A DNA stretch of 36,726 nucleotides from a virus: IMG/VR virus record IMGVR_UViG_3300045988_058662. One strand, given 5' to 3'. Each line of letters starts with the position of its first letter. Within the stretch, counting starts at the first letter, position 1. Under the pieces are notes generated by a model, which saw only the letters and a list, made by a program, of their open reading frames with translations, had not been told where the DNA came from and did no database searches. Shown one piece after another: positions 1 to 36,726 of this stretch. Made by a program: the position numbers and the translations under genes.

Positions 1-99
1 GAGCAAAACCACAAAATGAGCGCAAGCAATCAAAAAAGCCCTAAATACCTAAGAAAAACGCCCGTGCAACACGAGCGTTTTTGATGTTTGGTATCCGGC
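1..99. repeat. Terminal direct repeat, left copy (99 bp, identical to 36628..36726)
   Basis: Read directly. Bases 1-99 (GAGCAAAACCACAAAATGAGCG...TGGTATCCGGC) recur without mismatch as the last 99 bases, and the repeat ends exactly at both window edges. Confidence 0.97.
54..82. terminator. Bidirectional intrinsic terminator hairpin. Its second copy at 36681..36709 lies 35 nt after the integrase stop.
   Basis: AAAAACGCCCGTG-CAA-CACGAGCGTTTTT forms a 9-bp stem with one mismatch and a 3-nt loop, with A5 upstream and T5 downstream. Confidence 0.6.
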
Positions 100-197
100 C
101 TTCAGCCGTTTTTTATTCAGTTCCTTGCAGTTTCTCACACGCAGAAAGCGGCTATTTGTCTATGTTTTCCGTTTGTGCTCATTTTAAGGTTTGAAAT

Positions 198-221
198 AAA
201 AGGTTGCCGGAAAGTTGCCAG
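198..221. repeat. Tandem pair of GTTGCCRG octamers (AAAAGGTTGCCGGAAAGTTGCCAG), with a near-identical copy at 36605..36628
   Basis: 24-nt match with one mismatch to 36605..36628. Within each copy the octamer repeats at 11-bp register. This copy abuts the stop codon of the 222..659 gene. Confidence 0.85.
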
Positions 222-659
222 CTACGCAAGGAAATATTTTTCAACTTTAAAATCCTTAGCGTCTGCGTCGTTGATAAAGTCCCTTGCTATGCTGAAATAG
301 AATTCGGGATCTTCGCCCTTCCCCACGCTCTCCGCCGTCTTGTAGTAGTCGTTGTAGGCCATGTTCATGCAGAGGTAGTATTTGCATACGTCGTTGTTGA
401 TGCCCTTCGCGGCAAGGAATGCTTTGACGGTATCATAATCCCACTTCTGGCCGTAAGGACGCATGGAGCGTACCTTGTCCCGCGCTTCTTCCGGGGTTAT
501 GGCGTAAGCTATGGCCTCGAGCTGGTGTATGGTTTCGTGGTACAGGTCGGGCATGCGGTCTTTAATTATGTCCATAGCGTCCGCGAGTATTTCCTCTACC
601 TCGTCCATATCGGCAGTCTTTTTGGAGATAAGACATATTACATCTTTAAACTGGCACAT
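222..659 (-). CDS. Hypothetical conserved phage accessory protein (145 aa)
   Basis: ORF-track frame 222..698, trimmed to the ATG at 659 (MCQFKDV...). That ATG lies 4 nt after the upstream stop, with ACGGAG 8 nt upstream. The motif YLCMNMAYNDYYK...FINDADAKD resembles a recurrent Firmicutes phage family of unknown function (from memory). Confidence 0.6.
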   Translation of the reverse strand: MCQFKDVICLISKKTADMDEVEEILADAMDIIKDRMPDLYHETIHQLEAIAYAITPEEARDKVRSMRPYGQKWDYDTVKAFLAAKGINNDVCKYYLCMNMAYNDYYKTAESVGKGEDPEFYFSIARDFINDADAKDFKVEKYFLA

Positions 660-663
660 AGGC

Positions 664-1056
664 TTACTCCGTTGCGGTTGCCCCGCCGTCCAGCCCACTC
701 AGGTTATTTGAGGGAGCACAGGCGGGTTTGCCGAGCAGCTTAAAAGCGCCGCCAGTTGCGGTAGTCGCCACGATAGTGGCGTATTTGGTGCGGGTGCGTA
801 TGGCGCAGGCTGTGACCTGGGCGCAGCAGCTATTTATCAGCGGGTACTGCTCCGTGCCGGTGCCTATGGTGACAAACACGGGCGCGGTTATAGTGGTAGC
901 CGCCGGGATAGACTGAGCTACCACGATGCAGTATTTCTGATTGTCGTTATAGTTGCCTGCCGGGAGGTTGATTATCAGCCCGGTTCCCGCTGTGAAGGTA
1001 ACGGCCTGGGAGATTATAAGGTTGGGGCAGAGTTTGCATACATTTTTACAAGCCAT
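664..1056 (-). CDS. Cys-rich, Thr/Ala/Ile-rich small protein of unknown function (130 aa)
   Basis: ORF with RBS GAAAGGAG 8 nt before the ATG. N-terminal sequence is MACKNVCKLCPNL, with further Cys pairs (SCCAQVTAC). Composition suggests beta structure. No signal peptide is seen. Confidence 0.6.
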   Translation of the reverse strand: MACKNVCKLCPNLIISQAVTFTAGTGLIINLPAGNYNDNQKYCIVVAQSIPAATTITAPVFVTIGTGTEQYPLINSCCAQVTACAIRTRTKYATIVATTATGGAFKLLGKPACAPSNNLSGLDGGATATE

Positions 1057-1072
1057 TTTTTATGCTCCTTTC

Positions 1073-1101
1073 AAAAATCAAGGGGCAGCATACGCCGCCC
1101 C
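1073..1101 (-). terminator. Intrinsic terminator after the 193-aa gene
   Basis: Minus strand reads GGGGCGGC-GTAT-GCTGCCCC (8-bp stem, one mismatch) followed by TTGATTTTT. Confidence 0.5.
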
Positions 1102-1124
1102 GATATATCACGGCATAGCCGGAA

Positions 1125-1706
1125 TTAGCAGCAGCAGCCGCAATTATTACCACAGAAGGGAGAATTCCCCGCGTTGTAGGTGTAACCGTTGGGATAGCGG
1201 ACTACTCCGTACATGCGGTTATCCATCTCAAGGCTGGACACTTTGTCCCTGAGAGCCTGCATTTCGTTCGCCTGTATCAGGGAGCGGGTGGCCTCGGCCT
1301 CGGCGTGGATAGCGGTGGTTATGTCGCAGGTGTTCTGGTTCAACTGCGCTGAGAGGTTGGCTATACCGAGCCTCTGTTCACAGCAGCAGTTTGCGAGCTG
1401 GCTGGACAGGTTCCGGCCTTCGGTGGTGATAGCGTTGTTCAGCGCGAAGGTGGAATCACATATACCGTTGCCGATGTTAGTCAAACGGTCATTGATCTGG
1501 CCGAAGTGCTGACCGAAGAGAATTTCCTGCTGAGACGCAGCGGTGGCATACTGTCCAAATTCGCCTTGGCGGTTCCAGCCGCCAAAGCCGCCGCCCATCA
1601 TAGCAAAAAGTATGATAAGGGCGAATATCCAGAAGCCTCCGTTGAAGCCGTCAGTCTTGCCATCAGTTACCGCGGCTATATCCGCGAGAGAGGGCATATT
1701 ATCCAT
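1125..1706 (-). CDS. Membrane protein with a Gly-rich TM helix, coiled-coil region and C-terminal Cys cluster (193 aa)
   Basis: ORF with RBS GAAAGGAAC. GGFWIFALIILFAMMGGGFGGW forms a TM segment reminiscent of YjcZ-type small sporulation proteins. The C-terminus is FCGNNCGCCC and there is an internal CCC. Confidence 0.65.
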   Translation of the reverse strand: MDNMPSLADIAAVTDGKTDGFNGGFWIFALIILFAMMGGGFGGWNRQGEFGQYATAASQQEILFGQHFGQINDRLTNIGNGICDSTFALNNAITTEGRNLSSQLANCCCEQRLGIANLSAQLNQNTCDITTAIHAEAEATRSLIQANEMQALRDKVSSLEMDNRMYGVVRYPNGYTYNAGNSPFCGNNCGCCC

Positions 1707-1763
1707 AGTTCTAAAGTTCCTTTCGATTTATATTCCAATCCCGTGCGCGCTTCGGGTAATGGT

Positions 1764-1976
1764 CTATCTTAATTCGGAAAGAATATCCTCCGGGTCTACC
1801 CCGTATTGCTTGCAGGCCGCATAAAACATCTGTTTAGGGTCGCCGTTGCCTATCATCTGCTTTATCTTCTGCACTTGTCCGGGAACGGACATCATCTGTT
1901 TAGCCTGCGCTATCATTTGTGGGTTGAGTTTCCTCGGATTTCCTCCGCTTAGCATTTGTAGTATCGGGTTTGGCAT
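1764..1976 (-). CDS. Hypothetical small protein (70 aa)
   Basis: ORF with a strong RBS GGAGGA 8 nt before the ATG at 1976. Sequence is hydrophilic and Gln/Lys/Met-rich. Confidence 0.55.
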   Translation of the reverse strand: MPNPILQMLSGGNPRKLNPQMIAQAKQMMSVPGQVQKIKQMIGNGDPKQMFYAACKQYGVDPEDILSELR

Positions 1977-2253
1977 TTATCATTTCCTCCAATCTGGCTA
2001 TTCTCTGTTCAAGGCCGTTCACATCGACAGGCGGAGCGGGTTTATACGGGGCTATGCTGTAAGGTGAGAGAGAGGGGAACCCCGCCCCGTCCGTTGTTTT
2101 AAGCCACACTATGGGGGCCGTTTCGTCCAACAAAAGAACGGAGCTATTAGGGGGCATTTGATACGCCTTTGCGCCGCCCTCGCCGTTCACTTTGACTACT
2201 TCGGTTCGTTGATATTGGGTTTGCTGGTTAAAATAAGGTTGGTATGGATACAC
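1900..2253 (-). CDS. Hypothetical protein (117 aa from a GTG start)
   Basis: ORF-track frame 1900..2316. The 5' part of that frame runs through the terminator hairpin, so the GTG at 2253 (RBS GAAGGGAG 9 nt upstream) is preferred. The 3' end overlaps the next gene by 77 nt. Confidence 0.5.
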   Translation of the reverse strand: MYPYQPYFNQQTQYQRTEVVKVNGEGGAKAYQMPPNSSVLLLDETAPIVWLKTTDGAGFPSLSPYSIAPYKPAPPVDVNGLEQRIARLEEMINAKPDTTNAKRRKSEETQPTNDSAG

Positions 2254-2285
2254 TGTTTCACGCTCCCTTCTACCTGAATTTTGGC

Positions 2286-2321
2286 ATAAAAAAAGAGCCG
2301 ACAGGATTGCTCCCATCGGCT
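2286..2321 (-). terminator. Intrinsic terminator after the 77-aa gene
   Basis: Minus strand reads AGCCGA-14 nt-TCGGCT followed by C-TTTTTTT. Confidence 0.5.
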
Positions 2322-2330
2322 ATTTATCGG

Positions 2331-2564
2331 CTATTTACAGTGCGTTTTCAGTTGTTTTTCGGCGGCCTTACACCGCCTGCGTATCTGGTCATATTCAAGG
2401 GGTATTTCAAATTTAAGCTGGTACTCGCCCGTCAAAGCGTCGTATGGCACCCCGTCTAAAAGGCGGCGGGTTATCAGCCAGCGGTCTTTTTCGTTATGTA
2501 TCCATTCGTGTATGAGTGCTTCCCACTCTGACCGGGGGCGGGAATTGAGCAGGGTCTTGTCCAT
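2331..2564 (-). CDS. Hypothetical small protein, possibly sigma-70 region-4-like HTH (77 aa)
   Basis: The ORF is intact. The RBS is weak and distant (GGAG about 18 nt upstream). RRLLDGVPYDALTGEY loosely resembles region-4 HTH proteins. Confidence 0.45.
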   Translation of the reverse strand: MDKTLLNSRPRSEWEALIHEWIHNEKDRWLITRRLLDGVPYDALTGEYQLKFEIPLEYDQIRRRCKAAEKQLKTHCK

Positions 2565-2669
2565 ATAATAAGAGGCCGCTTCTCCAAAAGCCTACACCTC
2601 CTTTATACAAGATTTGCCCCCGACGTTTGCCGGGGGCGTTTGAAAGGGAATCCCGGACGTGGGATGATA

Positions 2670-3104
2670 TTATGCTGTTTTGTCGGTAGGTTCGGTATCT
2701 TCTATTGCGTTGCCTTTGTTGTGGAGCTTCTGGAGGGCCCCTCTGAGCGCCTCGGGCAGCGGCAGGCCAAGCGTGCCGGCGTTCTCCAGTATGGACAGGC
2801 CCTCGTTGGCTATGTAGAACATGCACACCGCGCTGCGCACCGCCCCATTGGTGGCGGGCACAAGTCTGTCAAGTAGGGCGGCCAGTGCCACCAGGATTAG
2901 TATAAAGATTTTCTTCAGCAATCCCTTGAATCCTACTGCGCTGCTGAGGGTCCCGGCCACTGCTGCGTCGGCTACGCCGGTGATGTAGTCCAACACCATC
3001 ACCGCCACCAGCACCATTATCAGAGGATCCCAGGCGCCGAAGAGCCATGCAAGTGCGCCGCCTACAGCGGCGGAGATAGTTTTAATCCATTCGGATATGT
3101 TCAT
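2670..3104 (-). CDS. Holin (Phage_holin_4_1 / TIGR01593-like)
   Basis: Three to four hydrophobic helices. Motifs are VLDYITGV, GFKGLLKK and FYIANEGLSILENAG. RBS is AAGGAGGA. The gene is adjacent to the endolysin. Confidence 0.85.
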   Translation of the reverse strand: MNISEWIKTISAAVGGALAWLFGAWDPLIMVLVAVMVLDYITGVADAAVAGTLSSAVGFKGLLKKIFILILVALAALLDRLVPATNGAVRSAVCMFYIANEGLSILENAGTLGLPLPEALRGALQKLHNKGNAIEDTEPTDKTA

Positions 3105-3117
3105 TTGTTTTTCCTCC

Positions 3118-3915
3118 TTATTTTTTGACTGTACCTACGTATATTTTGCCGCCAACAGACACGGACACCTGTAGCACGTCCGGCAGCTCCGTCGGCGCCG
3201 TGCTGTGTGCCTGTGCAAACCGCTGTATGGCCGCAACGGTGTTTTTGCCCGCTATGCCGTCCGCGTCCCCCGCGTCATAGCCCAGAGCGTTAAGGGCGGT
3301 CTGTAAGGCTTTGATGTCGTCCCCCCGCATCATAGGGCTGGTCAGCTCGATTATCCGGGGCGCGGCGGGTACTTCCTGTTCCGGCTCGTCCTCCTTCGCA
3401 GCGCCGGAGATTATGTCCCAGCGCCCGTACTCGTTCCAGTAGGCGGGGCCGGAAGCGTTTATCCCCCGGAGCACAACGCCGTCATCGCGGCCCTTGGATT
3501 CAATCACCTTATCGTTGCCGACATATACGCCTACATGGTAGATGTATTTGTACGTTCCGCCGCCGTCCTTATTCTTGTCGCGATACCTAAATACCAGGTC
3601 GCCGGGCTGAAGCTCGTCCCGGTGTATCCGCTTGCTCTTGGAGTACATTGTCCGGCTGTTTACCCTGCCGGAAAGCCCTTTTGCCATTAAAAATCCGCAT
3701 ATAAGGCCGGAGCAGTCAAAGGCGTACAGCGGGCATTTCCCGGCCTTTTGCATGTACCTTATGGCCCGCTCCGCGTTGGTGCTCGATGTCTCCTTATTTC
3801 GTATCCATTTTTCGGGGTCGCTCATGTCGGTAAGGCACTGCCCCCTCGCGCCCCAAACGTATGCGTCCCCGAGGTGCTCGCCGAGGTACGCTAAAAACTG
3901 TTGTATTAAGGTCAT
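3118..3915 (-). CDS. Endolysin: NlpC/P60 cysteine peptidase with a PG_binding_1 domain
   Basis: YVWGARGQ, catalytic-Cys motif FDCSGLICGF and His motif HVGVYVG. The C-terminal sequence GDDIKALQTALNALGYDAGDADGIAGKNTVAAIQRFQ-like is a peptidoglycan-binding repeat. Confidence 0.9.
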   Translation of the reverse strand: MTLIQQFLAYLGEHLGDAYVWGARGQCLTDMSDPEKWIRNKETSSTNAERAIRYMQKAGKCPLYAFDCSGLICGFLMAKGLSGRVNSRTMYSKSKRIHRDELQPGDLVFRYRDKNKDGGGTYKYIYHVGVYVGNDKVIESKGRDDGVVLRGINASGPAYWNEYGRWDIISGAAKEDEPEQEVPAAPRIIELTSPMMRGDDIKALQTALNALGYDAGDADGIAGKNTVAAIQRFAQAHSTAPTELPDVLQVSVSVGGKIYVGTVKK

Positions 3916-4466
3916 CTGCGTTTACCCGCCACAAAGAGGCCGAGGCCTATCAGGGAGAGGGAGACGGCATAGGCTATGATAGACACGTCGCCGGTCTTGG
4001 GGATCACCACGGGATTTTTTGCAATGGGCTGTTCGGCGGGCTGTGCGGCGTTAAAATAATAAGTCTTGCTGACAGTCCTGTTTTTCTGCATGGCGTTGTA
4101 GAGTTCTTCTGCCGTGGTGGCGTTGTCGTAGGCCTTGTCCTTGACGGTTATACGGAGGGCGGCGGGCTGGTCGGTAACTATGCCGCTCAGGTAATATGTG
4201 CCAGCCTCCAATCTCATGTCGTTTGCGTCCAGCTTTACGCCGTCCAGCTCCACAATAAGCTCCATATCGGTCAGGTCGTAAAAACGGGGTATGCCCAGGT
4301 CAACCTTGAGTAGGAAAAGCTCATTGTTGACGTAGGTTTTGGATACCGCCTTGCCGGTCTGGTAGTCCAGCGCGGTTATATCCAGAGTTACGGGGTCTGC
4401 GGCGTAGGCTATGGTGCAAAGGCACAGCATGAGCATTACCGCGAGGATACAAGTGAGTTTCTTCAT
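3912..4466 (-). CDS. Secreted, sortase-anchored (LPXTG-type IPKTG) surface protein
   Basis: N-terminal signal peptide MKKLTCILAVMLMLCLCTIAYA. C-terminus is IPKTGD, then a hydrophobic stretch, then GKRR. Its stop overlaps the endolysin ATG (ATGA). Confidence 0.75.
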   Translation of the reverse strand: MKKLTCILAVMLMLCLCTIAYAADPVTLDITALDYQTGKAVSKTYVNNELFLLKVDLGIPRFYDLTDMELIVELDGVKLDANDMRLEAGTYYLSGIVTDQPAALRITVKDKAYDNATTAEELYNAMQKNRTVSKTYYFNAAQPAEQPIAKNPVVIPKTGDVSIIAYAVSLSLIGLGLFVAGKRR

Positions 4467-4483
4467 AATGTTTTCCTTTCTTT

Positions 4484-4738
4484 TTAGAGTTTTATGCAGC
4501 GGTTCTCGAACTTCTTATATGTATCGAGGTACACTTCGTTCTTGTCACCGTTGTAAGTGACCTCATAATACATACCATCGGGGAGTGTGGTGGATACAAG
4601 TGCCTTCCAATTCTGGAGGGTCTTGCATTGCCAAACAACATAGGTATCAGTCATGTTGATTGCTATGCCGTCCGTCTTGTCGAGGTGCTCGTTTACATAA
4701 TCCCTCACGATTTCACGAGCCTTGAGTGTGTAGTCCAT
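4484..4738 (-). CDS. Conserved small phage protein (84 aa)
   Basis: The ORF follows a terminator and has its own RBS. The motif LQNWKALVST...YYEVTYNGDKNEVYLD is recalled from Firmicutes phage proteins of unknown function. Confidence 0.65.
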   Translation of the reverse strand: MDYTLKAREIVRDYVNEHLDKTDGIAINMTDTYVVWQCKTLQNWKALVSTTLPDGMYYEVTYNGDKNEVYLDTYKKFENRCIKL

Positions 4739-4776
4739 TTTGTTTTTTTCCTTTCTTTTTTTGTTTTTTTGATTAT

Positions 4777-4798
4777 GAAAAAAGAGCCGTGCGGCTCC
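4777..4798 (-). terminator. Intrinsic terminator after the tail/fibre operon
   Basis: Minus strand reads GGAGCCG-CA-CGGCTC followed by TTTTTTC, immediately after the stop at 4799. Confidence 0.65.
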
Positions 4799-5209
4799 TT
4801 ATTCCTGAAGTTCCCATCCCTGCGGGTATGCGTCTGGGGTGTAGACGTTGGAAGCTATGAGGCTTTTGTATATCGCACCGTTCCACCAGCCAAGCTCATC
4901 AAGTGCAAATGCCTCGGCTGCTGAGATTACGTCAGGGATAACCCGAACACCATCCTTATAGTTTATCTTCACCCATAGATTAGGTGCATGGTCGGGGTCG
5001 TTGGCCTCAGTATCCCATAGGTCTACGGTGGCCTGTTTGAGCCAGCCGTTCCAGTTGATACGGGTTCCGGCTTTTATGAGACTACCACTCTGTTTTAAGG
5101 TTGGATAGAGGTCTACGCAACCGCTTGCGTCCTTATCAGGTACGGCGGGCAGTGCCTTCTCAAGTTGCGCCCGCCATACTCTTGCTTCTTCTGCCGTGCG
5201 TACTATCAT
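4799..5209 (-). CDS. Hypothetical Trp-rich protein (136 aa)
   Basis: The ORF start overlaps the upstream stop (ATGA-type junction at 5206-5209). No recognisable motif. Confidence 0.6.
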   Translation of the reverse strand: MIVRTAEEARVWRAQLEKALPAVPDKDASGCVDLYPTLKQSGSLIKAGTRINWNGWLKQATVDLWDTEANDPDHAPNLWVKINYKDGVRVIPDVISAAEAFALDELGWWNGAIYKSLIASNVYTPDAYPQGWELQE

Positions 5210-5529
5210 GCTTTTTCTCCTGTCATAATATCGAGGACTTCGGTATAGTCAGTAGCCGGGGGCTGTTCATGTTCCTCCCACTCCTGCACTATAGCCGTGT
5301 CGGTTTCCGTCCAGCTCTCCGTATAATAAAAGCCCTCCTTTGAGGGCATGGGGGAACGGGTCACGGGCTTATAGCCCAACTCCTTTATTGCCGCGTCGTC
5401 ATTGGTGGAGAGGTGCGCCCCTGCGGGGTGCGTCACACCGTTGATTATAAGCGGCGACTTCAACTCAACCGGCAGGCGTAAATATTCGGGATACCCGCCC
5501 GCCAGCTTGGCATAGTTTGTGTTTAACAT
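5206..5529 (-). CDS. Hypothetical protein (107 aa)
   Basis: ORF with RBS AAAGGAGAA. It sits directly after the fibre gene. Confidence 0.6.
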   Translation of the reverse strand: MLNTNYAKLAGGYPEYLRLPVELKSPLIINGVTHPAGAHLSTNDDAAIKELGYKPVTRSPMPSKEGFYYTESWTETDTAIVQEWEEHEQPPATDYTEVLDIMTGEKA

Positions 5530-5541
5530 TGTTTTCTCCTT

Positions 5542-6939
5542 TTATAGGATTAGATTATACGAACCGTCTGTATTTGGTGTAGCATTGTAAGGTGTATCGG
5601 AGGGTATTACAAAAGCGGGGACAACGCCATCGCTATTATCAGAAGAGCTGCCATAAACTGTAATACCACCCAAATAATCAACATATTTCACACCGCCATG
5701 GTAGCCGGAAGTATATCCCCCAGTGGAATATTGTGACGATAACCACCATTCCTCTCCATAACCATTTTTCGTTCGTATTCTGCTTGCATCGTTTTTGTAT
5801 AATTGCAAACCTACTCCTTCCCATGCAACTTTACCTTCATAGGTTCGATTCTCTCTTCCGCTCATCATAGTCAGCGTTGGAACAAACATCTTACGAGTGA
5901 TACTCTCAGCACCGGCGAGCGCGAACGTTACATCCATCATTTTATTACGGAGTTTCTGAGGCATTCTATTGTAAATAGTTGTTTTTACCAAATTGTCCAA
6001 AGTACTGTTGGCGTAAAAAGAATACTCACCAAATTTCGAACTGGAATAAATGTTTTTTCTCACCAGCACCACACCGCCGCTCACAAGATTATCCTTGTCC
6101 GCTATCTCATAGTTAGGTGTACCCGCTCCACCGTCCGTACCTACATTTATCAACGTCCCCAGCGGCAAATCGGATATGGGCGCACCGCCGCCCCTTGTCA
6201 TCATCATTCTGCGGCGCAAAGCCCATTCTTTAGATATAACCCCACCAGGAAGTATCTCTATTTTGCTATCAGGGTATGGTTCTGTCGGTGGTGTAAACGA
6301 TTCCGTCCAGCGAGCTATATCCGATACTCTAAACTCATCTATATAGCCAATATACGGATAACCTGTTGTCATTAAATCGCTCGCCCAGTTACCTATACCC
6401 CATGGCCTATCCGCTGAATAACCAATCCTATTAGTGCCAATATTATATGTGTGTTCCAACAAGCCATTCTTGAAAAACATCAGGCTACTGCCGGAACGCA
6501 CAACTGCTCTGTGCGTCCACGTATTAACTATGTTATTTCCGACTGCTTGACCTGCAAGTACATTCCAATCGCTTGTAGCTGCACCACCTGTTTTATTGGA
6601 AAGATACACTTGTAAACCGTTAGCATATACGTGAGTTAGCAAGCCACCCGCCTGTGTGGCATATGATGTGCAATAAACATTAGTAAATCGTGTACCAGCA
6701 TTGGCATTTGTAGGATATTCCCACCAATCTATTGTAAAATCATCGGTGCCAAAATCATATCCGGGTATTGTCAGATATGCCGAACCATCAAAATAAAAAC
6801 TACTATCGCCAAATTTGCTTTGCGCGGTGGAAACCGCAACGCCGGTATTAGTTATAACACGTTTGTCTGTGCTGCCATCAATAAAGCTATTGCCGTGTAG
6901 CAGTAGTTTTGTATGCAAATCACCGGTAACAACTATCAT
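5542..6939 (-). CDS. Tail fibre / receptor-binding protein: N-terminal LamG (concanavalin-like) domain and C-terminal DUF6273-like domain
   Basis: Start trimmed to the ATG at 6939, which overlaps the upstream TGA and has AGGAGG upstream. The N-terminal half (LHGNSFIDGS...FYFDGSAYL...DDFTIDWW) fits the Laminin_G_3 pattern. The C-terminal roughly 210 aa share ITRKMF, WWLSS and GVVPAFVIP with three other genes in the window. Confidence 0.8.
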   Translation of the reverse strand: MIVVTGDLHTKLLLHGNSFIDGSTDKRVITNTGVAVSTAQSKFGDSSFYFDGSAYLTIPGYDFGTDDFTIDWWEYPTNANAGTRFTNVYCTSYATQAGGLLTHVYANGLQVYLSNKTGGAATSDWNVLAGQAVGNNIVNTWTHRAVVRSGSSLMFFKNGLLEHTYNIGTNRIGYSADRPWGIGNWASDLMTTGYPYIGYIDEFRVSDIARWTESFTPPTEPYPDSKIEILPGGVISKEWALRRRMMMTRGGGAPISDLPLGTLINVGTDGGAGTPNYEIADKDNLVSGGVVLVRKNIYSSSKFGEYSFYANSTLDNLVKTTIYNRMPQKLRNKMMDVTFALAGAESITRKMFVPTLTMMSGRENRTYEGKVAWEGVGLQLYKNDASRIRTKNGYGEEWWLSSQYSTGGYTSGYHGGVKYVDYLGGITVYGSSSDNSDGVVPAFVIPSDTPYNATPNTDGSYNLIL

Positions 6940-9344
6940 GCACTTACAACCTCCTGCACTGCCCACACACCATCAAACACATCAAATTCATACGCTTTAG
7001 ATGCTTCAATGGTAGGGGCCGAGCCCATAAATGTGCCACTAAATGACACTGATACGCTGCTTCCCGTAGAAAACATGCCGTGCGCCCAGCCGGAGGCGGG
7101 CGGGGTAAACACGTATGTACCCACAGGAGAGGATACGTTATATATGGTGTTTGCCGTCAGCGCCGCGCCGCTGGCGGGGAGGGAGGAAGCTATAACAGGC
7201 GGGGTCAGGTAGTCCACACCGCCCGCGGCCTGCGCCACTTTGCCGCCTGCGCCTTTGAGCAGGCCGTTAATGTTGGTCGCGGTGTCGGCGGTTATCTCGT
7301 TAGGGCCAGCGGGGCCCTGTTCGCCCTGTGCGCCCGTATCGCCCTTCGCCCCGGTTTCGCCCTGCGGGCCTTTGATGCTGACGCTTGCGGGGTTATCCAG
7401 TCCGCCGTTGTTGCTCCATGAGATTATGCCCTCAGCAGATACCGAGGGGGTAAAGTATGGGCCGGTGTCGCCCTTGTCGCCGGGTTTGCCCTTTGCTCCG
7501 GGGTCGCCCTTGGAGCCTTGTATACCCTGCGGGCCTTGCTCGCCCGTGTCGCCCTTCGCGCCGGGGTCGCCCTTGTCTCCTTTTTCGCCCTGCGGGATTC
7601 CGAACTCAAAATCAAATACCTTTGCGGTGTCCGCGCCGCTTGCCGTTACCTTTACGGTGGCGGCGGTTCCGGCAGTGAGGGTGTTTGCCGTAGCGGTAGG
7701 TGTGCCAAACCCTGCGGCTGTGCCGGGGTCGCCCTTTGCGCCGGGGGTTCCCTGCGGGCCGGGGTCACCCTTGGGGCCTTGCTCGCCTTGTATGCCCTGC
7801 AAGCCCTGTATGCCCTGTTCGCCCTGCTCTCCTGCGGGGCCTTGCTCACCTGCGGGGCCGCGCTCGCCCTGCGGGCCTTTGATGTTGACGGGGTCGGGGT
7901 TGGCGAGGTCGCCGTTGTTTGTCCAGCTCAGCACGCCCTCGGCGGATACCGCCGGTGTGTAGTACGGACCGGTGTCGCCCTTGGCTCCGGCTGCGCCGGG
8001 GTCGCCTTTTGCGCCCTGCTCTCCCTGTATGCCCTGCTCACCCTGTATACCCTGCAAGCCCTGTGGGCCTTCGGGGCCTTGGATGCCTTGTTCGCCCTGT
8101 ATGCCCTGTTCACCCTGCGGGCCTCTGATGTTGGTTTCAGGGGGATTGTTCAGGCCGCCGTTGTTGCTCCACGATATAACGCCCTCGGCGGATACCGAGG
8201 GGGTAAAGTACGGGCCGGTGTCGCCCTTAGCTCCGGCTGCGCCGGGGTCGCCCTTTGCGCCGGGGTCGCCCTTGGGGCCGGGGTCGCCTTTAGGGCCAGT
8301 GGGGCCTTGCTCACCTTTTGCGCCCTGCAAGGGGCCGTTGTTCACCCACTTGGAATTTACACCGTCCCAGATATATATATCATACGGTTCGCCCGCGCCC
8401 ACGCCGTAAGCGTCACCAGCGGAGGGGTTAGATACTCCGGCTTGTAATGCGGAGAGGGAAGCGTAATAGCCCAACACGGCAAATCCTTCGCCCGTATCGC
8501 CCTTGGCTCCCTGTGCGCCCTGTGGCCCCCGTATATTGACTGTGGCGGGGTTATCCAGCCCACCGTCATTACTCCACGATAAATCGCCGTCAGCGGTCAC
8601 AGAGGGCGTATAGTGCGCTCCTGCGGGGCCTCGTTCGCCCGTGGCTCCCGTATCCCCCTTGGGGCCCGTTCCTCCCTTGTCTCCGGGGTCGCCTTTAGGC
8701 CCTTGGATACCCTGTTCACCTTTGGGGCCAGTGGGGCCCGTTTCTCCTGCGGCTCCTGTGTCGCCTTTATCGCCTTTCTTGCCTTCGGGGCCTTGGGGGC
8801 CGACGGGGCCGGGAGTGCCGTCCTGCCACGCCGAGCCGCTTGCGGTTCGAGTGAGTACCTGCCCCGGCGTTCCGCCCGCCGGCAATCCCCCGCCGCCGGA
8901 TCCGCCGCCGCTCTGCGCCGCCTCGTTTATGGCCGCTACAAGGGTATTCTTGTCCGCGGTGGTTAGCTCGTCCATGTCGCCGATTTTTGCAAGGAGTTGT
9001 TCGTATTGCGTCAGGGATATATCCGGCAGTTCGCCTTCCGTGGCCCCGAAGGGCAGCACGTCAAACTGCACCGGGCCAGCCGTTACGCGGCTGTCGCCCT
9101 TTATGCCGGAGAGCTTCAGCTCCCAGCGCCCCGCAGTAAGGTTCACGCCTTGCGCCGCGGTGATTTCGCCGTCCGTCAGCTCTGCGGTTATGGCTTTATT
9201 TCCGCAGACAAAATAGGCAGTGATAGCACGGCCTGCCCAGTCAGGATCAAACGTAAATTTAGCAGTCAGATAGTTTATGCTGTCCGCCACCACAAGCGGT
9301 GTACGCAGCATGAGCCTCTGCCCGCGTATAATGCCTGTAAGCAT
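6936..9344 (-). CDS. Collagen-like tail fibre / baseplate upper protein (BppU-like N-terminus)
   Basis: 802 aa. Long Gly-X-Y tracts ([16 protein letters not shown]...) are interrupted by four copies of the module Y[FY]TP[SA]VSAEG.(I/L)SW.NNG.L.NP. The globular N-terminus resembles BppU_N (from memory). Confidence 0.9.
7302..8816 (-). repeat. Collagen triplet tracts plus four roughly 90-nt module repeats
   Basis: Gly-X-Y coding periodicity is visible throughout. The modules lie at 8526..8615, 8121..8210, 7875..7964 and 7368..7457. Their DNA shares blocks such as TCCA(C/T)GA...GCGGATACCGAGGGGGTAAAGTA. Confidence 0.85.
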
Positions 9345-9354
9345 GGGTTCCCTC

Positions 9355-9585
9355 CTACAGTTTGTATTCTATGACATAAGTGCCGGATACCTTATTCACC
9401 TTTACCCGGTCGCCCGCCGTCAGCGAGAGCGCGGCGTTATATTTATAGCGTTTCTGCGTAGCGGTAGTTTCACCGTCAAATTTTAATGTGGCTTTGCCGC
9501 CGGACACTGCCACCACAGAGGCAAATTTCGCCGCTGATGGCCTGCGCTTTTGCAAAAAAAGTGCTTCTTGCTCCTGATATATCAC
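9355..9585 (-). CDS. Small tail/baseplate-associated protein (76 aa)
   Basis: The ORF start overlaps the upstream stop. It lies between the Tal-like gene and the fibre gene. Confidence 0.6.
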   Translation of the reverse strand: MIYQEQEALFLQKRRPSAAKFASVVAVSGGKATLKFDGETTATQKRYKYNAALSLTAGDRVKVNKVSGTYVIEYKL

Positions 9586-10634
9586 ACAAACACCACCTTT
9601 TTTGCCTGATGCTCCATGAGGGCGCCAGGGCGTATCTCTATTTTCCAGTCGGTTTCCTCGTATACGCCCACCAGTTCCCCGTTATACAGCGCGATAACGT
9701 CTCCCACGCCGTGGGCAGGGTTTATGGCCGTGTAAAATTTGATTTTTTGTGTGGCAAACATGGATTTTATGGCGAGATTATCGGCATACTGTTGCAGTGC
9801 CGCTTGGCTCGCTATGTTGTCCAGTTCAACTGGCGTCGCCAATATGCGCCGCCCCCTGCGTACCGTGGACAAAGCGGAGATCATGCTGTCATTTATGCCC
9901 GTTGCGGTCATGGGGTTGTCATAGTCAGGGTTAGATACGTTGACGATGAAAACGTTGGGGGCCTCATATATGTCCATTTCCTCTGTGTATTCCGGGGCGA
10001 TAATACTATATTCGTCGTCCCGATACTCCCGGTCTATGTTGGAGCTGGACGGAGCCTCGTACCTTTCAAGGCGGGCTACCCCATCAAAATCAAACCAAAT
10101 ATCCGAAAAGTTTATTTCGGACAGCAGTGCATTGATGATGGTGAGATATTCCGTTCCTATTTCCCAATCCTCACGGTCTGTGGCAAGAGTGTCCTCGCAA
10201 TCGTCCATCCGTATGCGCGGTATTCCGGCGTCCCGGATAAGGCCCTGTATCGCGGTCATGTATGGCGTCCCCGCCGCAATATAATACCGGGTCTCGGTTT
10301 TGGTCTGTTTGAGCCTCAGTGCCCGATCGTATGCCTCTATGGTGTCCTCGTCCTTGCCGTATTTAGTGTGTTTGGTGGTCAGCGTGCCCACCATGTATAT
10401 GCCGAGAGGATACTCTATGCCGTCCTTGATGTAATACGGCCTTATTTCATCGTTTAGATAATCCACATTGTCGTTATGCTCGAACACGCCGTACATGGAG
10501 GTCTTTATTTCTCCGTCGGCAGCCATGGTGACGGTGGGATAGTCATCTCCCACCGCCGTCAGATTGTGCTCTGTAACAGCCCCGTTGCGTATCACCTCAA
10601 AGCGGCTGGCTACTACGCTCATCGTATCAATCAT
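9582..10634 (-). CDS. Tail-tip / baseplate hub protein (Tal-like)
   Basis: Start trimmed to the ATG at 10634, which overlaps the upstream stop and has GAGAGGA upstream. It is the second gene after the tape measure. The family assignment rests on position and size, not on a motif. Confidence 0.6.
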   Translation of the reverse strand: MIDTMSVVASRFEVIRNGAVTEHNLTAVGDDYPTVTMAADGEIKTSMYGVFEHNDNVDYLNDEIRPYYIKDGIEYPLGIYMVGTLTTKHTKYGKDEDTIEAYDRALRLKQTKTETRYYIAAGTPYMTAIQGLIRDAGIPRIRMDDCEDTLATDREDWEIGTEYLTIINALLSEINFSDIWFDFDGVARLERYEAPSSSNIDREYRDDEYSIIAPEYTEEMDIYEAPNVFIVNVSNPDYDNPMTATGINDSMISALSTVRRGRRILATPVELDNIASQAALQQYADNLAIKSMFATQKIKFYTAINPAHGVGDVIALYNGELVGVYEETDWKIEIRPGALMEHQAKKVVFV

Positions 10635-12390
10635 GCTCGATCCTCTCATTGTTGTCCGTCTGCTGTATGCTGCACGAAAACGCCCTGAAAAACTGGTCTA
10701 CGCTCAGCTCGAAGCCCATCAGCGGGCCGGTGCACAGGCAGCCGTGCTGATCTCTGTATATCACGGTCTTGCCCAGCAGTCCCTCAAAAGCCGCTGCCTG
10801 TGCCGCATCGTTAAAGGCAGCGTTAAAACTGTATATTTTGGTTATTTGCTGCGAGGTCTCAGCCACGGGATACCGCCGCCCGGCGTAAAACTGATACGCT
10901 ACATCCTGATACGCCGACACGCCCAGCGGGCTATTCTGCGCGGTGGAATATTCCAGCCGCAACCATTGCATTTCGCCCAGCGCCGCTATCTCCGGCGCGT
11001 CTACCGAAAGTGTGACCGTGACCTCATTGGACATGGAGTAACTGTCTCCAGCAACGCCGCGCACTTTATATTTGTGCGTCCCTATGGCCATTTGGTCGGA
11101 GTATGTGTGTGCCGTGGTTTTTGCTATTGGTATGTCATCGCGGTAGATATAGTAAGTTTTGTGATCCGTTTCTGTCCACGCAAGGGCCGCTTTTTCGCCG
11201 CCCGCGGCAAAAAGTGTTATTGGCGCGCCGGGGGTGTTGGCAACGGTAAAATCAGCCGTTCCCCAATCGCTCCAAAGGCCATATTCGTTTTGTATCCGCA
11301 CCGAGGCGGTGTGCGCGCCATCATTCAGATATTCTTTAACCTTATACTGCCCGTCAGTGCTGTAAGCGGTGTGCAATACTGCATTGTCGATCTTTATTTG
11401 ATAGGCAAGCTGCCCCTCGCCTGTCCACGTTATCACCGGCCTCGGGCTTGCCGTTGCGGATACCGTCGGTGTGGATGGTTTGCCCTGAGCCGTAAACGAT
11501 ACTTCCGTGCTCCATGCGGATACGGCATCATAAATATTAGTGCAGCGCACACGCCAGTATACGGTTCCCGCAACTAAGGTATTCGGCGGTATGTCGGCGT
11601 ATGTGTTTGCCGTTTCTCCTGTTTGCAGCTCCGTCCATTCTGTATGTGACGCGTCTTTGTATTGCAGTTCGTATTTTTTCTGTGGGATGCTGTTTTCGCT
11701 TTTGTACGTCCACTCGAACCTTACGGTCTCCCAGCTTCCGGCGTATGTGTTCTTTGGTTTTGTCGCCGTTGCGGTTATTTTATCGTTCGGGAGCAGATCC
11801 TTTATGTAGTAGCTGCCATCGGAGTTTTGGGCATCCTCCAGTTGTGTTGATTGGGGGATTACAAAAGCGGGGACAACCCCGTAGAAGTTGGACGGGTAGT
11901 TGGTGAAGGCGGTGCCATCGGTGAGGACGTAGCGCGAGTAGGGGGTACTGCTGCGCGACGAGAGCCACCATTTGGCTGCCGAGCCGTCAAGGGTTTTAAC
12001 CCTGCTGGTGTTGCTCGTGTATAATTGGAGCGCTTTGCCCTCCGCAACTCCGTTGTTATCCCCAAAGCCCACCATAGTATAGGTCAGGGCAAACATTTTG
12101 CGGGTTATGCTGCCGCTGCCTTCGAGCGCGAAGGTGACGTTTAACATTTTCTCGCGCAGCGCTTGCGGGAAACTGTTGAATATCGTATTTTTTATAAGGT
12201 TATCCAGTGTTCCGTTCGGGTATAGGGTCGAGTTTCCAAACTCCGATTCTTCGTATGCATTTTTGTATACCAGCACCGCTCCGCCGGATACGAGGTTATT
12301 TTTATCAGCCACTTCGCATAGCCTGTTTTCTTCGGTGCCTACCGGGATGAGTATTGTTGCCCCGAGCGGCAAATCTGCTAATGTCGCCAT
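10627..12390 (-). CDS. Distal-tail-protein-like protein with an N-terminal DUF6273-like domain and three FN3-like repeats
   Basis: It follows the tape measure gene directly. The N-terminal roughly 205 aa carry ITRKMF, KWWLSS and GVVPAFVIP. The middle has FN3-like repeats (W..V......Y.Y.V.A). The C-terminal roughly 150 aa look like the N-terminal domain of siphovirus tail (Dit) proteins. Confidence 0.75.
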   Translation of the reverse strand: MATLADLPLGATILIPVGTEENRLCEVADKNNLVSGGAVLVYKNAYEESEFGNSTLYPNGTLDNLIKNTIFNSFPQALREKMLNVTFALEGSGSITRKMFALTYTMVGFGDNNGVAEGKALQLYTSNTSRVKTLDGSAAKWWLSSRSSTPYSRYVLTDGTAFTNYPSNFYGVVPAFVIPQSTQLEDAQNSDGSYYIKDLLPNDKITATATKPKNTYAGSWETVRFEWTYKSENSIPQKKYELQYKDASHTEWTELQTGETANTYADIPPNTLVAGTVYWRVRCTNIYDAVSAWSTEVSFTAQGKPSTPTVSATASPRPVITWTGEGQLAYQIKIDNAVLHTAYSTDGQYKVKEYLNDGAHTASVRIQNEYGLWSDWGTADFTVANTPGAPITLFAAGGEKAALAWTETDHKTYYIYRDDIPIAKTTAHTYSDQMAIGTHKYKVRGVAGDSYSMSNEVTVTLSVDAPEIAALGEMQWLRLEYSTAQNSPLGVSAYQDVAYQFYAGRRYPVAETSQQITKIYSFNAAFNDAAQAAAFEGLLGKTVIYRDQHGCLCTGPLMGFELSVDQFFRAFSCSIQQTDNNERIEHD

Positions 12391-12393
12391 ATA

Positions 12394-14103
12394 TTATCCT
12401 CCGTATCCCATCCGCACGCTGCGGCGGTAGTTGTTCGCCATGTCGATGAGCTTCTGTATGTCGCTTATCTGCGACATATTGACGCTGATGTTGAATGTGT
12501 CGCCGCCCACGCTGCGGCTCTCCTGGTTGGTGAGCACCTGGCTTCCCTTTGGGAGGTTGACCAGCTCCGGGCCGTTCTCCCCCACCCAAGTCAGGCCGCC
12601 GCGCCAGTTGTCGGTGCCGGCGGCGTTATATGCCACGCTGCCTACCCAGCGCCCGAAACTGCTGTTAGTGCCATTCAAAACATTGGCAATATTTTGTATA
12701 TGACTGGTGTCAAAGTCCTTTTGGCCGAACGAAAATAAATATTCCAGCGCATCTACCAGTACGCCCACCGCATTGGCGGCTATATTTATCGCATCTGCAA
12801 TCATGGACAGTACGCCGTTTATCGCATCAAAAGCTGGTTTTAGCTGGCTAAGTATATCAAGTAACGGTTCCAGCACTTGCAGGAGATTTGCTACCACTTC
12901 TAAAAGCTTGCCGAACATTTCCACAAGGCCGGTATCCGCTGCAAATTCGGCAAATTTAGTGGCAAGGTCGCCCACTACCTGTAGCACCTGTTCAAGAGAC
13001 GGGGCAAACTCGGCGGCAACGTTGCTTTTTGCCGTGTTTATCCTGTTTTCAAACTCTCCCAGCGCGTCGCTGAGCGAGGAAAGCCTCTGTATATTCTCAT
13101 CGCTCACTATTGGAGCAGCCGAGGCCGCCTGTCCCAGTGCCATGCCGTATTTCTCCAGCATGGGGATAACAGCCTCTTCACCGGTAGTGCCCAACAGTTT
13201 AGATGCTATTGCATTTCGCTCGGTAACATCAGACATTTGTGCCAATGCGTTGTATACTTCTGCAAATAGCTGTGCCTGTGATTTCATCGTACCGTCGGTG
13301 TTTGTCACCGATACGCCGAGGCGGTCGAACATTTCCGCCGCTTCGCCGGAGCCGCTGGCGGCGTCCTGTGCTTTCTCCGCAAGGGCGGAAAGGTCTCCCT
13401 TAGCCTGATCCATCGAGTAACCCACGGACTGCATTACATAATCGAGCTGCTGATATGATTCGGTGGACATGCCAAGCTGAGATGAACCGCTCTCGATTTC
13501 TTTGGCCCATTCTGCCTGCTGCACCGTCAAGTCGATAAGCGCTTTTTCTACCACCACTATCGCGGCGGCTACCGCCGCAAACGTGCCTATCAGCGCCATG
13601 GATTGACCGTCTATCTTCACCATCCCGTCGAGGGTTCCCTTGATGTTGTCCGGCAGGCTTATTCCAAATTTGCTGCCCAGTTCGTCGAGCGCATCGCCCA
13701 GCCCCTTGCTGTTGTCCCCCGCATTATCAGCCCCATCGCCGTACTCTTTCAAGGCTTCCGTGTTGTTTTTCAGCTCTTTTTCGGCTTTTATGAGCGCCGT
13801 TTCGGTGTCGTTCACGGCCTTTTTCATGCGCATCGTGCGTTCGTCGGCCTCGCCATAGGCCGCGCCCACCTTCTTTAGCCACTCTTCCTGCAATTCCAGT
13901 TTGTCTTTCAGGTTCAACACGCTTTCGTCGAGGTTTTTGTTTTTTGCGTTCAACGCCTCGGCGGAATCGGCATTATCCTCAAACTGCGCCGCCAGCTTTT
14001 TTGATTCCGATTGCAGCACTTTCATGCCATTATCTATGCTTTTCAGTGCTTCTTTATATTCCTTTTCCCCTTCGGCTATAAATTTCGTTCTTATGTTCGG
14101 CAT
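12394..14103 (-). CDS. Tape measure protein
   Basis: 569 aa, Ala/Leu/Glu-rich coiled coil with a hydrophobic central segment. It directly follows the G/GT chaperone. RBS is GGGAGGTG. Confidence 0.9.
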   Translation of the reverse strand: MPNIRTKFIAEGEKEYKEALKSIDNGMKVLQSESKKLAAQFEDNADSAEALNAKNKNLDESVLNLKDKLELQEEWLKKVGAAYGEADERTMRMKKAVNDTETALIKAEKELKNNTEALKEYGDGADNAGDNSKGLGDALDELGSKFGISLPDNIKGTLDGMVKIDGQSMALIGTFAAVAAAIVVVEKALIDLTVQQAEWAKEIESGSSQLGMSTESYQQLDYVMQSVGYSMDQAKGDLSALAEKAQDAASGSGEAAEMFDRLGVSVTNTDGTMKSQAQLFAEVYNALAQMSDVTERNAIASKLLGTTGEEAVIPMLEKYGMALGQAASAAPIVSDENIQRLSSLSDALGEFENRINTAKSNVAAEFAPSLEQVLQVVGDLATKFAEFAADTGLVEMFGKLLEVVANLLQVLEPLLDILSQLKPAFDAINGVLSMIADAINIAANAVGVLVDALEYLFSFGQKDFDTSHIQNIANVLNGTNSSFGRWVGSVAYNAAGTDNWRGGLTWVGENGPELVNLPKGSQVLTNQESRSVGGDTFNISVNMSQISDIQKLIDMANNYRRSVRMGYGG

Positions 14104-14633
14104 TTACGCACCTCCCAAAAATGCGGATAGGCTTTTAGTTTCCTCCTGCGTTATGCCCTGCATTTTTGCATATTCTTTGATTATTCTTGCTATCCTGTAC
14201 GGCGTGGCCGTTTTCCAGAATTCCCTTTCACTCAGTCCGAATCGTATCACCCATACCGTAAGATACCACGCGAAATTTATGGGTTCGTCTTCCGCGTGGT
14301 TTTCGCGTTTTTTGGTTCCGCTTCCTCATCGCCGCGAAGCGCCGCTGCAGTCAGGTCCATCACGAGCGACGTTACGCCCGAAAGCTGTGAGGGCGGTATG
14401 AGCCGCCCCACTTGCTTCACGGTATAAGACTTGTCGGAGCCCTCGCTGTCAAGATAGTCGTTTATCATGGCAGTCAAAAAGCACAAGATTGTCTTTGTCG
14501 TAGCGCTCCTGAGCGCTTTTGATATATTGCCGTCAAACATTTCCTGCACGTCCGCCAGCACGTTCATGTTGCAGCAGAGGGTCATTTCCTGTCCGTCAAA
14601 GGTGTATTTTGCGGTTTTCAGTCTTATATCCAT
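14104..14633 (-). CDS. Tail assembly chaperone GT fusion, produced by a -1 programmed frameshift
   Basis: The -1 frame is open from the slippery site at 14307-14313 to a TAA at 14104-14106, which abuts the tape measure ATG. The extension reads KKRENHAEDEPINFAWYLTVWVIRFGLSEREFWKTATPYRIARIIKEYAKMQGITQEETKSLSAFLGGA. Confidence 0.8.
14277..14633 (-). CDS. Tail assembly chaperone (G-like)
   Basis: ORF trimmed to the ATG at 14633 (RBS AAGGAGAA), 11 nt after the major tail stop. It occupies the canonical position between the major tail and tape measure genes. Confidence 0.8.
   Translation of the reverse strand: MDIRLKTAKYTFDGQEMTLCCNMNVLADVQEMFDGNISKALRSATTKTILCFLTAMINDYLDSEGSDKSYTVKQVGRLIPPSQLSGVTSLVMDLTAAALRGDEEAEPKNAKTTRKTNP
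14307..14313 (-). promoter_or_regulatory. Slippery heptamer A_AAA_AAC for -1 ribosomal frameshifting
   Basis: The zero-frame codons CCA AAA AAC were verified codon by codon. This is the X_XXY_YYZ pattern in the correct phase. Confidence 0.8.
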
Positions 14634-14644
14634 GCCGTTCTCCT

Positions 14645-15226
14645 TTATGACGCGCCGAAGCACTTGTTTATCCACGCTACTGCATCGCTTTCGCTTGCCA
14701 GTGTTGCGATCTCCATGATATTCTTGTCCTCGCTGTCATCTGCCAAAAACTCGCCCGTGGTCGTGGGGGTCTGGAAGGTGATGCTGTCGCCTTTTGTGGC
14801 GTATACATAGCCGGGTGCGCCAAAAAGCACCTTGTACACAAAGACGGCGGTATATTTGTCCGTGCCGTCAATAGCGTCCGGGGCGTAAAAGCCCATGCCG
14901 ACATACTTTGCGATGTCCTTTGCAGTGGCTTTAAGGCTCTTTTGTGAGGCGTTTGTTCCTACGTTGCGCGTATTTTCGCTCATGCCAAAAAGCAGTTTCT
15001 GTGCCGCGTCGGTGATGTATTTCACGCCAACGCTGGCGGTGCCGCCAGTTATGAGCTTCTTGTACTCGGCAAGGCGGCTCTCGGCGTACAGTCTGCCCTC
15101 GGCAGCGGTCAGGTTCAGCTCCACGCTCATTGCGTCGCCCATGCTTACGGGCGTATCATAAGTGATGGTGCCGTCGGTATTTGTGTACTTGCCGATTTTT
15201 ATTCCTCTGAGGTCAAAAGTAGGCAT
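14645..15226 (-). CDS. Major tail protein (phi13 / Phage_TTP_1-like)
   Basis: 193 aa, starting MPTFDLRGIKIGKYTN...AEGRLYAESRLAE. It sits in the position before the chaperone genes. Confidence 0.85.
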   Translation of the reverse strand: MPTFDLRGIKIGKYTNTDGTITYDTPVSMGDAMSVELNLTAAEGRLYAESRLAEYKKLITGGTASVGVKYITDAAQKLLFGMSENTRNVGTNASQKSLKATAKDIAKYVGMGFYAPDAIDGTDKYTAVFVYKVLFGAPGYVYATKGDSITFQTPTTTGEFLADDSEDKNIMEIATLASESDAVAWINKCFGAS

Positions 15227-15643
15227 TTAATCCAATCCTTTCTGCTTAAAAAATAGGTTTACCTTTTGGTTCAAAATTTCCTCAAATCTCTTTACTGCGC
15301 GTTCCTCGGCTATTGTCCAGAAGCGGGAACCGGGGTCGTTAGAGCGCCCATAGTTGCGGCTGAATGCCACTTGCCCATTGGACGCGCCGCTGTCGTTTTT
15401 CCCTGTGGGCTTTACCATAACATAGCGGGAGCCGTCCTTATCCTTGCCTTTTGATTTTTTGATAGAGCGTAGCAGAGAGCCGGTACGATATTCGCCATAC
15501 TGATATATGGCCCGTTCGATTTCCTGTTTTGCATAGTCTGCGCCATCGTTCATCAGTTCGTCGTTTAGTTCGTCTATGCCGTCCCTTACGCCTTTTAGGG
15601 CCGCCTCCACCTCATCAAATCCGGAAAACTCAACGTTAGCCAT
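15227..15643 (-). CDS. HK97 gp10-family neck/tail component
   Basis: Sequence MANVEFSGFDEVEAALKG...RTGSLLRSIK fits the gp10-like pattern. Confidence 0.7.
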   Translation of the reverse strand: MANVEFSGFDEVEAALKGVRDGIDELNDELMNDGADYAKQEIERAIYQYGEYRTGSLLRSIKKSKGKDKDGSRYVMVKPTGKNDSGASNGQVAFSRNYGRSNDPGSRFWTIAEERAVKRFEEILNQKVNLFFKQKGLD

Positions 15644-15959
15644 ATATCCCTCCTACGCCCACCGCGGTCATGGCAATGTGGTACAGTCCCGTGTCCACTT
15701 CGTATATTTCCGCGTCCACAGTGCAACTCCAGCCTGCCGCAGCAAGCCTGCCCTTGATATCCTTTATAGCCAGCTCGAACGGGGGAGTGTCGGTGTAGTA
15801 ATCCACAGAGTACATCACTCCAGTTTCTTTTTCTTCTCCGTCTGCGTACAGTATCGCAACCTGACCCATGCATTGATATGTGATGTAGGTGCGTTGGTCG
15901 CCCATGTAGGGCGGGTGGCATACGGTGTATCCATCCTTGAGTATCTCCGCTATGGTCAT
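15636..15959 (-). CDS. Neck / tail-completion protein (107 aa, family unclear)
   Basis: The ORF is overlap-coupled on both sides within the connector gene string. Confidence 0.55.
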   Translation of the reverse strand: MTIAEILKDGYTVCHPPYMGDQRTYITYQCMGQVAILYADGEEKETGVMYSVDYYTDTPPFELAIKDIKGRLAAAGWSCTVDAEIYEVDTGLYHIAMTAVGVGGIYG

Positions 15960-16309
15960 GCCGTCACCACCCTTTGCGCCTTGATCTCCAGATATTCCCG
16001 GCGGTCTCCGACATTATCTATGCTGATGATCTCGTAAGGCTCGGCATCCCGCTCATGCCATATGCGGCACTCGACGGTCACAAGGGGCGAGTAGCGCATG
16101 GTTATGGTCACGGGCTGCCGCAAGTGCAGTTCTTCCGCCTGATATACCTCAGTACCGTGGGCATTCACCCACTTGCACCACACGGGGCCGGGGAAAACAT
16201 TTTTAAAGTTTTCCGCGCTGAATCCGGCTTTGATGCTGTATTCCGGCGCTTTTATGGTGATTTTCGTTCGCATTTCGCCTGCTCCAGCTTTAATTGCCAT
16301 CAAAACCAC
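15956..16309 (-). CDS. Head closure / head-tail adaptor protein
   Basis: 117 aa, positioned after the gp6-like connector. The GEMRTKITIK start is typical of Phage_H_T_join-type proteins. Confidence 0.7.
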   Translation of the reverse strand: MVLMAIKAGAGEMRTKITIKAPEYSIKAGFSAENFKNVFPGPVWCKWVNAHGTEVYQAEELHLRQPVTITMRYSPLVTVECRIWHERDAEPYEIISIDNVGDRREYLEIKAQRVVTA

Positions 16310-16797
16310 CAGCCTTTATATTGATTCAGCATCGCGCGAACCGCTATGTCTATCTCGGCCGTAGAACCCTGTATCACAGCCTCCCGGTTGGTGTACCAAT
16401 GGCCTATAAGCAGCAACATTGCCTGTCGCACAAGGTAGGGTGTCTCCTCGTATCCCGCGGTGTAGGTTATGACCGCGTCGGGCTTATTTACCGTAACAGT
16501 GCCTCTGCGTATATCAGCGGTATACTCCGCCGCTTCGCCGTTTACCGTAACGCTGTCCACGCTCATCACAGGGCCACGCGGGAGTGTCACAGTGCCGCTC
16601 ACCTCCGGGTAAGCGGTTATGGACTGCTCCGCAAATGACTTCCCGCAATAGTTTTCGCAATACTCGCGGGCCGCGCTTATGAGAGGAGCTATTATATCCT
16701 TGTCCTCGCTGGTATCGCCGGGGTTATTCCGCAGATGTAGTTTTACCTCTTCGAGGCTTAGCGGTTCCACTGCCGGGGGTTGTCTTGTTATTACCAT
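16300..16797 (-). CDS. gp6-like head-tail connector (DNA-packaging QLRG-type)
   Basis: Motif LSLEEVKLHLRN...EDKDIIAPLISAAREYCENYCG. RBS is GGAGG 8 nt upstream. Confidence 0.75.
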   Translation of the reverse strand: MVITRQPPAVEPLSLEEVKLHLRNNPGDTSEDKDIIAPLISAAREYCENYCGKSFAEQSITAYPEVSGTVTLPRGPVMSVDSVTVNGEAAEYTADIRRGTVTVNKPDAVITYTAGYEETPYLVRQAMLLLIGHWYTNREAVIQGSTAEIDIAVRAMLNQYKGWWF

Positions 16798-16930
16798 TGT
16801 CGGCCTCCATGGCTATGGCGTAACAGCCGCTGATGAGCTGCCGCGCCGTTGCCTCGTCTATGTCAATGATGGAGCCGGGCGGGGTTACTCCCTCCGGCCC
16901 GGCTGCCAAGGTCAACATTTTGATTTTCAT
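16724..16930 (-). CDS. Small protein following the capsid gene (68 aa)
   Basis: The ATG overlaps the capsid TGA by 1 nt. MKIKMLTLAAGPEGV...IDIDEATARQLISGCYA resembles small post-capsid proteins in HK97-like phages. The 3' end overlaps the next gene by 74 nt, so the end is uncertain. Confidence 0.4.
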   Translation of the reverse strand: MKIKMLTLAAGPEGVTPPGSIIDIDEATARQLISGCYAIAMEADNGNNKTTPGSGTAKPRRGKTTSAE

Positions 16931-18117
16931 CAGCTCGCCTTCATCTTCAGGCGGCTGAACGCCTCGCCTACTACTGGTGCGCCGTCGCCATAGTACTCGA
17001 CAACGTAGCCTATCTCGTTGTTGACGGCGTACAGTTCGTTCAAAACTTGTATGTAGAGGCCGTCGCTGTCGCATACCCAATAGCCGGTCTTAAAGTCGCC
17101 GTATACTGCCACGTACTTGCTCGCGGCTACGGCGTTAGGCGCGTACTCGGACATATACACGGGAGCGCCCAGCAGCATATCAGGCTGTCCTGCCTGCACG
17201 GATGGCTGCCATATATACTGGCCGTCGCTGTCCTTGAGTTTTGCGATTATCTTGCAGAGGTCGCGGTGCATTACCCAGGAGGCCCCGCGCATATACTGGC
17301 CCTTCACGCCGTATTTGCACTCTATCAGGTCGTCGGTGGCCACGGCGGTGGCGGAAGCGGCGGTAACATCGCGCCCGGTGGCTATGCCGCTGTCAGAGGC
17401 GGTAAAGATGCCCAAAGGCTGGTTAGTGCCCGTTCCGCTCATAAAGGCATTTTCCTGCGCCGCCTCGATCTTGTACAATATGCGGTCAAGCACGGTCTGA
17501 TCAGGGCTGGGCGCGTGGCGCATGAGGGTCTTGGATATCTTAATCAGTTTGGCAAGGCGCTGGGGCTTAAATTCGCGGCGGCCGAAGGCAATGGTCGCCT
17601 CTTCGGGGGCTGCCGCCACCTCGGTTGTCCATGCCACATCAGACGCATCGGTAGTCAGGCTGGGATACCCAAGGCTCTGTGCCTGACCTATGGGGCCCAC
17701 AACGTTGCATATCTGGCGCATAAACATGTCATTTTTGAGCCCGGCTATGAGCTGGTTGACAAACTCCACGGGCGCGGTCAGATAACCGGCGGTAGCGTTT
17801 GTGCCAAGGGTCATAGTTGTGTTTTTGTATCTGGTTATGGACTCAGGATCGCCCTGCAGTGCGCGGGCAAATACTTTAATGTGCTCGTCCTTCTTGTCGT
17901 CCAGCTTGTCGATCACTTCACCGGCGGCGCGTTCCCGCTCGAGCTGCTTCTGCTCACGGATTATGTTGGCGTTGAGCGCGTCAAACTCCCTTTCGAGCCG
18001 GTTATAGGTCTCGGTGGATTCCGCGTCCATCACGCCGTCTTCAAATTTGTTCATTATCTCGCGCATCTGGGTTGCGATATTTGCGCGATCCTGCATCATT
18101 TCGTAGAGCTTTTTCAT
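16930..18117 (-). CDS. Major capsid protein, HK97 family
   Basis: 395 aa with an N-terminal coiled-coil delta domain followed by an HK97-like body. It is preceded by the protease and portal genes. Confidence 0.9.
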   Translation of the reverse strand: MKKLYEMMQDRANIATQMREIMNKFEDGVMDAESTETYNRLEREFDALNANIIREQKQLERERAAGEVIDKLDDKKDEHIKVFARALQGDPESITRYKNTTMTLGTNATAGYLTAPVEFVNQLIAGLKNDMFMRQICNVVGPIGQAQSLGYPSLTTDASDVAWTTEVAAAPEEATIAFGRREFKPQRLAKLIKISKTLMRHAPSPDQTVLDRILYKIEAAQENAFMSGTGTNQPLGIFTASDSGIATGRDVTAASATAVATDDLIECKYGVKGQYMRGASWVMHRDLCKIIAKLKDSDGQYIWQPSVQAGQPDMLLGAPVYMSEYAPNAVAASKYVAVYGDFKTGYWVCDSDGLYIQVLNELYAVNNEIGYVVEYYGDGAPVVGEAFSRLKMKAS

Positions 18118-18124
18118 CGGTTCC

Positions 18125-18853
18125 TTATACCTCCAAAATTTTTAGTTTTGTCGCTCTGAATCTCTTGCGCTGCTCCTGCAGCGCGGTGTTTATATCTGCT
18201 GCGGGCTGGATTGCTCCCCCGTTGTCAGGTTCCCTGGTTTCCGGCGTTTCCTTCGGCGCGTGCTTGTACAGAACAAACCACTTTTCGGTATCCGCGCAAG
18301 CCGCGGCCTTTTTGTTTTCGATGAGTTCATCGACAAAGCCCATATCAAGCGCTTCAGTGCCGCTCATCCACGTTTCTGCTGTCATAAGGGCGGATATCTC
18401 GTCCTTCTCCTTGCCGGTGCGGGCGGCGTATATGTCCGCTATCTGGTTGTTGATACGGTCGAGCTCGTCGGCGGTCCTGCGTAAGTCCTCCGCCCCGCCG
18501 CTGGCGTATGTCCATGCATTATGTATCATCAACGTGGCGTTTTCGGGCATTTTGATTGTATCGCCCGCCATGGCAACCACCGAAGCGGCGGAGGCGGCGA
18601 GGCCGTCTATATGCACGTTTTTTGCCGCCGGGTGGCGGTTGAGGATGTTGTACAGGCTAAATCCCGCAAAAATGTCCCCGCCGGGGCTGTTGATATACAC
18701 ATCAAGGGTGGATATGTCCCCCAGTGCCGCCAGTTCTCTTTGGAATTGCGCAGGGGTTATTTCATCGCCCCACCATGACGTATCGCTGATCTCTCCGTAC
18801 AAAAAAAGCTCACCGGCATTGCCGAGAGCCTTAAACTCCCAAAATTTATTCAT
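18125..18853 (-). CDS. ClpP-like (S14) prohead protease
   Basis: YINSPGGDIFAGFSLYNIL...HIDGLAASAASVVAMAGD. Confidence 0.9.
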   Translation of the reverse strand: MNKFWEFKALGNAGELFLYGEISDTSWWGDEITPAQFQRELAALGDISTLDVYINSPGGDIFAGFSLYNILNRHPAAKNVHIDGLAASAASVVAMAGDTIKMPENATLMIHNAWTYASGGAEDLRRTADELDRINNQIADIYAARTGKEKDEISALMTAETWMSGTEALDMGFVDELIENKKAAACADTEKWFVLYKHAPKETPETREPDNGGAIQPAADINTALQEQRKRFRATKLKILEV

Positions 18854-20108
18854 CTTTCAAGGGTGCTCCTTTCGCTTGTGCGCTTTTTGGCATATTGTGC
18901 TTTGCGTTTTCCAACGGCAGCATGTTGCCGTTGATAAAGTATATCTTTCCCAGCCCGTTGGGTATGGGGTTCATATCCTCGAGCTCCCGTATGTCGTCCG
19001 CGTTCATCACACCATTCTGCCGCATTGTGTTGTAATAGCTCGTTCGGGTGGCGGTATCGCCGCGTAGCAGACTGTTTGTATTAAACTTAAAATAATACTT
19101 CGCCTGCTCCGCTTCGCTTAGAAGGTCGCGGAAAAGCGCCTGCTCTATACGCACGGATAAAGGATTTATGCAATCCCGGACGAATTCGGCGCTCTGCTGC
19201 TCAATATTTGAAAAAGTGGCTTTTTCCAGATCCATGCACATGTGCGGGGGTACGCCGAAAATGCGGCATATCTCGGTTACAGCCCATTTGCGGCTATCAA
19301 GGAGCTGTGTCTTTGACATGTCCCTGTCCCACGGCTGCGCCGTGGAGCCGTTCTCCAGGAACATCCATTTCCCGGCGTTCTCTACGCCGCCGTAGTTACT
19401 CTGGAAGTCCTTCTTGAAGCGCTCGTATGCCGTATCAGAGAGCTGCCCCGGATAGGTTATGTAGCCGCCGGGGGAAGTGCCGGAAAAGCCCCTTTGCGCG
19501 TATTGTGTCATGCTGTTATTCAGTCCCAGCACGCTTGCGGCTATGGTCATCGGGTCTTCCGGCGTACGGTCGCCAAATCTAAAACCGGGGATAAAGACAA
19601 AATCGCCCTCCCGGAGCGTTTCTGTTGTGCCGTCATAGGTGACGTATATATACTGTTCTCCGTTTTCCCGGTTGGTGTGTACTTCCGAGCAACAGGAGGT
19701 GGGCAGATTTTTGAGGTATCGCACAAAGCCGTATCTGTCCCGCACTATACGGAGATACCCGCCGCGAGTGAGCAGCATGTTTGCCACAAGCATCTGCATA
19801 AGCTCATACGCCGTGGTGGTGCGGTTGGGTAGCACATACAACAGCTTATATAGGGGATGATCCCGCGCTTTTTGTTTGCCCTCCCCGGCATTTTTGTACA
19901 TGTGCAGGGGCAGCGCCGCCATTGTCTTGCTTATCAGGTCGACGCACCGGAATACCGCCGCGACCTGCAGCGCCCCCTCTGCGCTTATGGCGTAACCCTG
20001 CCCTGCAAGGTACATCTGCCATGCGCTATCATCGGATACAGAGGGCAGCGGTTTCACGTTTGCCGCCCGTATCTCGTATGTTTTGCCAAAAAGTTTAAAT
20101 TTCTTCAC
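18846..20108 (-). CDS. Portal protein (HK97 / Phage_portal family)
   Basis: 420 aa, positioned between TerL and the protease. Sequence pattern is typical of portals. Confidence 0.9.
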   Translation of the reverse strand: MKKFKLFGKTYEIRAANVKPLPSVSDDSAWQMYLAGQGYAISAEGALQVAAVFRCVDLISKTMAALPLHMYKNAGEGKQKARDHPLYKLLYVLPNRTTTAYELMQMLVANMLLTRGGYLRIVRDRYGFVRYLKNLPTSCCSEVHTNRENGEQYIYVTYDGTTETLREGDFVFIPGFRFGDRTPEDPMTIAASVLGLNNSMTQYAQRGFSGTSPGGYITYPGQLSDTAYERFKKDFQSNYGGVENAGKWMFLENGSTAQPWDRDMSKTQLLDSRKWAVTEICRIFGVPPHMCMDLEKATFSNIEQQSAEFVRDCINPLSVRIEQALFRDLLSEAEQAKYYFKFNTNSLLRGDTATRTSYYNTMRQNGVMNADDIRELEDMNPIPNGLGKIYFINGNMLPLENAKHNMPKSAQAKGAPLKDE

Positions 20109-20116
20109 TGTTTACC

Positions 20117-21670
20117 TCACACTATTCTCAGGCCGCGGTGCTCGTATACGCTGCGCTTGGGTTCCAGTTTTACCGCCGCCGCCATCGCGTCTATCAGGGC
20201 GCACATCGGGTCTATCCGCTCTATGCTCCTGTTTTTCATGGGTTTTATGTTCTCGTTCCCGTCTTGGGCTACCACCACGTTGCCAAAGGCCCAGCGCCCG
20301 CAGGGGTTCCTCTCGTGCGTCATTTCGCCTTCGCGCAGGAGCCGCTCAAGCTCTTTCATTGCGGGGGACATGCCGCTCATGGTCTGGGGTATGGTGATTA
20401 TCTTCTGCGCCGCAACCTCCTGCTGCATGAGGGGGCGCAGGGAATCTATGCGCCACTCGTCCGCCGCAATATATTTGACGTCATAGTCCAGCATGAGCTT
20501 GTCCAGATAGTTGGCGATATAGGCGTAGTCCACACAGTTGCCGGGGGTCGCGTGCATATGCCCCGCCTGCACCCATTTGCTAAAAGGCACATGATCCCGG
20601 TGCTCCCGTTCCCGCATGTTTTCCTCCGGTATCCACGCGTCCACAAAAAAGCGCCACTCCGTTTCCTCCGGCGGCGGTGGGAAAAGGGCCGCCACGGCGG
20701 TCAGGTCGGTAGTGCTGGATAGGTCTATTCCCACATAGCAGGGCCGTCCCAGCATGTCGGATTTATGCCAGTCCCCGGCGGTATCGTCCCACAGAGTGAC
20801 GGGCAGCCAGCCGGTGCGCTTGAGGGATATCCACTGGTTGAGCCGGAGCCAGCGGAAGAGTTTCTCTGCCGCAGGGCTGTTCCGGGCTTTTATCGCCTCG
20901 CTGCGCACATTTTCGATTTTGATTGATACCCCCAGTGAGGGATTAGCCTTGTACCAGTTAGTCTCGTCATATATGTCCGCGTCCTCGGGGACGGTGTAAA
21001 TTTTGGCGTAAAATGCCGGGTCTGTCAGTTCTCCGCTCAATACTTTTGTTGCTATCTCGTGCTGCTCCCAGCCCACGCTCTTGCGGTCGGGGTCATCGCC
21101 CGCCGTTGTGATGCACCATATGAGCTGCTCCTCACGCGCCGCGCCGGTGCCAAAAGTCAACACATCCCACAAGTCCCGCTTGGGGTGAGCGTGCAGTTCG
21201 TCCACTATGACCACAGAGGGGTTAAGGCCGTGTTTTGTCGCCGCCTCTGCCGAGAGCACCTTAAAGCGGCTGTGTGTGCGGAGATTAAGCATCTCCTTTG
21301 TGCTGTCCCGGATTTTGATTATCTTGGACAGCACTTTGCTTTGCTCTACCATGCTCTTCGCGGCGTTAAAGGCTATCGACGCCTGATTTCTGTCCGCCGC
21401 GCCGCAGTATATCTCGCCGCCCGGCGCGTCCATGACCAGATGGTATAGGCTCAATGCTGCTATCAGTTCCGTCTTGCCGTTTTTCTTTGCGATCTCCAGA
21501 TATGCCATGCGGTATTGCCGCACACCCTCGGCGGTCACGGTGCCGTATACGGAGTTTATGACCTCTATCTGCCATGGCAAAAGCACAAAGGGTTTGCCGT
21601 AAAAATCGCCGGTATGTTTAAGGGCCTGTACAAACTCGATAACTTCGAGGGCCTTGTTCGCGTTAATCAC
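20117..21670 (-). CDS. terL: Terminase large subunit (Terminase_1-like)
   Basis: 517 aa. PFVLLPWQ, the Walker-like block LEIAKKNGKTEL, VIVDELH and a C-terminal nuclease region. Confidence 0.92.
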   Translation of the reverse strand: MINANKALEVIEFVQALKHTGDFYGKPFVLLPWQIEVINSVYGTVTAEGVRQYRMAYLEIAKKNGKTELIAALSLYHLVMDAPGGEIYCGAADRNQASIAFNAAKSMVEQSKVLSKIIKIRDSTKEMLNLRTHSRFKVLSAEAATKHGLNPSVVIVDELHAHPKRDLWDVLTFGTGAAREEQLIWCITTAGDDPDRKSVGWEQHEIATKVLSGELTDPAFYAKIYTVPEDADIYDETNWYKANPSLGVSIKIENVRSEAIKARNSPAAEKLFRWLRLNQWISLKRTGWLPVTLWDDTAGDWHKSDMLGRPCYVGIDLSSTTDLTAVAALFPPPPEETEWRFFVDAWIPEENMREREHRDHVPFSKWVQAGHMHATPGNCVDYAYIANYLDKLMLDYDVKYIAADEWRIDSLRPLMQQEVAAQKIITIPQTMSGMSPAMKELERLLREGEMTHERNPCGRWAFGNVVVAQDGNENIKPMKNRSIERIDPMCALIDAMAAAVKLEPKRSVYEHRGLRIV

Positions 21671-22157
21671 CGTACTTGCTCAGATATGCGGCCATCGGGT
21701 CGCTTTCTGCGGCCTTTTTGGCTGCCGCCACTCCCATCCGGGCACGGCCTACCGGCGACAAGCACAGTTGCTCGGCGTATTTTATGATACTCTGCCCTTC
21801 CCGGCGCATGATAGCAATATATGGGTTTTCGGTCGGCCTGCCGTCTGCTGCCCTGTATATAAGCGGGCCGATTTGATACTCCGCCTCGGCCTTTTGGTAT
21901 ATCGCCACGCTCTCGCAGTAGGCTGTAAGGGCGGATATGTCCAGATCGTTAATTATTGGGGTATCGAGTTGACGGTAAAGCTTTATCACCCTTTTCCACT
22001 CCTTTTTGGCCCCCGGTGACAGCCCTTTCGGTGGTTTCAGCTTGTCGGAGCAGCCGGTAGGTTCGCCATTCTCCCGGTTTTCCATCGTGTCTTTGGTGTG
22101 CCGGTTTTTGCCGTTATCGACGAGCTTTAACGGCCTCGGCTTTCTCCCTGTCGGCAT
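21663..22157 (-). CDS. terS: Terminase small subunit, P27 family
   Basis: Trimmed to the ATG at 22157 (RBS AAAGGAGGAG). LSPGAKKEWKRVIKLY...DISALTAYCESVAIY fits the P27 family pattern. Confidence 0.85.
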   Translation of the reverse strand: MPTGRKPRPLKLVDNGKNRHTKDTMENRENGEPTGCSDKLKPPKGLSPGAKKEWKRVIKLYRQLDTPIINDLDISALTAYCESVAIYQKAEAEYQIGPLIYRAADGRPTENPYIAIMRREGQSIIKYAEQLCLSPVGRARMGVAAAKKAAESDPMAAYLSKYGD

Positions 22158-22171
22158 AGGCTCCTCCTTTC

Positions 22172-22594
22172 TCAAATTCTGTATTTGCCTATGATTTTTT
22201 TGTGTCCTTTGACGCTGTTGCAATGTATGCAGGCGGGCTGGTGATTGGCGGTATCCCAAAAGCGCGGGTCGCCCGGCCCGTCAGGCGGGTCTATGTGATC
22301 CACGCACTGCGCAACCACGGCGCAGCCGTCATCCAACCGCAGGGCGCAGAGCTGATGTTCCGGGGCCGACAAATACCAGCGGGAGTATTTGCTCCATCGG
22401 GTATCATATCCGCGCTGCCGGGAGCTGCCCCGCCGCTCGTCCTGATCCCGGGTCTGCTCCTGCCGTCTTATTTCATCCGCCGCTCGGTGCTCGTCGCAGT
22501 ATCTTCCAGCAGTAAGCGCGTTGCAGCCGGGATACCGGCAAAAGTGTAGTGCGCGGTTTGCCACGGTGCCGCTCATCTCCCCCAAAATACTCAA
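22172..22594 (-). CDS. HNH endonuclease associated with the terminase
   Basis: CxxC...C..H at the N-terminus, then VDHIDP...NHQPACIHCNSVKG. The start is uncertain: TTG at 22594 or ATG at 22576. Confidence 0.85.
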   Translation of the reverse strand: MSILGEMSGTVANRALHFCRYPGCNALTAGRYCDEHRAADEIRRQEQTRDQDERRGSSRQRGYDTRWSKYSRWYLSAPEHQLCALRLDDGCAVVAQCVDHIDPPDGPGDPRFWDTANHQPACIHCNSVKGHKKIIGKYRI

Positions 22595-22626
22595 GGGCCG
22601 CTCATTGCAGCCCTTTTGATGGTATC

Positions 22627-22660
22627 AATATAGCACATTTAGAGTGTTGGAAAGTGTTGA
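22627..22660 (-). promoter_or_regulatory. Candidate late promoter: tandem CAACACT boxes upstream of an extended -10 (TGCTATATT)
   Basis: Minus strand reads TCAACACTTTCCAACACTCTAAATGTGCTATATTG. There is no TTGACA-like -35. It lies between the late-regulator gene and the HNH/terminase genes. Confidence 0.35.
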
Positions 22661-22667
22661 CTTTATT

Positions 22668-23165
22668 TTATACCGCTATTCTGCCTATCAGCCTGTCTAC
22701 CCCCTGTCTCTCAAGGGTCTTCGCCCAATCAATCGAGACGTGCATTTGCTGCGCTATCCGCTCCCAATATCCCCCTTTTGCCACTCCGTATTTAACGTAC
22801 CGCAGTCTTATTGCCTCATATTCCAGCGGCGGCAAGCACATCACTTCAAATTCTATCATTCCCACCCAATGGTCGAGATTTCGCAATTCGTCTTCCAGCC
22901 GTTTTTTCTTCTTTCGCAGTCTTTTTAATTCCCGCGAAGCTTTTATCACCGTGGCCGGAGTGCTGTCCGGCAGCTCGGTACCGCGCGGCAGGCCCGTAAT
23001 CTGCTGCGGGTGAAGGTCGTATTGCGCTTCGATCTCCTCGTCAACGCTAATTAACAACCGCTCTTTTTCCGTCCTCGTGCGCTCTGCATTACCCCAATAC
23101 ATCAGCAGTCGCCGCACGGCTGCCCGCTCGTCTCGCCTTTCCCGCGTTGCTTTTTTTGGATTCAA
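22668..23165 (-). CDS. Late-gene transcriptional activator (ArpU/RinA-like, sigma region-4-like C-terminal HTH)
   Basis: 165 aa with a TTG start and RBS AGGAGG. LPPLEYEAIRLRYV...YWERIAQQMHVSIDWAKTLERQGVDRL fits the pattern. The position immediately upstream of the packaging genes is typical. Confidence 0.6.
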   Translation of the reverse strand: MNPKKATRERRDERAAVRRLLMYWGNAERTRTEKERLLISVDEEIEAQYDLHPQQITGLPRGTELPDSTPATVIKASRELKRLRKKKKRLEDELRNLDHWVGMIEFEVMCLPPLEYEAIRLRYVKYGVAKGGYWERIAQQMHVSIDWAKTLERQGVDRLIGRIAV

Positions 23166-23483
23166 TTTTTCGCCTCCTTTTTGGATTAAAAACCGTCGTT
23201 TTTGATGTAATTTTACAAATCTTTTCGGTGACCAATTTGCCGCCGCCGTTTATTTGTAGTTTTGTTGTTTTTGGGCGCCCCATTGCTGTTCATTTTCGGA
23301 GCTTCTCAAAAATCGAAAAATTTTTCTTCCGATGGGCCGCCCCGGTACCGCGGAGGGTTGATTTAGCTTTTTGATACCCCCCTCCCCTCTATTTCGACCT
23401 GTTTCCTCCGGCACAGGTTTGCCGTGTTCCCCCACCGGCGGAGCTGCCCCCGAACCCTCCAGCGCTTTCCCCTATCGTTCATT

Positions 23484-23828
23484 TCAACACTTCTTTCCGT
23501 GCTTGTATGGTCTGCCCTTGTTGTAGAGCATTTTCTCCCGTACAATGCCGTCCACATCCAGTCCCTCATGCCCGAACCAATCCAGTATGCGGATAAGGCA
23601 GTCCGCCATCTCGACGGCTATCCCCTCGGGCTTGCCGCCCACGCCGGGGTAAACCATGCCACGGCCGGCGCGGTATTCCTCCACCGCCTCCGACAGCTCG
23701 CTATGGCAAAGGGCAGCGATCTCCAGCAGGTTGCGAGGCTCATCCCACCAGCCATGAGCAACGGCGTTTTCGTGTATTTCCTTCGCCAGCTTGTACAGCG
23801 GCTCTTCGTTGTTATGGATCGCTATCAT
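23484..23828 (-). CDS. MazG-like nucleoside triphosphate pyrophosphohydrolase (first of two)
   Basis: Trimmed to the ATG at 23828 (RBS GGGAGGGAG). HSELSEAVEEYR...EMADCLIRILDW...KMLYNKGRPYKHG. Confidence 0.75.
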   Translation of the reverse strand: MIAIHNNEEPLYKLAKEIHENAVAHGWWDEPRNLLEIAALCHSELSEAVEEYRAGRGMVYPGVGGKPEGIAVEMADCLIRILDWFGHEGLDVDGIVREKMLYNKGRPYKHGKKC

Positions 23829-24055
23829 TTTTCTCCCTCCCATATCAGTGGCCTTCCTTCTGCGTCTACCATTACGCACACGCCGCCTTGGTATACTTTT
23901 AGGTATTGTATCCCCGTGAGGTTATCGACATATATCGTATACAATGCACCCGTTTCCAGCGTTCGCAGTCTGTAAGTACCAGCTTCGGCCTTTCCACACC
24001 CGCACAGGGCGAGGGCCAGCAGGGTTAATATTGCTATTGCTATTATTCGTTTCAT
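23825..24055 (-). CDS. Small lipoprotein
   Basis: Trimmed to the ATG at 24055, which overlaps the upstream stop. Signal peptide MKRIIAIAILTLLALALCGCGK has a lipobox-like LALCGC. Confidence 0.7.
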   Translation of the reverse strand: MKRIIAIAILTLLALALCGCGKAEAGTYRLRTLETGALYTIYVDNLTGIQYLKVYQGGVCVMVDAEGRPLIWEGEK

Positions 24056-24297
24056 TTTTCTTCCTTCGGCGGTTCTGGTAAATATGCCCAATGGGTTATG
24101 TGCTCATGTGATATTCCGCCCCATGGGTATTTCCAGCGGCAAACCGTTTTGCCGCGAACATCGGTCTGTTCATAGTAGCGGAATCGTGTTCTGCGCACAC
24201 CGCCGTCAGATACGACCACGAGTACACCGACACGCTCGCAGATTTCCCTCGTCAAATGCACATCTGGCAAACAATCCTCAATCGCGTGCCATTCCAT
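24052..24297 (-). CDS. DUF551-like protein (first of three)
   Basis: N-terminal W..I.D.LP and C-terminal THWAYLPEPPKEE. Confidence 0.75.
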   Translation of the reverse strand: MEWHAIEDCLPDVHLTREICERVGVLVVVSDGGVRRTRFRYYEQTDVRGKTVCRWKYPWGGISHEHITHWAYLPEPPKEEK

Positions 24298-24300
24298 TCG

Positions 24301-24456
24301 CTATTCCTCCTTATCCATCTCGACCTCATCTACACACTGTACAGTACCAATCTTATAGCACCCGCATGACGGGCAATGATACACGCCCATTCGCCAAATT
24401 ATGTGCAACACGCCGGTTCTGCCGCAGTCTTCGCATGGATACGTTATTCTTTTCAC
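24301..24456 (-). CDS. Zinc-ribbon small protein
   Basis: GTG start at 24456 with RBS AGGAAGGAGGAAGC. Two CxxC pairs (CEDCG...CPSCG). Confidence 0.55.
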   Translation of the reverse strand: MKRITYPCEDCGRTGVLHIIWRMGVYHCPSCGCYKIGTVQCVDEVEMDKEE

Positions 24457-24749
24457 GCTTCCTCCTTCCTTTCGCCGCGACCACAAAAATGCTGTTTTTG
24501 TACGCTTACCGGAAATACATCATTATCCACGATACAAAGTTCATATTCTGCGTTATCCGCTGTCGCCGAGATACAGTACCGGCAATCTATACATCTCACC
24601 ACCTCCACTACATCGGTGGCGGGTTCTTTGTCGATAAATGCTATCCAATCACAATCGCTCGGTTCGCACGGTTCTTCACTGCATACCTCGTTGCAATGCC
24701 CACATACAAACTGCTTTGCTCTGTTTTTAGTTATATATTCTTTTGTCAT
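24453..24749 (-). CDS. Cys-rich hypothetical protein (98 aa)
   Basis: The ORF is overlap-coupled to its neighbours and has multiple CxxC motifs. Confidence 0.6.
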   Translation of the reverse strand: MTKEYITKNRAKQFVCGHCNEVCSEEPCEPSDCDWIAFIDKEPATDVVEVVRCIDCRYCISATADNAEYELCIVDNDVFPVSVQKQHFCGRGERKEEA

Positions 24750-24943
24750 ACTTCTTCCAATGCCTTTTCAGCTTCTTCACGGACTGCAACCATGTCAACA
24801 TACTCTTGCGGGTTATGCGCTTTTACATGTGGGTCGCTAAATTTTTTAGCACTCTCAAGCAGTGCTTCTATAATTATGTCTTTATTTGTATTGCAGTCGC
24901 ACCTGGCAAAGCAATAATATTTGTCGCCGATTTTTACAGGCAT
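24746..24943 (-). CDS. Hypothetical protein (65 aa)
   Basis: The ORF is overlap-coupled on both sides. Confidence 0.55.
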   Translation of the reverse strand: MPVKIGDKYYCFARCDCNTNKDIIIEALLESAKKFSDPHVKAHNPQEYVDMVAVREEAEKALEEV

Positions 24944-25266
24944 TATTCTTCCTCCTTCGGGGGTTCTGGCAACGGCATCCAGTGAGTTACTTTATCAGCA
25001 ATGTCCACCACAGCATAGTCATTCCAATTGTAAATCCGTTCGTACCAACCAGCGTTTACATAGTAATCATCATGTTCTTCGCAATATTCGTCACAGCATT
25101 CATAATCCCAATTAAAGCACGATTCTCTACGCAGTATTCCCTCAGGTACATAAAACGCAATACAGCAATATGAATATGTATGATCGCTTCTGCCCGTTGT
25201 TTGGCACAACAGCAAAACTTCTTTTTCTGCTTCCGGCAATCTATCCCTCACGCTTATCCAGTTCAT
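24943..25266 (-). CDS. DUF551-like protein (second of three)
   Basis: MNWISVRDRLPE...THWMPLPEPPKEEE. Confidence 0.75.
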   Translation of the reverse strand: MNWISVRDRLPEAEKEVLLLCQTTGRSDHTYSYCCIAFYVPEGILRRESCFNWDYECCDEYCEEHDDYYVNAGWYERIYNWNDYAVVDIADKVTHWMPLPEPPKEEE

Positions 25267-25529
25267 CAGTTACCTCCTTCGGGGGGCTCCGGCATGGGCA
25301 TCCACGCAATAACAGGATTACCTCTAAACCATAGTCCGCCAAACTTTTCTATGGGATATAAAAGCCCCAGCATGTCAATGTCAGTGTCGCCGGCATCGTA
25401 GTAATACCACCATTCCGGCAATAATTGTCTCATGCGTATCTCGCCGCGAAAAATCTGTCCATCTTGCAGCAGGATAATCACCGGTTCCTTTTCTTCTGGT
25501 AGTCTGTCTCTCACTTTAATCCAGTTCAT
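25266..25529 (-). CDS. DUF551-like protein (third of three)
   Basis: MNWIKVRDRLPEE...IAWMPMPEPPEGG. Confidence 0.75.
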   Translation of the reverse strand: MNWIKVRDRLPEEKEPVIILLQDGQIFRGEIRMRQLLPEWWYYYDAGDTDIDMLGLLYPIEKFGGLWFRGNPVIAWMPMPEPPEGGN

Positions 25530-25566
25530 CGGCTTCCTCCTTATCCATTTTTGCCCCGCAGTTGGG

Positions 25567-25802
25567 TCAGTAATTTTCTGCTATGGCTGTTCTCCTTCTG
25601 CACTCTGAACATCTGTATGTTTTTCTAAAAACAGGAATATCGCTGCTGTGTGTAGGTTTCCAATACGAGCTATCAACACTTATCCACCGTCCTTGTACTA
25701 CCTCGGCAAAATCTCTCATGTCTTCATACGGGCAAGCCCCTTCGCCCATGCGTGTCTTACTGCCAATATCGCTTCTTCGCGGCCTATATATTCTTTACTC
25801 AT
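25567..25802 (-). pseudogene. Small gene split by a frame change
   Basis: The ATG at 25802 has RBS GGAGGA and is coupled to the upstream stop. It opens a 28-codon frame (MSKEYIGREEAILAVRHAWAKGLARMKT*). The 60-aa frame 25567..25749 overlaps it, has no RBS, and continues with typical ...VVQGRWI... sequence. The two frames meet near an AAGGGGC run. Confidence 0.4.
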
Positions 25803-26142
25803 TTGTTTCCTCCAGCTCGCTTACACCATCGAAAATGCCCAAAATCTGTTGGAGCAATTCAATCTGCCCGTTTCTGTGACCATAGCGATACCCGGTTGTA
25901 TATGTTTCAGCAGTGTCTCCGCTATTCTTGGCTTTTTCAGCAACAAGTGCTTGATACTTGGCTCTCAAATCTTCAAGTTTCACAGCCGGAGCAACATCGG
26001 CGGCAGGGATATCCTTCAAGTCGATTTCCTTGATGTACCTGTGCAATACAACTCCGCTCAATTCAGGGTCGTGGTGCTTTACTTCAATAACCTTTTCCAG
26101 CGCCGCTTCTCGTTCTATGTACTCTTTATATTCTTTACTCAT
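25795..26142 (-). CDS. Hypothetical protein (115 aa)
   Basis: ORF with RBS GAAAGGACGG. The MSKEYKEYIEREAALEKV N-terminus is related to the next gene downstream. Confidence 0.65.
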   Translation of the reverse strand: MSKEYKEYIEREAALEKVIEVKHHDPELSGVVLHRYIKEIDLKDIPAADVAPAVKLEDLRAKYQALVAEKAKNSGDTAETYTTGYRYGHRNGQIELLQQILGIFDGVSELEETNE

Positions 26143-26183
26143 TGTCCGTCCTTTCTGCGTTCAGCCAGTTTTCCAGCGTTCTC

Positions 26184-26306
26184 TTACATTCCGATCCGTT
26201 TGGCGCGATAAACCGCCGCCGGGCAGCAGTCGCAGTCCACTATCTCGGCGAGTTTGTCCGCCAGCCATTCGGCGGATTGCTGTTTTAGGTATTCGTGGTT
26301 AGTCAT
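26184..26306 (-). CDS. Possible 40-aa protein below the ORF-track cutoff
   Basis: ATGACTAA overlap with the MazG-like stop. Sequence is MTNHEYLKQQSAEWLADKLAEIVDCDCCPAAVYRAKRIGM. Confidence 0.35.
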   Translation of the reverse strand: MTNHEYLKQQSAEWLADKLAEIVDCDCCPAAVYRAKRIGM

Positions 26307-26601
26307 GCCGCTCACCTCCTGTTTCTGCCGCCTCAATGCGCTTATTGAGCCGCTCAATCTTCTTGGTAATCCACTCTGCCACCTGCCCGCCTACGTTGAA
26401 TATGCAGCAGAGCTGCCACAGCATTATCTGTACGTCAGCCATTTCCTCTGCAAGATGGTCAGAGTTCGGCTTGCCACGCAAAGCTTTGGTCAGTTCTTTT
26501 TGTAGCTCTGCACATTCCTCGATGGCGACTATGGTCTGGATGGGTTCGCCGTATTTCTCGATGGCTCTGCGCAGAATTTTCATTGTGTTTTTACTGTTCA
26601 C
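26299..26601 (-). CDS. MazG-like nucleotide pyrophosphohydrolase (second of two)
   Basis: AIEECAELQKELTKALRGK...LAEEMADVQIMLWQL. Confidence 0.75.
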   Translation of the reverse strand: MNSKNTMKILRRAIEKYGEPIQTIVAIEECAELQKELTKALRGKPNSDHLAEEMADVQIMLWQLCCIFNVGGQVAEWITKKIERLNKRIEAAETGGERHD

Positions 26602-27032
26602 AGCTCAGTGTCTCCTTTCAAATACTTCTCAATCACCGCGGCGGCACACGGCCAGCCGTAGCAGACCGCGCAATAGTAGCCCTCGGCCATAGCGCCGCTC
26701 ATAAACTCGTTTTGATTTGGGGTCGGACTGTTGGCGCCAGCTTTGAGCTCGACGTATATGCCATGGTAGCCGCCCCGGGCGGCAGGTATAAATACATCGG
26801 GTACGCCAGAATGTACCCCCTGCCCTATCAGCCGGGCAGCGGTGCGCTTATCGCGTAAGCCCCCGTTGGGTATGTGGTGGTAGAGCCGCAGGGCCGGGTA
26901 CTGCGTCCGCATCATCCGCGCCCATTGGGTAAGGACGGTCTGGTGCTCGTCCTCTTTGCCTATTACCGGTTGGGCAGGCCGCCATACGGGTATACCCGCC
27001 CGGTTGGGGGTCATGGTGTAATCTTTCAGCAA
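26598..27032 (-). CDS. VRR-NUC domain nuclease
   Basis: EHQTVLTQWARM...HIPNGG...GVHSGVPDVFI...GIYVELKAG...PNQNEFM...GYYCAVCYG. TTG start with RBS AGGAGG. Confidence 0.8.
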   Translation of the reverse strand: MLKDYTMTPNRAGIPVWRPAQPVIGKEDEHQTVLTQWARMMRTQYPALRLYHHIPNGGLRDKRTAARLIGQGVHSGVPDVFIPAARGGYHGIYVELKAGANSPTPNQNEFMSGAMAEGYYCAVCYGWPCAAAVIEKYLKGDTEL

Positions 27033-27114
27033 TTGTTTTTACCTCCTTTTTGATATCGTCGTAAAATCCGACGCATTTACAAGGCCCCGGTAAAAGCCTT
27101 GCGCTTTGCGCCGC

Positions 27115-27840
27115 TTAACACCGCCGCTTGGGCGGGATTTTGACATACTTGAAATAGGTAAAACCGAACTCTGTCGCGCCGCTCTCGACGAGGATATAAT
27201 CTTTCGGAGAGCGCGGCGGTTTGGCCGGCGTGTAGTTGCGTTTTATTGGTTTTGTCTGCTCCCTGCCGCAGGGGGCAAGGTTGCGGGTGGCCATGTAATG
27301 GTGCCCGCCCTGCTCCGGTGTCCAGTGATTAAACAAGTAATTGGCTAATCCCGTATAGTCCGGGCCGTGGTCTATGCCGTCATAGTGGACGTGCGCCCGG
27401 AGGTGCTCGCAGCGGTTGACGCTGCCCAGCGTCCATTGTTTGCGTATGACCTCCTCCGGTACTCCGTCCGTCAGCATGTGGGCGTGTATGCGGTGGGTAT
27501 TTTTGCCTCGACCCATGTAGATAACGATTTTTGCCTCCGGGTAGGCGTAGAGCAGCCGGCGCCGGAAGTTGACGCAGAGGCGGCGGAAGTCCTTAAAATC
27601 GTGTACCTCGTGCTCGTCGTCCTGGGTCAATGTGCTGTACATCGAGGCCGGGGTAAAGTTTTCGTTGACCAGCCGGGTATGGGCCCGGCGGGCTACCTCA
27701 GAGTTAAACCACGCCCTTTCCTCGTCCGTCTTAAACCTCGGTTTTCGCGGGCGGTAGGGTTTTTGCGTCCTGTCGCCCACGGAGTATATGATCCGCTCCA
27801 GCACCACGCCGGAATATATATCACGCCGTACCCGCTGCAT
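27115..27840 (-). CDS. HUH-type rolling-circle replication initiator-like protein
   Basis: HUH-like motif HRIHAHMLT, with downstream Tyr candidates (GLANYLFNH, HHYMATRNL). RBS is AAAAGGAGG. Confidence 0.6.
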   Translation of the reverse strand: MQRVRRDIYSGVVLERIIYSVGDRTQKPYRPRKPRFKTDEERAWFNSEVARRAHTRLVNENFTPASMYSTLTQDDEHEVHDFKDFRRLCVNFRRRLLYAYPEAKIVIYMGRGKNTHRIHAHMLTDGVPEEVIRKQWTLGSVNRCEHLRAHVHYDGIDHGPDYTGLANYLFNHWTPEQGGHHYMATRNLAPCGREQTKPIKRNYTPAKPPRSPKDYILVESGATEFGFTYFKYVKIPPKRRC

Positions 27841-28006
27841 GGCGGCCTCCTTTTTTAATAATCAGGTCTTGGCCCTTTGCCGGGGGCGGTGGTTTGCGGT
27901 GCGGGCGTTTACCCGTTGGCCGCACCTGCCGCCACCCTATCAATGGAGGACCGGGTGATTGCCGCACCCGGCAAAAGGTCAAGTCCTGCCCGTGTTACCG
28001 GGCAGG
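27841..28006. other. GC-rich, hairpin-dense intergenic region upstream of the Rep-like gene: candidate replication origin
   Basis: Three perfect stems were read directly. GGTGCGG/CCGCACC at 27898-27926, CCGGGTG/CACCCGG at 27951-27971, and CCTGCCCG/CGGGCAGG at 27985-28006. Confidence 0.3.
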
Positions 28007-28276
28007 CTTTAATGCGTGTATGTCCTCGGTTTTCTTTGTGCGGCGCGGTATAAATATCTGCTCCATTACTTTGTCGCTGTGGTCGTCCATGAGCTTGTCC
28101 GCCTCAAGTATCCTCAGCTCCCGCCCGTCAATGCACAGGCGGCATGAGCCCTTGTACTGGGCATATGTCCGTCTGGCTTTCGCAAAGTCGTTGGTCTCAA
28201 TAATGGTCTGCGTCCCGGCGGGCGTGCGGATCAGGACGGTGTAGGTAGGCAGCGCTTCCTTTTTCTTTTTTGGCAT
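27995..28276 (-). CDS. Hypothetical protein (93 aa)
   Basis: The ORF has a Lys-rich N-terminus and follows the Phg_2220_C-type gene. Confidence 0.6.
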   Translation of the reverse strand: MPKKKKEALPTYTVLIRTPAGTQTIIETNDFAKARRTYAQYKGSCRLCIDGRELRILEADKLMDDHSDKVMEQIFIPRRTKKTEDIHALKPAR

Positions 28277-28278
28277 TT

Positions 28279-28797
28279 TCAGTCCTCCCCCAAATCCCCG
28301 ATTAGGTCAACGCCTATTTTTGCCAGTTCGTCGGCGGAGTATTGATGCTGAATGTGGTTCATAAAATAACTCCCAGCGATTTTTTTGACGTTGGTTTTCG
28401 CCGCCGCGAGGTAGCCCTCAAATTTCTCGCTGTTAAACAGGGTGCAGGGGCGCATATACTCCTGCATGCTCGTCCCCTTCCACATTGCCCAGCGGCTGTC
28501 TATCACCCGGCGGCAGTCCTCCGGCGTATGGTCCTCCGCAATGCGGGCGTTGATATAGCTGCGGTTTTTCGGTGTTTTTTGATATTTCGTCCCGGCAACA
28601 GTGTTGAGGTAGTCTATTACCGCGTCGGCGGCGGTCGTGTCAGTGATCGCATTGCGGGCGGTAACCTCTCCGGTCTCCCGGTCTATCGTTATTATCAGGG
28701 CGGGCCTGCCGTTGACGCTGACAGCGGCCCGGCCTTTTGTGTCCATGTGCTCCCCTATGGCGCGGATTAGGGCGCTGTATATCTCCTTTTCCCCCAT
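28279..28797 (-). CDS. Replication-associated protein with a conserved phage C-terminal domain (Phg_2220_C-like)
   Basis: Trimmed to the ATG at 28797. AVIDYLNTVAGTKYQKTPKNRSYINARIAEDHTPEDCRRVIDSRWAMWKGT.MQEYMRPCTLFNSEKFEGYL. Confidence 0.75.
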   Translation of the reverse strand: MGEKEIYSALIRAIGEHMDTKGRAAVSVNGRPALIITIDRETGEVTARNAITDTTAADAVIDYLNTVAGTKYQKTPKNRSYINARIAEDHTPEDCRRVIDSRWAMWKGTSMQEYMRPCTLFNSEKFEGYLAAAKTNVKKIAGSYFMNHIQHQYSADELAKIGVDLIGDLGED

Positions 28798-28799
28798 AG

Positions 28800-29294
28800 T
28801 TAAATAACTCCCTTCATAAAACACGCCCAGAACGTTTGTGATTTTTTCCCGCTATGGTGCCCAAACAGCGGCTTCTGGCCAATAGCTGCCCACACCTTAT
28901 CCGCCGGAATATCGCGTTCGCTCCATTTAAAAATAAGGGTTCCGTCGGGTTTCAGAACCCTCATGCACTCTGCAAAGCCGTCATGCAGCATTTGTGGCCA
29001 GTTGTCGTCAAGCTTCCCGTATTTTTTAACCAGCCACGATGTTTCTTTTGCCCCTGTGAGGTGTGGCGGGTCAAAAACAACAAGTGCAAAAGCGTTGTCC
29101 GGGAAAGGTAACTGTGTAAAGTCGCATACTATATCGGGCTTGATAATGCACTTGCGTTCGCTCTGCCCCTCCCCACTTCTCCATATGCCCGTCATTTCAA
29201 TCTCTCTTTTATCGCAGTAAACCGCCGCCGGGTGATGCTTATTAAACCATATCGTTCGGGATCCGCACGTTACGTCCAGTATCTTCCTTTCCAC
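28800..29294 (-). CDS. Orphan DNA methyltransferase (N6-adenine or N4-cytosine class)
   Basis: SAM-binding motif ILDVTCGSR and catalytic motif VVFDPPHL. No restriction partner is seen. Confidence 0.85.
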   Translation of the reverse strand: MERKILDVTCGSRTIWFNKHHPAAVYCDKREIEMTGIWRSGEGQSERKCIIKPDIVCDFTQLPFPDNAFALVVFDPPHLTGAKETSWLVKKYGKLDDNWPQMLHDGFAECMRVLKPDGTLIFKWSERDIPADKVWAAIGQKPLFGHHSGKKSQTFWACFMKGVI

Positions 29295-29296
29295 GG

Positions 29297-29749
29297 TTAT
29301 ATCTCCTTTTTCTCCTTTTTGGTCTCGCTGCGCTCTATGGCTATGCCGATAGCGGCGGAGCCGGTGCTCTTTACGGTGGCCTTAACTCCGTCCGTGGTGG
29401 TTATGACCGCTTTATCCACAAATCCGCCGTACACCCGCTCGGCAAGCTGCTGCAATATCTCCCGCGTCTGCTCGTCCACGGCCACACGCTTCTGGTGCGG
29501 GTTGCCTGCAAAAAGCTCCTCGATGACATCCTCTGCCTTTTGTAGGGCCTCAATGCGGTCGCTCTCTCCCCGAAGGGTAGCCTCATGAATGTCACGGACA
29601 CGTCTGGCCTCCTTGCAGTCGCATATGAGGGTAGCTATCCCGTCCTCGTCCGGGTCGTCGATGTTTGGGTGTAGGGCCAAATAGCTCTTGATATTGAGCA
29701 GTTGCCCGCAGTAGCGGCAAACGCCGAATGTCCTTTCAGTTGTTTCCAC
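29297..29749 (-). CDS. Hypothetical Cys-containing protein (150 aa)
   Basis: GTG start with RBS AAAGGAGGA. CRYCG...CDCKE pairs. Confidence 0.6.
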   Translation of the reverse strand: METTERTFGVCRYCGQLLNIKSYLALHPNIDDPDEDGIATLICDCKEARRVRDIHEATLRGESDRIEALQKAEDVIEELFAGNPHQKRVAVDEQTREILQQLAERVYGGFVDKAVITTTDGVKATVKSTGSAAIGIAIERSETKKEKKEI

Positions 29750-29782
29750 TTTTTTGTCCTCCTTTGATATGTTTTTAGCAGT

Positions 29783-30437
29783 CTTTTTACGAGCAATAGC
29801 TTTCCATCTCCGTCAATCTGTAGCTGCCGTCATTATCCGGTATGTCGTCAATCTGTACCGATTGAGGGATTAAAAAAGTGGGGACAACACCAAACGTGAA
29901 AGACGAGTCGAAGTCGTCGGCGGAGCCGTCCATGTAGACGACCCAAGCGTCGCCAGAGGAGTACCGCGAGGAAAGCCACCAGAGAGCAGCCACGCCGTTG
30001 AGGGTCTTTATTCGGCTATTCCTTCCCGTGAATATAGGCCATGCGAAACCTTCGTCCACTCCGTGGTTGTCGCCGCAGCCTACCATGGTCATTGTGGGGG
30101 CAAACACTTTACGAGTTATATCCTCGGCGCCGCTGCCGTTATATAGCAGGATCGTGCTGGGGATAATCAGCTCCTTAAGCTCGTCGGGGTAGCTGTCGTA
30201 TATTTCGGTCATGCGTTTGTCCAGGTCGGAATCGGCGTACTCCGTGCTGTCGCCAAACCAGCACCGGCTGTGTATGTCTTTGCGGATAAGCCCTACGGTG
30301 CCTACGTCAAAATTATTGAGGCAACCGAGGGTGTAGTCAGCCAGCTCGTAGGTTCCATCCTCGCGGCGCTCGGGGATTTTGATGTTGGTTCCGAATGGTA
30401 GTTCTCCTAATTTCATTTTTTATGTCCTCCCTATGAT
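29783..30437 (-). repeat. Direct repeat A (about 655 bp), covering paralog A and its RBS
   Basis: Aligned by eye to 31465..32114. Both ends are near-identical (CTTTTTACGAGCAATAGCTTTCCA...TTCTCCTAATTTCATTTTT). One region is divergent. Confidence 0.85.
29787..30416 (-). CDS. Stand-alone DUF6273-like protein, paralog A (209 aa)
   Basis: ITRKVFAPTMTMVGCG, LWWLSS and GVVPTFLIPQSVQIDD...DGSYRL. No signal peptide. Homologous to domains in both tail genes. Confidence 0.8.
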   Translation of the reverse strand: MKLGELPFGTNIKIPERREDGTYELADYTLGCLNNFDVGTVGLIRKDIHSRCWFGDSTEYADSDLDKRMTEIYDSYPDELKELIIPSTILLYNGSGAEDITRKVFAPTMTMVGCGDNHGVDEGFAWPIFTGRNSRIKTLNGVAALWWLSSRYSSGDAWVVYMDGSADDFDSSFTFGVVPTFLIPQSVQIDDIPDNDGSYRLTEMESYCS

Positions 30438-30443
30438 ATGTTT

Positions 30444-30836
30444 TTAGCTCATTCGCTCCACTTGTCTGGCGTTGAGCTTGCCGCGCTCGATCAGTTTGTA
30501 TATTTCGTGCCTGTCGATGCCCAGCCGCTTCCTCGTCTCCTGCGTTGTCAGCCACTCGCCGTCCACTTCTACGATCCACTTCCTGTATATACGCGGCGGC
30601 TCGCTTTTCCCGTCCGGCAAAAACAGCGGGCAGGCGCGGATGACGTAGGACTGTATAATTGTCGTGTAGTTTTTGCCGTGGTAATAGTCGCTGCCCTTCA
30701 GCGTTGTCTCCCTTGCCTCCCAGCCCTCAACGGGTTCGGGATCGGCGCGGCGAGACCAGCTGCAGCCCATACCCGGCGCGTTGGTCGCCCTCCGGCAACG
30801 CCAGCACAGAGTTTGTCCGGTTATGCACGCTTCCAT
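30444..30836 (-). CDS. Zn-finger plus C-terminal HTH DNA-binding protein (130 aa)
   Basis: Trimmed to the ATG at 30836 (RBS AAAGGAG). CWRCRR...GCSW...CPLF. The C-terminus LTTQETRKRLGIDRHEIYKLIERGKL is HTH-like. Confidence 0.6.
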   Translation of the reverse strand: MEACITGQTLCWRCRRATNAPGMGCSWSRRADPEPVEGWEARETTLKGSDYYHGKNYTTIIQSYVIRACPLFLPDGKSEPPRIYRKWIVEVDGEWLTTQETRKRLGIDRHEIYKLIERGKLNARQVERMS

Positions 30837-30838
30837 AT

Positions 30839-30928
30839 CTATCTCCTTTTGCGGGGTGCGAAGGCGTATCCCGCCATGCACCCGATGAAAAACATCGGTA
30901 TCCCCCAGCTGAAAAATGCTCCCCACAT
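30839..30928 (-). CDS. Possible 29-aa hydrophobic peptide
   Basis: ATG with RBS GGGAGGG 7 nt upstream. Sequence is MWGAFFSWGIPMFFIGCMAGYAFAPRKRR. It ends 2 nt before the next ATG. Confidence 0.3.
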   Translation of the reverse strand: MWGAFFSWGIPMFFIGCMAGYAFAPRKRR

Positions 30929-30929
30929 A

Positions 30930-31151
30930 TCAATCCCTCCCTGTCGCAATGTGTAAGTTAATGTTTTGATTGTTGGCGTCAACGCATATCAACGTTGCGT
31001 CCATGAGTTTGCCTACATTTTGGGCGCACATTTTAGGCAGTATTTCTTCGCGGTTATAGCTGCCCAGCAGTTCCCCGCCTGGGGCATGGTAGAGTTTTAC
31101 CCGCTGGCTCTTGAGCAGCGCCAGCATGGGGAGGATATCCTTTACTTGCAT
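30930..31151 (-). CDS. Hypothetical protein (73 aa)
   Basis: The ORF overlaps the 3' end of the HNH gene by 10 nt. Confidence 0.5.
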   Translation of the reverse strand: MQVKDILPMLALLKSQRVKLYHAPGGELLGSYNREEILPKMCAQNVGKLMDATLICVDANNQNINLHIATGRD

Positions 31152-31462
31152 ATGTAATCACTCCTCCACTTGCGGTATCTCAGCTTTTCCTCGTCCCAGT
31201 CCGGGTATTTGGCCATAAGGTAGGCGCGAAGGGCCTTTTTCAGTTCCGGCCTGCGCTCGGAATTGTCGTAATCCCTGTGGCACTCAGGGCATAGGGTGAC
31301 GATGTTCTCTTCTATTCCCTTCCCGTTATGGGAGCGAGGGATGAAATGCGCGTCAGGGTTGCCCGGTCTGCCGCACAGGACGCAGCAATGATGATCCCTC
31401 TCCCATACCCACCGTTTGACTTTGAGAGGTATGTCGCATGCTTTTGTGCGCTTGCTTTTCAT
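31142..31462 (-). CDS. HNH endonuclease (second in the window)
   Basis: CVLCGRPGNPDAHFIPRSHNGKGIEENIVTLCPECH. Confidence 0.85.
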   Translation of the reverse strand: MKSKRTKACDIPLKVKRWVWERDHHCCVLCGRPGNPDAHFIPRSHNGKGIEENIVTLCPECHRDYDNSERRPELKKALRAYLMAKYPDWDEEKLRYRKWRSDYICK

Positions 31463-31464
31463 GG

Positions 31465-32114
31465 CTTTTTACGAGCAATAGCTTTCCAGCTCTGTCAATC
31501 TGTAACTGCCGTCATTATCCGGTGTGTCGTCAATCTGTACCGATTGAGGGATTACAAAAGCGGGGACAACACCAAGCGTGAGCGACGAGAGGCCGAAGTA
31601 GTAGGCGGAGCCGCCCGTGCCGACGAACCACACGACGTCAGAGGAGAACTGCGAGGAAAGCCACCAGACATTAGCCGAGCCGTTAAAGGTCTTTTCGCGG
31701 CTATTTCTTCCCGTGAATATAGGCCATGTGAATCCCTCGTCCACTCCTTCATTTTCGCCGCAGCCTACCATGGTCAATGTGGGGGCAAACACTTTTCGGG
31801 TTATATCCTCGGCGCCGCTGCCGTTATATAACGGGATCGTGCTGGGAATAATCAGCTCTTTAAGTTCGTCGGGGTAGCTGTTGTATATTTCCGTCATGCG
31901 TTTGTCCAGGTCTGATCCGGCATACTCCGTGCTATCGCCGAACCGGCACAGGCCGTGTATGTCCTTGCGGATAAACGCAGCTACACCCGCGCCGAAAAAG
32001 CCCAGCGTGTAGTCCGCCAGCTCGTAGGTTCCACCCTCGCGGCGCTCGGGAATTTTGATGTTTGCCCCGAATGTCAGTTCTCCTAATTTCATTTTTTTGC
32101 GTCCTCCTTATGAT
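31465..32114 (-). repeat. Direct repeat B (about 650 bp), covering paralog B and its RBS
   Basis: This is the partner of 29783..30437. Confidence 0.85.
31469..32092 (-). CDS. Stand-alone DUF6273-like protein, paralog B (207 aa)
   Basis: ITRKVFAPTLTMVGCG, VWWLSS and GVVPAFVIPQSVQIDD...DGSYRL. Confidence 0.8.
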   Translation of the reverse strand: MKLGELTFGANIKIPERREGGTYELADYTLGFFGAGVAAFIRKDIHGLCRFGDSTEYAGSDLDKRMTEIYNSYPDELKELIIPSTIPLYNGSGAEDITRKVFAPTLTMVGCGENEGVDEGFTWPIFTGRNSREKTFNGSANVWWLSSQFSSDVVWFVGTGGSAYYFGLSSLTLGVVPAFVIPQSVQIDDTPDNDGSYRLTELESYCS

Positions 32115-32401
32115 TTGATACCCCGGGATCTTGGGCCATCGGCAAAGGCCCTCCTTCCCGGACGCACCGGGCCTGAATCCTGTTTATACTCGCCCGGTCG
32201 AGTTGCTAACGTGCTGTTGTGGGTTCGTTAGGTCATTCGCATCACCTCCGGCGAAAGGAGACAGCAGAGGGCGGTGAGCAGAAGCAGCGTTTTGTCGGAC
32301 ATATCAGGTGGTCTGTGTATATCAAAAAGGAGATTATAAACTCTGCCCATCGGACACCGGCCCAAGATGCCGCCCTCTGCTCTCCCCTTTCGTACGGGGA
32401 G
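32093..32401 (-). other. Non-coding, GC-rich, highly self-complementary segment: candidate structured RNA or leader
   Basis: No RBS-supported ORF. Perfect long-range pairings are 32128-32137 with 32359-32368 (10 bp) and 32263-32274 with 32370-32381 (12 bp). Local hairpins lie at 32133-32151, 32157-32171, 32166-32198 and 32383-32400. Confidence 0.3.
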
Positions 32402-32734
32402 CTACTGCACTTTGTATTTGCAATCGTCGTATTTATGGCGGCGGGCAGCCTTTACCCTGGGCTGCTCTGCCGTCTTGTCCTCTACCATGGAGGCCATGCT
32501 CCGCACCAGTATGAGAGGGGCGTGGCCGTCGGCGGCGGTCGCCATGAGGCGCCCATCCCTACACATGGCGCGTATAGTGCCGGGGTCTACGTTGATGATC
32601 TCGGATGCCCGTTTGGTGGTGACATACTCGCCGTGCATCTTCACCATGCGCTCTTCCAGCGCCTCAACACTGTTTATGCGCTCGTCCACGGCGGCGGTTA
32701 TCATGTCCCGCAGCAGCTTGTCAAAGTTATCCAT
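32402..32734 (-). CDS. HTH DNA-binding protein (excisionase/MerR-like)
   Basis: VTTKRASEIINVDPGTIRAMCRDGRL. RBS is GAAAGGAAA. Confidence 0.65.
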   Translation of the reverse strand: MDNFDKLLRDMITAAVDERINSVEALEERMVKMHGEYVTTKRASEIINVDPGTIRAMCRDGRLMATAADGHAPLILVRSMASMVEDKTAEQPRVKAARRHKYDDCKYKVQ

Positions 32735-32750
32735 GGCAGTTTCCTTTCTG

Positions 32751-32759
32751 TGGTATAAT
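32751..32759 (+). promoter_or_regulatory. Extended -10 promoter element TGGTATAAT
   Basis: A perfect TGnTATAAT lies 21 nt upstream of the plus-strand ATG at 32780. Confidence 0.45.
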
Positions 32760-32779
32760 CAAAAGTAAAAAGGGGTTTT

Positions 32780-33058
32780 ATGCTGAGTTTTGCTTCTTTC
32801 CGTATTCTTGTTTACGCTTATTTTCATCGGGGCTTCGGCGTATCCGATGTTGACCGTATCGTGGGCAGAAAGTTCACACAGGGCTGTATAAACCAGTTGT
32901 ATAACAAGAACTTGATATCCGTCAGGTACATCGCCGAAGGCCGTAACGGGCTTTTATTGCTCATAACGCAAGACGGTCGCGGTTTCCTGCAAAAATCACT
33001 TGTCGGTGCGCTGGTTACAGCAGCTTCTCTATCGCTTGCAGTATTAGCCCTAATATGA
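32780..33058 (+). CDS. Plus-strand moron-like gene: winged-helix-like N-terminus with a C-terminal TM anchor (92 aa)
   Basis: It has its own extended -10 and an AAGGGG RBS. NKNLISVRYIAEGRNGLLLLITQDGRGFLQ looks like a wHTH wing. The C-terminus LVGALVTAASLSLAVLALI is hydrophobic. The 3' end overlaps a minus-strand ORF. Confidence 0.45.
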   Translation: MLSFASFRILVYAYFHRGFGVSDVDRIVGRKFTQGCINQLYNKNLISVRYIAEGRNGLLLLITQDGRGFLQKSLVGALVTAASLSLAVLALI

Positions 33059-33179
33059 CGAGCGCTCCGAGCACGAATATTTGTGTTTGCGTCCGCCTGA
33101 CCTCTTCATAAATGCTTAGCAGTTTCTTGTCTGAGTTCTGCTCGTCCCATTTGCACGTCCACTTGTCTCTAAACATCAT
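33015..33179 (-). CDS. Possible 54-aa membrane protein below the ORF-track cutoff
   Basis: RBS GGAGGTGAGCGGC precedes ATGATG. Sequence is MMFRDKWTCKWDEQNSDKKLLSIYEEVRRTQTQIFVLGALVILGLILQAIEKLL. Confidence 0.4.
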   Translation of the reverse strand: MMFRDKWTCKWDEQNSDKKLLSIYEEVRRTQTQIFVLGALVILGLILQAIEKLL

Positions 33180-33213
33180 GCCGCTCACCTCCTATGCGGT
33201 TTGTTCGTTCACT

Positions 33214-33230
33214 CTTACGTTTTGCGTAAG
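33214..33230. promoter_or_regulatory. Operator-like palindrome CTTACGTTTTGCGTAAG (distal copy)
   Basis: Six-bp inverted arms CTTACG/CGTAAG with a 5-bp spacer. Near-identical to 33461..33477. It directly abuts the cro-like stop codon. Confidence 0.55.
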
Positions 33231-33443
33231 TTAGTTTGCAAAAAAAATGTCCGTTGCTTCTTGTTTGCTGTCACATACGCATTCGGCAATTTTGACCATC
33301 ACATCATACGGTATTTTACTCGGTATCGATAGGTATTTCGCCAGAGTATTTCGGTCTATCCCCAGCGTATTCGCTAATGATGATATCGTATAATTTTTTT
33401 CGGTCATTTTCCCCCTAAGTTTGGGCACATTGATTTCGTACAA
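33231..33443 (-). CDS. Cro-like HTH regulator
   Basis: YTISSLANTLGIDRNTLAKYLS. Divergent from the cI-like gene. TTG start with RBS GGAGGCGGAAAGG. Confidence 0.8.
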   Translation of the reverse strand: MYEINVPKLRGKMTEKNYTISSLANTLGIDRNTLAKYLSIPSKIPYDVMVKIAECVCDSKQEATDIFFAN

Positions 33444-33460
33444 CCTTTCCGCCTCCGTTT

Positions 33461-33477
33461 CTTACGTATTGCGTAAG
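33461..33477. promoter_or_regulatory. Operator-like palindrome CTTACGTATTGCGTAAG (promoter-proximal copy)
   Basis: It lies 4 nt downstream of the candidate early -10 hexamer. Confidence 0.55.
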
Positions 33478-33480
33478 TTT

Positions 33481-33509
33481 ATAATAGCCTTGTCGCGCCC
33501 AAAAGTCAA
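33481..33509 (-). promoter_or_regulatory. Candidate early (PR-like) promoter: TTGACT, 17 nt, TATTAT
   Basis: Minus strand reads TTGACTTTTGGGCGCGACAAGGCTATTAT. It points into the cro-like gene. Confidence 0.5.
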
Positions 33510-33550
33510 TACGTGGCGCGAAAGTTTTTTTGCGTTTTGAGTAATTTTTA

Positions 33551-33579
33551 TTGCATTTCAAAATAAAGAAGTGTATTAT
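33551..33579 (+). promoter_or_regulatory. Candidate repressor promoter: TTGCAT, 17 nt, TATTAT
   Basis: Plus strand reads TTGCATTTCAAAATAAAGAAGTGTATTAT, 24 nt before the cI-like ATG. A CTTACG half-site lies at 33583-33588. Confidence 0.5.
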
Positions 33580-33602
33580 AGGCTTACGAGGAGGATAACA
33601 AA

Positions 33603-33920
33603 ATGATTTTAGAAGAGAGAATGAGGGATCGCAGGAAAGAATTGGATTTAACCCTCGCCGATATTGCAAAGGCAGTTGGTGTCTCAGAGGCCACCGTGCA
33701 GCGATGGGAAAGCGGCAAGATTAAGAATTTGAGGTATGAACGTATTCCCGCCCTTGCAGTCGCTTTGCATACTACGCCGGCCTATCTAATGGGCTGGGAA
33801 GATATCCCGGAAGAAACCACCTCCAGTAAAGCTATGCTAAAGGCGGTCGTTGACGGCATGACCGAAGAACAAGCCGCTCTGTTTCTGGCGACTTGGCAAG
33901 CAGCAAAAATGCCAAAGTGA
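33603..33920 (+). CDS. cI-like XRE-family repressor (105 aa, no S24 peptidase domain)
   Basis: LTLADIAKAVGVSEATVQRWESGKIKNL. RBS is GAGGAGGA. Confidence 0.85.
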   Translation: MILEERMRDRRKELDLTLADIAKAVGVSEATVQRWESGKIKNLRYERIPALAVALHTTPAYLMGWEDIPEETTSSKAMLKAVVDGMTEEQAALFLATWQAAKMPK

Positions 33921-33975
33921 TTTCCTCTATCGTCATTCCATCTATGATTTCCTTTAATTCTTCTTTTTTCGTCAT
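33832..33975 (-). CDS. Possible 47-aa ORF antisense to the cI 3' end
   Basis: Strong RBS GGAGGTGGAAACAA before the ATG, and an upstream extended -10 (TGCTATCAT, 34009-34017). Only the first 19 codons lie outside cI. Confidence 0.25.
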   Translation of the reverse strand: MTKKEELKEIIDGMTIEEITLAFLLLAKSPETERLVLRSCRQRPPLA

Positions 33976-34281
33976 TTGTTTCCACCTCCAAACATTTGTT
34001 CTGTTTTGATGATAGCATTTTTCGTATAAAAGAAAAGGGGTGATTTTATTGAAAGTACTATAAACGGGACTGCGCTCAACGATGTTGCACAAATCGTGCC
34101 TCGGATTTGCCTTTAACCGGCAGAGGGAGCGGGAGCCGCTCACCTCCGCCTCGGCCAGAACGGCGGAGAAGCTTCGCGGGAGCCGCCCCGGCCTGAATTA
34201 AGCATATCTCCTTCCCTTGGTTTTTTAAAGCCACAAATAGTATCCTTTCAGGGTAAAAATTGTTTAAACGGGGGTAAAATA

Positions 34282-34794
34282 ATGGACTTTGAGCGATTAC
34301 AGGAACTTGTGCGGCAATCCGGCAAGACACAGCAGGAGATCGCGGACGAATGCGGGCTGTCGCTCGCTACTGTCAAGAAGGTGCTTCACGGACAAACATC
34401 AAATCCAGGCGTAGATACGCTGATAAGGATATTAAATACTATTGGCAAAAGTCTGCGGGATATAGATTCTGACTTTGCGGGAGTTCCGCAAGGATATAGT
34501 AAAGAGGATTTATACGAAGAACTTATCGCCATTAACAAGGAGCGTATAAACAATCTGGTAGCCGAAGGGCGGCGTAAAAACATTCAATTGTCCCTGTTGT
34601 CAGGTGTTTCCGTATTATTGATGGTGGTTTTAAGCGGAATATTTATCATAGATAGCAGATATCCGAGCATGGGGCTGATACGCCCCGAAACTAAGCATTT
34701 ATCGACAATAGCAGGGGGTATAATGCTGGTTTTCGTGATATTCGCAGGCTATCTCATATACATCAGCATAAAAGAATGGGAAAGGTTAAAGTAG
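34282..34794 (+). CDS. Membrane-anchored XRE-family HTH protein (170 aa)
   Basis: N-terminal KTQQEIADECGLSLATVKKVLHGQTSNP. Two C-terminal TM helices (LLSGVSVLLMVVLSGIFII and IAGGIMLVFVIFAGYLIYI). Confidence 0.8.
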   Translation: MDFERLQELVRQSGKTQQEIADECGLSLATVKKVLHGQTSNPGVDTLIRILNTIGKSLRDIDSDFAGVPQGYSKEDLYEELIAINKERINNLVAEGRRKNIQLSLLSGVSVLLMVVLSGIFIIDSRYPSMGLIRPETKHLSTIAGGIMLVFVIFAGYLIYISIKEWERLK

Positions 34795-34807
34795 GAGGGT
34801 GTGGTCA

Positions 34808-35443
34808 ATGGGTATGATACATCAGTGCTCTCAGTGTGGGAAAAAGGGGTTGTTCTTGCCGCTCAACAACCTTGGGCACTGTGAGGAATGTATAAAAAAG
34901 AATAAGGCGGAACGAGACGAGCTCAAGGCAGAGCAGGATGAGTGCGAAGCGAAACAGATCAAATGCGAGGCGGCGCAGGACGTGCCGCTCATCGCCGAAA
35001 CGGAAATTACAGACGACGAGGCAGAGAAAAAGGAGGAAGTTGAAAATATGGAAAATACCGGTGTTCGCAAACCGAATGTATCTGAAAAGGACTGGCTTAC
35101 TACGCTGCTTTTATGTATATTCCTGGGTGGCTTGGGTATACATCGGTTTTACGTCAACAAGCCGCTCACGGCTGTTCTTTGGTTGCTGACTGCCGGCTGC
35201 TTTGGTGTTGGTGTTATCATAGATATATGCAGTATAGCCAGCGGCAGTTTTACGGACGGCGATGGGGCTGTGATCCTCTCAGAAAAGCAGCGGGACAGGG
35301 CACACGGCTCTGGTGTGCAGGACGCGTCGCCCGTTGATGCCGTCGAGCAGCTCCGCAAGCTGGGCGAATTGCGGGATAGTGGTATCCTGAGTGATGAGGA
35401 GTTTGCGGCGAAGAAGTCCGTATTGCTCGGCAAGATAAAATAA
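34808..35443 (+). CDS. Zn-ribbon, acidic linker, TM2 domain and SHOCT domain membrane protein
   Basis: CSQCG...CEEC. TM2 signature FLGGLGIHRFYVNKPLTAVLWLLT...IIDICSI. C-terminal SHOCT sequence VEQLRKLGELRDSGILSDEEFAAKKSVLLGKI. The ATG at 34808 lies 8 nt after AGGAGGG. Confidence 0.85.
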   Translation: MGMIHQCSQCGKKGLFLPLNNLGHCEECIKKNKAERDELKAEQDECEAKQIKCEAAQDVPLIAETEITDDEAEKKEEVENMENTGVRKPNVSEKDWLTTLLLCIFLGGLGIHRFYVNKPLTAVLWLLTAGCFGVGVIIDICSIASGSFTDGDGAVILSEKQRDRAHGSGVQDASPVDAVEQLRKLGELRDSGILSDEEFAAKKSVLLGKIK

Positions 35444-35446
35444 AAA

Positions 35447-35479
35447 ATCCCCCGGCTGTTGGCGCAGCGCAAGGGGGAT
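35447..35479. terminator. GC hairpin between the TM2/SHOCT gene and int, with the U-tract only on the minus strand
   Basis: ATCCCCC...GGGGGAT (7 bp) with an inner GCTG/CAGC pairing. AAAATAAAAAA precedes it on the plus strand, which gives a T-run after the hairpin on the minus strand. Confidence 0.45.
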
Positions 35480-35533
35480 CAGAGGTGGGTGCTTCTCCGC
35501 CTCCGATTTTAGCATAATGGGAGGTTTTTGTAA

Positions 35534-36646
35534 ATGGCAAGGCAAAGCGACGGGCGGTATAGGGCTAAAGTAACCGTCGGCAAGGATATGAATGGCGGCA
35601 GCGTGATAAAATATGTATCCGGGCGCACAAAGAAGGAGCTGGAAGCCGCGAAGGAGGCTATCCGGCAGGAATATATCACCGGCAGGAATACGCCGGAAAA
35701 CGCCATGTTCGGGGCATACGCCATTCAATGGTATAACACATACAAAAAGCCGAATATAGGAGCATCGGCGCAGAGCAGTTATAGGACCGCGCTGAACGTG
35801 CATATACTCCCCATTCTGGGGAACAAGCGATTGACGGCAATATCCGCAATGGACTTGCAGGAGCTTATCAACTCAAAGGCGGATACCTGCGCAACGATAA
35901 TTAAGAATGTACATCATGTTCTGAAAAGTATATTTAAGCGGGCATATATGGAAGGGATAATCCCCCGCGATATAACCGTAGGATTAGAAAAACCGTCCAA
36001 GGCCAAAAAGAGCCGCCGCGCCCTGACAGAGGCGGAAGAGGCCGCCGCGAAGGTGCTGATGCAGGAGGAAAACGGCCTGCTGGTGGCGCTGCTTTATTAT
36101 ACCGGCATGAGGCTCGGCGAAGCCCTCGGCCTGCAATGGGAGTGCGTGGATTTCAAAAAGAAGGTCATACACGTCCGGCAGCAGGTCAATTTAGGGCTGG
36201 GCAAAATCACGCCGCCGAAAACGAAGGAGAGCATAAGGGATATACCCCTGCCTGACGAGCTGGCAGAGATGCTTGTGCGGGGATTCCCACAGGCGTTTGT
36301 TTTTCCGTCTCCGAGTGGATCATATTATAGGAACACACCCGTTAATCGGCTATGGATAGATTTAATGCGGCGTATAATCGAAATAGACCCGACAATTGAG
36401 ACGCGGGGAAACGGCGCCTCTGTCCTCACACCGCACTACTTCCGGCACAATTACGCCTCCATACTCTATAATGCCGGCGTTGACGTGCTTTCCGCGCAGA
36501 AATTTCTCGGCCATGCCAACGCAAAGGTAACGCTTGAAATTTATTCACACCTTTCAAGGGAGAAAGAGGACGCAAGCGCGGAAACCGTCAGAAGCGTTTT
36601 TCAAAAAAGGTTGCCAGAAAGTTGCCAGAGCAAAACCACAAAATGA
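35534..36646 (+). CDS. int: Tyrosine recombinase / phage integrase
   Basis: TGMRLGEALGL (Arg), HYFRHNYAS (H-x-x-R) and LGHANAKVTLEIYSH (catalytic Tyr region). RBS is GGGAGG. The last 19 nt lie inside the terminal repeat. Confidence 0.92.
   Translation: MARQSDGRYRAKVTVGKDMNGGSVIKYVSGRTKKELEAAKEAIRQEYITGRNTPENAMFGAYAIQWYNTYKKPNIGASAQSSYRTALNVHILPILGNKRLTAISAMDLQELINSKADTCATIIKNVHHVLKSIFKRAYMEGIIPRDITVGLEKPSKAKKSRRALTEAEEAAAKVLMQEENGLLVALLYYTGMRLGEALGLQWECVDFKKKVIHVRQQVNLGLGKITPPKTKESIRDIPLPDELAEMLVRGFPQAFVFPSPSGSYYRNTPVNRLWIDLMRRIIEIDPTIETRGNGASVLTPHYFRHNYASILYNAGVDVLSAQKFLGHANAKVTLEIYSHLSREKEDASAETVRSVFQKRLPESCQSKTTK
36605..36628. repeat. Tandem GTTGCCAG pair (AAAAGGTTGCCAGAAAGTTGCCAG), partner of 198..221
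   Basis: It lies inside the integrase 3' end, encoding KRLPESCQ. Confidence 0.85.
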
Positions 36647-36726
36647 GCGCAAGCAATCAAAAAAGCCCTAAATACCTAAGAAAAACGCCCGTGCAACACG
36701 AGCGTTTTTGATGTTTGGTATCCGGC
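36628..36726. repeat. Terminal direct repeat, right copy (identical to 1..99)
   Basis: Checked base by base. Confidence 0.97.

Follow-up and report, generated by a model that had tools for sequence, protein, structure and literature searches.

Diversity-generating retroelements (DGRs) reverse-transcribe the RNA of a template repeat (TR), inserting random bases opposite its adenines, and this cDNA takes the place of a variable repeat (VR). DUF6273 is a known family of DGR targets with a C-type-lectin fold. Small DUF6273 targets encoded among early genes were first noted in Faecalibacterium phages. FP_Toutatis gp24 (YP_009797461) is the second, remote DGR target of Toutatisviruses, and Toutatisviruses that lack a DGR retain both of their targets (bioRxiv 10.1101/2024.10.15.618418). 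The same type of target is the 'small DGR target' of phage Lelie (PMC11792537). In our own comparison, gp24 is a 215-aa early-region DUF6273 protein whose VR departs from the Toutatis TR by adenine-only changes. In the systems of nd4_tgt2, nd12_tgt2 and the tentaclins, one TR serves a large and a small DUF6273 target; the large target (569–579 aa) combines an N-terminal DUF6273 with Ig-like domains, the small one is DUF6273-only, and the VR forms a β-hairpin on a C-type-lectin-like domain (Baykov et al., 2023; PMC10743442).

The literature thus already describes both a small early-region DUF6273 target and phages that have retained targets without a DGR; in the phage described here the small target is duplicated and no retroelement accompanies it. 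The window is the whole stretch of viral DNA that we analyzed (36,726 nt; IMG/VR record IMGVR_UViG_3300045988_058662). It is a complete circular temperate phage genome (99-nt terminal overlap) with a siphovirus-type structural module. Its nearest TerL relatives, 57% identical, are in Paenibacillus phages, and megablast of its early region against deposited phages gave no match. We put at about 80% the probability that its two small early proteins, copies A and B, are orphan, DGR-diversified lectin-like binding domains whose retroelement is no longer in the phage. This figure covers the reading as a whole, the cognate TR being known only from one metagenomic contig (L145) with a defective reverse transcriptase (RT).

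Four DUF6273 domains in one phage genome

Copy A (209 aa; 29787..30416, minus strand; hereafter slot 2) and copy B (207 aa; 31469..32092, minus strand; slot 1) were identified from their open reading frames and the Pfam profile HMM of DUF6273 (PF19789). The first-pass annotation had likened both proteins and two regions of tail genes to this family, had taken all four to be homologous, and had proposed a profile search as a check. That search agrees on both counts, with scores of 54.5 bits (copy A), 49.5 bits (copy B), 49.3 bits and 35.4 bits, all exceeding the family's curated gathering threshold (23.5 bits). Copies A and B are indeed close paralogs, with 79% protein identity and about 88% DNA identity, and each shares about 40% identity with either tail copy; the common blocks that had been picked out by eye (ITRK, T.TM, WWLSS, GVVP.F.IP and DGSY) are invariant columns. 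As had been supposed, the small proteins consist of the domain standing alone. Neither has an N-terminal hydrophobic segment, which suggests that they are cytoplasmic.

An AlphaFold2 model of copy A reached a pLDDT of 74.4 and a pTM of 0.78 (an earlier model from a shallow alignment had a pLDDT of 35), with moderate confidence in the VR region (pLDDT 53–72). When this model was compared with the PDB using Foldseek, the best match was a DUF6273-containing IgA peptidase (9qa6; probability 1.0, TMq 0.66), followed by the C-terminal domain of Legionella Lcl (8q4e; probability 0.92) and then by weak matches to C-type lectins. Against BFVD there were 25 matches at E ≤ 1e-3, mostly annotated DUF6273, and sequence-profile searches of the PDB returned nothing meaningful. 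Together, the profile scores and the modeled structure show copies A and B to be DUF6273 domains with a predicted C-type-lectin-like fold.

Neighbor annotations confirm that both small genes lie among early genes, far from the structural operon: around them are genes for a Cro-like regulator, HTH_17 proteins, an HNH endonuclease, a DNA methyltransferase, replication initiators and a VRR-NUC nuclease. The segment separating the copies (30444..31462, minus strand) holds three genes, encoding a 160-aa HTH_17 protein (30444–30926, minus strand), a 73-aa ORF (30930–31151, minus strand) and the HNH endonuclease (31142–31462, minus strand), and about 25 relatives keep this gene order, whether a given DUF6273 slot is occupied or vacant. 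A direct repeat is found on both sides of copy A, once upstream in the ribosome-binding-site region (GCTAAAAACATATCATAGGGAGGACATAAAAA; 30417..30448, minus strand) and again downstream of copy A, upstream of the gene at 29297–29749 (29750..29779, minus strand). A predicted Pistol self-cleaving ribozyme (RF02679; 32116..32203, minus strand; 56.7 bits against a gathering score of 34.5, E = 6.5e-8) lies 24 nt upstream of the start codon of copy B, and its position is kept in relatives regardless of whether slot 1 is filled. A scan for promoters and terminators was not above expectation from shuffled sequence.

The first of the two tail copies belongs to a 587-aa protein encoded after the tape measure (10627..12390, minus strand). 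Its N-terminal DUF6273 (11775–12390, minus strand; PF19789 at residues 50–179) is accompanied by an Ig_Rha78A_N domain (residues 221–300) and a weaker Ig_J match, and there are Hoc-like and virion-protein PHROG matches. DUF6273 combined with Ig-like domains is the architecture of a tentaclin; the Dit-like label that this protein had been given found no Dit-type Pfam or PHROG match and had its position after the tape measure as sole support. The second tail copy is the C-terminal DUF6273 (5542–6183) of a 474-aa LamG (Laminin_G_3) protein (5542..6966, minus strand), whose gene sits where the relatives L145, L138 and L110 have an Avd-TR-RT cassette.

Two variable patches, one with a DGR signature

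The statement in the first-pass annotation that copies A and B differ mainly in two patches is roughly right, since 28 of the 47 differing columns fall in the patches (patch 1, 10 columns; patch 2, 18 columns). What it missed is the character of patch 2, which lies between WWLSS and GVVP and which we designate the VR. Aligned with the L145 TR, the VR of copy A (29879..29984, minus strand) has mismatches at 18 of 26 adenines and 8 of 80 other bases (Fisher p = 1e-8), and that of copy B (31561..31669, minus strand) at 21 of 26 adenines and 4 of 80 other bases (p = 8e-14). Across 40 distinct genes from relatives, 15 VR codons are variable in their first two positions but not in the third (NNC), with mean entropies of 1.51, 1.18 and 0.24 bits at the three positions, compared with 0.23, 0.14 and 0.49 bits for codons elsewhere. 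C occurs at position 1 of these codons in 56 of 360 cases and at position 2 in only 3 of 360; a second-position A-to-C deficit has been reported for DGR AAC codons (PMC10743442). As far as sequence can establish it, the mismatch bias and the codon pattern show patch 2 to be a DGR variable repeat. Patch 1 is a two-allele polymorphism (17 versus 23 of the 40 genes) without the NNC signature.

Homology between TR and VR stops at GTTGTCCCCG; there follow a conserved stretch peculiar to the VR, CTTTTGTAATCCC, and a 6-bp inverted repeat. The hairpin predicted downstream of the VR has an energy z of about 0 against shuffled sequence, and an IMH and hairpin here would be putative cis elements. Near this boundary lies a 23-nt DNA block that had been noticed in all four domains. 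The block itself is real, occurring four times at ≤2 mismatches where shuffles give an expectation of 0, but two of the starts first assigned to it (11863 and 31547) were slightly off, and the true starts are 5603, 11855, 29866 and 31548. In copy A (29866..29888) the block lies at the 3′ edge of the VR, encodes VVPTFLIP, and reaches from the last stretch of TR homology (GTTGTCCCC) into a part found only in the VR; in copy B it spans 31548..31570. It is almost without synonymous variation in 40 relatives.

No clean VR signature was found in the two tail copies of the window. The VR-equivalent of the 587-aa protein (11868–11973, minus strand) has drifted (12 of 26 adenine versus 21 of 80 other mismatches, p = 0.09), and that of the LamG protein (5616–5751) is longer and not DGR-like. 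Tentaclin and fiber-target VRs in relatives do fit the L145 TR, and the tentaclin VR is clean against it in L112, L114, L119, L120 and L124 (17–18 of 26 versus 2–4 of 80).

Source of the variable repeats

The TR was predicted by setting the variable VR sites to A, and the resulting 27 nt, used as a search pattern, matched exactly one metagenome contig, L145. This related contig (2.2 kb, low coverage) carries, in order, the end of a collagen-like fiber gene, a 77-aa ORF, an Avd-like gene, the TR, a truncated RT gene and a DUF6273 target; the cognate TR sequence is AACTGGTGGCTTTCCTCGCAGAAC...GGTGTTGTCCCCG. Its RT is internally deleted, i.e. defective, the Avd-TR-RT cassette adjoins tail-fiber genes, and no relative of its Avd was found in IMG/VR. 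Other candidate templates were rejected. A first TR guess gave only chance matches in IMG/VR; the Toutatis-type TR (56 viral contigs) differs from the window VRs at non-adenine positions and at the 3′ end; and the intact DGR of the relatives L138 and L110 has an unrelated TR and serves only an adjacent 328-aa target. Copies A and B are not templates for one another, their mismatches having no adenine bias in either direction, nor are the tail copies a coding TR, the tentaclin VR-equivalent not being adenine-rich.

In the window genome, tblastn with the RT and Avd of Toutatis, L138 and L145 gave nothing below E = 0.05, and neither an RT motif nor a TR-like copy or repeat was found. These searches show RT, Avd and TR to be absent from this complete genome, judged at the level of sequence, which makes the VRs of copies A and B orphans. 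We therefore favor the following account. Copies A and B would be paralogs, each a ligand-binding DUF6273 domain standing alone, in which the segment from WWLSS to GVVP was written by a DGR, and their VRs would be two independent adenine-mutagenized versions of one TR, so that their binding specificities should differ. By homology to Mtd-like and tentaclin targets, we infer that the VR hairpin is the ligand-binding surface. With RT, Avd and TR lost, the VRs of the window would have become orphaned, frozen alleles, and variation in relatives would now spread by homologous recombination, including between the early slots.

VR alleles have in fact been exchanged between the two early slots: the VR in slot 1 of L008 is 100% identical to that in slot 2 of L020, while the N-terminal parts are 84% identical. 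Identical VR alleles occur in backbones only 84–93% identical, and among the 40 genes, a small sample, in no case did two backbones of at least 98% identity carry differing VRs. The pattern of VR alleles in the relatives resembles pre-existing diversity that recombination has shuffled between early slots. One template appears to have served up to four target classes (tentaclin, fiber-adjacent and two early-region slots), after which the window phage family appears to have lost the DGR machinery and exchanged the surviving alleles by recombination.

With a low probability, the VRs are instead still being diversified in trans, by a DGR with a compatible TR on the host chromosome or in a co-resident prophage, for which the 23-nt block would be the homing signal; the phage would then be making use of a retroelement that belongs to another element. 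Remote targets are known (Toutatis gp24 is about 17.5 kb from its TR), all four copies conserve the 3′ block down to the nucleotide, each VR departs from the L145 TR at just 4–8 of 80 non-adenine bases, and the small protein forms 488 distinct 90%-identity clusters. However, exact-pattern scans of 2.9 million IMG/VR viral contigs, 241 million metagenome records and 185,579 GTDB representative genomes found no intact DGR with an L145-type TR, two scans of genome contigs giving neither a prophage nor a TR, and identical VRs in diverged backbones, with no differing VRs in near-identical ones, are, within that small sample of 40 genes, the opposite of what active retrohoming should give.

It is doubtful, though conceivable, that the small proteins are early-expressed hypervariable binders, non-virion, acting inside the cell or on the envelope from within. 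They might then neutralize, for example, variable host defense or receptor proteins, and the two slots would be a two-allele repertoire, reshuffled by recombination after DGR loss or refreshed in trans. The early-region position recurs in three unrelated backbones (the window's family, Toutatisvirus and the 49-kb phage L143/L144), and this recurrence, with the lack of an attachment domain, leaves room for such a role. For the annotation's own suggestions of a decoy or receptor-modifying factor and of a non-structural function, the analysis gave neither support nor contradiction.

The first-pass annotation had suggested that the early copies are silent donor cassettes for switching host range through recombination with tail genes, an idea that we now think very improbable. 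Homologous exchange could draw on the 23-nt block and the conserved DNA beside it, and VR alleles do move, as described above, but between early slots. The genes are not silent: copies A and B each have a strong AGGAGG ribosome-binding site, no relative has a broken ORF, and differences outside the VR are mostly at third codon positions, which indicates purifying selection. A comparison of about 100 VRs from relatives, a check that the annotation had itself proposed, revealed no allele common to small and tail genes; the best match of a small-gene VR to a tentaclin or fiber VR was 84–88%, and a ceiling of 88% is the level expected from a common TR alone. On the annotation's own terms, the donor-cassette idea fails for this lack of early-tail exchange. 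Least probable of all is ordinary diversifying selection with recombination on a receptor-binding loop and no retroelement, which fits the missing RT and is the likely explanation for the two-allele patch 1, but which leaves unexplained both the invariant third positions beside first and second positions approaching 2 bits and the near-absence of second-position C, and which is refuted for patch 2 by the success of the A-substituted TR prediction.

If copies A and B are orphaned DGR targets, as we favor, paralogs that differ in discrete patches can be the footprint of a retroelement no longer present, and DGR scans that require an RT will miss such targets. The window phage family would then provide a natural series for following the persistence of DGR-generated diversity after DGR loss.

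Comparison with known DGR targets and DUF6273 proteins

The structure that most resembles the copy A model, the N-terminal DUF6273 of the Thomasclavelia ramosa IgA peptidase (PDB 9qa6; PMC12402451), is a domain of a secreted, multidomain bacterial protease; unlike copy A, it is non-phage and not a DGR target, and the two share 9% identity. Mtd of Bordetella phage BPP-1 (bRT-Avd-TR) is alike in its adenine-specific mutagenic retrohoming, in a VR at the C-terminal end and in a C-type-lectin-fold domain. In contrast to the small proteins, Mtd is a trimeric tail-fiber tip protein with extra N-terminal domains, encoded beside its DGR; it has no detectable sequence similarity to them, and IMH-type elements are putative here.

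Closer to the window are nd4 and nd12, with which it shares a large protein of tentaclin architecture (here 587 aa), small DUF6273-only proteins and the second-position A-to-C deficit. In those phages, which are small myoviruses, both targets lie in one DGR cassette carrying the RT, whereas the window has duplicated small targets in its early region and lacks the cassette.

Finally, Toutatis gp24 is, like copies A and B, a stand-alone DUF6273 protein of ~210 aa with the VR near its C-terminus and a short tail after it, and its gene has early neighbors (methyltransferases, replication initiator) and is distant from the tail module. It aligns with copy A only weakly and locally, over the VR region alone (E = 8e-6). 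Toutatis has a structural module of myovirus type, a single copy and an Avd-TR-RT of its own, whereas in the window phage there are two copies, in slots that are filled independently of each other, together with a siphovirus-type module and no DGR. Thus, copies A and B have the architecture and genomic context of the gp24 type and, by sequence, represent a different subfamily.

Four DUF6273 regions in a temperate phage genome

The window begins and ends with an exact 99-nt direct repeat (1-99 and 36628-36726); this makes it a complete circular genome of ~36.6 kb (~36,627 bp), or a terminally redundant one. Nearly all of its genes are on the minus strand, and the lysogeny module (integrase, TM2/SHOCT protein and CI-like repressor; 34.3-36.6 kb) is on the plus strand. 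The leftward early region encodes a Cro-like regulator, HTH_17 proteins, an HNH endonuclease, a DNA methyltransferase, two replication-initiation proteins, a VRR-NUC nuclease and an NTP pyrophosphohydrolase. The structural and lysis genes specify small and large terminase, portal, protease, major head protein, connectors, major tail protein and tape measure, together with a 587-aa protein, a tail protein of 355 aa, a collagen-like fibre of 802 aa, a 474-aa LamG protein, a holin and an NlpC/P60 lysin. The phage is temperate and of siphovirus type, with a Bacillota host, and the nearest TerL in deposited phages is 57% identical to its own. Its tail fibre (6936-9344, minus strand) contains long collagen-like Gly-X-Y arrays with 9/18-nt periodicity, and fibre length among relatives ranges from 571 to 802 aa.

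The first-pass annotation had proposed that a tail domain recurs in two small stand-alone proteins, and this holds. Both ORFs are present on the minus strand, copy A encoding 209 aa (29787..30416) and copy B 207 aa (31469..32092), and an HMM search placed all four regions, including those of the 587-aa tentaclin-type protein (10627..12390) and the LamG protein (5542..6966), above the Pfam curated cut-off for DUF6273. Copies A and B are 79% identical to each other, versus ~40% for each against the tail copies. The motifs originally listed for the domain are invariant columns in the four-region comparison, and the shared 23-nt block occurs four times (5603, 11855, 29866, 31548) against zero expected. 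The DNA duplicated between copies A and B is exactly the ribosome-binding site, ORF and stop codon, and their differences do fall largely into two patches (28 of 47 differing protein columns). A protein search with the small DUF6273 protein returned 488 clusters; the best 120 are all ~209 aa and 75-95% identical, and they vary in discrete columns of the segment from WWLSS to GVVP.

A variable repeat and its template

We aligned the codons of 40 distinct genes from 32 related viral loci. In the WWLSS-GVVP segment (patch 2), the mean entropy over 15 codons was 1.51 bits at codon position 1, 1.18 at position 2 and 0.24 at position 3; the remaining codons had 0.23, 0.14 and 0.49 bits. Such NNC codons are the signature of mutagenesis of AAC codons by a diversity-generating retroelement (DGR). 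At the nine codons variable at both positions 1 and 2, C occurred 56/360 times at position 1 and 3/360 times at position 2; a second-position A-to-C deficit has been reported for DUF6273 targets (Baykov et al., PMC10743442). At patch 1 the 40 genes fall into just two forms (17 vs. 23), and the NNC pattern is absent there. Just 3' of patch 2, the variable repeat (VR), lie six codons, CAA TCG GTA CAG ATT GAC (29847-29864, and 31529-31546 in copy B), that show near-zero variation across the 40 genes even at third positions, five of the six being fully invariant. They include a 6-bp inverted repeat (TCAATC/GATTGA), and the hairpin predicted from this region is no more stable than shuffled sequence.

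A shallow alignment yielded a useless structural model, and adding two further DUF6273 clades gave a model of copy A with pLDDT 74 and pTM 0.78. Its best PDB matches were the T. ramosa IgA peptidase, which carries a DUF6273 annotation on its N-terminal domain, and the Legionella C-type-lectin-like Lcl domain; in a viral structure library it matched many phage proteins with DUF6273, some stand-alone and some fused. The VR is modelled as a β-hairpin (residues 156-170), the form published for the tentaclin VR (PMC10743442).

Within the window, tblastn with three different sets of reverse transcriptase (RT) and accessory protein (Avd) sequences found nothing better than E = 0.05, an RT motif scan was empty, and repeat and blastn searches for an adenine-rich VR copy, the template repeat (TR), gave only the four known copies. 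We predicted the TR by setting variable VR positions to A and scanned sequence collections. The sole TR found in IMG/VR, of Toutatis type, was distinct from the prediction, and GTDB genomes contained no match. The metagenome collection contained exactly one, in the 2182-nt contig L145. Read on the minus strand, L145 is a decayed DGR cassette, in the coding-strand order end of a collagen-like fibre gene, 77-aa ORF, Avd-like ORF, TR, reduced RT and DUF6273 target gene. The cassette keeps an intact Avd-like gene and TR, and its RT is reduced to ~140 aa: the palm domain is deleted, so that the thumb region directly follows the N-terminal 32 residues.

The L145 TR reads AAC TGG TGG CTT TCC TCG CAG AAC TCC TCT GAC AAC GCG TGG AAC GTC AAC ACG GAC GGC TCC GCC AAC AAC AAC AAC CCC TCG AAC TCG AAC GGT GTT GTC CCC G. 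Copy B differs from it at 21/26 adenines and 4/80 other bases (Fisher p = 8e-14), and copy A at 18/26 and 8/80 (p = 1e-8). The window tentaclin VR mismatches at 12/26 adenines and 21/80 other bases (p = 0.09) and has therefore drifted, and the VR-equivalent segment of the LamG copy is longer and unalignable. Tentaclin VRs of five related loci (L112, L114, L119, L120, L124) and a fibre-adjacent target in L119 also fit (12-18/26 adenine vs. 2-7/80 other mismatches), so that as many as four classes of target in the family appear to have shared a single TR.

Loss of the retroelement and fate of its targets

Among 44 tail-region loci surveyed, only L110 and L138 have an intact RT. In both, an intact Avd, TR and 374-aa RT lie 3' of the collagen-like fibre (L138 15825-17752; L110 ~8075-9046), and the TR (WWLASPNTNNNNNF...), unrelated to that of L145, has as its only target the 328-aa DUF6273 protein next to it. 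At this fibre-distal swap site, different DGR cassettes or the LamG-DUF6273 gene can thus take each other's place; in the window it is the LamG-DUF6273 gene that occupies the equivalent position. Locus L119 retains the neighbours seen in L145, a clean deletion having removed Avd, TR and RT, and the L145 Avd has no relatives in IMG/VR. The cognate DGR is thus gone from essentially all sampled family members, and the VRs are orphans. Alternatively, though less probably, the VRs may be diversified in trans by the DGR of another element.

For the orphaned VRs, the 40 genes hold 24 alleles. Identical alleles occur in backbones that are 84-93% identical, also across different slots, and no pair of near-identical backbones among these genes carries different VRs. 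The pattern looks like standing variation that recombination has spread, and unlike the outcome of recent retrohoming. Gene order in the early locus is fixed (HTH110, slot 1, HNH, 73-aa ORF, HTH160, slot 2, p150), with copy B in slot 1 and copy A in slot 2, and each slot is filled or empty in different relatives. Together with a ~30-nt direct repeat over the ribosome-binding-site region on both sides of copy A (29750-29779, 30417-30448), this suggests that DUF6273 cassettes are gained and lost by recombination between such repeats.

The copies had initially been considered possible silent donor cassettes for host-range switching. No VR allele is common to a small gene and a tail copy (best match 84-88%), which speaks against donation. 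Strong ribosome-binding sites precede both genes, and outside the VR they vary mostly at third codon positions, which marks them as expressed protein genes, not silent cassettes.

Upstream of copy B, 24 nt from its start codon, is a Pistol self-cleaving ribozyme (RF02679; 32116-32203, minus strand; 56.7 bits, gathering score 34.5). The ribozyme keeps its position in relatives even when slot 1 is empty, where it directly precedes the HNH gene (L013, L021, L030). Cleavage near its 3' end would presumably split the transcript, so that the ORF and its ribosome-binding site would be on an RNA of their own whose 5' end is new. A 23-nt inverted repeat (32252-32274/32370-32392; 91% complementary, arms 95 nt apart) lies within the 310 nt that separate the ribozyme from the HTH gene (32402-32734). 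Twister-P5 ribozymes (RF02684, 65 bits) were found in two related phage loci, L017 (13175-13227, minus strand) and L026 (14901-14953, minus strand); the phage group thus carries at least two classes of self-cleaving ribozyme. A 49-kb circular contig (L143/L144), from a phage whose replication module differs (Sipho_Gp157, SSB, DnaB), also has the module of DUF6273 (276 aa), HNH and 74-aa ORF in its early region; no Pistol ribozyme was detected there.

Relation to known DGR targets

DUF6273 is a C-type-lectin-fold DGR target in phages of gut Clostridia, found in large 'tentaclins' and small DUF6273-only targets (PMC10743442, PMC11792537). The second DGR target of FP_Toutatis is gp24 (215 aa; preprint), which sits among early genes, with methyltransferases on one side and a replication initiator on the other, and whose VR differs from the Toutatis TR at adenines only; according to the preprint naming this target, some Toutatisviruses without a DGR retain both targets. 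The window proteins therefore belong to an already described kind of DGR target. According to a 2026 preprint, one DUF6273 tentaclin is expressed in lysogens and present in vesicles, so roles beyond adsorption are plausible for such proteins. Compared with the published targets and FP_Toutatis, the window has another phage backbone and another protein subfamily, carries two paralogous early copies in independently filled slots, and has wholly lost its DGR, with a decayed cassette elsewhere as the one place where the cognate TR survives; its family also gives evidence of VR-allele exchange between slots.

Follow-up and report, generated by a model that had tools for sequence, protein, structure and literature searches.

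The two genes found between the repressor and the tyrosine integrase of this phage genome (the window, meaning the whole stretch of 36,726 nucleotides that was analysed) are best read as a conserved integrase-proximal regulator, g1, beside a probable cargo hotspot, the interval between g1 and the leader of the integrase gene. Judged by sequence comparison, g1 is a conserved, uncharacterised protein from a hitherto undescribed family of small XRE proteins, and g2 is, on the same grounds, an exchangeable cargo gene of cellular or host origin. The explanation that we prefer, and hold with moderate confidence, is that g1 forms a conserved module with the recombinase gene and with small divergent proteins, that g2 is cargo captured in the hotspot, and that the two are neighbours with different histories rather than an obligate two-component system. 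The g1 family shares an architecture with topology-relevant features, a motif that follows the first transmembrane helix (TM1), a position close to a recombinase gene and a conservation that is independent of the immunity type.

The locus and the g1 family

Both ORFs are real and lie on the lysogeny strand, with the repressor on one side and the tyrosine integrase on the other (Table 1), as described in the sequence-only reading, which had noticed two membrane-protein genes in this place; it had also remarked that the usual ImmA-type protease partner is missing, and indeed no Peptidase_M78 (ImmA) domain was found by Pfam in g1, g2, the repressor or the ten nearest other ORFs. The ATG of g2 stands 9 nt after a GGAGG that overlaps the stop codon of g1, and an alternative GTG at 34799, upstream of this ATG, leaves no room for ribosome-binding-site spacing. 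The DNA of 33200..36726 had no match in 50,697 phage records, a scan for promoters and terminators gave a site count not above that of shuffled sequence and no plus-strand promoter for g1, a repeat search of 33900..34300 gave no convincing operator, and in the Rfam search of 32000..36726 the cassette region was empty. The sole real Rfam match in that interval, a Pistol ribozyme, lies outside the cassette.

Table 1. Features of the repressor-to-integrase region and its surroundings, with positions counted along the window.
Feature	Position	Strand	Remarks
HTH_17 excisionase-type candidate	32402..32734	lytic strand	
cro-like gene	33231..33443		divergent; context
XRE-type repressor, cI-like	33603..33920	+	105 aa; HTH_3 E=7e-12; exchangeable immunity region
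Small ORF	33832..33972	-	46 aa from ATG 33972; divergent from g1, antisense into repressor 3′ end
GC-rich structured element	34102..34213	-	two stems; in spacer travelling with g1; candidate minus-strand RNA
11-nt inverted repeat, left copy	34162..34172		GGCGGAGAAGC; flanks g1-cargo cassette
g1	34282..34794	+	170 aa; membrane-anchored XRE protein
g2	34808..35443	+	211 aa; zinc ribbon, charged helix and acidic linker, TM2 hairpin, SHOCT
Recombinase-gene leader	35444..35533	+	two hairpins and integrase RBS
11-nt inverted repeat, right copy	35491..35501		GCTTCTCCGCC; ~40 nt upstream of integrase gene
Tyrosine integrase	35534..36646	+	Phage_integrase E=7.8e-24; Phage_int_SAM_3 E=8.5e-10

The description of g1 as an XRE-type HTH with two C-terminal TM helices holds, since residues 7-60 are matched by Pfam HTH_3 (PF01381) above its cutoff (E=3.8e-10, 40.1 bits against 23), hydropathy reveals two hydrophobic segments (~99-127 and 137-166), and the AlphaFold model consists of a five-helix HTH (3-61), a single long helix (74-126) made of a coiled coil and TM1, the conserved loop IDSRYPSMGLIR, and then a second TM helix (138-169). 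By Foldseek the HTH fold is nearest to those of the DNA-binding repressors SinR, CapH, DdrO and HigA2, and the PDB returned HTH domains only. Hydropathy and model predict that ~12-15 residues of g1 lie outside and that nearly all else is cytoplasmic; neither g1 nor g2 has an N-terminal hydrophobic segment or a lipobox, both N-termini being soluble domains that precede the TM helices. Against PADLOC-DB 2.0, g1 gave weak matches in the HTH region only (E at least 0.0035), to capH and PDC-M64C/M69A, and the g1-like proteins of two distant loci (L062 and L065) had no match in PADLOC; tblastn of g1 against phage records gave one HTH-level match only. As the matches of the g1 profile to GTDB genomes were likewise only at the HTH level, no integrated copy was identified, and the literature on membrane-anchored XRE proteins in prophages yielded nothing functional.

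A profile search with g1 through 1.84 billion representative proteins returned only 5 representatives below 1e-30 and, beyond these, a long tail of matches to XRE proteins that are 125-200 aa in length and carry a TM helix; a TM segment is present in 89 of the 147 profile matches, and 51 of the 147 satisfy the regular expression of the motif. The layout of the family is HTH, coiled coil, TM and then the motif D-x-x-[NH]-[PG]-x-x-G-[WYFL]-[IVF]-[RQ]. D124 and G131 are invariant, conservation reaches at least 90% at T16, Q18, D22, Y78, E79, K99, D124, P128 and G131, and the C-terminal part is covered by no Pfam model. The proposed family is thus defined by the HTH, a helical linker with a Y-E pair, the TM helix, the motif and recombinase synteny, and g1 carries Y78-E79, K99, IDSRYPSMGLIR and a co-oriented recombinase gene no more than ~1.1 kb downstream.

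In every informative locus retrieved, a recombinase gene of the tyrosine or serine class follows 0-1.1 kb downstream of the family member, in the same orientation. Distant relatives of g1 (24-27% identity) lie directly upstream of a tyrosine integrase in L062 and of a serine recombinase in L068, an Mrr gene is interposed before the recombinase gene in L065, and the same recombinase-proximal arrangement is seen in 18 of 18 informative IMG/VR loci of the distant subclade and also in L089-91 (an IMG/VR search with P0150 alone returned nothing). Closer to g1, the clade comprises ~43 contigs, the close clade being cut at an identity of at least 74%; these contigs are metagenomic and many are possibly near-duplicates, so that the counts overstate the independent lineages. 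Across at least three cI/cro swaps g1 stays 94-100% identical, and it is kept where unrelated repressors take the place of the 105-aa repressor (L006-9, L034, L045), while the integrase shows ~82% identity, or gives way to a serine recombinase in L034, and the identity of g2 varies between 63 and 99%.

The ~300 bp 5′ of g1 and the integrase leader co-travel with g1. Small ORFs divergent from g1-like genes form a family of 34-50-aa two-helix proteins, and in the one found here the RBS, the ATG and an extended -10-like TGnTATCAT are conserved across immunity types. An HMM made from 13 of these ORFs recognised members on which it had not been trained, at the same position, in L070, L014, L075 and L001 (E 5e-8 to 8e-5), and in the rest of the 2786 ORFs nothing scored that well apart from one more small ORF (L070 3247-3387, E=0.002); no Pfam match was obtained for the small divergent ORFs. 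By eye, a motif resemblance can be seen between these ORFs and the C-terminal tail of the repressor. The idea that they are SinI-like mimics of this tail was rejected as unsupported, as the small-ORF HMM scores the tail at only E=8.9 and Pfam yields no SinI match.

The structured element has 5-7 compensatory pairs by RNAalifold, and in its stem P2 three G.U pairs on the minus strand correspond to A.C mismatches on the plus strand and are A-U in L001 and L014; its covariance model gives 126 bits for the window and 62.7 bits for L005, both being in the training set, and finds nothing in the distant loci, and the element belongs to no Rfam family. Each 11-mer of the inverted repeat occurs once only in the window, and none of 200 shuffles gave an 11-nt inverted repeat. 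It is found in the 40-odd g1-clade loci scanned, L005 sharing the 9-nt core only, and in L001-4 the two copies carry a concerted CG-to-TA change, the L001-type variant being GGTAGAGAAGC; as a general feature of the g1 family the repeat was discarded, being missing from the distant loci. Finally, the leader contains hairpin 1 (A6-TCCCCC-N19-GGGGGA) and hairpin 2 (GAGGTGG-8 nt-CCGCCTC, then GATTTTA), which is terminator-like and whose stem has a compensatory change in L001 that was read directly from the sequences. The leader is kept whichever gene precedes it (g2, RNase_T or g1) and whether a tyrosine or a serine recombinase follows.

The cargo slot and the g2 protein

The slot that follows g1 is occupied by g2 in ~38 of the ~43 contigs of the close clade. 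In L001-4, where g1 is 76-77% identical, an RNase_T-BRCT exonuclease gene replaces g2; in L005 (57-58%) the integrase comes directly after g1 and the slot is empty; in distant relatives the slot holds Mrr_cat (L065) or RNase_T of the DEDDh type (L083-86), and a TM2 gene is found in none of the ~30 loci of more distant g1 relatives. Thus, the co-occurrence of the two genes across related prophages, a prediction of the sequence-only reading, is seen in most of the close clade and is not seen in L001-4, in L005 and in the distant loci. The two alleles of g2, one of 211 aa and one of 197 aa with ~66% identity between them, are moreover found beside one and the same g1 allele, and this, together with the exchange of the slot contents, tells against the dedicated pair of sensor and membrane effector that had been proposed.

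The alternative cargo genes match PADLOC DEDDh and PDC-S48 (1e-38 to 1e-43) and also PDC-S02, ZorD and LmuA nuclease domains, these matches being nuclease domains of candidate systems and not validated systems. In Roseburia phage Jekyll, a ZnR-TM2-Mrr_cat fusion lies between ImmR/ImmA and the integrase, a Peptidase_M78 (ImmA) gene being present there, unlike here. Because the slot of the relatives carries such PADLOC-matching nuclease genes, a role of g2 in defence or exclusion would be reasonable by position. The candidacy of the locus for such a role, as first suggested, is therefore retained in what concerns its place, which matches a known slot for exclusion genes, and its neighbours in the relatives, and is not supported in what concerns a dedicated g1-g2 pair.

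With respect to g2 itself, the predicted succession of zinc ribbon, acidic linker, TM2 and SHOCT was recovered in full. The zinc ribbon is formed by C7-x2-C10 and C25-x2-C28, at least 90% conserved in the family; the linker (residues 31-92) has a net charge of -9; residues 93-140 are TM2 (PF05154; E=4.9e-19, 68.7 bits against a cutoff of 27.9), with helices modelled at 94-114 and 119-145 and a GxxGxHRFY core invariant in the alignment; and residues 180-207 are SHOCT (PF09851; E=3.4e-10, 39.8 bits against a cutoff of 27), a C-terminal bi-helical domain of about 28 residues whose helices in the model are 175-190 and 196-210. Only ~4 residues are predicted to lie outside, the remainder being nearly all cytoplasmic. 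The additional idea of a small oligomerising membrane protein finds no backing in SHOCT, which is not an established oligomerisation domain; the paper that described this domain tested oligomerisation and did not support it (PMC3581485).

Among 949 homologues of g2, the cellular ones have the ZnR-TM2-SHOCT layout, common among cellular Clostridia proteins, without a long linker, and the phage copies have an extra linker of ~45-60 residues, a charged helix and a disordered acidic stretch, between zinc ribbon and TM2. The more distant relatives belong to non-phage chromosomal loci of housekeeping type, next to YqeC and with no g1-like neighbour. No family of PADLOC-DB 2.0 includes g2, Foldseek against BFVD gave nothing below 1e-3, and nothing functional was found in the literature on TM2 in phages.

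Proposed mechanism and alternative explanations

If we accept the preferred reading, the g1-family module would comprise the phage recombinase gene and one to four divergently encoded two-helix small proteins, and g1 would be a dimeric DNA-binding regulator at the inner face of the membrane, controlling the divergent promoter region as well as its own operon (g1, cargo and integrase). Its anchoring in the membrane, along with the conserved short motif on the outside, would tie this activity to an envelope signal, possibly via regulated proteolysis. In turn, g2 would have been captured from the large cellular ZnR-TM2-SHOCT family, with the phage-specific charged and acidic linker added, and would work alone, both its ends in the cytoplasm, as an accessory protein expressed in the lysogen. 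Its most likely activity would be to interfere with superinfecting phages at the inner membrane face, a role suggested by analogy with the nuclease-type candidates in the slot of the relatives and with the ZnR-TM2-Mrr fusion of Jekyll.

The proposal that g1 and g2 do form a dedicated pair, of the Rex-like or abortive-infection type, in which g1 detects infection and g2 depolarises or perforates the membrane, is improbable. It would account for two adjacent genes, 13 nt apart on the lysogeny strand, that stay together in ~38 contigs, including ones with a swapped immunity region or integrase type; a constant component whose nuclease or membrane partners can be exchanged would also fit the modular logic of sensor-effector defence, and Butters gp30/gp31 offers the precedent of a two-gene prophage-encoded system with a membrane component (PMC7542560). 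Within the close clade, the frequency with which g2 follows g1 makes a functional link between them possible. However, g1 is also found with RNase_T-BRCT or without adjacent cargo, a recombinase gene comes directly after the g1-like gene in L062 and L068, no TM2 gene stands beside any distant g1 relative, two divergent g2 alleles share one g1 allele, the remoter relatives of g2 are cellular and lack a g1-like gene, and neither protein matches a PADLOC family beyond the generic HTH. A co-occurrence and co-variation like that of RexAB is not observed for g1 and g2, and since g1 is conserved upstream of the integrase and g2 is exchangeable, host-derived cargo, they do not appear to be a dedicated sensor-effector defence pair. 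It is unlikely, although somewhat less so, that g1 is itself a superinfection-exclusion protein that blocks the entry of DNA of related phages, either because its HTH captures the incoming DNA or because its external motif binds the host entry channel, and that g2 works independently as another such protein. The interval from repressor to integrase, rightly singled out beforehand as a site of exclusion genes, is classical for them in low-GC Gram-positive temperate phages, where the known proteins are membrane-anchored (PMC3952083), TM1 and the external loop are the best conserved part of g1 outside the HTH, and g1 is kept across heteroimmune relatives, precisely the phages that repressor immunity cannot exclude. 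Against this, PHROGs and PADLOC gave no described exclusion protein that g1 or g2 resembles in sequence, both proteins are nearly all cytoplasmic whereas Ltp is tethered to the outer face, and the canonical DNA-binding HTH throughout the family, with the divergent small ORFs, is more like a regulatory module. As the integrase-adjacent position is also the home of exclusion genes in Gram-positive phages, synteny by itself does not tell whether g1 is a regulator or an exclusion protein.

It is rather unlikely that g2 is a lysogenic-conversion gene taken from the host that serves cell physiology, for instance in envelope stress or membrane homeostasis, and has no anti-phage role. Its architecture recurs in a large family of cellular proteins encoded in housekeeping-type loci beside YqeC, SHOCT-like domains are predicted inner-leaflet anchors associated with envelope-stress systems (PMC11237479), and TM2 genes flank a salt-tolerance locus in a putative gut prophage (PMC3861447), but the slot of the relatives carries nuclease genes resembling defence candidates, ZnR-TM2 is fused to an Mrr nuclease in Jekyll, and the long charged and acidic linker was acquired by the phage copy and is absent in cellular ones. 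A direct part of g1 in integration or excision, as a directionality or accessory factor or as a membrane tether of the recombination complex, is very improbable. It would explain the fixed place beside tyrosine and serine recombinase genes, two unrelated classes to which the adjacency is strict, and the inverted repeat with its concerted change flanks the cassette close to the integrase gene. Nevertheless, tyrosine and serine integrases are mechanistically unrelated families, for which a single accessory protein is unlikely, the lytic strand has an excisionase-type candidate of its own (HTH_17), the distant loci lack the inverted repeat, and no inverted isoform of the cassette appears among 40 or more contigs.

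Returning to g1 as a regulator in a conserved module, the boldest form of this explanation, a speculative one to which we give only a small probability, is that the family represents a novel type of switch protein, encoded by phages and tethered to the membrane, with exchangeable downstream effectors. The TM helix would hold the cytoplasmic XRE repressor domain at the membrane, and the external, helix-breaking N-P/G motif would render the protein susceptible to regulated (intramembrane) proteolysis or able to sense what happens at the envelope, for instance cell-wall stress or the entry of DNA from a superinfecting phage. Release or inactivation would then activate the operon of g1, cargo and integrase and the small proteins encoded divergently, so that envelope signals would be coupled to prophage induction, excision or defence, with TM2-SHOCT, the DEDDh exonuclease and the Mrr nuclease as plug-in effectors.

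If the explanation is true, widespread temperate phages, apparently of gut Clostridia, would carry an unrecognised conserved gene of the lysogeny module beside the integrase, and as this gene encodes a membrane-anchored DNA-binding protein, part of lysogeny control may be wired to the cell envelope. The slot between g1 and the leader would be a predictable cargo hotspot, from which accessory and anti-phage genes of gut phages could be mined, including those with the functionally orphan bacterial TM2 and SHOCT domains. For annotation, the gain would be the g1 family, the post-TM motif and the small divergent ORFs, which lie outside Pfam, the function labels of PHROGs and PADLOC.

Relation to known systems

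Sie2009 of lactococcal P335 phages is a superinfection-exclusion gene of the lysogeny module, and g1 and g2 share with it and with Ltp the position in this module and the strand of the repressor. Such genes are known in the lysogeny module of low-GC Gram-positive temperate phages, for example ltp of S. thermophilus TP-J34, whose product is a lipoprotein anchored on the outside of the membrane (PMC3952083). Neither g1 nor g2 is similar in sequence to these exclusion proteins, and in contrast to Ltp both lack a signal peptide and a lipobox and are predicted to face the cytoplasm; g1 has a canonical cytoplasmic DNA-binding HTH. The likeness to lambda RexA/RexB and Butters gp30/gp31 lies in two adjacent lysogen-side genes, at least one of them for a membrane protein (PMC7542560). 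They are not homologous, however, and the present locus differs in that each of its two genes encodes a membrane protein, that the pairing is not obligatory and that g1 and g2 alleles combine freely.

Among membrane-anchored one-component DNA-binding proteins, ToxR and CadC have winged-helix OmpR-type domains and sizeable periplasmic sensor domains, and RodZ, which binds MreB, has an XRE-type HTH (HTH_25) and a TM helix plus DUF4115. Like these, g1 has its HTH at the N-terminus and in the cytoplasm, together with a membrane-spanning helix and an external part that is short or small; it differs from them in having an external motif of 12-15 residues only and in being phage-encoded beside an integrase gene, and neither HTH_25 nor DUF4115 was found in it above the Pfam threshold. 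For its part, g2 is a clear member of the TM2 family (PF05154; COG2314 YozV; NCBI ‘NINE protein’), to our knowledge a family with no known function in bacteria, with a C-terminal SHOCT (PF09851), and it has the order ZnR-TM2-SHOCT in common with the cellular Clostridia proteins, from which it differs by the extra linker. At the level of the locus, the defence hotspots of prophages and satellites consist of variable cargo between conserved core genes, and the interval described here resembles them in its conserved flanks (g1 and the integrase leader) and its exchangeable genes, several of which match defence-candidate nucleases; it differs in lying inside the lysogeny operon of Clostridia-type siphophage-like genomes and in that the conserved flank is a membrane-anchored HTH protein.

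Gene order in the lysogeny module

Outside the lysogeny module at its right end, the window carries mostly phage genes on the minus strand, and in related contigs of ~36 kb holin and endolysin genes are found past the integrase. The sequence-only reading, which placed two membrane-protein genes between the repressor and the integrase, is borne out, both ORFs having the domains attributed to them: g1 encodes an XRE-type helix-turn-helix (HTH) protein with C-terminal transmembrane (TM) helices, and g2, the next gene, a protein with zinc ribbon (ZnR), TM2 and SHOCT domains. It was also right that the ImmA-type partner is absent, as a domain search of the neighbouring ORFs found no such peptidase near g1 or g2.

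The early region contains two paralogous DUF6273 genes (29787..30416 and 31469..32092, minus strand), accompanied by an HNH endonuclease gene (31142..31462); directly 5′ of the second lies a full-length Pistol ribozyme (Rfam RF02679; 32116..32203, minus strand; 56.7 bits vs gathering 34.5, E=8e-9).

Features around g1 in the window and in related loci
Locus	Feature	Coordinates	Strand	Remarks
window	70-aa cro-like gene	33231..33443		divergent from repressor
window	105-aa XRE repressor	33603..33920	+	right-end lysogeny module
window	small ORF	33832..33972	minus	ATG 33972; conserved extended -10-like site and RBS
window	GC-rich two-stem structured element	34102..34213	minus	between repressor and g1; 5-7 compensatory pairs
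window	11-nt inverted repeat, left, GGCGGAGAAGC	34162..34172		flanks g1-g2 cassette
window	g1	34282..34794	+	
window	g2	34808..35443	+	
window	recombinase leader	35444..35533		
window	11-nt inverted repeat, right, GCTTCTCCGCC	35491..35501		flanks g1-g2 cassette
window	tyrosine integrase	35534..36646	+	
L005	same two-stem element	4472..4585		
L062	small two-helix ORFs	4538..4894		
L065	small two-helix ORFs	4164..4848		
L068	small two-helix ORFs	4387..4858		
L070	small two-helix ORFs	4580..4851		

The neighbour of g1 is exchangeable

It had been proposed that g1 and g2 form a dedicated sensor and effector. The two are indeed found together, g1 at 94-100% identity being followed by g2 in 28 contigs of IMG/VR and in 9 others, and locus L014 has both (g1 74%, g2 61%); g2 itself occurs as two alleles, one of 211 aa, ~98% identical to the window copy, and another of 197 aa (~63-72%). 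Other genes, nevertheless, can take its place: in loci L001-4 (g1 76-77%) a 306-aa RNase_T-BRCT exonuclease comes next, and in L005 (g1 57-58%) the integrase is directly 3′ of g1. The cI/cro pair adjoining g1 is of at least three unrelated types, and in L034 a 422-aa serine recombinase (7256..8524) replaces the tyrosine integrase while g1 is unchanged and the g1-g2 region near-identical; behind one and the same leader, therefore, a different integrase module has been put in. Furthermore, a single identical g1 allele occurs ten times with each g2 allele, and no sign of g1-g2 co-adaptation was seen in the related loci compared. Thus, of the two genes g1 is the one conserved, with g2 as a neighbour that can be exchanged, and the dedicated pair, proposed as a novel sensor-effector system, is not supported.

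The g1 family and its companion elements

In g1, HTH_3 exceeds the Pfam threshold (E=3.8e-10) and there are two hydrophobic helices; in the AlphaFold model (pLDDT 73) a five-helix HTH is followed by a flexible stretch, residues 74-126 form a single continuous helix of linker plus TM1, and a loop (127-137) leads to a further helix (138-169). The HTH would be cytoplasmic, because positive charges precede TM1 and a signal peptide is absent. The Foldseek matches are DNA-binding XRE repressors, and PHROGs and NCBIfam give generic repressors only.

By word-indexed search only 11 close relatives were recovered; when 1.84 billion representative proteins were screened with a profile, 5 close representatives emerged, ahead of a long series of proteins of 125-200 aa whose match to g1 starts at the HTH and takes in the first TM helix; no close homologue was found among GTDB representative genomes or cultured phage records. 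Directly behind the TM helix the g1-like proteins have in common a motif, [ILFY]-D-x-x-[NH]-[PG]-x-x-G-[WYFL]-[IVF]-[RQ], which reads IDSRYPSMGLIR in g1 and in many forms the C-terminal end (...GYIRY). A TM segment is present in 89/147 and the strict motif expression matches 51/147; D124 and G131 are invariant, the linker Y-E pair and the lysine preceding the TM helix are at least 90% conserved, and Pfam recognises no domain other than the HTH.

Relatives at 24-27% identity occupy an equivalent position in other temperate phage genomes, on the lysogeny strand, 3′ of the repressor and directly 5′ of the recombinase gene, this being a tyrosine integrase in L062 (an integrated prophage, with host genes past the integrase) and a serine recombinase in L068; in L065 a 348-aa Mrr_cat gene separates the two. 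A co-oriented tyrosine or serine recombinase gene lies 0-1.1 kb downstream in 18/18 informative IMG/VR loci of this subclade, with an RNase_T gene intervening in 4, and in three further relatives (L089-91) the g1-like gene is 5-210 bp 5′ of a tyrosine integrase.

In every locus g1 is accompanied by some 300 bp of 5′ sequence, identical to 89% or more in the close loci and to 71% in L001 and L014, and the two-stem element is kept with g1 across immunity types. Read on the minus strand, its stem P2 has three G.U pairs, which would be A.C mismatches on the other strand; L001 and L014 have A-U instead, a pattern in favour of a putative minus-strand RNA. The element matches no Rfam family, and its covariance model finds matches in the g1 clade only. 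The small ORF overlaps the repressor gene at its 3′ end, in antisense, and in distant phages, too, g1-like genes have similar two-helix ORFs (34-50 aa, one to four copies) in divergent orientation; an HMM of these ORFs recovered untrained members at the divergent position and, elsewhere among 2786 ORFs, nothing save one more small ORF in L070 (E=0.002), while Pfam gave no match to the family. Each 11-mer of the inverted repeat occurs once in the window, and L001-4 carry a concerted CG-to-TA change, identical in both copies; the repeat was not found in distant loci. Its right copy is inside a terminator-like hairpin ~40 nt 5′ of the integrase gene. The leader is conserved irrespective of preceding gene and recombinase class; the A6 before the stem makes its hairpin 1 a minus-strand terminator-like site, and hairpin 2, followed by GATTTTA, may be an attenuator ahead of the integrase gene. 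Together, structured element, small ORF and inverted repeat suggest that g1 is the centre of a regulatory module.

The cargo slot, g2 and possible roles

As the leader is constant whatever gene precedes or recombinase follows, the point of cargo insertion lies between it and the stop codon of g1. Some alternative occupants near g1-like genes are DEDDh exonucleases (1e-38 to 1e-43 against the PADLOC models DEDDh and PDC-S48, the latter a single-gene candidate), and others Mrr-type nucleases (PADLOC models PDC-S02, ZorD nuclease domain and LmuA); the slot is consistent with a hotspot for cargo or defence genes, and a defence-type role may be ascribed to g2 by position only. Between repressor and g1, L005 has a 133-aa N-terminally anchored protein (3841..4242) and a 42-aa lipoprotein-like ORF (4358..4486, lipobox LLSGC), both with DGY repeats and typical candidates for surface exclusion proteins.

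The start of g2 is best assigned to ATG 34808, with GGAGG 9 nt before; its CxxC..CxxC zinc ribbon, charged helix (26-56), disordered acidic stretch (58-90), TM2 hairpin (E=4.9e-19) and SHOCT (E=3.4e-10) follow in this order, both termini being predicted as cytoplasmic. Of its 949 homologues, the nearest are phage alleles and more distant ones Clostridia proteins of 155-175 aa ("NINE protein", "TM2 domain-containing membrane protein YozV" in the source), which keep the ZnR-TM2-SHOCT order with a short linker; the two examined for context are both in ordinary chromosomal loci beside YqeC. Given such cellular homologues, phage g2 seems to have been captured from a cellular genome and to have gained its charged/acidic linker. 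We know of no function for TM2 in bacteria. The sequence-only reading took g2 for an oligomerising protein; a published test of SHOCT for oligomerisation came out negative (PMC3581485), and a later proposal gives SHOCT-like domains the part of inner-leaflet anchors (PMC11237479). In Roseburia phage Jekyll (L019, LR596902) a ZnR-TM2-Mrr_cat fusion (4007..4849) has the ImmR/ImmA pair on one side and the integrase on the other; annotated 'putative restriction endonuclease', it has the domain content of a membrane-anchored nuclease.

Mechanistically, g1 could be a DNA-binding regulator tethered to the membrane, controlling the divergent small-ORF promoter and a g1-cargo-integrase operon, and the helix-breaking conserved motif, placed where TM1 ends on the outer side, would make this control envelope-dependent; by analogy with membrane-tethered regulators, one might speculate that proteolysis takes part. 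For its part, g2 would work alone, at the inner membrane face, against superinfecting phages. As rivals, besides the dedicated pair, g1 might be an exclusion protein, which its membrane helices would suit and its repressor-like matches less so, or a recombination accessory factor, for which its place beside recombinase genes would speak, although one factor serving both recombinase classes would be unlikely; and g2 might be a physiological conversion gene, as the chromosomal loci of its relatives would allow, the nucleases found in the same slot being closer to a defensive role.

In the libraries and literature searched, the specific protein families are undescribed, among them the membrane-anchored XRE family linked to the integrase and its motif, and so are the companion elements; as a kind, membrane proteins with an accessory role in the slot from repressor to integrase are already known (PMC3952083), for which Butters gp30/31 are likewise cited.
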